DNA from: an uncultured Chthonomonadaceae bacterium
GTDB lineage: Bacteria > Armatimonadota > Chthonomonadetes > Chthonomonadales > Chthonomonadaceae
NCBI GenBank assembly: GCA_963817895.1
Contig: CAWFQB010000001.1
Location: forward strand, 544,001-608,000
DNA: 64,000 nt
Reading direction: 5' to 3'
The notes beneath the pieces were generated by a model. That model made no database searches. It had not been told where the DNA came from and saw only the letters and a list, made by a program, of their open reading frames with translations. Shown piece by piece: positions 1 to 64,000 of the stretch (its first letter is position 1; each line of letters opens with the position of its first letter). A program made the position numbers and the translations under genes.

Positions 1-11
1 GAACACAGAGA

Positions 12-160
12 AGATAGGAGATAGGAGATAGGAGATACGAGAGGAGAATAGACAGGATTAACAGGATTTTCAGGATTGAACAGGATTATGTTGGAGCGGG
101 AAGGCTTGTGGTTATTCCCTCTCGTATCTCCTATCTCCTATCTCCTATCTCCTATCTTCT
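12..160. repeat. Inverted heptamer tandem arrays (GGAGATA)n ... (TATCTCC)n enclosing a 9-mer ACAGGATT array
   Basis: Read directly: gataggagataggagataggagata at 13-37 and ctcctatctcctatctcctatctcctatct at 128-157; caggatta/caggattt/caggattg units at 53-88. Confidence 0.9.
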
Positions 161-332
161 CTTTCCTCCTCTCGCATTGGCTTTTCCTCTGTGTCTCTAG
201 CGTAGCGTGTGGTCTTTTTTCGATACAGAGAAGACGATTTTGAAAAATCAGGCAGGAGGCGCGGCAGGAAAAGCCGAACTGTCAGGGTGACGAGACTGGC
301 TCGTAACCATCACACAGGAGGACATTCCCGCA

Positions 333-1392
333 ATGACTGCCGGAAACACACCAAAAGACAAAATCCGCGTCGGACTGATCGGCTGCGGAGGCATTTCCAA
401 ATCCCATCTGCCCCACCTTTCCAAATCCGAGGACGTGGAACTCGCCGCGTTCTGCGATGTTGTCGTAGAACGGGCGCAGAAACGCGCCGAAGAATACGGC
501 GGCAACGTGTACGACGATGCCGCCAAAATGCTGGCAGCCGAAAATCTGGATGCCGCCTACATTCTCATCCCCACCTACGCGCACGGAGCGCCGGAACGCG
601 CCTGCATCGCGGCCCAAGTGCCGTTCCTGGTGGAAAAGCCAATGCACCTTGACCCGGTTGACCTGCGCAAACTGTCTAAAGAGGTAGAAGCGTCCGGCTT
701 GATTGCAATGTCGGGCTTTATGAACCGCTATCGGCAGTCCGTGAATCGCGTCAAGGACATACTTGCTGAAGACAGCGTGATCCTGATGGATGGCGCGTGG
801 GTGAGCGGCCCGCCCGTGAAGAAAGAGGGCGATTATTTCGCCAACAATCCTATCGGGCAGTGGTGGCCCGTCAAGGAAAAAAGCGGCGGGCAATTCGTGG
901 AGCAGGTGATTCACACGGTTGATCTGGCGCGGTATCTCGGCGGGGACGTGGCGGAAGTACACGCTTTCGCGGCGCGGGGCTTCAATCAGAAACTGTCGAA
1001 CATCGTGGACAACTACACCAACGACGACGCGATGGTCGTGTCCATGAAGTTCGCGAACGGCGGCGTGGGCAATATCTTCGCGTCGTGTTCCACGCCTGCG
1101 GGCGGCGGCGTGTTCCTGAACGTGTGGGCGGGTCAGCATACAGCCAAGTTCACCGATTGGGCGCACCACGTCAGCATTTATACGGCGGGCGAAAAAGAGG
1201 CCGAAGTCCATCAAGGGCGACATTGACGACATCTTCCCCACAGAAGACCGCGTGTTCATTGACGCCGTGAAAACCGGCGACCGCTCCAAAATCAAAGCCA
1301 CCTACATGGACGGCGCGAAAACCACTCTGCTTTGTCTCGCCGCCAACGAAAGCCTCGAAAAGGGCGGCCCGGTGAAGGTGCAGTACGAGTAG
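333..1392 (+). CDS. Gfo/Idh/MocA family oxidoreductase (frameshift near 1200, probably assembly error)
   Basis: IRVGLIGCGGIS Rossmann motif, EKP motif, GGQFVEQVIHTVD; C-terminus continues in another frame (IKGDIDDIFPTEDRVFIDAVKTG...KVQYE*) to TAG 1390-1392; RBS GGAGG upstream. Confidence 0.88.
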
Positions 1393-1396
1393 AGGA

Positions 1397-1519
1397 AAGA
1401 TAGGAGATACGAGATACGAGATAGGAGTAAATGCGTTGTTTCCATCACTTTCTTGCGAAGGCATAAAAACCGAAATCCGCTTTTCACTCGTATCTCGTAT
1501 CTCGTATCTCCTATCTCCT
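1397..1519. repeat. Inverted heptamer arrays (GAGATAC/GAGATAG)n ... (GTATCTC)n between convergent genes; possible bidirectional terminator
   Basis: agataggagatacgagatacgagataggag and ctcgtatctcgtatctcgtatctcctatctcc read directly. Confidence 0.85.
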
Positions 1520-2619
1520 AAAGGTACTGCCGGAACGTGAACGGCTTGCCTTGCAGGAGTTTCCACTGCGCCTGCTGTTCGGGGGTGAGGAGCAGGAGGG
1601 CCTTCTTGTCGGCGGCTTTCAGGGCGGCTTCGCTCTGTTTGGCGGCGGCATCGCTGGCCTGCTGTATCTGTTCGGGCGTGGGCGGGGTGAAATTGCCGGG
1701 AGTTGCCGGAGTGGCGGCATCGGGCGGCGTGTTGGGAGCGGCCTTGTCGTTCGGGTCTGTGGGCTGCGCGCCGCTTTTCCCGGTTGTACCCCGTGTGCCG
1801 GTTGCGCCCCGCGCGCCGGTCGGACGATTGCCGCCGACGCCGGGATTCGCGCCCGGAAGTCCGGGGAAACCGCCGCCGGGCGAAAACATGCTGGTCTGCG
1901 CTTTCATGCGGGTGTCGCGCAATTCTTTGAGCATGGCGGTGAATTTGGCGCGCTGATCCGGCGTCAGACCCACTTTATCCGCCAGTTTCTCGTCGGACAG
2001 AGCAAGCGGGCCGCGCCATTGCAAATCCAGTTCGCGCAGGCGTTTGGTTTGCGCCGGGAATCAAGACCGCTTCGGACTTCTTGTTCTGGTCGGCCTGAAC
2101 CGCCGTAAGGCTGTCGGTTACTGTGTCGCGCATCTGCGTGAACATCTGCTGGCGCTCATCCGGGGACATGGAGCGGGGGTCCAGATTGCCGCCCTCCTGC
2201 TGCATTTTCTGAATACTGCTCATCACGGTCGTCATTATGCCCGTCATCATGGCGGCGGGATAGCCGTTTTGCAGACCGACGATAGTTTCCGTCTGGCGTC
2301 CGTTGAGAATCAGTTCGTTGCGCACGTCGGAGCGGGTCAGCAGGTTGGCCGTCTGGCCGACGCCGGGGTCCACAAAGGCGTGGGTCTGGCGCATTTTGTT
2401 GAGCATTTCGCCCATCTGCGCGCCCATCGGGCTGTTCATAATCGCGCCCGTGACATTGGGAATTTGGCCGGGGGTCAGGGTGGGGGTGGGATTGCCGCCG
2501 TTCGCGCCTCCCTGCCCGCCCGCGCCCTGCGCGAAACTGAGGCCATTCGCGCTGAGGAACAACACGGCAGCAGCGCCTGCCACAAGAAGTACGGGTTTTC
2601 GGTTGAGCCGAGTGTTCAT
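1518..2619 (-). CDS. Secreted helical protein with Spy/CpxP-like LTxxQ motifs (frameshift near 2056)
   Basis: Signal peptide ending SFAQ; LTPDQ and LTPEQQAQW motifs; ORFs 1975-2619 and 1518-2024 join as LIPAQTKRLRELDLQWRG if one base is removed. Confidence 0.65.
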
Positions 2620-2770
2620 AAAAGTTTTCTCCTGATCAGGTTCTCGTGAACCTGTTAAAACACATTACCACAAAAACGGCGTGAATGGCGTCATTGGTTT
2701 CAAACAACCTGTAGTCAAATTCAGTCAACAATGTTCTCCCTGCCTGCGTATTTAGCGGAAATGCGGTTTT

Positions 2771-3125
2771 AATCCCCCCGGCTTTAGCCGCGCGTGTCCT
2801 TCGCTTCGCGTGGACGCCCGATACGCAAACCGCAACGCGCGAAGCGCATTTTGAATCTGACGGTTGGCAACCTCCGCTTGACGAACTGTACGCTTGTCGG
2901 GCATAGCAGAGTCACTGCCACAAAGCGCGGAGCAGGTTGGTATAGATGTTGGGCTGCAACCTTTTGCGGCTACCAGCGAAGGGGAGTTCGTCGTCGGGCG
3001 TCCACCGGGCGTAGCCGGAAGGACATCCCCGCTTCTTCCGCAAGGACGAGAAGGCTCTGGCGAAAGCGCAACGCAAAGCCGACAAGTGCAAACACGCCCG
3101 TACAAAGGAGCAGAAGACGGAACGG
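2771..3125 (+). pseudogene. tnpB: IS200/IS605-family tnpB remnant
   Basis: RuvC-I-like EQVGIDVGLQPFAATSEGE followed in a shifted frame by PRFFRKDEKALAKAQRK; aatccccccggctttagccg at 2771 resembles IS605-group end sequences; no start codon, RuvC-II/III or zinc finger. Confidence 0.7.
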
Positions 3126-3436
3126 TGAAAAGGCGCCTTCATGGACGCGCAACGCGGGATGCGATAAGCAGGCGCAAAGCAGGAAGCGGCAAGCGAGTTC
3201 TGAATACAGCAGGGTAACAGAAAAGACTGAAAAGAGAAGCAGGTGACTAGACTTTAACACATCCCGCTAATTTTGCCAACCTATTTCCGAAAGTTTTTTT
3301 GAACCAATTTATCGACATGTTGCGGAAGGGTTCCTCGCTGCTCCACCGACGAAAAACAGCCCCTACGCAATTGTGAAATCACGGAAGGGCTGCCTCTCCC
3401 TGTCAACTATCAGGGTGTACCTTCAACGAAAGGACT

Positions 3437-3467
3437 CCCCTTCTCCCAGGCTTTTTGGGAGAAGGGG
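3437..3467. repeat. CCCCTTCTCCC...GGGAGAAGGGG palindromic REP-like element (copy 1)
   Basis: ccccttctcccaggctttttgggagaagggg; related copies at 23560-23590, 25513-25549, 54207-54235 and 58396-58423. Confidence 0.8.
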
Positions 3468-3498
3468 TATGTCCACAAGTGGACGCCCGGGTTGAGGG

Positions 3499-5460
3499 CT
3501 ACAATCGCGGGGAGGGCGGCTTGATTGGCTCCTCGAACGGCAACACGCCCTTGACGCGCAGTTTGCGTTTGTACAATACGCCGCCACAGGCGAGATACAG
3601 CGTGTCATGGTTTGCCCCGCCCCATGTCATGTCGGTAGGTGGCTTGCGCAACGGCAGCGACAAAATGCCGTTCACGCGCCCCGCCTGATCGCACACCTGA
3701 ATGCCCGCCGGAGTCGCCACATACAGCCAGCCCTGCGTATCCGTTACCATTGCTGTCGCCTGCGTTCCCGTCTGGCGATACGGAATCGTCAGGTCGAAAA
3801 ACGGCTCAACGTCGGACAACGTGCCATCCGCCTGTATGCGCCACGAAACCAGCGACTTACGCGGTTCGCTCCCCGTCGTTATCAGCAAGCTTTGGTCGGG
3901 CGTAAGCGCAAGAGGGAAATCGGAATTTTTGAACCGGTTGCGGAAATCGTTAGCAGCGAGAAGCATCTCTTCTTCAATGTCTCTGGGGTAAGCGAGATGG
4001 CTTTTCCCTTTTTTATCCAGCATCCATATATCGCCCCGGCGAGTGTCTGTGTAATAGGCCATGCCCTGATGATTATAAATCAGTCTTGATGCGAAAACAT
4101 TGCGAGCAAGAACCGTTGTCTTTTTGTCCGTCTCATAAAGGGTCACATCCCTGTCACCGATTACAATGAGCCGGCCATCGGGAGTGACAGCAAGCGAATA
4201 TACAGATGGGGTATCGCGGCGGAGTACGTCCACAACTCCCGTTGTATTGAGACGGCGTATGGAACTCCTGGGGTAGTCTGTGAAATAAACGTTGCCCGCC
4301 GCATCGGCTGCCAGGCTTGTCGCCGTCTGGTTTTCTATTGGCTGCCAGTCGTCACCGGGGGAAATGATCTGCATAATCGGCTGCCGCGACGTGGTTGTCG
4401 CCGCCACAATCGGCGCGGGGTAGTCGCGCCACAGCCAGCGCATCACTTCGGGAAAGATTAAACTGCCCGGCCTGCCGTCATGTCCGCCTTTGCCCACGAC
4501 AAACTGCGTATCGTAGCCCCCAAACTTCAACGCGGCAGCCACTTCCTGATTGGCGAGCGGCCAGCTTCCCGAATAGATGTCCTGATCCTGATCGTTGTCC
4601 TGTAGGAAAATGCGCAGGGGTTTCGGCTCGTACTTGCGGATTTTCGACGGGAACGTATCGCCGCCCGCCAGATCGGTGAAACTGCCGATCACGCTGTACA
4701 CGCGCCGGAACTGGTCGGGACGCTCCCATGCGGCGACAAACGCGGCAATGCCTCCCGAACTGCCCCCGCACAAACCCCGGTCATTGGGATTCTGGCTCAG
4801 GTTGACGGTCTTTTCCACTTCCGGCAATATTTCGTCCAGCAGAAACCGCGCGTAGGTATCGTCCGGCGTATCGTATTCCACGCTGCGATTGTAGCGGGGC
4901 AGGGCATTGTTCGGATTTGCGCCCGCAGGCGGAGCGACGCCCGGATTGATGCCGATAGCAACCGTGACAGGCATCTGCTTTTTGGCAATCAGGTTGTCGA
5001 ATACGGTGGGCGCGTTGAACCCCAATCCGTCCTGAAAGATCATCACGCAGGCCGGTTTGGAAGCGTCGTACTGCGCGGGAATATACACGCGATACCGGTG
5101 TTCCGTGCCGGGATAGATGTGGCTCGTCTTCCAAACGTAATCTTTCACGGTTCCATGCGGCACGTTCTGCGCCTGCAAGTCCGGGTCGGGCGGCGCGGCC
5201 TGCGCCCCGGATTTACAAACCGCGAAACACGCGAAATACACGAAAAGGGAAAAAGGAAAAAGGAGAAAGGAGAAAGCCGAACGCCTCAATTTCCGAATTC
5301 CCAAATGGCGAAAAGGCAAAATGCTATTACTCTGAAGCGTCGCTATGCGCGTGTTTCTTTCGTTCCCAGAACGATTGGCCGCAGGCCTGATTAACCGGAT
5401 TTTTATAATCCGGTTACGAGGGGAAGATTTATGCAAAATCGCCCAATCGAAAATCTTCAT
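3499..5460 (-). CDS. Fusion of enterochelin-esterase-like alpha/beta hydrolase and SMP-30/gluconolactonase beta-propeller
   Basis: GGSSGG nucleophile elbow, RVYIPAQYD, GGHDG; C-terminal propeller motifs (DAAGNVYFTD, GIQVCDQAGRV, WGGANHDTLY). Start uncertain; the ATG at 5460 overlaps the upstream stop. Confidence 0.82.
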   Translation of the reverse strand: MKIFDWAILHKSSPRNRIIKIRLIRPAANRSGNERNTRIATLQSNSILPFRHLGIRKLRRSAFSFLLFPFSLFVYFACFAVCKSGAQAAPPDPDLQAQNVPHGTVKDYVWKTSHIYPGTEHRYRVYIPAQYDASKPACVMIFQDGLGFNAPTVFDNLIAKKQMPVTVAIGINPGVAPPAGANPNNALPRYNRSVEYDTPDDTYARFLLDEILPEVEKTVNLSQNPNDRGLCGGSSGGIAAFVAAWERPDQFRRVYSVIGSFTDLAGGDTFPSKIRKYEPKPLRIFLQDNDQDQDIYSGSWPLANQEVAAALKFGGYDTQFVVGKGGHDGRPGSLIFPEVMRWLWRDYPAPIVAATTTSRQPIMQIISPGDDWQPIENQTATSLAADAAGNVYFTDYPRSSIRRLNTTGVVDVLRRDTPSVYSLAVTPDGRLIVIGDRDVTLYETDKKTTVLARNVFASRLIYNHQGMAYYTDTRRGDIWMLDKKGKSHLAYPRDIEEEMLLAANDFRNRFKNSDFPLALTPDQSLLITTGSEPRKSLVSWRIQADGTLSDVEPFFDLTIPYRQTGTQATAMVTDTQGWLYVATPAGIQVCDQAGRVNGILSLPLRKPPTDMTWGGANHDTLYLACGGVLYKRKLRVKGVLPFEEPIKPPSPRL

Positions 5461-6515
5461 GCCGTCAGTTCCTCCATTGTCACCACGCCGCCCCGCGTGA
5501 CGGCCTCGCGCGTGAGCAGGCAGGCGAGAACCGAGTCGCGGCCCTCTGCAACGCCCGCGACGGGAGCGGTGCGCGTCCGTACCGAGTTGACAAACGCTTT
5601 CAGGCACAGCAGGGAGTTGGTCACGCCTTCGGGCAGGTCCTGACCGGGACGATCCGGCAGTTTCAGTTCCCGGCGGTAGGAGATCAGGCCGGAATTGAAA
5701 TCCACGCCGCCCCGTGTGCCGAGCAGCCGCGTGTACTCGTCGTTGAATGCGGGTTTGAACGCGCCCTCCTGACCGGGCGCGACCCAACTGTGCAGGATGT
5801 TGACCACAAGGCCATTCGGGTACTCCACGAGCGCGGAGTAATAATCGGTCACGTCCCGATCCGGCTGCTGTTCCTTGTAAAGCCCTTTGCGTCCCATCCC
5901 CATTGCCCGAATCGGCAGGCTGCGCGTCGCCCAGTTGATAACGTCCCAGTTGTGGACGGCCTGTTCCACCATCCAGTCGCCGGACACGTCCCGATGCCCG
6001 AACCAGTTGTACAGCGGCCCCCAGGCGTTGGACCAGCAGACGCGCGCCTCCACCAGATCGCCCAACTCGCCCGCGTAAATCTCCTGCATGGTTTCAATGA
6101 AACGCGGGTCGGCGCGGCGCTGAAATCCCAACTGCACGATCTGCTTGCTGCCATTGGCTGCCTGAACCACTTTGTCGCACTCCTGCGGCGTCAGGGCAAG
6201 GGGTTTTTCGCCATACAAATCCTTGCCCGCCGCAATGGTATCCAGATAGTTTTGCGCGTGAAGGCCGCACGGCAGGGCGCTGACAACCGCCTCGATGCCG
6301 GGATGCGCCAGAGCCTCCTGCCAGTTCTCAAATTCGGCGGGCGCGGGCTGTCCCGCGTCCATGATTCTCTTCTTGGCTTTGGCGCGGTTGTCGGCGTTGG
6401 GGTCGCAAATAGCGCGAACGGCCACGCCCTCAATCTTCAGCAGCAGTTGCAGCAGATACCCGCCGCGCCCACCCACGCCAATGCTGGCAAACGAAATGTC
6501 GTTAGTTGTTGTCAT
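5457..6515 (-). CDS. Gfo/Idh/MocA family oxidoreductase
   Basis: IGVGGRG, YGEKPLA, SGDWMVEQAVHNWD motifs. Confidence 0.9.
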   Translation of the reverse strand: MTTTNDISFASIGVGGRGGYLLQLLLKIEGVAVRAICDPNADNRAKAKKRIMDAGQPAPAEFENWQEALAHPGIEAVVSALPCGLHAQNYLDTIAAGKDLYGEKPLALTPQECDKVVQAANGSKQIVQLGFQRRADPRFIETMQEIYAGELGDLVEARVCWSNAWGPLYNWFGHRDVSGDWMVEQAVHNWDVINWATRSLPIRAMGMGRKGLYKEQQPDRDVTDYYSALVEYPNGLVVNILHSWVAPGQEGAFKPAFNDEYTRLLGTRGGVDFNSGLISYRRELKLPDRPGQDLPEGVTNSLLCLKAFVNSVRTRTAPVAGVAEGRDSVLACLLTREAVTRGGVVTMEELTA

Positions 6516-6532
6516 GGAAAACTCCTTGAGGA

Positions 6533-6621
6533 TAGGTTGTTAGGTTGTTAGTTGTTAGCGCCAGCCTTGTTTGACTTGCGCATTGGCCTAATGACCTAAC
6601 AACTAACAACCTAACAACCTA
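6533..6621. repeat. Inverted (TAGGTTGT/TAGTTGT)n ... (ACAACCTA)n arrays
   Basis: taggttgttaggttgttagttgttag and ctaacaactaacaacctaacaacct read directly; same unit family at 33495-33599, 34082-34164 and 60722-60826. Confidence 0.85.
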
Positions 6622-7092
6622 ATTCCTCGCGCACCATTGAAATAAAATTTGCCACTCTTCGCGCTGGCGGGCAAGGAGGGCGGGAGGATCGCTGCCGGGC
6701 GCTTGAGAGACGGCGTCTATGAGCGCGTCGGGATCAAGATCGGAATGGGATTGGCGCAGGGGATGGCGGGCGGCGCGGCGCATCCAGTAGTGGCTGTTGG
6801 AAAAATCGCCTTCGCGCCGGTGCATGATGCCGTGCCAGTACGCGCCGGTCGCATCGTCGAGGGATTGGCTCAATTCGTGGCTGCGCTCCAGATCGTCCAC
6901 GTACAGCCACAAGCCTGCGGCAAGATCGGGACGGGAGGCGAGAGCGGGGGAATGGAGAGCGGTTTGCAGAGCGGCCATTACCGCCTCCGGGGGCGCATGG
7001 CTGCCCACTAAATGGGGCATCGCTGCCTCTAAAGGCAGAATGGCGAACAAATCCGCGCAGGCGGCGGCAATTTCCGGGGGCAAGTCGAGCAT
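6619..7092 (-). CDS. Conserved hypothetical protein
   Basis: GLWLYVDDLERSHELSQ...YWHGIMHRREGDFSNSHYW, a motif of a widespread uncharacterised bacterial family. Confidence 0.75.
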   Translation of the reverse strand: MLDLPPEIAAACADLFAILPLEAAMPHLVGSHAPPEAVMAALQTALHSPALASRPDLAAGLWLYVDDLERSHELSQSLDDATGAYWHGIMHRREGDFSNSHYWMRRAARHPLRQSHSDLDPDALIDAVSQAPGSDPPALLARQREEWQILFQWCARN

Positions 7093-7188
7093 CGCAAGGT
7101 TTCTCCCTGTGTCGTTGATAATCAGCGTCCTGATTGTTCATCGAAACACAGGGAAATACCTGCCGCAAACGCGGAAAACGAGAAATTA

Positions 7189-7911
7189 TCAGGAATGAAG
7201 GAAACGCCGTTCCTCCGAACGGATAGCCGGGGGCGAGGCGGTTCCCCTGCGCCCACCCTCCAGTACGCGATCTATCAGGCCGTATTCCTGCGCTTCCCGC
7301 GCCGACAGATAGTAGTCTCGATCCATGTCGCGGCGCAGTTTCTCTCTGTCCCTGCCCGTCGCGTTGGCGTAAATATCGAGAAGTGTCTCGTACTGCCGGT
7401 TCATCTCTTCCAGATAGATTTTGGCGTCGGACACGTTGCCCTGAAAGCCGCCGCTGGCCTGATGTATCATAATGCGGGCGTTGGGCAGGGCGTAGCGTTT
7501 GCCCGGTGTGCCGCCCGCCAGCAAAACCGAACCCATCGAGGCCGCGATGCCCACGCAAACGGTCGCGATGTCACAGGAGATGTGCGTCATCACATCGTAC
7601 ATTGCCAGTCCCGCCGAAACGCTGCCGCCCGGGCTGTTGATATAAATGTCAATGTCGGCGTCCGGGTCTTCCTTTTCCAGAAACAGCAGTTCGGCAATCA
7701 CGAGGTTGGCGATCTGATCGTCAATTTGGTCGCCGATGAAAACCACGCGGTCTTTGAGCAGGCGCGAATAGATGTCATAGGCGCGTTCGCCCCGCGCCGA
7801 CTGCTCGATCACCATCGGAACCACGCCCCGCACCATTTGCGGCGGCACGAAATTAGAAGAATTAAATTGGCGCATGTAAGCCTCCTCCCGCTTTTCATAA
7901 GCCGGTTTCAC
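7189..7911 (-). CDS. clpP: ATP-dependent Clp protease proteolytic subunit
   Basis: [39 protein letters not shown] (Ser), IMIHQ (His), DMDRDYY (Asp). Start may be the ATG near 7875. Confidence 0.97.
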
Positions 7912-8474
7912 AATGTAACTTTTTCACGGTCAAACTCTGTTGTTATGCGGCGGCGGACGCAACGGATTGGCTGCGCTGACGTTGGCAGTATGATGCGGCC
8001 CATTCGAGTTTGCCCCGCCTGCGAACCATCGGAACTCAGAAAGGCGGCAAGACGGTTCGCAAAGTTGATGGAAACGAAATGGTTGTTTCCCCCCGAATTG
8101 GCGCGGGATGTTTCCAGCCCGATGTGTTCCAATCGCAGGCGGGTTCCCTCCTCAACGGCTTCCAGCGTCCATGTAACGAGCGTGGGCGTTTGCTGCTCAT
8201 CATCGGCCTGCCATGTGTAGGCAAGTCGGCGCGGCGCTTCCAACTCCACAACCTGACAGCGCACTTTCACCCGAACCCCCTTTTCCGATGCGCGGGTGAA
8301 GTGGAAACGATGGCCCCGCTTCGGCTTGAAAGTGGTGGGCAGCAGCCATTGCGACAGCGCGTTCGGGTCCGTTAAGGCTTGCCAGACCCTCTCCGGCGAA
8401 TGTGAGAAGACTCTCTCAAAATGGATTCCATTCCGCAAGCGACCTGCTCTTTCCGGTTTTATATCCGGTTTCAT
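7908..8474 (-). CDS. SRPBCC/AHSA1-like (START-fold) protein
   Basis: [18 protein letters not shown]...PRRLAYTW...[18 protein letters not shown]. Confidence 0.88.
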
Positions 8475-8517
8475 GCGCTCCTCCTTTGCGTCAATTTCGC
8501 TTCATTCCGGCCTTGCT

Positions 8518-8856
8518 TTATTCCGGTTCGTTTTGTTCTTGTTCTGCCAGATATGTTTCCAGCGCGTCCAGTTTATTGTTCCAGAACGGCTCATAGAAGG
8601 CAATCCAATCGGCGACGGGTTTCAGGGCGTACGGGTTCAGGCGGTACACGCGCTCCCGGCCCGCTTTACGCGCTGTCACCAACCCCACTTCGCGCAGAAT
8701 GTGAAGATGCTGCGAGATGGCCGAAAGCGAAACCTCAAACTGCGCCTTCAGCGCCGAAACCGGCAGTTCGCCGCTCCCCAGATTGCGCAGAATCGCGCGT
8801 CGGGTCGGGTCGGCAATCGCGGTAAAAACATCCATAGCGGCATCGTGTCGGCTCAT
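8518..8856 (-). CDS. ArsR/SmtB family transcriptional regulator
   Basis: [15 protein letters not shown]...[18 protein letters not shown]...GRERVYRL; typical ArsR-SRPBCC pair. Confidence 0.93.
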
Positions 8857-8862
8857 GGGTTC

Positions 8863-8892
8863 ATTATACATTAGCAAATGCTTAAATGTCAA
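8863..8892 (-). promoter_or_regulatory. Sigma70-type promoter of a probably leaderless arsR mRNA, with palindromic operator in the spacer
   Basis: Minus strand TTGACA-18 bp-TATAAT, 6 nt before ATG 8856; spacer contains the imperfect palindrome TTAAGCATTTGCTAA. Confidence 0.75.
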
Positions 8893-8968
8893 GCCTGCAC
8901 ACAGGGCAAACGTTTGCGATTTTCATACGTTTATAGTTGAAGAAGAAAATCTGCCCAAAGGTAAACCT

Positions 8969-10126
8969 ATGTTGTACTCATTCCTATCTAAACTTCTGTT
9001 GCCGTCGCTCATGTTGGGCTGCTTTCTAAGCGTGTCCGCAATGTTGAACGCGCAAAGCCATTCCTATTTTCCTCCTGCCGGGGATAAGTGGGAAACGCGC
9101 AAGCCTGAAGCCGTCGGCATGGATGGCGCAAAACTGGCAAAAGCCGTCGCGTTCGCCCAGGCCAATGAAACCGATTTTCCGCGCGACTTTTCCACGCAGG
9201 AGAAGATTTTCGGCAGGCCGCTCGGCCCGCTTCCCGCCCAACGCGCCGGTACAAGCGGCCTTATACTGCGGCACGGTTATATTGTCGCGCAGTGGGGCGA
9301 CACGCGGCATATTGATCCGACATACAGCGCGGCCAAAAGTTTTCTGTCTACCCTGCTCGGAATCGCGCTGGACCGCAAGTTGATTGCCGACATCAACGAA
9401 CCCGTTGGTAAAACAATTCACGATGGCGGCTACGACTCGCCCCATAACGCTGCAATAACGTGGAAGAACCACGCGCAGCAAAACAGCGAGTGGCAGGGCG
9501 AAATGTGGGGCAAAGCCTCCGATTTCATCGGGGAACGGGAGTTTGGGGAGGGGCGGCATACGGCGCGGGAACTGCGGGAACCGGGCAGCCTTTTCGAGTA
9601 CAACGACGTTCGCATCAACCGCCTCGCGCTTTCCCTGTTGCGCGTGTGGAAACGCCCCCTGCCCGATGTTCTCCAAACCGAAGTGATGAATCCGATTGGC
9701 GCTTCCAACGATTGGAAATGGATTCCCTACGACAACGCCCGCGCCGAAGTGGACGGCAAAATGCTGCCCTCCGTAAGCGGCGGGACGCGCTGGGGCGGCG
9801 GGTTGTGGATCAGCGCTTAAGATGAGGCGCGGTTCGGACTCTTGTTTCTGAACAAAGGAAAGTGGAAAAACCGGCAGATCGTTTCTGAATCGTGGGCGCA
9901 GGACGCAACGACGCCGAGCGCGACCAATCCCGCTTACGGCTATCTGTGGTGGCTCAACACGGACGGCAAAATGTGGCCGCAAACGCCTGTTTCCGCTTTC
10001 GCCGCTGTGGGTTTCGGCGGCAACACCATCTGGATAGACCCACAGCATGATCTTGTCGTCGTATGGCGTTGGCACAAAGGCAACGGCGCGGAACTGTTTC
10101 GGCAGGTGGTTTCGTCTATTGAATAA
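8969..10126 (+). CDS. Serine hydrolase (beta-lactamase class C/AmpC-like), interrupted by an in-frame TAA at 9818-9820
   Basis: SAAK (SxxK), [39 protein letters not shown]; both ORFs are in the same frame. Confidence 0.85.
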
Positions 10127-10219
10127 GTATATCTTTAGTTTACTTTGAGAACCATTTGCAATGACAGTGGTATAGCCGCGCGGCCACGTAAGCCGGCCCT
10201 GCAAAAACGGAAAACACGT

Positions 10220-12253
10220 ATGTCGGAACCTATCAGTCCAGAATCAGCCACGAATCACATAGCGATGCGCGGCACAACGTCCTCCGGCGCGACTGCAACT
10301 CACTGTAGCGAGTCGCCGGAGGCAATGCAGGCGGACATGGCGGCGCGTCGTTTTCAGTGCCTGATTGAGAACGCGCTCGACATCATTACGATATTGGACG
10401 CGGCGGGCATCATTCGTTACCAGAGTCCCGCCATTGAGCCGACGCTGGGATATGGGCGCGAGGAGATGAACGGCAAGTGGTGTTTTGATTACGTGCATCC
10501 TGATGACCTGCCGCATGTCCGGCATTTGTACGATGAACTTCTGCTGTGCCCCGGCGCGACCCTGAGCGTGGAGTACCGTTTTCGCCACGCCGACGGTTCC
10601 TGGCGACTGCTGGAATCGCGGGGGCGCAATCTCCTGATGCAGCCAGGCGTGGAAGCGATTGTCATCAATTCCCGCGACATCAGCGCGAACAAGCAAGCGG
10701 AAGAGGCCCTTCGCGCCAGCGAACAGCAGTACCGCTACCTTGCCGAGTCCATTCCGCAGATCGTGTGGACAGCGGCTCCGGACGGCAGCCGGGATTATTA
10801 CAATCAGCGCTGGATGGAGTACACGGGACTGACGCTGGAACAGACGCTTGCCGGGGGCGCGCGGGAAGCCCTGCACCCCGAAGATTTACCGCTCACGCGC
10901 CATGCCTGGGCGCAGGCGCGGCAAACGGGCGGAGACTACCAGAGAGAGCATCGGATTCGGGGCGGGGACGGCGTGTACCGCTGGTTTCTTACGCGCGCCG
11001 CGCCCATGCGCGACCCGCAGGGCAACATTCTGAAATGGTTCGGCACGGCGACGGACATTGACGCGCAAAAAAGCGCGCAGGCACGGGAGCGCCTGTTGAG
11101 CGAGTTGGGCGAACAGATGCGCGCGACGCCCGACCCGCAGGACGTGATGTGGGCCGTGGTTCGGATGGTGGGCGAGCATCTGCAAGTGTCGCGCTGCTAT
11201 TATACGGATACGGATGTGGACGCCGACAAAGTAATCATTCATCGGGATTACTGCCGGGGCGTGGCAAGCTGGGCGGGAACCTATCGCCTGAGTTCCTTTG
11301 GCGCGGGGGTGCAGGCTGAACTGAATGTCGGCAAGACCGTCACCATTGCCGATACCGCAGCCGATTCTCGAACCGCGTCACAGTACGAAGACACGTATGC
11401 GCCCACAGACATTCGCGCTTATGTCGCGGTTCCGCTCATGGAGGGCGGCAAGCGGGTGGCTTCGTTCGTGGTCAGCGTGGCGGGCAACCCGCGCGCATGG
11501 ACGCCCGAAGAGGTTGCGCTGCTGGAAACGGTGGCGGCGCGTACCCGGCTGGCTGTAGAAAACTCCCGCTTGTGGCAGGCCGAACGTGAACGGAGCGCGC
11601 AACTGGCCCGCGCCATTCAAGAAGTACATCATCGCGTAAAGAATTCCTTGCAGGGCGTTTCCGCGCTATTGGAAATGCAGTTGCCCTTTGACAGCGATGT
11701 GATGCCTGTAGAAACCATGCGGCAGGGGCTGAACCAGATTCGGGTCATCGCGCTCGTCCACGATTTGCTGGCGCGGGACCAGCCCATCGGCAAAGTGAAT
11801 GCCGGAGTCGTGCTAACCAAACTGGCGCAGTTGATGTCGGCGGGACTGGCGACGGCGGAGCGTCCCGCCCCGGTTCAGGCGCGAACCGACGAGGCATGGA
11901 TACCCACCAAAGCGGCGACCGCGCTGGCCCTGACCGTGCAGGAACTAATCACCAACGCCGACAAGCACAGCCGCAATTACAAAGGGACGGACGGGCTGAA
12001 TACGCAGCCTATCGAAGTCCGCCTGACGAAGCAGGGAGAAAAAATTGTAGTGGTGGTGCAGGACTGCGGGCCGGGTTTCCCGTCCAATTTCAACCCGCTC
12101 AAAAGCGCGAACATCGGGCTGGAACTTGTCCTTACCCTTGTCCGCCATGACCTCGGCGGCAGCGTCACCTTTACCAACCGCGCCGACCACAACGCGAACA
12201 TACGCGGCGGACAGGTAGAAATTCTCTTTTCCGAAGGCGGTCTTGCAGAATAG
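10220..12253 (+). CDS. PAS-PAS-GAF sensor histidine kinase (HisKA_2/HWE-like)
   Basis: Two PAS/PAC domains (VHPDD, LHPED), a GAF domain, H-box EVHHRVKNSLQ, ELITNADKH, DCGPGFP, IGLELV. Confidence 0.92.
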   Translation: MSEPISPESATNHIAMRGTTSSGATATHCSESPEAMQADMAARRFQCLIENALDIITILDAAGIIRYQSPAIEPTLGYGREEMNGKWCFDYVHPDDLPHVRHLYDELLLCPGATLSVEYRFRHADGSWRLLESRGRNLLMQPGVEAIVINSRDISANKQAEEALRASEQQYRYLAESIPQIVWTAAPDGSRDYYNQRWMEYTGLTLEQTLAGGAREALHPEDLPLTRHAWAQARQTGGDYQREHRIRGGDGVYRWFLTRAAPMRDPQGNILKWFGTATDIDAQKSAQARERLLSELGEQMRATPDPQDVMWAVVRMVGEHLQVSRCYYTDTDVDADKVIIHRDYCRGVASWAGTYRLSSFGAGVQAELNVGKTVTIADTAADSRTASQYEDTYAPTDIRAYVAVPLMEGGKRVASFVVSVAGNPRAWTPEEVALLETVAARTRLAVENSRLWQAERERSAQLARAIQEVHHRVKNSLQGVSALLEMQLPFDSDVMPVETMRQGLNQIRVIALVHDLLARDQPIGKVNAGVVLTKLAQLMSAGLATAERPAPVQARTDEAWIPTKAATALALTVQELITNADKHSRNYKGTDGLNTQPIEVRLTKQGEKIVVVVQDCGPGFPSNFNPLKSANIGLELVLTLVRHDLGGSVTFTNRADHNANIRGGQVEILFSEGGLAE

Positions 12254-12320
12254 CGCAGCCGCAACACGGGCAAATCATGTTGTTGTTGGCTTGCCGTCCT
12301 GTGTGAGTTGCCATCACTAA

Positions 12321-12488
12321 TGGAAGTTCACGGCGCGGCCTGCCCCTGTTCGGCTTGACAGGGCGCGGCAATACCTTCTACAATATTTCAGCAATTCCTC
12401 TCTGCATCCCCTTTGATAACCGTTGACCTTCTGCGCCTGACAACGTTCACCGGCAGAAGACGCGGGGAAGGATAAACTTGTGAAGCGT
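12321..12488 (+). repeat. 168-bp direct repeat, left copy (promoter TTGACA-18-TACAAT, 5' UTR, RBS, GTG AAG CGT)
   Basis: Matches 16793-16960 apart from two substitutions just before the GTG. Confidence 0.97.
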
Positions 12489-12508
12489 AATCCTATTCAG
12501 GCGAATCC

Positions 12509-13708
12509 ATGACCATTTTTGATCAACCCTGGCACGGGCGCATGAATGACGAGCTAAACGCGCTGTTGCTGCAAACTCCCCGGTTTGACCGGGTTTGTGT
12601 GGCAGTGGCTTTCGCCAAGCGGAGTGGCGTTTCTCTTTTGCGCCCCGCGCTGGACGCGTTCGTTCAAGATGGGGGCGCGTTGGAAGTGGTTGCAGGGATT
12701 GACCACCGGGGAACATCAAGACAGGGGCTGGAAGAACTGCTTGCCGTCACGCCCAACGTTTTCATCTTTCGCGACAACCGGCAGAATTGTACTTTTCATA
12801 CAAAATTGTATCTGTTCGAGCGAACCGGGGCGGAAGCCGCCGCGTATGTGGGATCAAGCAACCTTACGGCAGGCGGGCTTTACAGCAATTATGAAACGAA
12901 TGTTCGGTACGATCTTGATTTGTCCGCGCCTGCCGATGCGACGCAGTATCAGGCGCTGACGCAAGTTTTTCAACAGGCGCGACAATATGCGTTGCCGCTT
13001 ACCTCGACACTAATGGCGGATTTAGGGCAACGGGGCTGGCTGGGAAACGAAGACGCCGGGTTTACAGCCATTCCGAATACTGTTTTGGGAACGCAAAGCG
13101 GCGTTGTTCCTCTGCCTGCTCCCTCGCCGTTTCCTCGAATTCCCGTCCCGACTGCGCCGCGCCGAGCGCGTCCTGTTTCAAGGCCGCCCCGCCCTCGACG
13201 CGCTTCAACGCCCACCCCGCAAATGCCTGCCCCTGTGTCGCCTGTTCCCATTGCTCTGCCGCCCGCCAGCACATTCTTGATGACGCTGCAAAACACGGAT
13301 ATTACACGGGGAAGCCGGTCGCCGGATGTGTGGATACCTTTGGAGGCGCGGGACAAAAACATGGCGTTCTGGCAATGGCCCCTCCGCTACAATCGGGTAC
13401 AGCGCCAGAGCGGAACGTATGATGAGTGTTATTTTCGCGTCAACATTGCTTCACCCGGCGGCGTGTCCCTTGAAGACGTTCGCTTCTACCACTACTATGA
13501 GAAAAGCGAGTTTCGCATCAATACGGATAAAATCCGATCTCAGGCGCAGGTGGGCGATTTGCTGCAAATTGACCGCGTGGGCGCAGGCGTGGGCTATGAG
13601 TACGAAATTACTATCATCCCGCAAACCAATCCTGTTCACGCGCAACTGCTGTCATTGTGCCAGAAAGTTCGGGCAGGCAATTCGCAGAAGCGGTTTGCTT
13701 ATGTTTAG
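12509..13708 (+). CDS. PLD-family restriction endonuclease (BfiI/NgoFVII-like) with C-terminal putative B3-like DNA-binding domain
   Basis: VAFAKRSGV, FHTKLYLF...YVGSSNLTAGGLYSNYE (single HxK motif); Pro/Arg-rich linker; C-terminus EYEITIIPQ...KRFAYV resembles the BfiI DNA-binding domain as recalled; flanked by two MTases. Confidence 0.8.
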   Translation: MTIFDQPWHGRMNDELNALLLQTPRFDRVCVAVAFAKRSGVSLLRPALDAFVQDGGALEVVAGIDHRGTSRQGLEELLAVTPNVFIFRDNRQNCTFHTKLYLFERTGAEAAAYVGSSNLTAGGLYSNYETNVRYDLDLSAPADATQYQALTQVFQQARQYALPLTSTLMADLGQRGWLGNEDAGFTAIPNTVLGTQSGVVPLPAPSPFPRIPVPTAPRRARPVSRPPRPRRASTPTPQMPAPVSPVPIALPPASTFLMTLQNTDITRGSRSPDVWIPLEARDKNMAFWQWPLRYNRVQRQSGTYDECYFRVNIASPGGVSLEDVRFYHYYEKSEFRINTDKIRSQAQVGDLLQIDRVGAGVGYEYEITIIPQTNPVHAQLLSLCQKVRAGNSQKRFAYV

Positions 13709-13710
13709 TT

Positions 13711-15429
13711 TTAGGGCTTTTGCAGCACTATAATGGTTTCGCTTTTGACCATGTTTTTGCTGTGGCGCATGTAGCCTGCCTGATCGGTCATTGGCAGTGA
13801 TTCGCAGTGCCGAAACCCCTGCGTAATGGCGATTTCCGTCAGCCAATCATCCGTTCGTATTTCGTAAACGTCTTCTCCAATGCTTGTCGCGCTGTTGCCG
13901 ATAACGACAATATAACGCCCGCCCGGTTCGAGCGCGTCTTTTACCTGCGTGAATGTTGCCTGCATATCCACGAAATACTTGTATAATAACGCGGCCATGT
14001 TGCGCTTACGAAACCCCGAATCCGCTTTGATGTTGCCCTGAAAAATATTGCGGATATGCGCCAGTACGCCTGTCGGCAGGCCGTGTTCATTCGCCATTAG
14101 CTGTGTTTCCAATTCGCGGCGTTTGGCGTCGCTGATTTCGCGGTTGCCGATCATCGCCCATTCCAACTCGCCCCGTTCGCCCTTTTGCAGCAGGCCCAGC
14201 GCGAACAAACTCAGCCTGTCCGTATCAATATAAGGCAGGGCGGTCGCGTAAGGCGGTGACGTGATAGCGGCCTTAAAGCGAATGTTTCCAAGCGCGGCCT
14301 CCTGCAACGCCTGCCCGATGTGGCGCGCGTCTCCTTTGAGAACATGGGCGCAGGCGGCTGTCGGATGGCAGTAAGGCGCAAGGCAGCGCTGCGTTTCCAG
14401 AGCGTTGAGACGCTTTTCCACGCCCCGCGTCATGCGTTCCAGCAGGTTAGCAGGCGGCGGCGGAGTTTTGCGCCGCAACACCCGCAGCGATTCCGGGTCT
14501 TGTAGAGAAATTTCGCGCAGATTGTCGGAAAGCGCGAGCAGGCATATTCCCTGTGAGGGCGCGTAGCGGTACTTTCGGATGGCGCGGAGGCAGGCGTTTA
14601 TCTCGGCAAGAGCGTCGGGAGGAAACCATTCGCGCAAATACGCGCGGTTTTCCGGCAAGAATTGGTCCAATCCGGCTTCCTGCCACTGACAGGTTGACAC
14701 GCTGTTTTTGAGGGTGGCAAGAATATGGCGGCAATTCGCTTCAATGAGGCTGAACGGCTCTGTAACCGCGCTTGTTTTCACCTCGGCAATCAAACGCGCC
14801 AGCGGGTTCATGTCAATGCCAACGGCGTTGACGCCGCGCATGGCGCACTCCACTAAGGTTGTTCCACTCCCGGCGAACGGTTCCAGTACCCAATCTCCCG
14901 GCTGTACGCCGCACATATTCAATAACGCGCCGACAAGCTGCGGGTAATACTTGCCCTTGTACGCATGAAATGAGTGGGACAGATAACTGTGTTCGCGCTT
15001 GTTACAGCGTACCGTTTCCAGCGTGCCGATTTCGGGCAAAGCCGCGTCACTCCCACTTTTCACCATTTTGGGCAGGCGGTTGATGTATACCTGAGTGGGA
15101 ATAATAGTGGAGGGCGTTTCTGCGGAAATGCCTTCTACGCGCTCGATGTAGGCGAGTTCGCGGACAAGGGTTTTGCCGATACGAACCAGCGTGAATACGC
15201 ATATTTGCGCGATAGGCATCTCTTCGACAATCTGAATCGCGTAGGGAAAAACGGCTGCCGGTTCGCCGTATTGCCCGATGGCTTCATAGAGGTTGGGGCT
15301 GATATGAAGCGTGACATCCGGCGGCACACCCGCTTTTTGCAGACAGGCCGCCACTTCGCGCAATCCTAAAGCCCGCTCGAAGTCGCGCAGTTGATATTCA
15401 GTTTGCAAATAAAAGGTGTAGGCGATCAT
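13711..15429 (-). CDS. DNA amino-methyltransferase (probable N4-cytosine) with ~135-aa N-terminal extension
   Basis: HAYKGKYYPQL, motif I EPFAGSGTT, catalytic TSPPY, YIVVIGNS. Confidence 0.88.
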   Translation of the reverse strand: MIAYTFYLQTEYQLRDFERALGLREVAACLQKAGVPPDVTLHISPNLYEAIGQYGEPAAVFPYAIQIVEEMPIAQICVFTLVRIGKTLVRELAYIERVEGISAETPSTIIPTQVYINRLPKMVKSGSDAALPEIGTLETVRCNKREHSYLSHSFHAYKGKYYPQLVGALLNMCGVQPGDWVLEPFAGSGTTLVECAMRGVNAVGIDMNPLARLIAEVKTSAVTEPFSLIEANCRHILATLKNSVSTCQWQEAGLDQFLPENRAYLREWFPPDALAEINACLRAIRKYRYAPSQGICLLALSDNLREISLQDPESLRVLRRKTPPPPANLLERMTRGVEKRLNALETQRCLAPYCHPTAACAHVLKGDARHIGQALQEAALGNIRFKAAITSPPYATALPYIDTDRLSLFALGLLQKGERGELEWAMIGNREISDAKRRELETQLMANEHGLPTGVLAHIRNIFQGNIKADSGFRKRNMAALLYKYFVDMQATFTQVKDALEPGGRYIVVIGNSATSIGEDVYEIRTDDWLTEIAITQGFRHCESLPMTDQAGYMRHSKNMVKSETIIVLQKP

Positions 15430-16661
15430 GGCTTGCGCAAAAATACGAGATGTTCCTGTTTGATGTTGCCGATGGCGGGGTTAAACGCTTTTCTGCCGCT
15501 GTGAATGGTTCGGTTCAGCGTGATAAGGGGCCGCAGTCCTACGCTCTGCCCCGCTTCGCGGATGATGGCCGCGTTGTCAATTTTTTCGCCCCGAATGATG
15601 GAATCCCCCACAACAAACACGCAGAGTTTACCCGGTTTGAGCATCTGTTCCACACCCCGCAAGACTGCCGTCATTTCCGCGCGAAAGGTTTGCGCTGTCG
15701 CGCCTTTGTCACCCTTAGCGCTGTACTTGCGGTGCGAGCCGATCTCTTCCTGCTTGAAACGGGGCTGATCGTAGCCAAGCCACTCCATACGAAAACGGTG
15801 GTACAAATGGTAACTGTAAGCGTTCGGATAGGGCGGGGATGTAATCACTAAATCTACAGTCTCGGCTTCCACGCCTTCCAGACAGCGCGCGTCCATTGCA
15901 AGCGCGCGAATCTCGCCCAACGGGACAACCGCATCCAACTGTTTTATCGCGGCGAGCATTTCGTTGACGCGGGTTTGCCACTTGCGCAGGGTTTCTTTTG
16001 GTTTTAGCCCCTTATCGCGGCGGGTGTAGCGCGTGTCGCTATCCTGATAGGATACGTTTACGATAATGGAGGAAAAGGCAACCTGCGCAAACTCTCTGGC
16101 GCGTATCAGCGGGCAGGCATCCATAGCCTGTTTGATAAGAGCGAGTTCGTTTTGCGCCACAATGGGGAACCAGAAGTTGAGTTCGCGGATGGGCGGAAGT
16201 ATGGGGCGCAGGTCGAACAAATCCAGTTGCGGGGCGTCCGTCAAGAAAGCCTCTTGATAAAACATGCCGACTAACTCTGCCGCGTGGCAGGCGCATTCCA
16301 CAACGGCGGCGCGTTCCGCGTGATTGAGCGGCTGTCCTTTCACGCGGGCAATCAGAGTTGCAAGGGGGTTGGCGTCAATTCCGATGGCGTTGCGTCCCAT
16401 ACGAACCGCTTCCACCAGCGTTGTTCCACTTCCGCAGAATACATCCGCGATGGTATCCCCCGGCGCGGTAAAAAGGTTTATCAGCGTGCCGCTTATTTGC
16501 GGGATGAATTTGGCGGGATAGGGATGAAAACCGTGCGTGAAATCCCCTGTGCTGGCGGTTGTGAAATCCCAATCTACGCCGGAAACAGCGGCAATGATTT
16601 GCGCATCCGAAGTTGGCACTGGCGGGGCAGTTGCAGGCATGGCGACACTTTCCGGTTTCAT
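15426..16661 (-). CDS. DNA amino-methyltransferase (probable N4-cytosine)
   Basis: THGFHPYPAKFIPQI, DVFCGSGTT, ITSPPYPN, FVVGDS; ATGA overlap with the second MTase. Confidence 0.9.
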   Translation of the reverse strand: MKPESVAMPATAPPVPTSDAQIIAAVSGVDWDFTTASTGDFTHGFHPYPAKFIPQISGTLINLFTAPGDTIADVFCGSGTTLVEAVRMGRNAIGIDANPLATLIARVKGQPLNHAERAAVVECACHAAELVGMFYQEAFLTDAPQLDLFDLRPILPPIRELNFWFPIVAQNELALIKQAMDACPLIRAREFAQVAFSSIIVNVSYQDSDTRYTRRDKGLKPKETLRKWQTRVNEMLAAIKQLDAVVPLGEIRALAMDARCLEGVEAETVDLVITSPPYPNAYSYHLYHRFRMEWLGYDQPRFKQEEIGSHRKYSAKGDKGATAQTFRAEMTAVLRGVEQMLKPGKLCVFVVGDSIIRGEKIDNAAIIREAGQSVGLRPLITLNRTIHSGRKAFNPAIGNIKQEHLVFLRKP

Positions 16662-16792
16662 AGCAAACGCTCGTGGCTTGCAGTTGATTTACTACCTACC
16701 AAGATACCCTATCACGCCCAACTGTACAACCTCGCGCCTTGCGAAATCAGAGCCACAGATTAAGCCGCCGATTGTCGCAAACAAGCGGATAC

Positions 16793-16960
16793 TGGAAGTT
16801 CACGGCGCGGCCTGCCCCTGTTCGGCTTGACAGGGCGCGGCAATACCTTCTACAATATTTCAGCAATTCCTCTCTGCATCCCCTTTGATAACCGTTGACC
16901 TTCTGCGCCTGACAACGTTCACCGGCAGAAGACGCGGGGAAGGATAAATTCGTGAAGCGT
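16793..16960 (+). repeat. 168-bp direct repeat, right copy (native promoter and start of the 16952 gene)
   Basis: Near-identical to 12321-12488, offset 4472 bp. Confidence 0.97.
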
Positions 16961-17860
16961 GTTGTCAGTGTCAGTCTGGGGTCGTCCAAGCGCGACAAAA
17001 AAGTGAGCGCCAACTTTTTCGGCGAAGAGTTTGAAATCGAGCGCGTTGGAGCGGATGGCGATGTGGAAAAATACAAGCGCATGATCGCCGAACGCGACGG
17101 CAAAGTGGACGCTTTCGGCGTCGGCGGAACCGATTTATACGTATGGGTAGGCAGCAGGCGCTATACCCTGCCGGAAAGCGTTGGCTGGTGGTCGGTGGTG
17201 AAACATACGCCCTACGTGGACGGCAGCGGCCTGAAAAATACGATGGAACGCGCGACAGTCACGTATTTGCAGGAAAACAATCTGGTGGATTTCGGCAGCA
17301 AGCGCGTCCTGATCGTCAGTTCCGTAGACCGATTCGGCATGGCGGAAGCCCTCGCGCAATACGCCAAATCCATTGTGTTCGCCGACCTGATGTTCACATT
17401 GGGTATTCCCATTCCGATTCGTTCGCTGAAAGCGACCCAACGGCTGGCCCATATTATTCTGCCGATAGCGGTCCATATCCCGTTCAAGTACCTGTACCCG
17501 ACCGGTGAAAAACAGGAACAGAACACGCCCAAGTACACGAAATTCTTTGCCGAAGCGGACATCATCGCGGGCGATTTTCACTATATCAAGCGGTACATGC
17601 CCGAAGACATGAAGGGCAAAATCGTCCTGACCAATACGACAACGGAAGCGGATGTGGCGGAACTGAAACGCCGGGGCGTAGCGCAGTTGATAACGACAAC
17701 GCCCGTGATTGACGGACGCTCTTTCGGCACGAACGTCATGGAAGCCGTACTCGTAACCATATTAAATAAGAAGCCGTCCGAACTCACGCCGGACGACTAC
17801 TTCGCCAAACTGAAAGAACTGAACTGGACGCCGCAGGTGCAGCAGTTACAGCCGGTTTAA
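16952..17860 (+). CDS. Conserved protein of the family often labelled 'quinate 5-dehydrogenase' (true function unverified)
   Basis: MKRVVSVSLGSSKRD...ERVGADGD...DGKVDAFGVGG...VDGSGLKNTMER...GRSFGTNVMEA; strong codon bias. Confidence 0.75.
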   Translation: MKRVVSVSLGSSKRDKKVSANFFGEEFEIERVGADGDVEKYKRMIAERDGKVDAFGVGGTDLYVWVGSRRYTLPESVGWWSVVKHTPYVDGSGLKNTMERATVTYLQENNLVDFGSKRVLIVSSVDRFGMAEALAQYAKSIVFADLMFTLGIPIPIRSLKATQRLAHIILPIAVHIPFKYLYPTGEKQEQNTPKYTKFFAEADIIAGDFHYIKRYMPEDMKGKIVLTNTTTEADVAELKRRGVAQLITTTPVIDGRSFGTNVMEAVLVTILNKKPSELTPDDYFAKLKELNWTPQVQQLQPV

Positions 17861-17865
17861 TGCAG

Positions 17866-17959
17866 AAAAGGAGAAAAGGAGAAGAGGAGAAAAGGAGAAT
17901 ATGAAAGGGGAGCGGTTTGTCTCCTCTTCTCCTCTTCTCCTTTTCTCCTTTTCTCCTTC
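17866..17959. repeat. Inverted 9-mer arrays (AAAAGGAGA)n ... (TCTCCTTTT)n
   Basis: aaaaggagaaaaggagaagaggagaaaaggaga and tctcctcttctcctcttctccttttctccttttctcctt read directly. Confidence 0.88.
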
Positions 17960-17969
17960 CGGAGTTTCG

Positions 17970-19079
17970 ATGCAGCAATTTGCTTTTATTGTTCATCCCA
18001 TAGATGCGCGGCGGGACGTGGGGCGCAAGTATCCTATCGCCAAACATCTGCCGGAAAACTGGATCGAGTGGTACATCAAGAAGCGCGACCCACTGATTGT
18101 GTCCGATGTCACGGGTATCCAATCGCCGACCGGGGCGGAAGCGCGGGGCTGGTATATCGCCTGCCCGCTGACGCCGCGCCAGATGCTGACCCTGCCGATT
18201 GAGTTCGTGTGGGAAAAGCTGGAGATGTGCGGCAAAATCGCGCAGGAGGCGGGGGCGGGCATTTTGGGATTGGGCGCGTTTACCAGCGTCGTGGGCGATG
18301 GCGGCATCACGCTTTCCCAACGCCTGCCGGGATTGGCGATTACCACAGGAAACTCGTACACGGTCGCAACCGCCATTGAGGGGGCGCGGACGGCGGGCGA
18401 GATGATGGGGCATGTGCTGAACGAGAGCAATGTGGCGATTGTAGGCGCGACGGGTTCTATCGGCGCGACGTGCGCCGAAATTCTGGCGCGGGACGCGGCT
18501 AACGTTGCGCTCATCGGGCGCGACCTGCCCAAACTGCAAGCCCTTGCCGACAGATTGCGACCTGTCAGCAAAGCGCCTATCCGCGTGTTTACGGATGTGG
18601 CGACGGGACTCCGAGACGCGGATATTATTATCACGGTGACAAGCGCGGTAGACGCGGTCATCCTGCCGGAACATATCAAGCCGGGCGCGGTGGTGTGCGA
18701 CGTGGCGCGTCCCCGTGACGTTTCGGTTCGGGTGGCGCGGGAACGTGATGACGTTTTAGTTATTGAGGGCGGCGTGGTGCAGATACCGGGCGACGTGAAG
18801 ATGCAAAAGCGCGAAAAGCCCGATCAGCCGTTTACCTTCGGATTCCCGCCCAAAACCGCGTATGCCTGCATGTCCGAAACTATGATGCTCGCTCTGGACA
18901 ACCGCTACGAGAATTTTACGCTGGGCAAGGAGGTCGGGGTTGGGCAGGTGGATGAGATCAACCGCCTTGCCGTCAAGCACGGCTTCAAACTGGCCGGGTT
19001 CCGCTCCTTTGAGAAAGCCGTAGATCAGGAGCGCATCGCCCTCGTCCGACAGAACGCTCTCAAAAAAGAACGAAAGTAG
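17970..19079 (+). CDS. COG5322-type NAD(P)-dependent reductase, homologous to long-chain acyl-ACP reductase
   Basis: FAFIVHP, GLGAFTSVVGDGG, ITTGNSYT, VAIVGATGSIG, CDVARPRD, YACMSETMML (conserved Cys). Confidence 0.8.
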   Translation: MQQFAFIVHPIDARRDVGRKYPIAKHLPENWIEWYIKKRDPLIVSDVTGIQSPTGAEARGWYIACPLTPRQMLTLPIEFVWEKLEMCGKIAQEAGAGILGLGAFTSVVGDGGITLSQRLPGLAITTGNSYTVATAIEGARTAGEMMGHVLNESNVAIVGATGSIGATCAEILARDAANVALIGRDLPKLQALADRLRPVSKAPIRVFTDVATGLRDADIIITVTSAVDAVILPEHIKPGAVVCDVARPRDVSVRVARERDDVLVIEGGVVQIPGDVKMQKREKPDQPFTFGFPPKTAYACMSETMMLALDNRYENFTLGKEVGVGQVDEINRLAVKHGFKLAGFRSFEKAVDQERIALVRQNALKKERK

Positions 19080-19087
19080 TGTCGAAC

Positions 19088-21037
19088 ATGAAAAACCAAA
19101 CGTATGCTTCCTGCGCTTTCCTATTTGTGTTGCTGTTGGCGGCTTCCCCGCTGTCGGCGCGCGACAAAACCGCCACCGCGAAACCGAACGCGAAAACCAC
19201 AGCCGCCACCGCAGCCGTATTTGCGCCGGACGTGATTAAGGGTGAAATCGGCTATCTGGCTTCCGATGAACTGCGCGGGCGCGGCAGCGGGGAACCGGGC
19301 AACGACAAGGCCGCGCAGTACGTGGCGCAGGAATTTGCCCGCTGCGGCCTGAAACCGCTCGGAACCGGCAAGCAGCGCGACCCGAAAGCGCCCATAGACG
19401 GCAGTGGCTACTTCCAGCCCTTCTCCTTTGTGGCGGGGCGCGTGGTCGGCAGCAACAATCGCCTGGTGTCGCGTTCCACAACCAAAGGCAGCCGCCCCCT
19501 CCCACCTTTCAAAGCCAATCAGGATTACGAGCCGTCGAGCGTTTCCGCGTCGGGCAGCGTGGAGGGCAAAATCGTGTTTGTCGGCTATGGTATCCACGCG
19601 CCCAAAGTGAAGCATGACGATTACGCGGGTATCAGCGTCAAAGACAGCGTTGTGCTGCTGTTGGCAGGCAGCCCCAAAGATGATCCGCACAGCCCCCTTG
19701 CCGATTACGCGGAAATCTACCCCAAAGCTATCGCCGCCCGCGATCTGGGCGCGAAAGCCGTGCTGGTAATCATGCCCGACGCGCCCAAATCGCAGCCGCC
19801 CGCGCGAACCGGCTTCGACAACGTTTCCGATGCGGGGATTCCCGTCCTGCGTCTGCGCCACAACGCCGCCGCCGCCCTGATGGACAATAGCGGCAGGGGC
19901 CTTGACGCCTTGCAGCAGGCCGCTAATGGGGGCGAACACGTTTCCGAGACATTGGATCAAATCGCGCAGGTGCAGGTGGACGTGAAGAAAGTGGAAAAAA
20001 TCACGGCCAACGTCATCGGCATGATTGAAGGCAGCGACCCCGTCTTGAAAAACGAGTATGTCATTATCGGCGCGCACGTAGACCATTTAGGCATGGGCGG
20101 CGCAGGTTCTCTCGCCAAATCAAGCGCGCCCGCCATTCATCACGGCGCGGACGACAACGCCAGCGGCGCGGCAGGCGTCATGGAGTTAGCCAAATTCTTC
20201 GGAAGGATGAAGGATGAAGGCGGAAGGATGAAAGCACCCGCTTCCGGCGTACAAACTTCATCCTTCATCCCTCATCCTTCATCCTTGCTCAAGCGCAGCA
20301 TTATTCTGATGTGTTTTAGCGGCGAGGAACTGGGATTGCTCGGCTCGGACTGGTATGCAAAGCATCCAATTGTACCCTTAGCCAAAACCGTCGCCATGCT
20401 GAACATGGACATGATCGGGCGATTGCGCGATAACAAATTGACGATTATCGGCAGCGGCACGGCCAAAGAGTGGGACCGCCTGCTCGACGACGCGAACAAG
20501 AGCGCGGGATTCGCGTTGGGCAAAAGCGAAAGCGGGTTCGGCGCGAGCGATCAGCAGTCGTTTTACACCAAGAACGTGCCGGTGCTGTTCTTCTTTACGG
20601 GAACCCACTCGCAGTACCACACGCCGGAAGATACGGTTGACCTTATCAACAGCGAGGGCGAAGCGAAAGTGCTGAAGCTGGTAGCCGATTGCGCCACCCG
20701 CATTGCCGACAATCCCGCCCGCCCAACGTTCCAGCGCATCAATCTGCCGACTGCGCCCTCAAGCGGCCTGCGCGTGTACTTTGGCAGTGTGCCGGATTAC
20801 GCCGCCAATGTGGTAGGCGTCCAGCTTAACGGCGTCCGCGAAGGCAGCCCGGCGGAAAAAGCGGGACTGAAGGCGGGCGACATCATCGTGAAGTTCAATG
20901 GCCGCGTGATTAAGAACGTGTACGATTACACATACGCGCTGCAAGACTGCAAGCCCAACGACATGGTGCAGATCGAAGTGAAGCGCGGCGACGCGATGCT
21001 GAAACTCAACGTGGTTCTTGCCGCCCGCCCGGAATAG
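19088..21037 (+). CDS. Secreted M28 family metallopeptidase with PA and PDZ domains
   Basis: Signal peptide; LASDELRGRGSG; IGAHVDHLG; GADDNASG; SGEELGLLGS; NMDMIGR; SDQ; YHTPED; C-terminal PDZ (SPAEKAGLKAGDII). Confidence 0.93.
   Translation: MKNQTYASCAFLFVLLLAASPLSARDKTATAKPNAKTTAATAAVFAPDVIKGEIGYLASDELRGRGSGEPGNDKAAQYVAQEFARCGLKPLGTGKQRDPKAPIDGSGYFQPFSFVAGRVVGSNNRLVSRSTTKGSRPLPPFKANQDYEPSSVSASGSVEGKIVFVGYGIHAPKVKHDDYAGISVKDSVVLLLAGSPKDDPHSPLADYAEIYPKAIAARDLGAKAVLVIMPDAPKSQPPARTGFDNVSDAGIPVLRLRHNAAAALMDNSGRGLDALQQAANGGEHVSETLDQIAQVQVDVKKVEKITANVIGMIEGSDPVLKNEYVIIGAHVDHLGMGGAGSLAKSSAPAIHHGADDNASGAAGVMELAKFFGRMKDEGGRMKAPASGVQTSSFIPHPSSLLKRSIILMCFSGEELGLLGSDWYAKHPIVPLAKTVAMLNMDMIGRLRDNKLTIIGSGTAKEWDRLLDDANKSAGFALGKSESGFGASDQQSFYTKNVPVLFFFTGTHSQYHTPEDTVDLINSEGEAKVLKLVADCATRIADNPARPTFQRINLPTAPSSGLRVYFGSVPDYAANVVGVQLNGVREGSPAEKAGLKAGDIIVKFNGRVIKNVYDYTYALQDCKPNDMVQIEVKRGDAMLKLNVVLAARPE
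20201..20285. repeat. Palindromic (GATGAAG)n ... (TTCATCC)n element inserted in frame in the M28 peptidase gene
   Basis: ggaaggatgaaggatgaaggcggaaggatgaa ... ttcatccttcatccctcatccttcatcc, translated as GRMKDEGGRMK...SSFIPHPSSL. Confidence 0.88.
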
Positions 21038-21054
21038 TTTCATGGAGGCAAACC

Positions 21055-21597
21055 ATGCGACGCCAGCCCAATGTAAAAAGGCGCGTTGTGACCAAGAAAG
21101 CTTACGCGAGAAAGTTAGGCGCGAAAACCACAATAGCTTTGACGGGCGTTTTCATTTTTGCATGCGGTATCATCGGTGTTATCCTGAGTCTTCTGGTTGC
21201 CTGCGTTGCGCTGACTCACCTTAGCGCGGAAACCCTGCTGATGCTGACCATATTCCTTGGACTTGGCGCCGGTTCCGTGTATCTGCTCTACATCGGCAGG
21301 CGCACGGTGAAGGAAGCTGGAGAGATAAATACGGGTATTCCGCTCACGCGCGCCAATATCGGAGATTTGCCGGTACGAGAAAGCCTTGTTCGCGCTTCCA
21401 GCGAACCGGTTCAGGAGCAGCAGGATGTGCTGTTACGCGCCGCGACAAATACGGATAAAACGCCAGCGGAACAGTTGGTACGCGCCTATCAGGAGCCTGT
21501 TCAGGAGGAGCAAACGGCGTTTATTCCAACGGCTCAACCCGTTCTGACGGCTACTGCGGTTGCCGAAGCAGAACTTGTCCAACAAAGGGCAAGGTAA
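21055..21597 (+). CDS. Two-TM membrane protein with C-terminal triple L(L/V)RA motif tail
   Basis: Two hydrophobic segments; ESLVRAS...VLLRAA...EQLVRA; RBS GGAGG. Confidence 0.75.
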   Translation: MRRQPNVKRRVVTKKAYARKLGAKTTIALTGVFIFACGIIGVILSLLVACVALTHLSAETLLMLTIFLGLGAGSVYLLYIGRRTVKEAGEINTGIPLTRANIGDLPVRESLVRASSEPVQEQQDVLLRAATNTDKTPAEQLVRAYQEPVQEEQTAFIPTAQPVLTATAVAEAELVQQRAR

Positions 21598-21683
21598 TAC
21601 CGTTCCAATAAAACTCCGTAGGGACACAACATGTTGTGTCCGCAATTGGTAACAGTTCGTGCCTGCAAGGGCAAGGTGGGGCT

Positions 21684-22019
21684 ATGGGTTCGTGGAAAGC
21701 GTTCGGGCAGCTTGTAGCGCTGCTCACAGTTGCCGCGCTGCTGGAAGTGGGCGGCGATGCGGGGATGCGGGCGGGACTGCAAGGCCGGCGCGTCGGCTTT
21801 GTCGCGGGAATAATCCTGCTTGTCAGTTACGGCCTGATCGTCAACCTTGCCAATCTGGATTTCGGCAGGCTGATGGGCATTTACATCAGCCTGTTCTTCA
21901 TCGTTTCCCAACTCATTGCCGCGCTGGTGTTCAAGGAGAAGCTTCAGCCTGCCGTTCTGGTTGGCGGCGCGCTGATTGTGGCGGGTGGCTGCGTCCTCAC
22001 TTTCTGGCGGCAAACGTGA
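21684..22019 (+). CDS. Small 4-TM SMR/YnfA-like membrane protein
   Basis: AALLEVGGDA...FGRLMGIYISLFF...GGALIVAGG. Confidence 0.75.
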   Translation: MGSWKAFGQLVALLTVAALLEVGGDAGMRAGLQGRRVGFVAGIILLVSYGLIVNLANLDFGRLMGIYISLFFIVSQLIAALVFKEKLQPAVLVGGALIVAGGCVLTFWRQT

Positions 22020-22073
22020 AAAGAAGACGGAATATGGAATACGGGAATATAGGAAGCCTGATAACCTGATAAC

Positions 22074-22688
22074 CTAATGACCTAACTCCGGTACATGGGG
22101 ATCATCGGGGGAGGCGGAACCGATGTTGCAGAGTTGATGCAGCGCTTCCGCGAACAGTTCGTAAAGCGACTCGAGCTGGTTTACGTCTGTAACCACGCCG
22201 GGAGTTTGAAAGTACAGTTCATCCACGCCCTGCGGAAATCGCGCGCCGAACCAGCCCTCATCATCTTTCACTTCCAGATACACGGATGGCTGGCCCGCAA
22301 TCAGTTCGCGCAGGCGCGTGTCGGCAAACAGGGCGCGTACCTTCGCTTCTTCCGTGCCTTTGATGATGTACTGCGCGTCAAAGGCCGGGTTACCAATCTC
22401 CACATCCTGCATACCCAAAAACTTCCCCACTCCGCTGAATACCGTATGGGTATAGATACAGAACCGAAATCCGCGTGGATTGACAAAAGGCGCGCGAATA
22501 CGGGTATACGTGACTGTTGCCCTGCCGACAGGTTCCCGGCGCGTATCCAGCGTCACAGTCCAGCCGTCCACATGCGCCTCGATGTAGTCTTCATGCAGCA
22601 AATCCCCGGTCACGAATTTTGCGCCGAGTTTGTCGGAAAGCTGCTTCCATACATCCGCTTTGCTGTTCTTAAATCCCTGCCTCCACAT
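22074..22688 (-). CDS. Conserved hypothetical protein (DUF3137-like)
   Basis: YTRIRAPFVN...GKFLGMQDVEIGNPAFDAQYIIKG. Confidence 0.7.
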   Translation of the reverse strand: MWRQGFKNSKADVWKQLSDKLGAKFVTGDLLHEDYIEAHVDGWTVTLDTRREPVGRATVTYTRIRAPFVNPRGFRFCIYTHTVFSGVGKFLGMQDVEIGNPAFDAQYIIKGTEEAKVRALFADTRLRELIAGQPSVYLEVKDDEGWFGARFPQGVDELYFQTPGVVTDVNQLESLYELFAEALHQLCNIGSASPDDPHVPELGH

Positions 22689-22728
22689 AACGCTCTCTTT
22701 CGGGCATACAGAAAATCAATTGCTGCTT

Positions 22729-23523
22729 TCAGGCGGTTGTCAGGCCGTTTGGATTCGTTGCCGCGTATTTGGAGGGCGGCACGTCCAGGCTGAAAAATTC
22801 CAATACATCGTCAAGCCGGTGCGACTCGTCGGTGCAAAGCTGCGTTTCGCGGAACTGCCGTTGCTGCGCGTTCGCGACCGCCTGACGGATTTTATCAATC
22901 TCGGCTTCCAGTTCGGCGATTTTCTGCGTGGACAGGGTTGTATACTCCTGCGTTGTCTGCGTCAGGTGTTCCGTATAGGCGGCAAGCGCGGCCAGTTTGC
23001 GCGAAGCGTCCGCCACAATGCTTTCGGGGGACGCGCCAATCGCTTTGCCCATCGCGTTGACGGACACCTGCATCATCTGGCGTTTGGTTTGCAGCGGCAA
23101 TTCGGCGGGGAGTTCGCCGAACATGTCCAGAACCTGCTCTGCCGAAAACGGGGCGGCAGGCAGATTCGCCGCCTGATAAATGCTCTTGAAATCCAGTGTG
23201 CCGCTGAGATGCGCGTCCGGGTGAACAGCATGGGACGTGACCTGAATTTGGTCTAAATTCGGCCCATGCTCGTCACGAACGATTTGCTCGACGGTTTTGG
23301 AAGATGCGGGCGCGGCGAACGGCACGGCGGTTTGCGCGGTTTGTGTCGCCTGTGTCGCCTGCCCGGTTTGCGGCTTTTGCGAGGCTTTCTCCAACTCCGC
23401 CCACATCTGATCGGTCATGCCGCCGCCCGCGCCGCTTCCCGCATGAGACGCCGTTTCTTCCTGATCCGGCGGCAGTTCCACCAACAGTCCCGCCGCTTTG
23501 CGTAACGTATTGCGAAGGCTCAT
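22729..23523 (-). CDS. Hypothetical coiled-coil protein in the OmpA-ABC operon
   Basis: Long ORF with good codon usage and an amphipathic helical C-terminal half. Confidence 0.75.
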   Translation of the reverse strand: MSLRNTLRKAAGLLVELPPDQEETASHAGSGAGGGMTDQMWAELEKASQKPQTGQATQATQTAQTAVPFAAPASSKTVEQIVRDEHGPNLDQIQVTSHAVHPDAHLSGTLDFKSIYQAANLPAAPFSAEQVLDMFGELPAELPLQTKRQMMQVSVNAMGKAIGASPESIVADASRKLAALAAYTEHLTQTTQEYTTLSTQKIAELEAEIDKIRQAVANAQQRQFRETQLCTDESHRLDDVLEFFSLDVPPSKYAATNPNGLTTA

Positions 23524-23632
23524 AGCAAATAGATCCTTTTATAATGGCTCTCACCCCAACCCCTCTCCCAGGCTTTTTTGGGAGAGGGGCTATTTCTCGC
23601 TTCTAACAACTAGAAGGGGCGGGGGTTGAGGG

Positions 23633-24586
23633 CTATGACGCGAAACGCGCCATCATCTGTTCTACCGAGGCCAGTTCCTGTAGCGAGGAGGCCATGGTGT
23701 CGGTCGCTACCACCACTTCTTCCACATCCGCCAGAATCTGCTCGGGCGAACGGGCGCGGATTTCATCGTTAATCAGCCCGAAGGTATCCTCAACGAGTTG
23801 AAGCTGATGATTGAGATTGACCAGTATTCTGCCGATTTTGCCGACGAACTCATCCCGCCGCTGTAAAATGTCCATGCGCTTTTGCAGAATGGAACGAGTC
23901 GCCTCATCCGTTTCGGCTTCGAGGGATTGGCGCAGTTTTTCGGCTTCCTGACGATAGTGCGCCTGTATTTCTCCCACCACCCGCTGCGTCCACTCGTCCG
24001 GGGACGCGGCGGCGTAGGAGTTGGAAACGGATTTGCGTTTGGCGTTCTGCCCGTCTCGCGCTTCGTCACGGGAATGGGCGCGGGAAGCGTTGCGGTCGCG
24101 CTCAAAGTTCCAATTCGGCTCGTAGGCAGGGACGGCGTTGGCGTGAAGCTCGTTTTGAAGCTGTTCCAGATACGCGCGAAACTGAACTTCCTTACCCGCA
24201 AACAGCAGGAACTTATCCAGCAGGTAATCCAGCTTGCGCAGCACTTCCCGAAACCACGCTTTATCTTCCGCCGATTGCGCGTCAATCTGCGCGCGCGTCG
24301 CTTCCAGATGCGCGAACCGCTCCTGCATATCCGGGCGCAATAGAGTCAGCGTTTGCGCCTTCATCTGCTGCCGCTGCTCCTCGATTTCCGCGTCATAACG
24401 CTGTGACAGCCGCGCCTGATACCACGCGGAATCCGGCACAAACAGCAGATACGCGGCCTCGGCGACAATGGCGGCCAACAGCGGCAGGGGGTTGAGCAGG
24501 GCAGCCGACAACGCCACGGCTCCGGCAAGGCCGACCGCATTGTAGCTCTCCTTCATCGCTTCGACGATACGGTTATGTTTAGGCAT
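23633..24586 (-). CDS. Hypothetical protein with N-terminal TM hairpin and long coiled coil
   Basis: AGAVALSAALLNPLPLLAAIVAEAAYLLFVP followed by heptad-rich helices. Confidence 0.78.
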   Translation of the reverse strand: MPKHNRIVEAMKESYNAVGLAGAVALSAALLNPLPLLAAIVAEAAYLLFVPDSAWYQARLSQRYDAEIEEQRQQMKAQTLTLLRPDMQERFAHLEATRAQIDAQSAEDKAWFREVLRKLDYLLDKFLLFAGKEVQFRAYLEQLQNELHANAVPAYEPNWNFERDRNASRAHSRDEARDGQNAKRKSVSNSYAAASPDEWTQRVVGEIQAHYRQEAEKLRQSLEAETDEATRSILQKRMDILQRRDEFVGKIGRILVNLNHQLQLVEDTFGLINDEIRARSPEQILADVEEVVVATDTMASSLQELASVEQMMARFAS

Positions 24587-24592
24587 GGGAGT

Positions 24593-24683
24593 TGAGATAC
24601 GAGATACGAGATACGAGATACAGGCACAGAGTCAGTTGAACCACTGGCATTTACTCGTATCTCCTATCTTGTATCTCGTATCT
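24593..24683. repeat. Inverted (GAGATAC)n ... (GTATCTC)n arrays between operon genes
   Basis: gagatacgagatacgagatacgagatac and ctcgtatctcctatcttgtatctcgtatct. Confidence 0.88.
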
Positions 24684-25500
24684 ACAAATTGACAAACACC
24701 GTTCGGATTTCGCGCAGCAGTTCTAAGAATTCTGGCGAGTTGGGGCCGTCGTCGCGCCAGGCTACGCCGCGCTCCACGCAGTTGTATACGGCTTGTATAC
24801 GCGCGCCGGGGATGATTTGTCCCTGCGCGTCGCGGTCGCGGCCTAACAGCCACACGGTATCCACGACCGACAGCGCGGCGGCAATATCATGGGTGACGAT
24901 TACAAACGTTTTGAGTTCATCGGTTTGCGCCATATCGCGTATCAGGGCGCAGACGCTCTCCTGCGCCACCAAATCCAGCCCGGAAAACGGCTCGTCCATC
25001 AGCAGCAGATGTTCGCTGCACATAAACTGCTGCGCGATGGCAACGCGCTGCCGCTGCCCGCCCGAAAGCTGAACCGGGTACTTGTTGGCCTGCGCTTCCA
25101 GCCCAAAGCGGGTAAGCAGGGATTGGGCAAGGGCTGTCGCCTGAGCCTGCGGCAGATGCCCCAATTTACCCGCCACGCGCAGGTTCGCCAGTACCGTCCG
25201 ATGTTCAAACAGGGGATAATTTTGCGCGACAACGCCCACCATGCCCCGATGCACCGGCTGGTTTTCGATCACGATAGAGCCGCTGTCCGGCGCTTCCAGC
25301 CCCGCCAGCAGCCGAAACAGGGTTGTTTTGCCCACGCCCGACGGCCCAAGCAGTCCGATGACCTGCCCCTGCGTGTAGCCTTTGCGCAGAATGTCTTTCA
25401 CTTCCAGATCAACATCGCGCAGAATCTGTTCCTGTCCCAGACGTTTGTTGACGCCGGTGACTTTGAGAATTGTTTCTCCATAATCGTATGCTGCGACCAT
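24682..25500 (-). CDS. ABC transporter ATP-binding protein (TauB/SsuB-like)
   Basis: Walker A GPSGVGKTT, signature LSGGQRQR, Walker B LLMDEPFSGLD, VTHD. Confidence 0.95.
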   Translation of the reverse strand: MVAAYDYGETILKVTGVNKRLGQEQILRDVDLEVKDILRKGYTQGQVIGLLGPSGVGKTTLFRLLAGLEAPDSGSIVIENQPVHRGMVGVVAQNYPLFEHRTVLANLRVAGKLGHLPQAQATALAQSLLTRFGLEAQANKYPVQLSGGQRQRVAIAQQFMCSEHLLLMDEPFSGLDLVAQESVCALIRDMAQTDELKTFVIVTHDIAAALSVVDTVWLLGRDRDAQGQIIPGARIQAVYNCVERGVAWRDDGPNSPEFLELLREIRTVFVNL

Positions 25501-25606
25501 ACCTTACCCCAACCCCTCTCCTGACCGCGCTACGCGCTAGGAGAGGGGCTATTTTAGGTTGCCCCTTCCTGCCGTTGTTAATTGCGCCAGAAGTAGAGCT
25601 ATATGT

Positions 25607-26548
25607 TTACTTACGTTCCAGTGTCAGGTCGGCGTAGGGGCAGACGAGTCTTCGCGCCGCGCCGATGGCGTAGTCTTGCAGCAGGCCGACAATCAGAATT
25701 ACGATCTGAATGGCGAACACTTCGGCAAGCAGAAAATGCTTGCTCTGGTTGAGCAGCATGGCTCCGACGCCGCCCTCCGAACGCGAAATGCCCTCCACCA
25801 TCGTCAGCATCATCCAGCCAATCGCCGCGTTCTGGCGCAGCACTTCAAACGCCTTTTCCGCCGTGCCTAAAATCACCACTTCCCAGACCACCTGCCACTC
25901 GCTCATGCGCAGGGTTCGGGCGTAATCGAAATTGCTTTTGGGAATCGCCGCGATGACAGCGGCCATCGAAGTGACATAGAACACGGTTACGGCAAATACG
26001 AGTAGGGACGTTTTCAGCGCGTCGCCGCCGGGAAAGATCAGCATGAACACAAACGTAAACCCGGTCAGGCTCAGAAACCGCCCCTTCGAAACGGCTGCGG
26101 CAAGCGGGCGAAAAACCGGTATCACGGTCAGATACGCCAGTCCGAGCGACAGAACGGAAGACCACGCGAGGGCGCGAACGTTGAGCAGGAAACTTGTCCA
26201 CAGTTCCGGCCCCAATCCCTGCGTAAACCACAGCGAACGCAACGCGGTCAGCACCTCGCCGGGAAGGGGAAGCACCTTGAATGGCGAACGTATCCAGATC
26301 AGGAGCGCAATCGCCGCTTCAACAAGAACAATCAGCCGCATGGTCCCACGCGATACGGCGCGGTTGGGCAGGAAGATATCCATCCATCTGCCCGCAGCGT
26401 GGGGTTTTCGCTCCTGCCCCGGCAGAAGGTCCCCCACTTTCAGCGCGGCGTTTCCATGCGCCCCCGCCACAAGGACGTTACCGGCTGTCGCGTCGGTCGC
26501 CTGTTCCATCGGAGAAATTTCAGGTTCTATCTTGGATGTTTGGTTCAT
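25607..26548 (-). CDS. ABC transporter permease (TauC/SsuC-like)
   Basis: Multiple TM helices; LPLPGEVL; EAA-like region YARTLRMSEWQVVWEVV; GWMMLTMVEG. Confidence 0.88.
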   Translation of the reverse strand: MNQTSKIEPEISPMEQATDATAGNVLVAGAHGNAALKVGDLLPGQERKPHAAGRWMDIFLPNRAVSRGTMRLIVLVEAAIALLIWIRSPFKVLPLPGEVLTALRSLWFTQGLGPELWTSFLLNVRALAWSSVLSLGLAYLTVIPVFRPLAAAVSKGRFLSLTGFTFVFMLIFPGGDALKTSLLVFAVTVFYVTSMAAVIAAIPKSNFDYARTLRMSEWQVVWEVVILGTAEKAFEVLRQNAAIGWMMLTMVEGISRSEGGVGAMLLNQSKHFLLAEVFAIQIVILIVGLLQDYAIGAARRLVCPYADLTLERK

Positions 26549-26581
26549 GGATGGTTGCTGTAAATAGAGACGATATTGGTT

Positions 26582-28384
26582 CTAACTGCCGGCTCCCATA
26601 ATGATTTCCACGCGGCGATTCTGGGCGCGGCCCTGCGGCGTGGCGTTTTCCGATACGGGGTTTTCCGAACCGTGCGCGAAGACCCGAATACGTCCCGACG
26701 GGAAGTTGACCGGGTATTCCTGTTCCAATCGCTTCTTTACGGCAAAAGCGCGGGATTCGGACAGCGCCATGTTCGCCGAAGGCGATCCCTGATTGTCGGT
26801 ATGGCCGTGAATTTCAACCACTGTGCCACTGGCAACCAGCGCATCGCGGCCCAATTGTTCCACCATGCGCTTGGAGTCGGCGGCAAGTGTCGCTTTGCCG
26901 GTATCGAAGTGGATGTTCCAGGCGCGGCGGCTGACCGGAATTTTAACGACACCGGGATTCGGGTATTTCGGTTTTGAGCGGTCAATTGTCGCCATTGTTG
27001 GCGCGGCCTTTTTCACAATATCCTGAAGGTAGGACGTATCCAGAACCTGATTGATGGGCTGATAACTGGGCAATAACTGCGGGTACTGCGCGACGACTAT
27101 ATCGCCGAACACGCGGTAAGTGGCCTCGTACAGGTTTGCCGAACCGCTGACCATTCCGAAGGTGAGCAGCATTTCGGCCAGGTTGCTCGCGCTCGACCCG
27201 CCGAGATCAACCTGCTGCCCGGTTTTATCCGGCTCGGTCACGCCCCGGTAGTAACGCGCCCAGTACGGCGCGTCCGATTCGTGGTAGACAACCGCGCTGA
27301 CGGCTGCGGCTTTTTGCAGGGCGTCGGGATTGGCGCGTACCGCGTCGCCGCCCTCGGCAATCGCCTGTAGCATCCCCTCTACCGTGCCGCGATTCGCCTT
27401 CATCCACTTGTCAATGCCGATGATGATGCACGGCATCTGCGAACTATATTCTTTCGTAGACACGATGGAAACCAGACCGCCCTTTTTTTCGGCCACGTTC
27501 ACGTCGCCCGGTGTCCACGTTACAACTCCATTTACGACGACGTGTTTGGTTTCTCCCGTTCGCTTGCCGTTGTGTACGACCGGGCGATCTTCAGCGTAGC
27601 CCGCAATGTATTTCTGCGCGGCGTCCAGATAGTCTGAAGCGTTCACCCAGTTCATTGCGTCGGGATCATAGGTTTTCTCGTCGGGATTGGTGCGCAGGCC
27701 GTTGTCGCCAAGCCACTTTTGCGCGATGTTCCAGTCGCCGTCGCGCAGGACGCCCGCCACAAACCCGCCCCGGCTGGAGGGGGGATTGGCTTTCCAGACC
27801 GCCGGCCCCATGAACTTGTCTTCGCCATGCGAATAACCGCACGAACCGACCACTTTGGCCTGATAATCCGGCCCGATACGGCGCAGGGTATCATTGAGCG
27901 GCTTCAAAAACGCCGCGCTGCCATCGCCCATGATGGTGACGAAGTGCGCGCCCGTTTGCGGGTTAGCGTTGCCCCGACTCAACTCGGTGGCAAACGCCGT
28001 CAGCGCTTCCTGCAATTTGCCGTTGTCGTCCTGTCGGCTGAATTTGAGGTTGACGCCGTGTTTCGCCATCAGGCTGCCCTGTGTCGCCTGCGGCCCGCCA
28101 TTCGCGAAAAGCAGACCCATCTGCGCGTTCCAGGCATAGCCCTGAAAGCGCACTTCGGGCTTGTCGGGAACACCGGGCGCATCGCCGGGAATCGCCACAG
28201 CGCCGCCCCCGCCGCTATTCGTCGGCTTGGTCGGGTCTATTGGCGGCAGGGGCGCTGGAATTGGTACAACAGGAATTTGTGGTGCCGCGGGTGGGGCAAG
28301 CTTGTTCCAGAACCGCCACAATCCAAACGCCAAACCGACAGCCAGTATCAAAACAACAATTTTTCCGGTCGGCTTCAGCTTCAT
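26582..28384 (-). CDS. Membrane-anchored substrate-binding protein fused to a C-terminal OmpA peptidoglycan-binding domain
   Basis: N-terminal TM; SBP-like core (GYSHGEDKFMG, GDWNI); IHFDTGKA...IHGHTDNQG...LSESRA...NRRVEI. Confidence 0.88.
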   Translation of the reverse strand: MKLKPTGKIVVLILAVGLAFGLWRFWNKLAPPAAPQIPVVPIPAPLPPIDPTKPTNSGGGGAVAIPGDAPGVPDKPEVRFQGYAWNAQMGLLFANGGPQATQGSLMAKHGVNLKFSRQDDNGKLQEALTAFATELSRGNANPQTGAHFVTIMGDGSAAFLKPLNDTLRRIGPDYQAKVVGSCGYSHGEDKFMGPAVWKANPPSSRGGFVAGVLRDGDWNIAQKWLGDNGLRTNPDEKTYDPDAMNWVNASDYLDAAQKYIAGYAEDRPVVHNGKRTGETKHVVVNGVVTWTPGDVNVAEKKGGLVSIVSTKEYSSQMPCIIIGIDKWMKANRGTVEGMLQAIAEGGDAVRANPDALQKAAAVSAVVYHESDAPYWARYYRGVTEPDKTGQQVDLGGSSASNLAEMLLTFGMVSGSANLYEATYRVFGDIVVAQYPQLLPSYQPINQVLDTSYLQDIVKKAAPTMATIDRSKPKYPNPGVVKIPVSRRAWNIHFDTGKATLAADSKRMVEQLGRDALVASGTVVEIHGHTDNQGSPSANMALSESRAFAVKKRLEQEYPVNFPSGRIRVFAHGSENPVSENATPQGRAQNRRVEIIMGAGS

Positions 28385-28848
28385 CGTTTCAGTCTCCTTC
28401 GGGCGATACTATCATTGTAATCGCCGCAACATCGCATCATTGCTTCAGACTGCATTCTGTCGCGAAGAGCAGGCGCAAAGGAACTACTCTGCGCCTGCTG
28501 GCATTGCAAGCCTGTTGATGCAATATTGGACGAAATGCCTCATTAAAGCGTTTCAAAATGGGGACATACTTAACAAAAACAATCCTCTGCCAGCGTTAGT
28601 TCACAACGGCGCATTTGCGTATGCTGCTATCCAATACGGAGGACGGGCGAACAGTCTGATGGCCTACTATATCAGTATGACATATTTTGATAGTTCAGGG
28701 AAAATGATATTATGTGACAGCAAAGTGGGTATAAAAGGCGGCGAAAGTCGTATACTCTGGCATGACACGCGGGCATAGTCCGTTATTCGCCAACGTTTTT
28801 CAACGGCTTCCTGACGCTGCGTGTCGCGCAACATCAAAGGAGATAATT

Positions 28849-29271
28849 ATGAGACGATTCCAGACGATTCTCGCGCTGTCCGTACTGATGGCGTCCCTTC
28901 CCATGTTCGGGAGCGCGCAAAAGGGGTATCGGCCCTTCAACGGACACAAAGACAAGGCGTATCTATCCAGCTACAACCGGGCCAAAGCCAGCGTACATAA
29001 GCGGTTTACAGCGGAACAGCGAACGCGCATTGCCGGGGAACTGACAAAGTCCGAGAGCCGCGCCGCAGACGCCGCGAAACATCAGGTTCCGGTGACGTCG
29101 AAGATAGGCACGGCAGCCGCCAACAAACAGCAGGATCGGCAGAGCCACCTGAGCATGCGCCTGAGCCGACAATATCAGGCTCAGGTACGCGCCCGCTACC
29201 ACCTGACCCCCGATGAAGCGGTCGTCATCAATCGCGAGGCCATAGATAAAGGCGTCAGGACAGGCCAGTAG
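28849..29271 (+). CDS. Secreted hypothetical protein
   Basis: RBS AAGGAG; signal peptide MRRFQTILALSVLMASLPMFGSA. Confidence 0.65.
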   Translation: MRRFQTILALSVLMASLPMFGSAQKGYRPFNGHKDKAYLSSYNRAKASVHKRFTAEQRTRIAGELTKSESRAADAAKHQVPVTSKIGTAAANKQQDRQSHLSMRLSRQYQAQVRARYHLTPDEAVVINREAIDKGVRTGQ

Positions 29272-30178
29272 ACGCCGGCAGCGCGTTGTCATTCGCTGCT
29301 TCCATGCTGACGCTGCGCGCCGGCTGTTCGGTTTCGAGATTGGGATGAGAACTTCCGGCAGGTCGCAATAGAGTTCGCGCAGGGGCCGCATCCGGCATGG
29401 TTGCCCGCAGAGAGGTTCGGGCGGTTACGGCCTGTTTCGTGCGGGCCTCTATTGCCAGCAGGCAGGCGTTGGCGGCGTGTTCAATGCGCGGCGCATCGGC
29501 CATCCAGACGGGACACGATAGCAGGCGGCGGACGACCCGACGGGAACGGGGAACGCCGACCTGCTCAAACGCGGCTAAAATCGCCAGTATCAGGTTTGCG
29601 TTCGTGCCGCGCAAAACTCGACATAACGCCCTGTGCTGCGCCCGCGAAAGCAAATTTTTGTCCCTCAAATGCGGCAGTGTTTCCACAAGAATCACCTGCG
29701 CGAGACAGGAGGCATCGCGGTCCCCGTAGCGCATGACATCCACGAAAACGTTTACGCGCTCCACAGGCGGAGCCTCCTGCAATAAAAACAGCAGGTTCCG
29801 TATCCGCCGTTGCTTTACGCTGTGCGCCAGACAGTGGCGCGTTAATAGCCGCGTCATCAGCAGGAACAGCGCAAAGAACAGCAGACCAATCCCATTCTGA
29901 ACAGGCCAGCCGAGGAGTAAACGGCCATGCGCGAGTATCAACAACGCGAGGGTCGTTATCAACAGCCATGCCCGCCGCCTGTGGCTTTCCCGAAAGCCCT
30001 GAATGTCGAGTACCAGCAACCCCGTCAGGAATTCGGCGGCAGGCAACCCTTTCGTATCCAGAATTGCCAGCGCGCGCCACAATCTGCGCCGGCTGTCGCT
30101 TTCCAGACAGGCATAAAGTTCATAAGCCGTTTGTCGCGTGAAGCGAGACTCCGGTTCCTCCCTCGTCGCAGGTATCAT
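29255..30178 (-). CDS. Membrane protein with HEAT-like helical C-terminal domain and LLRP tail
   Basis: Two TM helices; LVETLPHL...LAILAAFEQVG...; tail TSLRAT...TLLRPA; paralogous in architecture to 62260-63606. Confidence 0.65.
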   Translation of the reverse strand: MIPATREEPESRFTRQTAYELYACLESDSRRRLWRALAILDTKGLPAAEFLTGLLVLDIQGFRESHRRRAWLLITTLALLILAHGRLLLGWPVQNGIGLLFFALFLLMTRLLTRHCLAHSVKQRRIRNLLFLLQEAPPVERVNVFVDVMRYGDRDASCLAQVILVETLPHLRDKNLLSRAQHRALCRVLRGTNANLILAILAAFEQVGVPRSRRVVRRLLSCPVWMADAPRIEHAANACLLAIEARTKQAVTARTSLRATMPDAAPARTLLRPAGSSHPNLETEQPARSVSMEAANDNALPASTGLS

Positions 30179-30233
30179 TTGTTTGCCTTTTGTTTGAATA
30201 CCCGCCCCGACTGCTGAAGCAAAACCGCGCCCC

Positions 30234-30376
30234 AAAGCAAAAGGAGGCCGGAAGCGGCGCGTTCCACCGGCACATTCTGTGCGCGGCGTCTGCAATCCAC
30301 TTCCGGCCTCCCCTGCGACAAACCGCGAGTTTGTGTCTCGCGTCCTTCACATCAGCAGCCGAAATCGTTGTATTCC
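30234..30376 (-). ncRNA. Candidate structured leader RNA/attenuator, copy A, ending in an intrinsic terminator
   Basis: Aligns with 31032-31180; GGAGGCCGGAAG...CTTCCGGCCTCC followed by TTTTGCTTT; TATAAT at 30399-30394. Confidence 0.6.
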
Positions 30377-30404
30377 ATTCTTGTGATAGGGATATTATAC
30401 CCTA

Positions 30405-30989
30405 TCAGGATTCACAAACCGAAGCCGCTTCCAGACTGGTTTCCAGAGCCGCAAGCACCTCGCCGGCATTGATGGTTTCGGAGAGCGCGTCCGCTTCAGG
30501 ATCGGGACGGTTTTGCACGGTCGGCATATCGCGGCGCAGTTCTTCCAGCAGCGCGATAATTTTCGCGGTGCGCTGGTCGTTGAGCATGTTGATTTGCAAA
30601 TCCAGTTGCTGCCGTCGTTCGGCAAGCTTGCCCTGACGGTTCTGCGTAATCAAGACAACCGTTGCCATCAGCAGCGCGCCCACGTTGACGATGCTGATCA
30701 GCAGGTTGAACGGCGCGGGGTCGAAAGTGGGCGCGTGGAAACGCGGCGCGAAAACATTGACCAGCACCCACGCGATCATCAAAAACATCAGCAGGTACAG
30801 GAAGCGGGGTCGGCCCAGCCATGCGGTTATTTTTTCCGCCACGCGCTGATGGCGGTCCACGTCATGCTCGGCCCGCGCCCGCAGTTCCGCGACGGTCGCG
30901 ATATTCTGGCTGATGGGGTCAAGCGGCGCGGGCGGCGAGATTTCTTCAACACTGTTTAACGCCTGTTGCGATGTTTGTGTAGTCTGCAT
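30405..30989 (-). CDS. DUF1003 family membrane protein
   Basis: AEKITAWLGRPRF...WVLVN...FDPAPFNLL...VVLITQNRQ...LDLQINML. Confidence 0.88.
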   Translation of the reverse strand: MQTTQTSQQALNSVEEISPPAPLDPISQNIATVAELRARAEHDVDRHQRVAEKITAWLGRPRFLYLLMFLMIAWVLVNVFAPRFHAPTFDPAPFNLLISIVNVGALLMATVVLITQNRQGKLAERRQQLDLQINMLNDQRTAKIIALLEELRRDMPTVQNRPDPEADALSETINAGEVLAALETSLEAASVCES

Positions 30990-31031
30990 GGACAATGTTC
31001 TGCTCTTCCCGTATCTTCCCGAATTTTGCTC

Positions 31032-31180
31032 AAAACAAAGGAGGCCGGAAGCGGCGCGCGTTCAACCGGCGCGTTTCGCGCGCGGTATCCGCGTTTTGCT
31101 TCCGGCCTCCCTGACGACCAACAGCAAGCCTGCACCCCGCTGTTCTTCGTCCCGGCAACCGAAATTGTTATGGTGTTCCC
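31032..31180 (-). ncRNA. Candidate structured leader RNA/attenuator, copy B, ending in an intrinsic terminator
   Basis: Extended -10 TGCTACAAT at 31194-31186; same stems as copy A with compensatory changes; terminator followed by TTTGTTTT. Confidence 0.6.
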
Positions 31181-31515
31181 ACGCTATTGTAGCATGTTTG
31201 CTTTCCGGGCGCAGGCCATCTTTTGAAAAATACGCGCCCTCTCCGACGCTTCGCAACCTGATGCTTCGCAGAATGTCCGCGTCTGTTGTGGCGACGCGCC
31301 CTTGCTTTGCCGCGAAATACCTGTTTTGCTGAATTGCCGGTAAAAATATTCGCGTGTCGGCAGGAGTTTGCCCGCAAAACGCGAATCTAAATCCTGTTGC
31401 CTGACCGTTTGTTGTGTTTTCGCTTTTTAACGCGAAGAGTATTGCCCTCCCACGCTATGTATCTCAACCATCTATCCTGTTTCTGATTTAACTGTTTCCA
31501 AGGAGAAGAACACCT

Positions 31516-32491
31516 ATGAAGCCCATACGCCTCCGCCCTGTCGCCCTGTCCGGTTTGTCCCTGTTTTCCATTCTCATTGCCGCGCCCTATGTTTGCGCGC
31601 AAGCGCCTCGCCGCTTCTGTTCCCGCCGGACTGAAAAAGACCGCCAAATCCGCGCCCAAATCGCCTAATGTGAAATCCGGCGAGATCGTGGCCCTGAGCG
31701 CGGACGAGGGAACCATACAGATCAAAGACAAACTGGGCAAGACCGCCGAGTACGCGCTGACGGAAAAGACGCGGTTCCTGAAAGGCAAGCAGGAGGCCGA
31801 AGTCAGCGCGTTCAAGCCGGGGGAGGCGGTTGTCGTGCATATCCGCAAGGCGCGGGACGGGGGCGATGCGCAGGCGACGGAAGTGGCGGATAAAGCGTCG
31901 TGGGCATGGCTGGAAGATGTCAAGCGCAACATGGCGGAGGGCGTGATTACCTCGCTGGAAGATGAAGAATTGGTTGTTACGATTGGCGCGGAAAAGATTC
32001 CGGTTGCGTATAGAGTGAGTGACAAGACGACGTGGAGCCGGAGCGGCAAGCCCGCCTCCGCCGCAGACTTCAAAGTAGGGGATAAAGTCGTCATTGTGCC
32101 GCGTTCGCTTCCGAGCGGCGCGATTATGGCGCGGGCAGTGAGCGATACGCCCCAGGCGGCGATGCAGCTCAAAGAGCGGCAGGCGACCTCGGTGCATGGA
32201 GTCGTGAAAACGGTAGACGCGGCGGCTTACAAGCTGACGGTGGAAACCCCGACAAGCGATATGCGGCTGATACAGGGCAATGCGGAAACGGAAGTGGTTT
32301 CAAAAAGCAAGGCACTGCCCTGGACGGCCCTGAAACCCGGCCAACATGTCGGCGCGCGGCTGCGCCACGATTACGCGGGTGACGCGGTTTGCTGGCGCAT
32401 CACCATCGAAACGGGCAAAAGCGCCACGACAATCAAATTTAAAAAGCCGCCGACAGCCAAAACCGGCGTCAAAGAAACGGTAAAGCATTAA
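31516..32491 (+). CDS. Secreted protein with three OB-fold-like (DUF5666-like) repeats (frameshift near 31607)
   Basis: RBS AGGAG; signal peptide MKPIRLRPVALSGLSLFSILIAAPYVCAQ in a different frame from the body; repeats ending FKPGEAV, FKVGDKV and LKPGQHV. Confidence 0.7.
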
Positions 32492-32550
32492 ACCACGGGG
32501 AACACGGGGGACACGGAGGCGAATACATGTTCCCCGTCTTCCCAGTGGTT
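32492..32550. repeat. Palindromic 9-mer element ACCACGGGGAACACGG ... CCCGTCTTCCCAGTGGT
   Basis: Read directly; imperfect inverted arrangement. Confidence 0.6.
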
Positions 32551-32577
32551 CCTAATTCCTTCTGTTGAGGTATAGTT

Positions 32578-33498
32578 ATGGCAGGGAAGCCGCGTATTGT
32601 GGTGGTGGGCAGCGCGAATATGGATTTGGCGGTACGCTGTTTGAAGATCGCCGCGCCGGGTGAAACCGTGTTGGGCGGGCAGTTTATGACGGTTCCGGGC
32701 GGCAAGGGCGCCAATCAGGCGGTGGCGGCGGCGCGGTTGGGCGGTGACGTCTCGTTTGTCGGGCGTATCGGCAAAGACGCGTTCGGCGACCAACTGGCGC
32801 GGGCGCTTGCCGACGACGGCATTGACACCAACTTTCTGTTGCGCGACCTGCATCAGCCGACGGGCGTGGCGCTCATCAGCGTGGACGCGCAGGGGCAGAA
32901 TGCCATTACGGTTGCGTCCGGCGCGAACCATCAGGTCAGCCCCGAAGATGTCGAAGGGGCGCGGGAACGGATTGCCGAAGCCGACGTACTGGTAATTCAA
33001 CTGGAAATACCGCTGGAAACGGTGACATTCGCCGTTGAATTCGCGCGCTCGCTGAATACCCGCGTTTTGCTGAACCCGGCCCCGGCGCGGTATGATGATC
33101 CATTGCCCGCGTATCTGCTGCGCAAGATAGATGTTCTGACGCCCAACGAACATGAAGCCGCCAATCTGCTCGGATACGAAACCACAGACGGACTGGACAT
33201 GGCGGATGTGGCGCAGCAATTACATGACATTGGCGGTGGACAGGTGGTTGTCACGCTTGGCGAATACGGCTGCCTGATTGCGACAGACGCGGGAGTTCAG
33301 CGCGTCCCTGCCCAACCTGTGACTCCGGTAGACACCACAGCGGCGGGCGATTGCTTCACGGGCGGGCTGGCAGTGGCATTGGGAGAGGGCCGCTCGTTGC
33401 GGGAAGCCATAAATTTCGCCATGCGGGCGGCAGCAATCGCTGTCACGCGGGCCGGGGCGCAGCCGTCCCTGCCGAGGCGCGAGGAGTTAAGTCATTAG
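32578..33498 (+). CDS. rbsK: Ribokinase
   Basis: VVGSANMDL, PGGKGANQAVAAARLG, TPNEHEA, VDTTAAGDCFTGG, GAQPSLP. Confidence 0.95.
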   Translation: MAGKPRIVVVGSANMDLAVRCLKIAAPGETVLGGQFMTVPGGKGANQAVAAARLGGDVSFVGRIGKDAFGDQLARALADDGIDTNFLLRDLHQPTGVALISVDAQGQNAITVASGANHQVSPEDVEGARERIAEADVLVIQLEIPLETVTFAVEFARSLNTRVLLNPAPARYDDPLPAYLLRKIDVLTPNEHEAANLLGYETTDGLDMADVAQQLHDIGGGQVVVTLGEYGCLIATDAGVQRVPAQPVTPVDTTAAGDCFTGGLAVALGEGRSLREAINFAMRAAAIAVTRAGAQPSLPRREELSH

Positions 33499-33614
33499 GT
33501 TGTTAGTTGTCAGGTTGTCAGGTTGATATGGATGAGGAAAGATTTGGTTGACTTGAGTATTGACCTAACAACCTAAAAACCTAACAACTAACAACCTAAT
33601 GCAGGAGATTTACA

Positions 33615-34083
33615 TTGGAGTATTTGACGACACACGATCTGGTATGGATCAATGAAGTGGTAACGGGGCGCGTACAGCCGTATAACTATGTCACGCTGGA
33701 AGCGGTGATGGCGGGACAGTATGCGTATGGCAAGAGCAGCGACGTGTTGGCGCAGGCGTCTATCCTGCTGGAACGCCTGCTGACCAAAACGCCGTTTCTG
33801 GAGGGCAACCGCCGCACAGCCTTTATCGCCACCCTGACATTCCTGAACGCCAACGGCTACGTCGCGCAGGCGGGGGACGCGCAGGCGGCGCAGATTGTCG
33901 AGGCCGTCGCCGAGGGGCGAGTTGCCGCAATACAGGCGCATGGGCGATATGGCCGCGCCCTCCAACTCCAATTTGCCGATGGGCGTAACACTGCGCAAAC
34001 TGATTACGCATGAGTGCAACCTCCACACGGAAGCCCTGCGCCTGCTCACCGCTAATGACGGCGTAGTGATTATGAAGCGGTAA
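33615..34083 (+). CDS. Fic/Doc-like protein with degenerate active site (frameshift near 33935)
   Basis: TPFLEGNRRTA aligns with the Fic motif HPFxxGNxR; FLNANGY; RBS AGGAG; flanked on both sides by TAGGTTG-type repeat elements. Confidence 0.75.
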
Positions 34084-34239
34084 GTTGTTAGGTTGTTAGG
34101 TTGTTAGTTGTCAGGTTTCCTCCTGACAGCCTATTTACCTGACAACCTGACAACTAACAACCTAATTTTGTGGTATACTGATAATAGGCCACTTGTTGGC
34201 ATATTAAATTTTCAGTTGTTACAAAAACGCCAGGGGATT

Positions 34240-34298
34240 AAGCCTCTATCTCTCGCGCCTTTGCAATGGCGCGACTGAGATAGAGGCTTTGTGTTTTC
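34240..34298 (+). terminator. Intrinsic terminator-like hairpin downstream of an extended -10 promoter (TGGTATACT 34171-34179)
   Basis: aagcctctatctc tcgcgcc...ggcgcga ct gagatagaggctt followed by tgtgtttt. Confidence 0.65.
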
Positions 34299-34415
34299 AT
34301 CCTTTTTGACGCCCAATTGGGAGTGAAAACAGACAGGCGCAATCAATGGAGATGCGCAGGAAGAGTATGCCTGCGATTTGAGGGGCGGAGAGAACGCCGA
34401 AGGGGTTATCGAACA

Positions 34416-34726
34416 ATGACAGACGAAACGACAGATAAGGGAACAACCGAGGGCAAAGCGCCCGTTCCTGCCCGTACAGCAGACGCCGAATTCCCGTTAC
34501 CGTGAAGGGGCAAAAGTACGTCGCGCCCGCAGGTCGGCACAGCCAGCAGACGCATCGCCTTGCCGAAGAACGCGCCGCCGCTATGGGGAACACCACCGAA
34601 AAAGAGCAGCACGCGAGCGACCGGAATGCTGTTGTCACGGAACTGAACCGACGCGCAGACCAGAAGACACAGAACGGACAGAAGAAGCAGAGCGCGCCGC
34701 CGAAAGCGCCGACAGAACAGAGCTGA
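34416..34726 (+). CDS. Small hydrophilic hypothetical protein (probable frameshift near 34493)
   Basis: MTDETTDKG...EF joins VTVKGQKYVAP... if one base is added; low-complexity, charged. Confidence 0.45.
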
Positions 34727-34746
34727 GATAAGAACAGGGGCCAGCC

Positions 34747-34986
34747 ATGAAAAGACCGTTCAAAGAGGCCATCTGCACCTGCACGTCAGCGCGTTCACTG
34801 CTATACCAGAGCCTCGTCATTCACAAGCCGAAATGCCTGCTGTACGCTTCGCTCCTCGCTTACGAGAACGCGAATGTGAAGCTGTCCGAAACAGCGGAAT
34901 TTAACGCGCCGACGCCGACAATTCTGGAAAATAAAGCGGCGGGACGAAGCCGCCTGACGCCCTCCGAGTCGCCCCTGCTGGCGTAA
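34747..34986 (+). CDS. Small hypothetical protein
   Basis: 79-aa ORF with ATG start, G-rich RBS and host-like codon usage. Confidence 0.45.
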   Translation: MKRPFKEAICTCTSARSLLYQSLVIHKPKCLLYASLLAYENANVKLSETAEFNAPTPTILENKAAGRSRLTPSESPLLA

Positions 34987-35069
34987 TTTTGTTTGCAGGG
35001 CTTGCCGTCAGGACAATTTATTCTGACGGTAAAGGCCACGCGAACATTTTGCGCTAAAACAGGAAACTT

Positions 35070-35582
35070 TTACCAGCCGTGAACTCGCGGCGGTTTTTCC
35101 GGCGCGTTCAACGCTTCCATCAGGGCAGCCGTGACAACGCCGAAGGTGAGATGCGCCACAAGCCCTCGAATATGGGCCTCCACCGGATATTGGCTGTTGT
35201 CGCCTGCCAGTCCCATCGCCGGGGCTATTCCCTCGTCCTCGACCGCCCAGAACAGCGCGCCGAACAGCAGGCCGCCCGTCAGCCATTTCAGATTCCAGGT
35301 ACGGGCAGCCAGCGCGTACACGGCTCCCATTGTCGCGCTCAATCCCGTCGCCACCGCCTGCTCGAAAACCTTCTCCTGATGTGGCGTCATTTTCTGCCCG
35401 GTTTTGGCCTGTAGCTGTTGGGCCAGCACAATGAACGGGTCGCGCAGTTCAATGGCGTTTTCCCGGTCAATGTCTTTCGGGCTTGCCAGATCGTACAGTA
35501 TCTGCGACATGCCGAGCAACGCCGCCCCGCCAATCATTCCCACTGCCGCCCCAATCAGCACATCCCGCGATAAACTTCCCAT
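35070..35582 (-). CDS. DUF1440-like membrane protein
   Basis: LIGAAVGMIGG...GLLFGALFWAVEDEGIAPAMGL...YPVEAHIRGLVAHLTFG. Confidence 0.75.
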   Translation of the reverse strand: MGSLSRDVLIGAAVGMIGGAALLGMSQILYDLASPKDIDRENAIELRDPFIVLAQQLQAKTGQKMTPHQEKVFEQAVATGLSATMGAVYALAARTWNLKWLTGGLLFGALFWAVEDEGIAPAMGLAGDNSQYPVEAHIRGLVAHLTFGVVTAALMEALNAPEKPPRVHGW

Positions 35583-35825
35583 GCTGTGATTCTCCTGTTC
35601 CATCGAATTGCTGCTCGCTTGAATCCGAAGCGAGCATTGTCGATTCAATGCTGTAACTCTTTCGTAGGTTAGCGCCCGTCCTCAATAGGCGAAATCCTCT
35701 GCTCCGATGTTCCCCGCGTTTTCAGCGAAAAGCGCGAAAACGACACGCGAACCACAGGTACAATGAAACCCTACAAACACTATGAAAGCCATAAGGACAC
35801 TACGCGGAAAGGAAAATCTGCCAGC

Positions 35826-36287
35826 ATGACGGAATCATCGCTGCCTTGCTTTACCTGCCTGTCGAACACAGGCGAACGCCGCATTTCCCCCGGTCAAACC
35901 ATTTATGAGGGGCAGCATTGGCTTGTGGAACACGCTTATCCCTGTGGGCTTATCGGCTGGCTTGTGATCGTATTGCGGCGTCATGCCGAAGCCCTGCACG
36001 AACTGACGCCTGCGGAATGGGAAGAACTGGGTAGTGTGCAGCAGCGTACCGTGACGCTGCTGCATCGCGCCTTGAACTGCGAAAAAGAGTATGTCATGGG
36101 GATTGCCGAAGTTCCCGGCTTCCGGCACATCCACTTTCACGTTGTCGCCAAGCCCCATGACCTGCCTTCCGAACTGGTCGGAACGCGCATCTTTGCTATG
36201 CTCAAAGTAAGCGCGGAAGAAGCCATTCCGCCGGAACAAATCGCCGCCTTTTGCGAACGGATGTGCCGTTTGTTCGACGTTGTGTAA
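35826..36287 (+). CDS. HIT family hydrolase
   Basis: CFTC N-terminus, IYEGQHW, HIHFHVV histidine triad. Confidence 0.88.
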   Translation: MTESSLPCFTCLSNTGERRISPGQTIYEGQHWLVEHAYPCGLIGWLVIVLRRHAEALHELTPAEWEELGSVQQRTVTLLHRALNCEKEYVMGIAEVPGFRHIHFHVVAKPHDLPSELVGTRIFAMLKVSAEEAIPPEQIAAFCERMCRLFDVV

Positions 36288-36345
36288 TCCGGCATCTGAT
36301 TCTCCTTGTCTCCCCCTCTTTCCCCGCATGGTACAATAAACTACT

Positions 36346-38196
36346 ATGCCCACGCAATCCGTCGAAGAAAAACTCGCCACGCTTCCGACCAAACCCGGCT
36401 GTTACCTGCACAAAGACAAGACCGGAACCATCATCTATGTCGGCAAAGCCATCAACCTGCGTAACCGCGTCCGCTCGTACTTCCAGAAGTCGGCCAACCA
36501 CTCGCCCAAAGTGCGCCGACTGGTTTCGCACATCGCCGATCTGGAGTACATCGTCTGTGAAACGGAACTGGAAGCGCTTGTCCTCGAATGTAACCTCATC
36601 AAGAAGTACCAGCCGCATTACAATGTCCGGCTGCGCGACGACAAGCAGTATCCCTACCTGTGTCTTACCATGTCGGAGCCGTTTCCGCGCCTGATTGTCG
36701 TGCGGCGCGTTCGGCAGGACAGCAACAAGTATTTCGGGCCGTACACCAATAGCCGCAGCGTGTACGCTACCATGGAACTCGTCAACCGGACTTTTCCCCT
36801 GATCTCGTGCGGCAAAAGTTTCGACGGGCGACCGGTGCAAAAGCCGTGCCTGTATCACCACATGGGGCAATGCCTCGCGCCGTGCGCCGGACTTGCGGAC
36901 AAGGAAGAGTACCGCGCCGCCTGCAAGGACGTTTCCGACTTTCTGGACGGGCGCGAAGAGCGTATCATCAAGGATATGCGCCAACAGATGGAGGAAGCCT
37001 CGGAAAATCTGGAATTCGAGCGGGCCGCCCGTTTGCGGGATCGCTTGCAGGCCGTCGAGGATACCCTGAAACGCCAGCGCGTGATGACGACGGAAACCAT
37101 AGATCAGGACGTTATCGCGGTCGTGGAGGACAATACGGGGCTGAACGGCGCGTGCGTGCAGATGTTCTTTATCCGGGGCGGCAAACTCATCGGGCAGAAC
37201 CATTTTCTGGTCGAGGGTACGGAAGAGGGCAGTCAGGACGACGTTGTTCAGGAGTTCGTGAAGCAGTATTACCAGAACGCCAATTATATTCCGCAGGAGA
37301 TTCTGCTGCCGCATGAGATCGAGGAGAGCCAGATTATTCAGTCGTGGCTGCGGCAGAAAAAGGGCAAAAAGGTCGAGGTGCATGTGCCGGTAAGGGGCGA
37401 CAAGAAGAAACTCATAGACATGGCGACGGAAAACGCCAGTCACGCGCTTGTGCAGATCAAGGCGGAAATGCGGGCTAAAATGGGCAACGCGGAAGTGGCT
37501 CTGAAGGAATTGGGGGAAGCCCTCGGACTGCCGGAACCGCCCATGCGAATCGAGTGTTACGACATTTCCAACACGCAGGGAGCCAATCAGGTCGCGTCCA
37601 TGGTGGTGTGCGAAAAGGGGCAGATGAACAAGACCGAATATCGGCGGTTCAAAATCCAGCGCGAGGACGACAAGCCCAACGACTTTGCCAGCATGGAGGA
37701 GGTACTGCGCCGCCGCCTGAAAGAATCGCAGAAACTCAACAATCCCAAATTCAACAAATTGCCCGACCTGATTATCGTGGACGGCGGGCGCGGGCAGGTG
37801 TCGTCCGCGCTTACAGCCATGACGGAAACGGGCGTCTCGCTTCCCCTGTGCGGGCTTGCCAAGCAGTTCGAGCATCTGTTTCTGCCCAACGAACCCGACC
37901 CGGTCATTCTGCCGCGCAACTCGCAGGCGATGTTTCTCATCCAGCGCATCCGCGACGAGGCGCACCGTTTCGCCAACACCTTCAACGCGCAATTGCGGGG
38001 CAAAGCGCAAACCCATTCCTTGCTCGACGAGGTTCCCGGCATCGGCCCCAAACGCCGCAAGCAGCTTCAACTGCATTTCGGCAGCGTTGCCAAAATGAAG
38101 CAGGCCACCCAATCCGAACTCGCCGAAGCCCCCGGCATGAACGCCTCTTTAGCAGAAGTTCTCTTCGACTACCTGCACGATGCTACGAAAACCTGA
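36346..38196 (+). CDS. uvrC: Excinuclease ABC subunit C
   Basis: GIY-YIG (PGCYLHKD...IYVGKAINLRNRVRSYF), UVR domain LEFERAARLRD, RIECYDISN, PDLIIVDGGRGQ, RDEAHRFA, HhH VPGIGPKRR. Confidence 0.98.
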   Translation: MPTQSVEEKLATLPTKPGCYLHKDKTGTIIYVGKAINLRNRVRSYFQKSANHSPKVRRLVSHIADLEYIVCETELEALVLECNLIKKYQPHYNVRLRDDKQYPYLCLTMSEPFPRLIVVRRVRQDSNKYFGPYTNSRSVYATMELVNRTFPLISCGKSFDGRPVQKPCLYHHMGQCLAPCAGLADKEEYRAACKDVSDFLDGREERIIKDMRQQMEEASENLEFERAARLRDRLQAVEDTLKRQRVMTTETIDQDVIAVVEDNTGLNGACVQMFFIRGGKLIGQNHFLVEGTEEGSQDDVVQEFVKQYYQNANYIPQEILLPHEIEESQIIQSWLRQKKGKKVEVHVPVRGDKKKLIDMATENASHALVQIKAEMRAKMGNAEVALKELGEALGLPEPPMRIECYDISNTQGANQVASMVVCEKGQMNKTEYRRFKIQREDDKPNDFASMEEVLRRRLKESQKLNNPKFNKLPDLIIVDGGRGQVSSALTAMTETGVSLPLCGLAKQFEHLFLPNEPDPVILPRNSQAMFLIQRIRDEAHRFANTFNAQLRGKAQTHSLLDEVPGIGPKRRKQLQLHFGSVAKMKQATQSELAEAPGMNASLAEVLFDYLHDATKT

Positions 38197-38216
38197 TCTA
38201 AAAAGATTATGAGGCG

Positions 38217-38459
38217 TCAGCAACGTCCCATCGTTTGCTGTCCAATTCGCAGGCCATAGAGGTTGTAGGGAGAATATTTCGACGTGGCGCGTTTCATCAG
38301 CGCAATCTCATCCTCGTCAATCAGGTACTCGCCTGTTTCAATGTCAATCACGAGATATTTGCCGATGTTCTCAGGCTCAACACGGGCGCGAATTTGCTGC
38401 TCATAGAGCGTTTTGGCCCGCGCTGCAACTTCTTCTTTGGTATACTGGACTTGTGCCAT
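38217..38459 (-). CDS. Small conserved hypothetical protein (DUF5678-like)
   Basis: GKYLVIDIETGEY...LRIG motif; RBS AGGAGG; extended -10 TGCTATAAT upstream. Confidence 0.7.
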   Translation of the reverse strand: MAQVQYTKEEVAARAKTLYEQQIRARVEPENIGKYLVIDIETGEYLIDEDEIALMKRATSKYSPYNLYGLRIGQQTMGRC

Positions 38460-38780
38460 TTTTACGCCTCCTTGTTGGGTATTATAGCATAGTAGGACGC
38501 AGGGACACGCTACATTCGTTTACGATGAAACGCAAACGGTTTCACCTGAACCTATGCCCGATGCTGTCATTGCAATTGCCGATTTGCTGCCGTGCCTGCG
38601 CGCTGAAGACACTGGCAGCGAGAATTAATCAGGAGCAAGAGAAATGGCGCGCCTGCTGAAATAGGAAGGAACGTGGGAGGAACCGGCAATGCGCAGCGCC
38701 GGAATTTCGAGACAGAAAACCGGATATGACACATTCAAAGATGCCCTGTGGAATTCGCCATAAGAGGGGAAACAGGAGAA

Positions 38781-39863
38781 TTAAGAGGCCGTTTGCCCCC
38801 GGCGACTTTGCCGACGAGCGTTGATCTGGTACACGAAGGCGAGGACTTCCGCGACCGCTTCGTACAAATCGCCGGGGATTTCGCGGCCCAACGCGCCGTG
38901 CTTATAAAGGGCGCGGGCGAGGGGCGGATTTTCTACAATGGGGACGTCGTTCTCGCGGGCCAGTTCGCGGATTCGCAGCGCGATTAAATCCTGCCCTTTC
39001 GCCACCACAATCGGCGCGGTCATGCTGTTTCCATCGTATTTCAGCGCGACCGCGAAGTGCGTGGGGTTCGTTACGATTACATCCGCTTTGGGAACCTCGG
39101 CCATCATCCGCTTTTTAGCGATCTGCCGCTGCCGCGCCCGGATACGGGCCTTGATTTGCGGGTTGCCGTCCTGATTCTTATGCTCCTGCCGCACCTCTTC
39201 CTTGCTCATTTTCAGCGATTTTTCGTGCGACCACTTCTGATACGCGAAATCCAGCGCGGCGAGAACCAGCATCGTCATAACGCAGCGCAGTGCCAGTTGG
39301 TACGCCATTTCCGCCGCCATGCCCACGCCCGCCATCAGGTCCATGCGCGACGCCATCAGCAATTGCGGAAAGTTGTTGCGAATGGCGTTCCAGCAGATGC
39401 CGCCGACAAGCCCGATTTTTGCGAACGATTTCGCCAGATCAACGAGGGAGCGGGGGGAAAGGAAACGCTTGAACCCGGTCAGGGGATTCAGCTTGTTGAA
39501 GTTCCATTTCAGCGCTTCGGGCGACCACAGCGGCCCGGTCTGCGCGATATTGAGGATTACGCCCAGCAGCATCGCCGTCAGGAACAGGGGCAGCATCGCC
39601 TGCGCGACGGTCATAAAAAAGCGGCTGCCAAGCTGAATCACGGTAGCGGGCGTCAGCGTTGCCTCGTTCAGATGCAGAAACGTGCTTTGAAAATACGCCT
39701 GCATCAGCCCGCCCGCCCGCCCCAACCCGCCATGCAGCACCAGCAAAACGCCGAGCATCACGCCCATCGAGGAGATTTCCATGGACTTCGCCACCTGACC
39801 CCGACTTCGCGCTTCGCCGCGTCGTTTGGGCGTCGCCGCCTCGGTTTTGTCTTCGCCGCTCAT
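38781..39863 (-). CDS. flhB: Flagellar export switch protein FlhB
   Basis: DKTEAATPKRR, KLNPLTGFKR, LKMSKEEVRQE, autocleavage TNPTH, VVAKGQD, ENPPLARALY. Confidence 0.98.
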   Translation of the reverse strand: MSGEDKTEAATPKRRGEARSRGQVAKSMEISSMGVMLGVLLVLHGGLGRAGGLMQAYFQSTFLHLNEATLTPATVIQLGSRFFMTVAQAMLPLFLTAMLLGVILNIAQTGPLWSPEALKWNFNKLNPLTGFKRFLSPRSLVDLAKSFAKIGLVGGICWNAIRNNFPQLLMASRMDLMAGVGMAAEMAYQLALRCVMTMLVLAALDFAYQKWSHEKSLKMSKEEVRQEHKNQDGNPQIKARIRARQRQIAKKRMMAEVPKADVIVTNPTHFAVALKYDGNSMTAPIVVAKGQDLIALRIRELARENDVPIVENPPLARALYKHGALGREIPGDLYEAVAEVLAFVYQINARRQSRRGQTAS

Positions 39864-39877
39864 GTCACGCTCCCGGG

Positions 39878-39950
39878 AAGTAGGTTGTAGGGAGTGGGGA
39901 GTAGGAAAAATCCTGTACCTACTACCTACTCCCTACAACCTACTCCCTAC
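39878..39950. repeat. Inverted (GTAGGGA/GTAGGTT)n ... (CCTACTC)n arrays; same family at 40718-40806 and 59217-59275
   Basis: gtaggttgtagggagtggggagtagg and cctactacctactccctacaacctactccctac. Confidence 0.85.
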
Positions 39951-40715
39951 TTTGCCGCCGTTATCAGCGCGTTCAGCCCCGTTTCCGTGCCGGCGATGAT
40001 GTGGCCGACTACGCTGGCGGTGAGGGGAACCAGCATAGCGACCGTCATCAGCCCTAAAATGATTTTGGCGGGGAGGCCGACGATGAAAACATTGATCTGC
40101 GGAACCATGCGCGCAATCAGTCCCAATGCCACATCCACCATCAGCAGCACGGCGGTTGCGGGCAGGGCCATTTGCAGGCCGAGCAAAAACATCAGTTTCA
40201 GCATCGGCCCCATTGCCAGCCCGAACGAGCCGCGCATGGCTATCGCGCCGGGTGGCACGGCAAGACAACTCCGGTACAGCGCGGCCAGCAGCGCGTGATG
40301 CCCGTCCGCCAGCAGAAAAACCGTGACGGCGAGTTGATACTGAAACGCGCTCAACAGCGACGCCTGCTGTTCGGAAAACGGGTTGATAAGGTTGATAAAC
40401 CCGAAGCCGATTTGGGTGTCAATGAAATACCCGGCCATCTCCACGCACGAAAACAGCACCCGCGCCAGATAGCCGAGCGACATGCCGAACAGCGCGTCCT
40501 TGATAACGCCGCCCGCCAGTACCAGCAGGCTGTCGGGGATCGGGCCGGTATGCGGCGCAACAAGAGGAACCAGCGCGAGGGAGAATATCAGGATGAAGCC
40601 GGCCTTCACCTGCCGGGGAATGGCATGGTTCCCGAAACAGCGGCGCGGCGGTCATTAAACCGCCCACGCGCGCGAAAACCAGCAGAAAAGTGTAGAAGTC
40701 GTGAATAGGGTACAT
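39947..40715 (-). CDS. fliR: Flagellar export protein FliR (one extra base near 40636, probably assembly error)
   Basis: FLLVFARVGGLMTAAPLF joins GNHAIPRQVKAG; EMAGYFIDTQIGF; DGHH; LGLIARMVPQINVFIVGLPAK. Confidence 0.93.
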
Positions 40716-40802
40716 AAGGGAGTAGGTTGTAGGGAGTAGGTTGTAGAGAAGCGGATATGTGGAACATGTAGCCCCGACTCCCCACTCCCTACAACCTACT
40801 CC

Positions 40803-41072
40803 CTACTTGACAACCGGCGTCATGTGCGTGTACGTGTGCTGCATGAACTGTATCATGGTGGTGAGCATCCAGGGGCCGAAGATGGCGAGCGCGGCAACAA
40901 TGGCGAGCAATTTCGGCACGAACGTCAGCGTAAATTCCTGTATCTGCGTGACGGCCTGAAAAATGCTGACCATGACGCCCGCCACAAGCCCGAACAGCAG
41001 CACGGGCATGGACAACTTCATACAGACAATCAGCACATTGCGTCCGGCGTCCAATACGGCGTGATCGGTCAT
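40803..41072 (-). CDS. fliQ: Flagellar export protein FliQ
   Basis: VSIFQAVTQIQEFTLTFVPKL...GPWM. Confidence 0.97.
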   Translation of the reverse strand: MTDHAVLDAGRNVLIVCMKLSMPVLLFGLVAGVMVSIFQAVTQIQEFTLTFVPKLLAIVAALAIFGPWMLTTMIQFMQHTYTHMTPVVK

Positions 41073-41081
41073 GGGAACTCC

Positions 41082-41152
41082 AGTGAGAGTGAAAGGTGAG
41101 AGTGGAGAGTGAGAGTAAAGATGCGTGTCCTCTCACTCTCCACTCTCACTCT
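41082..41152. repeat. Inverted (GAGAGTG)n ... (CACTCTC)n arrays
   Basis: agtgagagtgaaaggtgagagtggagagtgagagt and tctcactctccactctcactct. Confidence 0.8.
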
Positions 41153-41191
41153 TACTGCTTCTCTTATTATGGGCAAATCGAGCCGGGGACT

Positions 41192-42220
41192 TTACGGGGA
41201 TTTTGGAAGGGGCGCGGAAATAAGTCGGGCGGGATCGAGAACGACATGCTTGATGTGGGTTCGGTTCCAGGTGTAGGAGATGTGAACAAGGCCGTCCGAA
41301 GATTGAATCACGGCGGGATAGGAGTATTCGCCCGGACGGTCTTCCAGCGTGAACGCCATTTGCCACGTTTCGCCATCCGGGGAAAGCGCCACGTTGAGCG
41401 GGGTTCGCGCGGTTGTGGAATGGTTGTACACGAGCAGTTGGCGTCCATCGTGCAGCGTGGCCGCGTCCGTGCCGGAATTGGGATTGGGCAGGCTTGTCGA
41501 ACGGGGCGCGTTCCACGTTTTGCCCCCATCTTCCGACCACAGCGCGACTATCATTTGTTGGCGGCTGCGGCACAGCATTTGCAGGCGTCCATCGGGGTAG
41601 GTGAGAATACTCGGCTGTATCAGGCCGAATGTGTGGCCGTCGTTGAGCGGGCCAGTAGTTTCCCACGTTTGCCCCCTATCGGGCGTGGATTCGATATGAA
41701 CCTGCCAGCCCCGTTGCCAGTCTTCCGTGCTGGACGGGCAGAGCAAAACGCCACCGGCAAGCAGAACCGGCTTGTTCTTGATCGGGCCGAGTATGCCATG
41801 CGGCAGCCGAACGGGGCTTGACCACGTTTTGCCCCCGTCTTTGGAAGCGATTCTCATGCCCCACCAGCGGCGCGGGTCCGGCCCCACTTTGTAGAACAGC
41901 AGCAAAGGCGCGTCCGGCGGCTGAAACAGAACCGGATTCCAGCAGGCAAAGCGCACGGGCGTGTCCACAATGCCACTGGCGACTTCAACCGGAACCGACC
42001 ACTGCGCGTTTTCCCACCGCGAAACCCAAATACCTACATCCGGGTCCGACTCCCGCGTCCCGCCAAACCACGCGCAGACAAGCCCCGTCGAGGTTTCTGC
42101 AAGGGTAGACGCATGGCATTGCGGAACCGGGGCTTGGTCAAAAACCATTTCAGACGCAACCAATCCCGGCTGTGGAACCACAAATCCGGGTACAAAATCG
42201 TCACCAGGCATCAACTCCAT
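41192..42220 (-). CDS. Sialidase-family (BNR/Asp-box) protein
   Basis: CHASTL, AWFGGTRE, Asp boxes SKDGGKTWS, STPDRGQTW, SEDGGKTW, SPDGETW; EYSYP. Confidence 0.9.
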   Translation of the reverse strand: MELMPGDDFVPGFVVPQPGLVASEMVFDQAPVPQCHASTLAETSTGLVCAWFGGTRESDPDVGIWVSRWENAQWSVPVEVASGIVDTPVRFACWNPVLFQPPDAPLLLFYKVGPDPRRWWGMRIASKDGGKTWSSPVRLPHGILGPIKNKPVLLAGGVLLCPSSTEDWQRGWQVHIESTPDRGQTWETTGPLNDGHTFGLIQPSILTYPDGRLQMLCRSRQQMIVALWSEDGGKTWNAPRSTSLPNPNSGTDAATLHDGRQLLVYNHSTTARTPLNVALSPDGETWQMAFTLEDRPGEYSYPAVIQSSDGLVHISYTWNRTHIKHVVLDPARLISAPLPKSP

Positions 42221-42423
42221 CACGTCAGCCCTTAATCCCTGTCCCCTGTAATCATGCCTCGAGGCCGCGCATCGTTTCAAGCCGTTTCAAAGCGCCCTCT
42301 AAACACCGAAAAAGGCGCAGCAATCCGGGCTATACGATCCTGCCCGAACTGTTGCGCCTTTTTTCATCAAACGGTACATCACGGAGATTGGTTTTCCAAG
42401 ATCGCAGTAAGTCGATTATTTCC

Positions 42424-42537
42424 GTTTCCAATTCCCTACGGGGAAGAGGTCGGGTTGCAACCTCTGCGCACTTTTGTCAAAGCCGCAGGCATGAAAAAAA
42501 GTTTCAATCCCCTACGGGGAAGAGGTTGGGTTGCAAC
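42424..42537 (-). CRISPR. CRISPR mini-array: 2 repeats (37-nt GTTGCAACCCAACCTCTTCCCCGTAGGGGATTGAAAC plus a degenerate 38-nt copy) and one 39-nt spacer
   Basis: Repeats at 42501-42537 and 42424-42461 with the CCCC-GTA-GGGG hairpin and ATTGAAAC 3' end typical of Cas6-processed type I-D/III repeats; adjacent leader and cas6. Confidence 0.85.
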
Positions 42538-42698
42538 CCTCTATCTCATATTTCCTTCTCATCGGCGCTAACCTCGAAAATAGTTGGAAACATGCAGGCA
42601 TTATAGTCGATGAGAAGCATGGTGTCAAGCCTTTCGAGATTAATTTTTGCAGCGCTAACCTCACCCCTTTTCGCGTGGTTTGGAGGTTAGCGCTGCAA
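42538..42698 (-). promoter_or_regulatory. CRISPR leader with consensus sigma70 promoter and palindromic leader motifs
   Basis: TTGACA (42628-42623), 17 bp, TATAAT (42605-42600); inverted repeat TTGCAGCGCTAACCTC (42647-42662) / GAGGTTAGCGCTGCAA (42683-42698); third GCGCTAACCTC near 42564. Confidence 0.8.
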
Positions 42699-42779
42699 CC
42701 CCAATCCTTTTCCTCTCTCAACGAGTCATCAGGGGGAACACTGCTCACCGCCTCAACAGGGGTACCTGACTCCTGAAAC

Positions 42780-43599
42780 CTAACCCCTGACTCTCGTTTG
42801 TCCCATGCCCATGCCGGTTTTGCGCCCGGTTCCGGCGTAGAAGTCGAATTCGGCCAGCACACTGGCAATATGGCGCTCCTCAGCGGACAACTCTTTCAAG
42901 TCAAAGCGACATTCGCCGACAAACCCGTTTTGCGCCACGCCTTTCAGCCGCGTTTTACGGGTTTGCAGTTAATACGCCGTCAGGTCAATACGTTCTGCGG
43001 CGGCAAGCAGGGCCTCTTCGGCAATTTTTGGAGCGTCGGCGGGAGAATGGGTGTTCCACGCGCGCCCACGATTGCCACACGAAACGCGGGTCGGGCCAGC
43101 AAACGTCCCGGTCATGCGAACGGAACGCGGTGGGCGTGACAAAGCGCAAGGCCAGCGCGTCGGCGGGCGGCGTTTGCGTCCACAAATCGGCAAAGGACGC
43201 GCTGCCCGCTTCGGCGTGGAGAGCGGAGGTGGTCAGCAGGGCATCGGGCGCGTACAGCGCGTTTCCCAGGCGCAGCGGCGCAATTTCAGACTGCCGCAGC
43301 AATCCATCCACGAACGGCGCGAACAACTCCTCGTCCAGCAGCGTGATGCGCAGGGCGTGACCGGTGGCCGGCAAATGGTGGCGGGTGGCTGGCAATGGAT
43401 GCGGTGAAGCGTCAGCGTTGCATGGCGCAAGGCAGACAGTAAAGGGCTTGCGGGCATTGGCGTCATGCAGGCGTTCGGTCAGGCCGGCGTCACCCCGCGA
43501 CAGCAGATCGAAGAAAGCGGCATGAACCACATCCCCCGCGTTGGCAGGCAGAGGCGCGTTATTCAGGCGGCGGAGCGTGAGCAGAAAAGCGTTGGGCAT
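42780..43599 (-). pseudogene. cas6: cas6 pseudogene (frameshift near 43060 and in-frame TAA at 42971-42969)
   Basis: HAAFFDLL...RKPFTV...LRITLL...LRFVTPTAFR; reconstructed C-terminus GFVGECRF...FYAGTGRKTGMGMGQ (Cas6 G-loop). Confidence 0.9.
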
Positions 43600-43714
43600 G
43601 GGTACAGGGGCATCCTTTTTCGGGCGAAATTACCGGGTATCTTCCTTCCCCCGTCGCCGGTTTCCTGTCGAATTTCCCGCCTGTATTACGCGACATGGGC
43701 GCGATTCAGGATGT

Positions 43715-44539
43715 TTATTTGCGCTGCGCGAACGATTGCGCGGCTTCGTCCATGCGGATAAAGGTCGCGCCCATATCGCGCAGGGAATTTATAAGGCGTT
43801 CCAGCATCAACATGCGATGCCCCCTGCCGATCACCTGCGGATGAAACGTATACGTCAGGACGCCCCACTCTTCAGTCTGCGCCATGTAGCGGAAATCGTC
43901 CAGCCAGTTTGCCAGCACGTCGTCGGCGCGTTGTAGGCCGGGTAAAATGCCGTTCGGCCCGTTGCGGAACTCGAAGTGCGGGAAATCGTCCAGCGACCAA
44001 CTGATGGGCATTTCAATCAGGGGTGACGGCTGCCCGAACACGACCGGGCCGTCTTTGGGAAACTGATCCCCAACCCGCGCATAATAGGGGTGATGATCCT
44101 GCGCCATCATGCTGCTGTCATAGGCAAAGCCGCGCGCCAACAGCAGTTCTATGGTGTGGGGGCTTAAATCCCACGCCGGGGAACGATAGCCACGCGGCTT
44201 TTGTCCTGTTACGCGCTCGATACACGCGCTGCCGCGTATGAGAACCGCCTCTTCCTGTTCGCGGGTCAGTTGTCCGGGCGGCTCGTGCAGATAGCCGTGA
44301 TGCGCGATTTCATGTCCCTCCGCATGGATACGGGCGCAAATCTCCGGGTAGGTGTCGAGCGTATGCCCCGGCGTGAACCATGTGGCCTTAATGTCATATT
44401 TTTGCAGCAACGCCAGCAGGCGGGCCGCGCCGATAATGCCGAACTCGCCCCGCGACAACTGCGTGGGCGTCGCCATATCCCGGTAAATCCAAGGCGAAAC
44501 GGCGTCAAAATCAAAAGTTAAACAGACGAAGTATGTCAT
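43715..44539 (-). CDS. Polysaccharide deacetylase (CE4/PuuE-like)
   Basis: LTFDFD, ATWFTPG, HEIAHHGYLHE, GYRSPAW, YDSSMM, FHPQVIGRGHR. Confidence 0.92.
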   Translation of the reverse strand: MTYFVCLTFDFDAVSPWIYRDMATPTQLSRGEFGIIGAARLLALLQKYDIKATWFTPGHTLDTYPEICARIHAEGHEIAHHGYLHEPPGQLTREQEEAVLIRGSACIERVTGQKPRGYRSPAWDLSPHTIELLLARGFAYDSSMMAQDHHPYYARVGDQFPKDGPVVFGQPSPLIEMPISWSLDDFPHFEFRNGPNGILPGLQRADDVLANWLDDFRYMAQTEEWGVLTYTFHPQVIGRGHRMLMLERLINSLRDMGATFIRMDEAAQSFAQRK

Positions 44540-44545
44540 AGTTAT

Positions 44546-46405
44546 TTAACGTTGCGCGTTGAGTTTGGAAGCGCGGTCCAAGCCTTCAAAAACCGGCCCC
44601 ATTTTCTTTACATCGGCTTTGGGCAGGCGGTCGTAGGTGAGCAGGCCGTTGAGTTCCTGTTCTACGTCGGTTAATTGCGTGTACACGAAGCCCGACAGAT
44701 TTTGCGCTTCAAATAGCTGGCTTGTCTGGAAACGGACGCGGTCTATCAAGCCTGCCGGGTCATGTACCGTCTGATAGCCCCAACCCTTTGTCCATGTATG
44801 GCCGGGGACGGGCAGAGCTATGCCGCCGTATTCGCCCACCACTTTCGGCTTTATGGGATTTGCGATCCCCTGCCGCAGCAGGTTGTTGCCGTAATCATGA
44901 ACGTCAATTACATCTGTCAGGCCGCGCTGCGTCCATCCGCTGGCATCGGTAATCGGGCGGCTGGTATCGAACTCGCGGGTCAGGCGCACAATGCTGTCCT
45001 GAAACTCCTGCGGGTCGCCCCAATTCTCGTTGAACGGTATCCAGTGGACGACGCAGGGATTGTTATGCACATCCGCCAGAACCTCAATCCACTCGTTGGC
45101 GAAGCTTTCGCGCGCATCGGGCGTGGTCAGGCTGTGGCTGGAGGGCATGTCCTGCCACACGGCAAGGCCGAGTTTATCGCACCAGTAGTACCAGCGCGGG
45201 TCTTCTACTTTGACGTGCTTACGCGCCATGTTGAAGCCCAGTTTCTTCGTCATCTCCACGTCATTTTTAATCGCCGCGTCGGTGGGAGGCGTGTAAATCC
45301 CGTCCGGCCAGAATCCCTGATCTAACACGCCGCGATAAAAGTACGGCTTGCCGTTGAGCGTCAGCCGCCCATTCGCAATGCCGACACTGCGAAAAGCCGT
45401 ATACGACTTTACCTCATCTATAACCTTGCCGTTTTGTTTCAAGCGCAGGGTAATGTCGTAGAGCGCGGGGGTTTCGGGTGTCCAGGGCGAAACGTTGGGC
45501 AGCGAGATATGCAGAATGGGGTTTTGCAGCGGATTGGCGGTTTGCGTCACCGTTGTTGCTTTTTGCCCCTTTCCCGTAATGATGGTTTCCAAAGTCACGG
45601 CCTGCCTGCCGGTAATGTTGGCGGCAAGGGTTAAATCGCCCTTCCGGTTTTCCTCAGAGTAGGCGGGCGTCAGGATTACACGGTCAATATGGACGGGCGA
45701 AACGGGTTCCAGCCACACGGTCTGCCAGATTCCTGTAGTGCGCGTGTACCAGATGCTTTCGCTGCCTAATTGCTTGCCTTTGGGCTGCTTGCCCTCCTTT
45801 TTCGGGTCGGCGGGATCGTAAACAGAAACAACCACCTCCTGCGGCCCATTGGTTTTCAGCGCGTTGGTGATGTCGCAGGTAAAGGGCGTGTACCCGCCCA
45901 CATGTTCGCCCACCATTTTGCCGTTGACATAAACCGTCGTTTGCCAGTCCACCGCGCCGAAGTTGAGCAGAATCCGCTGTCCGCTCCACTGGGCCGGAAC
46001 CGCGAATTCGCGCCGATACCAGAGGTGTTCGTGAATCTCCTTGCCCTTACCGATGCCCGACAGCGCGGCCTCAAACGTGAACGGAACCAGTATCCGCTCC
46101 GGCAGGGGTTTGCCCGTTTGCCAGCCGCTTTTGCCGCCCGTATCCGCGTCATCAAACGCGAACTGCCACAGCCCGTTGAGCGATTGCCACTCCTTGCGCT
46201 GCATCAGCGGGCGCGGATATTCCGGGCGCGGCTTGTCGGGCGACACATCGCGGGCAAAGCGCGTCATTAAGGGCGCAGGCGCAGGTTTCCACGCGCCAAC
46301 GTCAATCTGTTGCGCCCGCGCCTGCCCACTTGCAATCAGGACGGTGAAAGCCAGAAGACCACTTCTTCGTTGCGGCCATCGCCGTAGTCCTTGAACCGTT
46401 CTCAT
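44546..46405 (-). CDS. Glycoside hydrolase family 2 protein
   Basis: PEYPRP, LNGLWQF, LNFGAVDW, GIWQTVWLE, LDQGFWPDG, RKHVKVE, FNENWG (acid/base), GEYGG (nucleophile), YTQLTDVEQE. Confidence 0.93.
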   Translation of the reverse strand: MRTVQGLRRWPQRRSGLLAFTVLIASGQARAQQIDVGAWKPAPAPLMTRFARDVSPDKPRPEYPRPLMQRKEWQSLNGLWQFAFDDADTGGKSGWQTGKPLPERILVPFTFEAALSGIGKGKEIHEHLWYRREFAVPAQWSGQRILLNFGAVDWQTTVYVNGKMVGEHVGGYTPFTCDITNALKTNGPQEVVVSVYDPADPKKEGKQPKGKQLGSESIWYTRTTGIWQTVWLEPVSPVHIDRVILTPAYSEENRKGDLTLAANITGRQAVTLETIITGKGQKATTVTQTANPLQNPILHISLPNVSPWTPETPALYDITLRLKQNGKVIDEVKSYTAFRSVGIANGRLTLNGKPYFYRGVLDQGFWPDGIYTPPTDAAIKNDVEMTKKLGFNMARKHVKVEDPRWYYWCDKLGLAVWQDMPSSHSLTTPDARESFANEWIEVLADVHNNPCVVHWIPFNENWGDPQEFQDSIVRLTREFDTSRPITDASGWTQRGLTDVIDVHDYGNNLLRQGIANPIKPKVVGEYGGIALPVPGHTWTKGWGYQTVHDPAGLIDRVRFQTSQLFEAQNLSGFVYTQLTDVEQELNGLLTYDRLPKADVKKMGPVFEGLDRASKLNAQR

Positions 46406-46792
46406 CGTTATTTCCCTTCGCATAAAAAAGATATTTATTTGCTTTTCCGGCTTCATTCTTTTGCCCTTGCCTCTACCCCTATACTGTTCCTCAACATTCG
46501 CTACTTCTTGCCAAACTCCTGCCTGCACATCTCTCCAAGTGCTTACACTTTTCATGCTTGGACGGGTTGCGCAAAAATCTTTGGATAAGTTAGAGATTCT
46601 GCGGGCATTATTCGCGTGTTTGACGCCTTGCAAAGTCGCATGGCTTTAGAGATAGCGCGTCAACGGTAACGCGAGATTGCAACTTACCTGAAAACAAATT
46701 TTGTTGAACAGGTAAGCCACAACGCAACCTTTTAGAGTAGAATCATGTCGGGTGTTATATTAATCTTCTCAATAAATTGGGGGACATCGTTC

Positions 46793-48594
46793 ATGAAAAA
46801 CCGAAGCATCCGTATAAAACGTTCTTTTTCAGCTTCAACACCGCAGTTACAAAGTATTTGGCAACGCGCCAATCATGCAAAGCAGAATAATGTAGCTTTC
46901 CCCCTGACTTACAGCGAGGTTACTGGAAAACCCGCAACTTTGGAAGAAATGAATGCAATTTTACGAGATATTGACATCAACGCTATTTTAGGCATCATTG
47001 CAGCGCTGAATAATCGATACTGCATGGACACAGCCGTTTCTCATCAAGAGATGCACCATCGGCAAGCCGAACTTGTGCATGACCTCTTTTCCCCGGAGCT
47101 TCAACAACAGATTTTTGCCAGCCCGTTCGGTCGTAGCTCACGTCAAGTTCTATTCTTACAGGCAGCAACTACTTTTTGTCTTGCGCCATGCACTTCAGGT
47201 CTGTCAGAATCAGGGTGGCCTTACATTCAATCCACACATTAGATAGAATATTAAATTCGGTCGGGGATGTCTGTCTAATGGCTACAGATTTAATGGTGTT
47301 TGAAAAGCCTGTAGTGGCAGGAGAAGACCCTTATGTCCAGCTTACCCGGCTGATGCTCGAAATATCCGAATTGGCTCTGGATAATGATCTCATAAACGTC
47401 ATAGGCAGAGCGGCTCAACTCTGGCTCCGTATTCCAGAAGAAACCACCGTCAAAAATCGCAGAAGTTACGTATCCTTCGCCAGTGAGTTCCGCGTTGCTT
47501 ACGATGTGGATCTGGATATTTTTCTCCGCGTCCTTTATTTTCTTCTGGCCCGGAGTGCGAGTGAGGATGTTCAGGGGCAAGCACCTTGGGCGAAGTATGT
47601 TATTGACACCCAAACATACTTTCTCACCACCGTACATTCCCCTGAAACGGCGCAAAAGGTACTCCAAATACTTGCTTGTCCTCTAATGGACATGAGGAAA
47701 GAGCTAGAGGATAGGGCAGTTCAACGACACGGACATAAAATTGCGGCTCTGGAACGTTTCCCGTTTTTCCAAGTTGACGAACATTACTTCATCTTCTATG
47801 ATAGGAACCTACTGCTTCGCTTCTTTACGCATGGAATTTGGTGGCGCATTCTTGATAAATCGCCTCCAGATAAACAAGAGCATTTTCGCGCCTACTTCGG
47901 AGATGTCTTTGAAATATACGTAAAACGGGTGCTGGCTCATGCCTGTGATCAATCCAAGCAAATGCGCCTTCACGATTCGCTAAGATTTAATTCAACGCAA
48001 GAAATTTGTGACTCGCTCATTGAGACAGAGGACGCTTGGATAGTTATGGAAGTTAAGGCTTCTCTACTCATGCACAAATCAAAATACTCCGGTGACGGCA
48101 CACAGTTAAAGCAGGATATTTTGAGCCGGTTCAGCGGGACAGAGGAGAAACCTAAAGGCGCGCGTCAGTTAGGTCGAAGCATAAACCGTTTGCTCAAGGG
48201 AGAGCAAGATACCATGAAGAGACTCGATATTAGCGGGCAACAGAATATCTATCCAGTTCTCATCAGTTACGACACTACAATCTGCAATAAATTTATTGCA
48301 AAGATGCTCGACGCTGAGATGAGAAAGGATTTAACAGACATACAGCCGACATCGCCAGTCGTGATGCCTCTTACGATATTGAGCAGCGAGGATATTGAGG
48401 CTGTTTCAGCACTGGGATACAAGCATCTTATGCAAAGCCTGATAGACTCTTATCAAAAGTCCACAGCTTCATTGCCGAGTTTTGCTGCTCAAATCTTAAA
48501 TAAGCATCGTCAAGACGCGAATGTGGAGTTAGCGTACACACATTTGAATTTCAAGCAGTTTCACGACACGGCATTGAAAGATTTGAAGCCATAA
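46793..48594 (+). CDS. Large AT-rich protein with C-terminal PD-(D/E)xK (NERD-like) nuclease domain; one or two frameshifts at 47150-47240
   Basis: FGDVFEIYVKRVL...EICDSLIETEDAWIVMEVKAS...KGARQL; helical N-terminal region; codon usage unlike the host. Confidence 0.6.
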
Positions 48595-48715
48595 CTCTCT
48601 CATGTCAGAACGCCATGCTGATTCTAGGTCTGCGGGGTGATGAGATAAAGTCCCTGAAAACCTGCAAACACGCTAATCCCGTACATCTTCAACAGAAAAA
48701 CTTACAAAACCACTG

Positions 48716-48800
48716 TTGACTTTTTCATGCAAAGGGGTTATAATCTAAATACTTCTTACCCGACTGACTTGCCGCAAGGCCTCAGTCGGGTTTATTTATT
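48716..48800 (+). promoter_or_regulatory. Sigma70 promoter followed by a leader hairpin with T-tract upstream of the NYN gene
   Basis: TTGACT-17-TATAAT (48716-48744); acccgactga...tcagtcgggt followed by ttatttattt. Confidence 0.65.
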
Positions 48801-48811
48801 TGGGGTACCCC

Positions 48812-49432
48812 ATGCCTGAAGAACCCGCTGTCAAGCGTACTATCGCGTTCATTGATGGTCAAAATCTCTATCACAACGTCCGTAATGCCTTCGGCTACAA
48901 CCATCCCAACTATGACGTTCTCAAGCTTGCTCAGGCCGTTTGCGCGTCTCGCGGATGGCAACTTGACCGCGTACAGTTCTATACAGGTGTTCCCTCTGCA
49001 AGCGATAATCCACTGTGGCATACTTTCTGGACGCGGAAACTGGCGGCGCTTGGCCGCCTTCCCAATGTTGTCGTTTATAGCCGTCCGCTCGTTTATCGCA
49101 ACAAAACCATTGAGGTTCCCGGTTTTGGAAACCACACATTTTCAAGCGGCGAGGAGAAGGGAATAGATGTTCGTCTCGCTCTTGATGTTCTAAATGCTGC
49201 GCACCAGTCCGAATTCGATGTCGCTCTCATCTTCAGTCAGGATCAAGACTTGAGCGAATTATCAACCCTCATCCGCATCGTAGCCAATCTCCAAAATCGC
49301 TGGATCAAACTTGCCTGCGCTTTTCCAAGCAGTCCTTCCGCAACAAACCAGCGCGGCATCAACAACATGGATTGGTGCAAGTTTGATAAAGCGACCTACG
49401 ACTCTTGCATTGACCCACGCGATTACCGATAG
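48812..49432 (+). CDS. NYN domain (PIN-like) ribonuclease
   Basis: AFIDGQNLYH, FYTG, EKGIDVRLALD, IFSQDQDLSE. Confidence 0.92.
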   Translation: MPEEPAVKRTIAFIDGQNLYHNVRNAFGYNHPNYDVLKLAQAVCASRGWQLDRVQFYTGVPSASDNPLWHTFWTRKLAALGRLPNVVVYSRPLVYRNKTIEVPGFGNHTFSSGEEKGIDVRLALDVLNAAHQSEFDVALIFSQDQDLSELSTLIRIVANLQNRWIKLACAFPSSPSATNQRGINNMDWCKFDKATYDSCIDPRDYR

Positions 49433-49449
49433 CTCTCTTCCGCGCCGCT

Positions 49450-50232
<783 letters not shown>

Positions 50233-50290
50233 TGTATCATTCTCCTTTATCACAGTAGCCTCTTCTCTCAGCGGGAGAAGAGGCTGACGG

Positions 50291-52334
50291 CTACTTCATC
50301 TCATACGCGACGGACACCATTTGCGGGTCGGCGTCCGCGTTGATTTTGTAGGTGAAGGGCAGTCTGGTAACGGTTGTTTTGAACGTTTTGGCCTGCCCGT
50401 TTTCTTTCCAGTTGTGGACGACGGTGAACGGTTTGAACCCGCCGGAATTGACGGGCGCGAGTGGGTCTTTGTAATCGGCGTCTACCCGGAACGTGAATAC
50501 GCCGACCGTGTTGTTGCCGGTCATTTCATAGCGCAGCAGAGCCTTGCGGGTGTTGGCGGGAACGTTGGCGAAGCGGAAATATTTCGTGGTGGCGGGCGTC
50601 GGCCCGTTGATTTGCCCCGCGTCCGTCCATGTTTGCCCGCCGTCGAAACTGAGTTTCAGTTTCACCACATCTTTGTCGCCTCTAGCCCGGATGTGCGCCC
50701 CGAAGCGCAGCGTGGTCATGTCGCCGGGAGTTTCGATGGGTACGGTCATGCTGCCAATTCCGCCCTGCCACCAGCAACCGCCGCCCTCCGTCATGCGCAG
50801 GTTGTCGAACTGTACGCCCATTGTGCCGGACGTTTCGTTTTTGGTGAAGTTCGTATCGGGCGTGATGCGGCAGTTGATGGTTCGCGTGGCGATGTTGGTG
50901 TCGGTATCCGCTGCTATGGTGATGGTGTTTGCGCCCTTGCCGAGCCGGGGCAGGGTGCGGGGCGCGTGCTGAATGTCGTTTTCAATCGCCAGCGTATTCA
51001 GACCAGCGCTGTTCGGGGCCATTCCGACAATCTCTATTTTCAGTTGGTAAGCGTAACGGCGCGTAATGCGGTCGCCCAGATCAATCGTGGTTTCGGTTGC
51101 GCCGGTTTTGTCGCTGCTCCACAGGGGCGCGAACGTCCGCCCGTTGTTGGTGGACAGGGAAACGGTCACTTTGTCCTGCGCGGTTCGAGTCTGCGCGTTG
51201 ATTTTGACGCGCCCGCCGAGATACACATACGGCGAGTTCATTTCAAGGATGGCGACGCCGGGTTTGCCACTTATTTTGGCGCACAATGCGGGGATGTTGG
51301 GCGCAGCGGAAAGGCCGGACGCGAGATTGTCATAAATCAACGCGCCCTGCGCCAGTTCGCCCTGCGCGAGATTGGGCGCGTAGCGGTGGTAGCCGTTGCC
51401 AACCACGCCGCCCTCATATCCCGGCACATAGTCCGGCACATAGGCCAGATCGCCCTGCGGAACCTGCGCTTTCAGCATCACGAAATTGGGGGCTACATCT
51501 TTGTTGACGTGTAGGCCGTGATTGCCCGCTTCCCGAACCAGCGACTCGCCGGGACGCAGGGAGAACAGGGCGCGGTGTCCAAGCTGATAGCCGTACTCGT
51601 ACACTTCGCTGTTGCGGTTGTATTCCAGCATGGTCGCGTCCCAGCCGTGCGTTCGGGCGGGGTAGTAGCCCATGCGAATGGTGGCGTTGTTGGCAAGCAG
51701 GGCGGGACCTTTGTCCTTCCAGCCCATCCAGCCGTCGCTTTTCATCAACTGGAAAATTTTGTCATTGTTGCCTTCAAAGCCGGGATGCGTTTTGTACCAG
51801 TCTTTGACGGCTTTGGAAATATCGTCCACGCCCGCGAGTTCGCCGGTTTCCGGTTTCGGGAAACAGGGTGATGAGCGAACAGTCGTACATGTGCCACGCG
51901 CCGTTATATTTCACTTCCGCCACGCTATGCCCGTTGAGGATGCGCCCCTGCGCTTCGCGTCCGTCCAGCCGGTTGAGCGATTCGATGAGCGACGAGCAGC
52001 AGCAGCACATGCAGTAGCCGTACACATCGAAGATTTTTACGGGGTCGTGCGCTTCCCATTCACCGGAAATGTATTCGTTGGGTGGTAGGGTCTGATGCCG
52101 GTATTTCACGGATGCCGTCCACAGCGCTTTGGCCCGCTGTTCGTCCGTCATGCCGGGTTTGACAAACGATTTCAGGATATTTTCGGGCGTGGTGGTATCG
52201 TCAATCTTGTCGGAAAGGACTTTGAGGTTGTTGATTCGCCCGCCCCGATTTGCTGCCGTCTGCGCCTGTCCCGGCATCGGCGCAAGAAGCGCGAAGGCGG
52301 CGGCTGCAATCAGAGAATGGTTGATGCTGCGCAT
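50291..52334 (-). CDS. Secreted transglutaminase-like (Cys-His-Asp) domain protein (frameshift near 51860)
   Basis: Signal peptide; DPVKIFDVYGYCMCCCCS...GHSVAEVKYNGAWHMYD; joins via FPKPETGELAGVDDISK to a beta-rich C-terminal region. Confidence 0.75.
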
Positions 52335-52457
52335 GTGTTTTGGCCCTCCTTATTGTCCCCAAAATACGCCATATTCATGCCAACCCTATTCCACAGCGTC
52401 AAGAGCAAGTCCTGCCGTAAATATTCAGCATATTTTCTCCGGTAAGCTCCAATTCCC

Positions 52458-52492
52458 TTGACCTATTGCTAACATACTAGTATACTAGCAAC
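52458..52492 (+). promoter_or_regulatory. Leaderless sigma70 promoter overlapped by a palindromic RHH-type operator
   Basis: TTGACC-17-TATACT, 6 nt before ATG 52493; palindrome TTGCTA...TACTAGTA...TAGCAA. Confidence 0.65.
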
Positions 52493-53035
52493 ATGACGAC
52501 ACCAAAGAAGCAATTCAACATTTACCTTGAGCCACAGCTCATCGCCGCCGCGAAATACCGCGCCCTTGACGAACAGCTTTCCCTGTCGGACCTGGTTGCT
52601 AAAATCCTTGCAGCTTACCTGCAACAACCCATTATGGAGGAACACGCGATGAACAACGCCGCTCCCACTCTGAAACTTCAGCCGATGGTTCATGTGGAAG
52701 ATATGGCCGCTTCAATCCGCTTCTACGAAGCGCTTGGCGGCACTCTACTCACCCGGAGCCGAGACAGCGATTGGGCGCAAATCGCGCTTGGCGGGGCGGA
52801 GATCGGGCTTCTGGCGCATCCGCCCAATCCTGAACAACAGGAAGGGCTGGTTGAACTCAGTTTTGAAGCCGGGGAACCGCTGGACGCCCTGCAAACGCAG
52901 TTGGAAGCAGCGGGGGTAAAGATCGTTCGTGGCGCGGCAGACGAAGCGTTTGGAGCGCAGTTGCAGGTCGCAACGCCGGACGGACTGCTGATAAAAATCA
53001 ATTACCTTGACCTGGCTACCTTTGCCAAATCGTAG
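52493..53035 (+). CDS. Ribbon-helix-helix (CopG-like) regulator read in frame with a VOC/glyoxalase domain (possibly two genes; VOC ATG at 52649)
   Basis: KKQFNIYLEPQLI...SLSDLVAKIL; VHVEDMAASIRFYEALG...DEAFGAQLQVATPDG; internal RBS GGAGG. Confidence 0.8.
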   Translation: MTTPKKQFNIYLEPQLIAAAKYRALDEQLSLSDLVAKILAAYLQQPIMEEHAMNNAAPTLKLQPMVHVEDMAASIRFYEALGGTLLTRSRDSDWAQIALGGAEIGLLAHPPNPEQQEGLVELSFEAGEPLDALQTQLEAAGVKIVRGAADEAFGAQLQVATPDGLLIKINYLDLATFAKS

Positions 53036-53077
53036 CCAACAGCAAACAACCCTGAAGAACTTTATATGGAGGCCCCG

Positions 53078-53446
53078 ATGACGACTGACCAGGAACTGTT
53101 GACTGCCGCTTACCGCGCGTTCAACACCCGCGACCTTGAAGCCGCGTTAGCAACCATGCGCCCCGAAGTGGAATGGCCCAACACGATGGAGGGCGGCTAC
53201 GTTCATGGGCATGACGGGGTACGCGCCTACTGGACCAGGCAGTGGAACCTGGTTGCCCCCCATGTCGAACCTCTCCGGTTTGCAACGGACGCGAACGGGC
53301 GCATCGTAATTGATGTACATCAAGTGGTGCATGATCTGGAAGGCCATCTGCTCGAAGACCTGATGGTTCAGCACATCTATCAAATGGAAGAGGGTTTGAT
53401 CCGCCGCATGGAAATGGGGGAAGACAGACGCATGGCAGTCGGTTGA
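53078..53446 (+). CDS. SnoaL/NTF2-like protein
   Basis: AYRAFNTRDLEAAL...VEWPNTMEGGYVHGHDGVRAYWTRQW. Confidence 0.88.
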   Translation: MTTDQELLTAAYRAFNTRDLEAALATMRPEVEWPNTMEGGYVHGHDGVRAYWTRQWNLVAPHVEPLRFATDANGRIVIDVHQVVHDLEGHLLEDLMVQHIYQMEEGLIRRMEMGEDRRMAVG

Positions 53447-53657
53447 GATTGAGTAGAGTCTGAAAGAGTGATGTTTAGAACTATTGGCCCATGGTTTTTG
53501 CATTATACTGCGCTACAATGCTGCGGTATCTGGCAATGGGCGTTGGGCCGGGGGGTTGTGGCTTTCCTGACGCTCCGCTTCTGGCGTTGAATTGGAGCCG
53601 TCTCGGCTCGGGCCTCTAAGCCGGACTCTATCCCGATCCGAGTCGCGCAAATGGCAA

Positions 53658-54074
53658 TTACGAGTTCGGTGGCGAACCGGCAAGGTTAGAAAGGTTGTCC
53701 GGGGCATTAAGCTCCGTGTGCAATCGGCGCGCGTTTGCAAGCAGATACAGGCCGATCAGGATACTGATGATTGGTATGATTTGAAGCGAACCGGTTCCGG
53801 CCAGCGCGTGAAACACGGACTCCGCGAGCGCAAGTCCGTTGATACCAACGAGCGTCCAGAGAACCCCCTTCACGAAGCCTATGTCCGAACGCAGTTTGGT
53901 GGGAAGCGTCGCGCCGAGATAAAACACAACCACACCGAGCGCCAGCCCCAAAAATCCAACCGCCCGATCCAGAAGGGGCAATCGCGTCTCGCTCATCACA
54001 AGAAGATTGGAGAGTATGCCGATGACACTCACCAGGTAGAGATAAATGCGAAATGAACGAACGGTTTCTTTCAT
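53658..54074 (-). CDS. Hypothetical 4-TM membrane protein
   Basis: Four hydrophobic segments; RBS AGAGG. Confidence 0.65.
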   Translation of the reverse strand: MKETVRSFRIYLYLVSVIGILSNLLVMSETRLPLLDRAVGFLGLALGVVVFYLGATLPTKLRSDIGFVKGVLWTLVGINGLALAESVFHALAGTGSLQIIPIISILIGLYLLANARRLHTELNAPDNLSNLAGSPPNS

Positions 54075-54251
54075 GTCCTAACCTCTTTCCAAGTATTTCA
54101 AAAAATTACTGTCATCTGCGCTAACGCTTAGTCGGAGTATGAATAAAGAAGAGCCTTAACCTCAAGACGGAGGGCAAGTTTGTGGTGGAAATCATCCGTG
54201 TACATGCCCCTTCTCCCAAAGTTGGGAGAAGGGGCAGGGGGTGAGAGTCAA

Positions 54252-54968
54252 CTACATGCCGCCGCCGAGAAAGAAAAGCATCCGCAGGAACTTGGGGTCT
54301 TCCAGCGCGTCGTCAAATGCCTGCGCCTCTTTGCCCTTGTACTTTCCGGCCATCCAGCCCTTCACAGTGGGCGAGTTGGCTCCGGGGATCAGGTCCGTTA
54401 AAGAATCGCCGTCCTTTTTGCCGCCGGACTTGTTTTCGGCGGCTTTGTCGCCATCCTTTGCTTCCCCGCTTGTCGCGTCTTTGTCGCCCGACTTCAGCAG
54501 GCCCGCGAGATCGCCATCATCTTCGCCATCATTGAGAAACAGGCTCAGGAGGCTTCCCACATCCGCCCAACTGTCCTCCTCGGCCTTCGGTTTGTCCTTT
54601 GTGTTATCTTTTGGGCTGTCTTTTGTTGTCGGTTTGGCCGCGCTGTTTGTTGCCGTCTCGGTAGCCAGATCAGGCGTATCACCGGCAACCGAAGTTTCAG
54701 GCGCGTTCTTGACGGACGCAGGTTTGTCCGGCGCGTCCGGCGACTTTTCCGCGCCGACAGCGGCTGCTTTAACGCCGTTCCGCGCGTTCGGCTCTGCCCC
54801 TGCGATCTCTCTTTGCGCGACGGCCTGCACTTTTTGCGCGCCGCTCAATGTACTGTCCACCACGTCACTCGCCACATTCAGGGCGCTATTAATCAGCCAG
54901 ATGCCGCCGACGATCACGACGCCCAGGAGGGCCGCCAGCGCCAGCAACACTTTGCGAAAACGTTTCAT
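54252..54968 (-). CDS. Hypothetical membrane-anchored low-complexity protein
   Basis: Basic N-terminus plus TM helix, then Ala/Lys/Asp-rich region. Confidence 0.6.
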   Translation of the reverse strand: MKRFRKVLLALAALLGVVIVGGIWLINSALNVASDVVDSTLSGAQKVQAVAQREIAGAEPNARNGVKAAAVGAEKSPDAPDKPASVKNAPETSVAGDTPDLATETATNSAAKPTTKDSPKDNTKDKPKAEEDSWADVGSLLSLFLNDGEDDGDLAGLLKSGDKDATSGEAKDGDKAAENKSGGKKDGDSLTDLIPGANSPTVKGWMAGKYKGKEAQAFDDALEDPKFLRMLFFLGGGM

Positions 54969-55106
54969 GTAGTTTTGTCTCCACGCTTCTGCGCACAATT
55001 GCTTTGTATCAACCATCAGACGGATTCCACGCCGTCAGGTTCCAAAAGTGTAGAGCGTCGCTTTGCGCATGGAAACAATTCGCGTGTATTCGCGGCTAAC
55101 TCTGAC

Positions 55107-56303
55107 TCAAAGATGTTTTTGCAGGAACTCCCAGGCGGGCGCGTCGAAGAATTCGTGGCCGCCCTCGAACACCTGAAACTGAAACTCCTCGCTGCGTCCA
55201 AGACGCTTGTAATAGTTGGCGGCAAGGGGAGCCTGCCGGACGCCGGGGTCGCGGTGGTCGGTGTCGTCATGCGTTCCGGCCTGTATTTGCAGGGCGCGGG
55301 GACAAATCAACGCGACGATTTCCGGGTCGCGCAACAGGGTGAAGCGATCCTTGAACTTGAAGTCGGAGGGTACACTCAGTTCGTCGCGCTCGTAACGGCC
55401 CTCCTGAACGCCGAAGTAGCAGCTCGATACCGCCACTTTGATGCGCGGTTCCAGCGCGGGCGTGACCAGCGCGTAATAGCCGCCATACGACAATCCCACC
55501 ATCGCGATCCGTTTCGCGTCCACTTCGGGGCGCTTGCACAGCACATCCAGACTGCGCGTGATTTTGGCGATTTCAACCGCTGTCAGACTGGTTCCGACTA
55601 GCCGCAGGCGCTCATCCATCTGATTGCGGACATTGTCGGGATAGCCCTGCGCGTTAAACAGATGCGTGGGCGCGAAGACCACATAGCCATGCTTTACCCC
55701 GCCCCGCACCATGTCGTGATAGTTCGCGCCGCCGTGAAACAGGGCCACTTCGGGCGACCCGCCCCCGCCGTGCATGGCAATTACAAGCGGCGCGCGGCCT
55801 TTTAAGCCTTTTGGCACGATGTAAACGCCGACGGAATGGACGCCGGACAGAATGGGAATGGACACGCGATAATATGTGCCGAGCGCGTCCTGCCCGATCT
55901 GTTTGAATTCCGGGGTTTCGTTTGCGGGCGGCTGTCCGGGCGGCGGGTAGCCGATGCTGTCGGCAAACGCCTGCCGCAGTTTGCGGGTGGACGCTTCATA
56001 AGCGCGGGGCGAACTGTAGTCCGGCGTGAACAGATGGTTCAGGCGCACGGTATCGCCTTTTGATTTCAGAATGTAAGCGTCCAGTTCCCGCGCCTGTTCG
56101 CTGCGAATGGGATTGGAAGCGGATACTTCTTCCTCATACAAGGGCGGGCTTCCATTCGGCTTTGCATCCTGCGCGGACAGCAGGGAGAAGGATGAAGGAT
56201 GAAGGATGAAGGATGAAGTATCCTGCGCGGACAGAGCGCGGCAGGCAAGCAGAGAGAATACAGGAACGCACAGCGCGAAAACGCGGCGAAGATGTGGCAG
56301 CAT
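55107..56303 (-). CDS. Secreted alpha/beta hydrolase (dienelactone hydrolase/acetyl xylan esterase-like)
   Basis: AMHGGGG, RIAMVGLSYGG nucleophile elbow, LICPRALQIQAG, FEGGHEF. Confidence 0.88.
   Translation of the reverse strand: MLPHLRRVFALCVPVFSLLACRALSAQDTSSFILHPSSFSLLSAQDAKPNGSPPLYEEEVSASNPIRSEQARELDAYILKSKGDTVRLNHLFTPDYSSPRAYEASTRKLRQAFADSIGYPPPGQPPANETPEFKQIGQDALGTYYRVSIPILSGVHSVGVYIVPKGLKGRAPLVIAMHGGGGSPEVALFHGGANYHDMVRGGVKHGYVVFAPTHLFNAQGYPDNVRNQMDERLRLVGTSLTAVEIAKITRSLDVLCKRPEVDAKRIAMVGLSYGGYYALVTPALEPRIKVAVSSCYFGVQEGRYERDELSVPSDFKFKDRFTLLRDPEIVALICPRALQIQAGTHDDTDHRDPGVRQAPLAANYYKRLGRSEEFQFQVFEGGHEFFDAPAWEFLQKHL
56166..56234. repeat. (GGATGAA)n array inserted in frame, flanked by the 15-bp direct repeat ATCCTGCGCGGACAG
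   Basis: Direct repeats at 56166-56180 and 56220-56234; protein reads LSAQD-TSSFILHPSSFSL-LSAQD. Confidence 0.88.
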
Positions 56304-57126
56304 GACTATTTTATTCCTTTCCAGCTATCTTTATGCGGATGAACAGTATCTGTATATTGTTGTTGCGGCTTGCTTTCTCCTGCCGTCCAATCCTTCTTTA
56401 GCAGCCGCGCGGGTGGAAACGATAAGGCGGTGGAAGCGTTTGAAGGCGCAGCTGTAGAAGCCGCGAAAAAAGAATGTAAATTGGGTGAAACCAATGGGGC
56501 TTGTGAAGTGTCTATATAAGTGAAGATGCGCGATGCAGCATTTTCTGGCAAACACAGACACTGCGGGCAAACGAAACCTGCTCAATCTTCCGTATACAAG
56601 CAGTGCGCCATTATCAACCAGCAAGCCAGGGATGTAAGAAAACCGATAGGGGTTGTTTTCATATGCAGATAATCTGGTGGAGAGTTCGGGCCGCGCAATC
56701 GGGCCGCGTTCTGAGGAGCGCGCGCATAACGTAATCCTGTCGGGGTATAACCCCGTCAGCAGGACGTTTATTGTGTCGCGCCCGCCATCGGAACCCCTGT
56801 TCCCGGCGGGTTTTGTTTTGGAAGCGAAATTTTGAATACGCGCGAGCGTTTCGGAGAAAGAACGTTCGAGGCGAGAACCACCGTATGTATGAACGCGGCT
56901 ATGCGGGATGTCACAAAATCAACCGACAGACGTTCATAAAAAGCAGGAAAAACTACGGTCGAGCAGCCGGGTATTTTCCGGAATCGCAAAGGAAATCTTA
57001 GTGAATACTATATGCCATTTTGATCGAGCAGACGAAGCCCGTCGCGCGGGCAAGAACGCGAACGCGCCGAAGAGCGACGCGGTTCGCGTGAGAATTGGAA
57101 AGAGGGCGCAGAAAGGGGACGAGGCC

Positions 57127-57426
57127 ATGACTGCCATGTTGATGGAACGGAAGTGTCAGATCAGTCAGAGAGAACAGCGGAGCCAGAACCGCGAACAGAC
57201 CCGTGAGGAAGCGGTGGAGCGGCTGGTGCATCTGCTGGAAGTGAATACGCTGGAATACGCGCATCTGCACAGCGAAAGCGCGCTGGAACTGGAAAGCGAT
57301 GTCGAATTGAGCAGCATGGCTCGCCTGAGCGCGGCCCACGCCGCTTACGCGCTGGCGGACGGCAGCAAGATGCGCCGCATCAGTCCGGGCGCCTGGCTGC
57401 ACGAGCGCCACGCGCAGCCCGAGTAA
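57127..57426 (+). CDS. Small hypothetical protein
   Basis: RBS GAGG, host-like codon usage, terminator downstream. Confidence 0.55.
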   Translation: MTAMLMERKCQISQREQRSQNREQTREEAVERLVHLLEVNTLEYAHLHSESALELESDVELSSMARLSAAHAAYALADGSKMRRISPGAWLHERHAQPE

Positions 57427-57490
57427 GCATTGCGCAGGGTATTCAGGTGTTCGGGCAAAATTGAGGCCCTGTCATTTTCATCTCTATAAC

Positions 57491-57521
57491 AAAGCCCCGT
57501 CAGGAATGATGGGGCTTTTTC
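57491..57521 (+). terminator. Intrinsic terminator
   Basis: aaagccccgtca ggaa tgatggggcttt ttt. Confidence 0.8.
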
Positions 57522-57637
57522 ACGTTGAAAACAATCCTCCGCGCTTTCCCCTTTTCATAACCTGTACAGAGTAGCAAGGGTATCAATACCACATTCGGGC
57601 ATGAACCTGTACCGGCTGACAAAGGAGAAAATGAACC

Positions 57638-58367
57638 ATGTGCAATGCAAGCATCCCGTTGACAAACGTCGTAGAGAATGAGGTACTGCAATTGATGCAG
57701 GCGAAGAACAGTTTCACCGCGCTGGACGTTTCCAACGCGCTGAAAACCGCGAAGTATCCTGTCCGGCATCGCGAGGTGGCAGAAGTGGTGCGCGACATTT
57801 ACAATTCCGGCGCAATGGCGTATTATGACTATGGCCGGCAGTTGATGGACGTGACAACGGACGGCGGAACCAAAACCGCGCAGGCGTATTTGTACCATCA
57901 TCAGACGGCGCGAATTTCCGATTATGCCGGTTTGAGTCAAAGACGCCCTGCCGCCCGTTCCCGCGAATCAGGCGCGTGACCTGTCCGACTGCGTAGCCGC
58001 CGATCCGCTCGGCCTGCTGAAACGTTCGCCCACAGTAGCCGCCGCCCGCAACCGCAGCAGTCATTCCACTGCGCCGCGCTTCACAACCGGGCGACAGGAT
58101 GGCGCGTTGGCGATTTCAAGCCGCATCATCGCGCAGCTTGGCTGGACGGACGGCGAATTGCTGACCGTTCGCGCCGAACAGGGTAAACTGATTGTGGAGG
58201 CGTCCGCGCCCATCGCCCCCGTCAGTCAAAAAACGCCGGTTGCCCGCGTGTGGAGCGGCAGGCGAGTTCGCATTTGTAAAACCAAACTGCGCCTGTCCGC
58301 GCTTGCCGCCGATGGCGTGACGGTATCGGTAGACGGCAGCAGCCTGTGCATTGCCGCCCGTCCGTAA
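57638..58367 (+). CDS. Hypothetical protein, putative N-terminal winged-helix-like and C-terminal AbrB-like domains (frameshift near 57939)
   Basis: RBS AAGGAG; FTALDVSNALK...HREVAEVVR; removing one A joins it to QDALPPV...DGALAISSRIIAQLGWTDGELLTV. Confidence 0.6.
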
Positions 58368-58468
58368 GGGTTGCGCATCGTTCATTTCAAATACTCCCCT
58401 TCTACCAACTTTGGGAGAAGGGGTTGGGGGTTGAGGGCTACTCCGCCCATAACAAAGGAAACATCCTC

Positions 58469-59002
58469 ATGCAAATGAAACCGTTTGCGCAGAATTTTTG
58501 GGTGAAGCCGGGACTGCTTTGCGCGGGACAGTATCCGGGCGCGGTTTCTGAGGAGGAGCGGGAAGCGAAGATACGCGGGCTGGTGGCATGTGGCATCCGG
58601 CGCGTCGTGAACCTGATGGAAGAAACGGAAACCGGCTGGAACAAAAAGACATTCATTCCCTACGCGGCGCAACTGACGGAAGCGGCAGACGCTCAGGGCA
58701 TACAGGTGGAGTGCCTGCGCTTTCCCATCCGCGACGCCTGGGTTCCCAACCATGCCGACATGAAGCGCATACTGGATACCATTGACGAGTCCGTTCAGGC
58801 CAACACTCCCACCTACGTACACTGCTGGGGCGGGCATGGGCGCACAAGCACGGTCATCGGCTGCTGGCTGGTTCGGCACGGGATGACCGGAAAGGAAGCC
58901 ATCGCGCAAATTGAAGACTGGCGCAAAGACCTGCCCAAACACCATTACCCGCTGGAAGACGAGCAAGAACACTTTATTTTGTGCTGGACAGCAGGAGAAT
59001 AA
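58469..59002 (+). CDS. Dual-specificity/protein-tyrosine phosphatase family protein
   Basis: AGQYPG, FPIRD, P-loop YVHCWGGHGRT (CX5R). Confidence 0.92.
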   Translation: MQMKPFAQNFWVKPGLLCAGQYPGAVSEEEREAKIRGLVACGIRRVVNLMEETETGWNKKTFIPYAAQLTEAADAQGIQVECLRFPIRDAWVPNHADMKRILDTIDESVQANTPTYVHCWGGHGRTSTVIGCWLVRHGMTGKEAIAQIEDWRKDLPKHHYPLEDEQEHFILCWTAGE

Positions 59003-59041
59003 TCCTACGTTGCCTAATATCGGAACAGCCGCTTCGCAAGA

Positions 59042-59114
59042 GGAATGATAGCTCAATCAGAAGAGCGCGTTGACGACATCAACGATGTTACGGGTGCAAT
59101 TCCCGTTCATTCCA
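59042..59114 (+). tRNA. Atypical tRNA-Val(GAC)-like RNA
   Basis: GGAATGA/TCATTCC acceptor; GCTC/GAGC D-stem; CGTTG/CAACG anticodon stem with loop ACGACAT (C33 instead of U33); ACGGG-TGCAATT-CCCGT T-arm; A73; no encoded CCA. Confidence 0.7.
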
Positions 59115-59138
59115 CTCCCGACCCCGAAGCGGCCATAC

Positions 59139-59210
59139 GGGGATCGTAGCTTAAACGGAAGAGCGCGGCAAACAGTTCCGAGGCTGAAGGTTCGATCCCT
59201 TCCGGTCCCC
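59139..59210 (+). ncRNA. tRNA-like RNA with canonical acceptor, D and T arms but a collapsed anticodon arm
   Basis: (G)GGGATCG/CGGTCCC(C) acceptor; TA; GCTT-AAACGGAA-GAGC; only CGG/CCG around CAAACAGTT; GAAGG-TTCGATC-CCTTC. Confidence 0.72.
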
Positions 59211-59287
59211 ACAAATGTAGGGGGTAGGGAGTGGGGAGTAGAAAACACCCTATTCCCTACTCCCCACTCCCTATCCACCTGAAATTT

Positions 59288-60715
59288 ATGGACATACCCC
59301 CGCAGGAACTGGAAATTTGCCTGAATGTGTTACAGCGCGTGGCGGACGATCCGGCCATGATCGATGACCATGCGCGGATGAAGGCGCTGATCGCCAAAAT
59401 CCACAAGACGGGCAAAAAAGGCGAACGACTGGCAGGGCGCGGCACGGAACGCGAGGCAGACCGGCAGGCGAAAGCAGAAACGGAACTGGTGCGGGCGCAA
59501 AGCGGGCAAGGCCAGTTCAGGCGATTGCCTGCGCCCCTGCCGTCTGTCGAACCTGCCGAACCGAACGCCACTTCTCCGAACACGCTTCACAAAGCGACGC
59601 GCTGCTATATCTGCAAACAGATGTACGCGCAACTTCACTTCTTTTATCATCTGCTGTGTCCCGATTGCGCCGCGCTCAACTACGCGAAACGGATGCAGCG
59701 GGCCGACCTGACCGGGCGAATCGCGCTGGTCACGGGCGGGCGTATCAAAATCGGCTATCAAACCGTTTTGCGCCTGCTGCGGGATGGCGCGACCGTTCAT
59801 GTCACCACGCGTTTTGCCCACGACGCGCGGGAACGTTTCCAAAAGGAACCGGATTGGGACGAGTGGCAATCTCGCCTGCACGTTTACGCGCTGGATTTGC
59901 GGCATCTTCCGAGCGTGGAAGCGTTCGCTCAACATTTGTTGAATACCCTTCCGCATTTAGATATTGTGATTCACAACGCCGCGCAAACGGTGAAGCGTCC
60001 CCTCGCCTTTTATCAGCATTTACTGCGGGAGGAACAACTCGACGAACCGCGCGAAGCGATTTCTTCACTATCGGCACAGGGGCAAAATATAATTCTTGCT
60101 CCGCAACAATCTTCCGTGCTGCTGGAGAATCAGGCGGGGTATGCTGGGCATTTGGGCGGCGATATGAGCGCGTACTTTCCGCCCGATGCGTGGGACGCGG
60201 ACGGGCAGAAATTAGATACGCGCCCCGTCAACAGTTGGGCCTTGCGCCTGCACGAAGTGAGCGCGATAGAGATGCTGGAGGTGCAGTTGGTCAACTCCGT
60301 CGCGCCGTTTCTGCTCAACAGCCAGCTCAAACCGTTGCTGCTGCGTTCGCCGTTTGCCCGCCGCTTCATCGTCAACGTGTCGGCGATGGAGGGGCAGTTC
60401 GCCCGCGAAAGCAAAACCGTGTTTCACCCGCACACGAATATGGCAAAAGCCGCGCTGAATATGATGACGCGCACATCGGCAGGGGATTACGCGCAGGACG
60501 GCATTTACATGAACAGCGTGGATACGGGTTGGATCACGGATGAGAACCCCCACGCCAAAAAAACGTACCTTCAGGAAGCCAAAGGCTTTTACACGCCGCT
60601 GGATATTCTGGACGGCATGGCCCGCATCTACGATCCCATCGCGCAGGGCGTCAACTCGCCCGATACGCCCCTGTACGGCCATTTTCTGAAAGACTACGCG
60701 CCCCATTCGTGGTAG
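59288..60715 (+). CDS. SDR family oxidoreductase with N-terminal CxxC...CxxC module
   Basis: CYICKQ...FYHLLCPDC; ALVTGGRIKIG; HNAAQTV; NVSAMEG; HPHTNMAKAALNM; SVDTGWITDE. Confidence 0.9.
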   Translation: MDIPPQELEICLNVLQRVADDPAMIDDHARMKALIAKIHKTGKKGERLAGRGTEREADRQAKAETELVRAQSGQGQFRRLPAPLPSVEPAEPNATSPNTLHKATRCYICKQMYAQLHFFYHLLCPDCAALNYAKRMQRADLTGRIALVTGGRIKIGYQTVLRLLRDGATVHVTTRFAHDARERFQKEPDWDEWQSRLHVYALDLRHLPSVEAFAQHLLNTLPHLDIVIHNAAQTVKRPLAFYQHLLREEQLDEPREAISSLSAQGQNIILAPQQSSVLLENQAGYAGHLGGDMSAYFPPDAWDADGQKLDTRPVNSWALRLHEVSAIEMLEVQLVNSVAPFLLNSQLKPLLLRSPFARRFIVNVSAMEGQFARESKTVFHPHTNMAKAALNMMTRTSAGDYAQDGIYMNSVDTGWITDENPHAKKTYLQEAKGFYTPLDILDGMARIYDPIAQGVNSPDTPLYGHFLKDYAPHSW

Positions 60716-60827
60716 TGAAATCAGGTTGTCAGGTTGTTCGTTGTTAAGTTGTTAGATTCAGATTTGTATATCACGCCACCAGTACCTACAACGAACAACT
60801 TAACAACCTAACAACGAACAACCTAAC

Positions 60828-62060
60828 ATGACCTTATCACTGGAAGAACTGCAAAATGAGCCGGTGCGCGTCCATTGTCCGATACGGGGCGTGATTGAGA
60901 TTGCGCCGCCGGACGTGGCGGAGATTGCGCCGCTTGTCGCGCATCTACAGGCCAATCAGCCCGTTGCCGAACCGACCTCGTTCCCGCGCGGCACGGTGCT
61001 GGAAGACGGGCGGCTGGATTTGTGCAAGCAGCATTTAGGCGCGTTGGGCTGCCGCATGGTTACGGACGCGCTTACTGTCAACACGACCATTACCAGCCTG
61101 CTGCTCGGCACGGACGGAATCGGCGACGGGGGCGCAGCCGATGTTGCCCGCCTCATAGAGCGAAATACACATCTGGAAATCGTGTATTTGGGCTGCAATT
61201 TCATCAGCGAAACCGGCGCGGCAAAGTTGTCCGCATCGCTGGCGCGTAACACGTCTGTTACCGGGCTGTGGCTGAAGCGCAATCCTTTAGGAGCGAACGG
61301 CGTTCAACATGTTGCGGAGATGCTGTGGCATAACAATACTCTGCGCGTTCTGGATTTGGTCAACACGGAACTGGATGAGGAGGGATTGTCGGCAATCGTA
61401 CTGGCGCTTGTACACAAAAATTATACGCTACAGCGTTTGTATCTGGGTGGTAACGGCATTGGACCTTCGAGCGCAAAAGAACTGAGGTTCCTGTTGTGTA
61501 CGCCAACCTCCTTGAAGGCGCTGTTTCTCAACGTCAACCAATTGGAAGATGCGGGCGTCGCTATACTGGCCGAAGGACTGCAACAAAACGCCACGCTGGA
61601 AGAACTCGGCCTGGGCAGCAACAACATCGGGCCGGAAGGCATGGCAGCGCTGTTGCCTGCGCTTCGCGTCCATCCTGTTTTGAGGGATTTGGATTTGGGT
61701 TACAGCGCGTCCACACAAGTTCTCGGGGCGCAGGGAAACCACATCGGGGATGCGGGCGTGATTCAGATTGCCGAATGGCTGCGCGACAATCCGCCCTTGC
61801 GCCGCCTGAACCTGCGCGGCAACGGCATCGGGCTGGCAGGACGCGCCGCCCTTCATGCCGCGCTGGAAACCAACACCAACCTGCTGCATCTCGCGCTGGA
61901 CACCAAACACGACGCCCACACCGACAGTCTGAACGCCCTGCTGGAACGCAACCGGGCGCAAAACTCTGAAGCGGACACGCTGCTTGCCCGCGACATAACG
62001 CTGATTCGCAGCGTTTACCGCACTGTTCCGGCAGCCATTTCCGTTCCTGCCGGGGATTGA
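60828..62060 (+). CDS. Ribonuclease-inhibitor-like leucine-rich repeat protein
   Basis: FPRGTVLEDGRLDLCKQ N-terminus, then 28-aa RI-type LRRs (LxxLxLxxNxIGxxG). Confidence 0.9.
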   Translation: MTLSLEELQNEPVRVHCPIRGVIEIAPPDVAEIAPLVAHLQANQPVAEPTSFPRGTVLEDGRLDLCKQHLGALGCRMVTDALTVNTTITSLLLGTDGIGDGGAADVARLIERNTHLEIVYLGCNFISETGAAKLSASLARNTSVTGLWLKRNPLGANGVQHVAEMLWHNNTLRVLDLVNTELDEEGLSAIVLALVHKNYTLQRLYLGGNGIGPSSAKELRFLLCTPTSLKALFLNVNQLEDAGVAILAEGLQQNATLEELGLGSNNIGPEGMAALLPALRVHPVLRDLDLGYSASTQVLGAQGNHIGDAGVIQIAEWLRDNPPLRRLNLRGNGIGLAGRAALHAALETNTNLLHLALDTKHDAHTDSLNALLERNRAQNSEADTLLARDITLIRSVYRTVPAAISVPAGD

Positions 62061-62259
62061 AAATCTCGTCGTTACCGATAAATTGACGCAACAAGTTGTG
62101 TCCCTGCGCTTCAACAATTTCCGCGTCCTTAGGACGACTGGCCGCAGGCCATGTAGACAGAGATTTTCAACCACTGGCAAGAATGTATCTGGTAGTGAAC
62201 ACGCGTACAGTAAAGGCGCGCCCGAACGGTTCGGACGCGCCTTTGTGTGCAGCAAATGT

Positions 62260-63606
62260 TCAAACTTTTGGCGAACTGTCGCTGTTGCCGCAGGAGGGGC
62301 GGAGTAACTGCGCCTGGGGAAACGGACTGGACAGGCTTGTGGAGCGCAGAAGTTCGTCGGCAATGGCGGTGGGCGCGGACGTGGGACGCAGCAGGGACGC
62401 GCAGGCAACCTCGGCGCGTTGCCGCTCATGAAGCAGGGGCAGCAGGCGCGTGGCCCGTTCGCGCACATCTACGGTCGCGCCCTCCTGCGCCAATACTGCT
62501 ACCGTTTCCGCCGCCTGCCCGAAGCCGACATGTTCCAGCGCATTGAGCAGGGCGAGTGTCATGCCCGGTTCGGCCTTTGCCAACGCCTGCTCAAACTGAT
62601 GGCGGGTACGCGGGGCAAGATGGTCGCAGTCGGAAGCGTCCAGCAGGGGAAGCAGGCGCAGCAGGGCGGTTCGCGCCATTCGCGCCGGGGTGGGACGCGG
62701 GCCAAGCGCAATGTCCATCAGCAGGGGCAGAGGCCGCTTGTCGTTGAAATGGCCCAACGCTCGAATCGCGCTTTGCGCCAGTCGTCCCCGCTCCCGCGCG
62801 GCGCATAAATTCAGCAGCGGCAGAAACACCACGCACACCAGCAGCATGTATAGAAACACAAGCGGCACAAAACCGGCAACCGCCATGCTGATTCCGACTT
62901 CCAGACTGCTTTCCCATACGGGTACGGATGGGTCTGGCGTGACATGGAACAGAGCCGCGCCCCACGCCACGCAAAATAATGCCGCCACAAGCGTAAACGG
63001 ACGAACAAACGTTTGTCGCGCCCATCGTGTCGGATCGCCCGGAAGTTGCTCGGCAATCACATGCGCCAGTTCCGGGGCGGCGGACGTGTCGCCCATCCGT
63101 TCCAAAACGCCGATAGCCGATTCCATGCCGCTCACGGTCCAGTCGGGCGCTTCCCGCAGAGTCCGGCGCAGAATGGGAACCACGTCCGGCCCGAAGGTGG
63201 GCAGTTCATACGCCGCGCTTTCGCGGATGTGCGGGTCGGGATCGAACAGGGCGCGAACAAGGGTGGGAATGGCCTCTGCAGCGCCGATGCGTCCCAGCGC
63301 GTTAATGCCCGCAACCCGCGCCCACCGCCACGCTTTGCGCCTGCCCAACAGCGCCAGTCGCGCATCGGAGGGGGTTTCCACAAGCGCGCATAAGTCGGCA
63401 AGGGCGGCAGCGTCTTTTGAAGCCCCGGCCTGCGCCGCCAGTTGGTGACAGGAACGCGCGTCGCGCCTGTTCAGCGCCTGCCGCCAGATGGGGGATAGCG
63501 CGGAGATGCCGGAGGAAGCGGAACCGGGCGTGTTCAGGTGCGAGGCCGTGAACAGGGCATCGCGAATATCGTCGTGAGCAGGGGAAGAAGCCCGCATATC
63601 GGTCAT
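62260..63606 (-). CDS. HEAT-repeat membrane protein with triple LLRP/S tail
   Basis: ALGRIGAAEAIPTLVRALFDPDPHIRESAA; two TM helices; LALLNALEHVG; tail SLLRPT...ELLRST...QLLRPS. Confidence 0.75.
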   Translation of the reverse strand: MTDMRASSPAHDDIRDALFTASHLNTPGSASSGISALSPIWRQALNRRDARSCHQLAAQAGASKDAAALADLCALVETPSDARLALLGRRKAWRWARVAGINALGRIGAAEAIPTLVRALFDPDPHIRESAAYELPTFGPDVVPILRRTLREAPDWTVSGMESAIGVLERMGDTSAAPELAHVIAEQLPGDPTRWARQTFVRPFTLVAALFCVAWGAALFHVTPDPSVPVWESSLEVGISMAVAGFVPLVFLYMLLVCVVFLPLLNLCAARERGRLAQSAIRALGHFNDKRPLPLLMDIALGPRPTPARMARTALLRLLPLLDASDCDHLAPRTRHQFEQALAKAEPGMTLALLNALEHVGFGQAAETVAVLAQEGATVDVRERATRLLPLLHERQRAEVACASLLRPTSAPTAIADELLRSTSLSSPFPQAQLLRPSCGNSDSSPKV

Positions 63607-63721
63607 GCAAATTCCTCGGGTGAAAGCAAAGCCTATTGTTTGCAGCGTCTGTGGCAACTGCATGTAGTGACGCCGCGACGCGGTTTGATTGTTCCCCGGA
63701 ATATGGGCTATCTGTCGCGCC

Positions 63722-64000
63722 TCAGAATTGCCTTGTTCCCTCTGTAGCTTCCAGTTCGCGGCGGGTCACGGCATGGCGGTACGCGAACATGGCTTCCAGA
63801 TCGCGGCGGACGAAAAGTGTATTGGCAATCTCCCCGAACGCCCGAGTGGAAGTTCGTAGGTGACGTGGTCGGTCAGGCGGGTGCAGATGGGCGTCAAATC
63901 GGTAAACCGATGCCGATGTTCCCACGACTTGAACGGGCCTTTGCCGGGTAGCTGAATGTCCACAAATCCCGTTGGCGGCGTGATCTCGCAAATCAGGCTG
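63722..64000 (-). CDS. SRPBCC family protein, 3' part (5' end outside window; frameshift near 63845)
   Basis: GFVDIQLPGKGPFKSWEHRHRF...DHVTYELP joins FGEIANTLFVRRDLEAMFAYRH. Confidence 0.8.
   Translation of the reverse strand, partial: QPDLRDHAANGICGHSATRQRPVQVVGTSASVYRFDAHLHPPDRPRHLRTSTRAFGEIANTLFVRRDLEAMFAYRHAVTRRELEATEGTRQF

Follow-up and report, generated by a model that had tools for sequence, protein, structure and literature searches.

The window analysed here, a 64,000-nt stretch of one contig of an uncultured Chthonomonadaceae bacterium, carries two related leader elements on its minus strand, designated copies A and B. Copy B lies behind a putative promoter with the -10 hexamer TACAAT (31191-31186) and a TG-n ahead of it. 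Its predicted antiterminator rod (31098..31166) scores 67.5 bits with R2, a covariance model of 36 sequences. The basal helix P1 of the rod pairs 31160-31154 with 31110-31104 and contains U.G, U.G and G.A, and beyond P1 the rod comprises a 3x3 loop, helix P2, an A.G site and a variable helix P3. The rod overlaps a predicted intrinsic terminator (31032..31111), which uses the 3' strand of P1 as its 5' arm and has its 3' arm at 31051-31040, ahead of a U-run. Downstream of it is a gene (30405..30995, minus strand, ATG at 30989) encoding a DUF1003 membrane protein (Pfam E 8e-25); the genome has five matches to DUF1003, this one included. Immediately 3' of the stop codon of this gene is the putative -10 hexamer of copy A, TATAAT (30399-30394), followed on the same strand by a rod (30299..30366; R2 59.3 bits) with P1 formed by 30360-30354 and 30311-30305, and by a terminator (30234..30312) with its 3' arm at 30254-30243 and U-run at 30242-30234. 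The gene downstream of copy A (29255..30178, minus strand) encodes a 307-aa protein that contains hydrophobic stretches and matches no Pfam family. Judged from this layout, the DUF1003 gene would be controlled by copy B and the gene for the 307-aa protein by copy A.

An earlier note, made from the letters of the window, had described two elements at these positions, each following a -10 box and preceding a membrane-protein gene. Both elements and both genes are in place; as for the promoters, the two hexamers are present, but neither was called by a promoter scan, which also demands a -35 match. A leader peptide was considered and rejected, as N-x-F-G-C is encodable in both copies, but by eye a start codon is in frame only in copy A. 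Elsewhere the window contains adjacent tRNA-like genes on the plus strand (59042-59114 and 59140-59210; 52.4 and 44.1 bits) with odd anticodon arms, and a minus-strand operon (23633-28384) with genes for an OmpA-domain binding protein, a permease and an ABC ATPase; a gene similar to one of this operon occurs near leader copies in genome G002.

Copies A and B are 72% identical across 133 nt (blastn against the genome, E 3e-12). They fold more stably than shuffled sequences (z = -4.57 and -4.34; equally stable shuffles 0/200), and their 5' parts do so when folded alone (z -4.25). In the short RNA the central strand GGAGGCCGGAAG is paired to the 5' strand, and in the full RNA its partner is instead the 3' arm CTTCCGGCCTCC ahead of the U-run, so the proposal that it has two alternative partners is borne out. 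Folding energies predict a preference for the terminator state by 11.8 kcal/mol in copy A and 14.2 kcal/mol in copy B. The compensatory changes quoted earlier for the variable stems were all found. Of the sequence that had been listed as shared by the two copies, the 5' rod corresponds to the conserved unit of the family; the inner part of the terminator, CCGCGC...GCCGGT.GAACGCG, is not kept across it.

A search of the window against Rfam 15 at the gathering threshold returned two tRNAs only and no family match to the element. At E<=10, positions 29900-31700 and 20 homologous loci gave only chance matches far below threshold, and 16 further loci gave a single tRNA. Relatives were found by several other routes. 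A DNA search of 61 genomes yielded full-length matches in two sister genomes, in which the copies precede differing genes, and a pattern scan identified the element immediately 5' of kdpF and kdpA in a named Chthonomonadales record. The first covariance model, R1, built from 5 sequences, had matches in 29 of 68 genomes of the order; R2 had matches in 32 of the 68, and in 18 of 151 genomes of the phylum. The genomes of the order contain one to four model matches each, upstream and in sense orientation wherever a gene was identified. In total 39 genomes of the order are RNA-positive, seven of them solely through targeted inspection of kdp leaders. A pattern scan of metagenomes gave 17 loci, of which ten have a terminator and seven were rejected as coding matches, and viral contigs contained neither a pattern match nor a relative of MpsC, the protein introduced below. 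Several further candidates were discarded: L064 and L070 are false model matches, the Gemmatimonadetes pattern match L031 sits in a coding repeat, and two weak model matches among 101 Gemmatimonadetes genomes lack terminators.

The genome under study has two more copies outside the window. The third, found by R2, which was built before this site was known, lies about 480 nt ahead of kdpA, and the fourth, a variant, precedes the mpsC gene neighbouring kdp, so that the two enclose mpsC upstream of the kdp operon. The window copies are thus unlinked members of the same regulon, with mpsC and kdp on another contig. These numbers bear on the idea that the element is a free-standing small RNA, or else a miniature mobile repeat, equipped with a promoter and terminator of its own. 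The -10 box and terminator of each window copy and the differing downstream genes in the sister genomes would suit such a unit, but just four copies are known in 7.5 Mb (an anchored genome scan with strict cut-offs missed copy B), their position and orientation ahead of a coherent gene set are fixed, the start codon at locus L002 follows the terminator by only about 20 nt, and the arms of P1 and the terminator co-vary. The mobile repeat that the earlier note had named as a refuting outcome does not describe this pattern, and we consider either form of this explanation very improbable.

The conserved unit of the family is about 65 nt long and consists of P1 (GGUUGCC with GGAGGCC, containing two U.G pairs plus one G.A), the 3x3 loop, a four-pair P2, the A.G site and the variable P3. 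In an alignment of 36 sequences, which was fitted to the covariance model, 87.4% of the cells pair, with two-sided changes in 18 of 23 pairs; none of 500 shuffles reached this pairing, and slid controls gave 30-48%. A larger set was derived from 80 rows, of which seven were dropped (five false, one duplicate, one uncertain third copy at L105) and one identical core was merged, leaving 72 distinct ungapped cores. Among 630 column pairs of these cores, the top five by mutual information are all in the register of the duplex. Folding gave P1 for 69 of the 72 cores as short RNAs, and the full RNAs formed the terminator in 71 of 72 cases, with a median difference of 10.1 kcal/mol; the cores had been preselected for pairing and a terminator, which inflates these counts and affects the mutual-information ranking less. 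Where P1 changes, the terminator arm changes with it, as at L040 and L053.

Three positions (G15, G94 and A104) are invariant in all 36 sequences and A25 is conserved in 35. Both strands carry a G, then nine bases, then A-G-G (G after A25 in 57/72 and 61/72). This arrangement suggests two G.A sites nine pairs, or about one helical turn, apart and related by pseudo-two-fold symmetry, and a symmetric duplex site of this kind would fit a protein dimer. The conserved structure is mutually exclusive with an intrinsic terminator and lies upstream of genes on the same strand, as is characteristic of attenuators. The earlier note had left the choice between a new riboswitch, a protein-responsive attenuator and an sRNA family. 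Neither an Rfam match nor many randomly oriented copies lacking covariation, the outcomes it gave as refuting, were found, and of its three options the evidence favours the attenuator.

Tabulation of the genes downstream of the element revealed a potassium regulon. Main-type sites in whole genomes number 64, and the first downstream gene that could be identified is kdpA in 48 cases, a HAMP-PAS histidine kinase in three, an APC transporter in two, a DUF1003 gene in two, a four-helix-bundle membrane protein in two, a Na+/H+ exchanger in one and the 307-aa protein of the window in one, with five sites left without an assigned gene. At one of these five (L160 7898-16131, G002:C60) the leader stands at the start of an operon that contains a gene for a PknG-like kinase (Pfam) and presumably also PP2C-, vWA-, FHA- and GlnX-like genes. 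The earlier note was blind to the kdp regulon and to MpsC because both lie outside the window. The element represents a real attenuator family, so far uncatalogued, that controls a potassium-uptake regulon.

KdpA is encoded in 40 of the 68 genomes of the order. Four genomes have kdpA but neither the RNA nor MpsC; two of these loci are cut at contig ends, and the others are G018, where a KdpD-type kinase occurs together with a Trans_reg_C regulator, and G043, with a 934-aa KdpD frame. G018, the only genome shown to have a KdpE-type regulator, is one without the RNA and MpsC. The KdpD frames of the RNA-bearing cassettes are about 380-480 aa long and kinase-less. In the one such genome that was checked, G005, KdpD is reduced to KdpD and Usp domains, and the response regulator has only a receiver domain followed by about 130 residues without a Pfam family. 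Two genomes that are 100% complete, G044 and G051, contain mpsC and the RNA with no match to KdpA or KdpD.

Some features of individual kdp loci can be added. At most of them (as at L122, ~3250-3430) the leader and kdpA are separated by two short genes for KdpF-like membrane peptides (~27-33 aa and 28 aa), sometimes joined by a third, variable one. In L122 (G000:C5:564000-580000) the kdpA, kdpB, porin-like, Na+/H+ exchanger and kinase genes are each split into several frames, which may be due to assembly errors rather than decay. The two kdp operons that lack the leader, at L108 and L116, contain short direct repeats in the promoter region 5' of kdpF, which are candidate regulator boxes.

The kimA gene has been linked to c-di-AMP regulons. 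The set of kdp and APC/KimA-like genes found here resembles such regulons (PMC6488665), and the genome encodes a diadenylate cyclase domain. RF00379 was not found in any of five genomes searched, by a search whose controls were positive in 2 of 14 cases. A c-di-AMP OFF switch of a new class, akin to the Bacillus kdp leader, would account for these observations. We nevertheless give it very little credence, since the conserved part of the element is the antiterminator, the stabilisation of which would turn expression on, opposite to the effect of c-di-AMP on kdp, and the element has no similarity to RF00379.

The distribution of the RNA coincides with that of MpsC/DUF2294 (PF10057), a protein encoded by a single-copy gene in 35 of the 68 genomes of the order. 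The RNA is present in every one of the 35, as established for 28 by the R2 search and for seven by targeted inspection of kdp leaders; the latter seven score 13.9-39.4 bits and have a terminator in each case. Four genomes are RNA-positive without MpsC; three of them are 64-86% complete and one has its match at a contig edge. In the sample of the phylum, all 18 RNA-positive genomes have MpsC. The gene mpsC is located at most 700 nt upstream at 44 of the 64 leader sites and, by inspection by eye, itself follows a variant copy of the leader in 29 of 35 genomes; P1 of this variant contains a compensatory A-U pair. By the same inspection, the other mpsC genes comprise four without a leader copy (G011, G042, G048 and G049), one with a diverged and one with a truncated copy. 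Upstream of position 1501 in L135 (G031), the usual variant before mpsC is replaced by a structured leader that is longer and diverged and has a terminator. A factor encoded beside the leader and sharing its range of genomes is what is expected of a protein-dependent antiterminator, with the qualification that these genomes are kin, and that mpsC, the RNA and kdp move as one cassette; the counts therefore do not amount to independent tests.

If mpsC were merely a target, the rod could be an ON riboswitch for a monovalent cation or a related signal (Na+, or Na+ against K+). Its targets are cation transporters, tandem leader copies occur at L058/L091 and L105, and the nearly invariant U.G/U.G/G.A core would suit an ion pocket. 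The overlap with the terminator follows the same logic as in the Na+-I and Na+-II riboswitches described in PMC9337991 and PMC9646797, and GGAGGCC, the 3' strand of P1, is similar to its counterpart in the Na+-II construct of the PMC9646797 supplement. Were this explanation true, the element would be a new ion-sensing riboswitch class linked to potassium homeostasis; the literature search found no paper on a K+ riboswitch. We regard it as unlikely, although it is the most serious of the alternatives: the second hairpin with the conserved Li+/Na+ loop is absent, there is no Rfam match to those families, mpsC still adjoins in G042, G048 and G049, where its own leader copy is missing, and the two-fold symmetry of the duplex would suit a protein dimer.

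MpsC has 123 residues; invariant Arg, Gln and Gly lie in helices and loops of its predicted model, which has a pLDDT of 95.4. A sequence comparison of MpsC with the PDB found nothing significant, a Foldseek search with the model gave no match at E<=0.001, and an Atlas search returned MpsC clusters only. The best Z of the model in VIA was 6.9 (rmsd 3.5, 86 aligned); RbfA reached Z 5.5 (rmsd 3.8, 88 aligned), a value shared with proteins that are not RNA binders. Prediction of a homodimer gave 0.55 against 0.00 for the best control, with runs agreeing in 100% of contacts and pLDDT of at least 91; 20 of 30 solved pairs attained this mark, as did 1 of 23 single chains. The prediction supports the formation of a dimer by MpsC and provides no support for RNA binding itself. 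In the model the interface would run sheet to sheet, leaving the conserved helices exposed. A search for longer forms of MpsC found two proteins, one apparently a gene-calling merge. According to PMC6689103, deletion of mpsC in S. aureus caused no growth phenotype.

Another factor of the cassette could bind the rod, with MpsC as a partner or bystander; the candidates are the receiver protein with its unassigned C-terminal half and the kinase-less KdpD. The roughly 130 unassigned residues of the G005 regulator and the cut-down KdpD of the same genome are in line with this, and a database protein, P0123 (341 aa), joins a partial MpsC to a KdpD domain, although this is a single record and may be an artefact. 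We find such a role improbable, as G044 and G051 keep the RNA and MpsC in the absence of any KdpA or KdpD match.

A second clade of MpsC occurs in the phylum and is mostly missed by R2. The two clades are separated by the motifs FQREQQGRGP and FEKEYMGRGP. With a looser pattern, a related rod and terminator were found at most 420 nt after mpsC at 5 of 23 second-clade loci, against 0 of 460 shuffles, and the loci with a related leader include the Bacillota record L185. The other 18 of the 23 loci have no strict match within 420 nt downstream, and three of these show a similar element by eye. Second-clade leaders precede genes other than kdp, which we take to be a PEP carboxykinase-like gene and a transporter. 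A related core ahead of unrelated metabolic genes speaks against a cation riboswitch, and a related leader before non-kdp genes likewise against another factor of the kdp cassette. Main-clade MpsC differs from the second clade in its association with a potassium regulon, in the leader before mpsC itself and in the unlinked copies elsewhere in the genome. In L181 (~2000-2244) three second-clade leaders are arranged in tandem 3' of mpsC.

Taken together, the switches are probably flipped by MpsC/DUF2294, a small protein that has received little study, rather than by a small molecule, and we favour, with moderate confidence, MpsC-dependent antitermination in place of KdpE. According to this model, the leader would stop transcription by default. 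The rod would fold first, and about 57 nt later the 3' arm of the terminator would displace the basal P1, ending transcription. A dimer of MpsC may bind the rod at the two symmetric G.A sites and keep P1 closed, which would allow read-through. MpsC would be supplied by its one gene per genome, located mostly just 5' of the kdp leader, and the MpsC-RNA pair would substitute for the DNA-binding KdpE. Judging by gene context, the targets opened would be kdpFABC, the APC-type (KimA-like) transporter, the Na+/H+ exchanger, the sensor kinase, mpsC and scattered genes including the two genes of the window, and the trigger would be scarce potassium or low turgor. The signal might reach MpsC via the co-encoded kinase-less KdpD, the HAMP-PAS kinase and the receiver protein, or, just as speculatively, via a ligand bound by MpsC.

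A broader reading is proposed more tentatively. MpsC/DUF2294 proteins may be widespread, hitherto unrecognised dimeric RNA antiterminators, the clades of which respond to different signals. Within the phylum, MpsC with its RNA would be the output of potassium sensing that replaces KdpE, and maybe itself a sensor of the ion or of turgor, in a potassium regulon controlled at the RNA level and independent of c-di-AMP. MpsC-dependent antitermination, if true, would provide a function for PF10057, a widespread family found also in Staphylococcus and Bacillus, and would join KdpDE and the c-di-AMP riboswitch as a third mode of control of the high-affinity potassium pump.

In the literature searched, neither this RNA nor MpsC as an RNA binder was found described, although the supplementary motif tables of large RNA-discovery papers may list the RNA. 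The matching main-text passages of PMC11109978 and PMC8632094 mention neither kdp nor DUF1003. The class of mechanism is already known; no publication was found on the RNA, the proposed role of the protein or the potassium wiring.

The same general arrangement can be recognised in several known systems. Protein-dependent antitermination is exemplified by BglG/LicT with RAT hairpins, HutP and ANTAR proteins. As in these systems, the hairpin overlaps the 5' arm of the terminator, transcription would stop by default, read-through would follow the binding of an oligomeric protein, and the gene for the factor lies beside its target and is often autoregulated. Unlike them, the element is a rod whose two G.A sites are separated by nine pairs and which matches no Rfam family, and the candidate protein belongs to PF10057, with no sequence relative in the PDB and no clear fold match.

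With the Na+-I (DUF1646), Li+-I (nhaA-I) and Na+-II RNAs of PMC9337991 and PMC9646797, the element shares the small size of a leader before cation-transport genes and the non-canonical pairs at the base of P1. Na+-I and Na+-II are ON switches acting through terminators, according to these papers. These RNAs have two hairpins and a conserved P2 loop, whereas the element is a single rod with a variable apex; the comparison with the Na+/Li+ constructs was made by eye from the PMC9646797 supplement. The Li+ gene table of PMC9646797 includes neither kdp nor DUF1003.

The nearest functional parallels concern kdp itself. In Bacillus thuringiensis a c-di-AMP riboswitch (ydaO, RF00379) controls kdpFABC, the ligand promoting termination (PMC6488665). 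The element resembles that riboswitch in RNA-level control of termination in bacteria without KdpDE control and differs from it in having no sequence or structure match and in that its conserved fold is the antiterminator. With KdpD/KdpE control, as outlined in PMC6488665, it has in common the target kdpFABC and a cassette that retains the KdpD sensor domain; unlike there, KdpD is kinase-less, the G005 regulator is without Trans_reg_C, and the output is apparently exerted on termination of transcription, not on its initiation.
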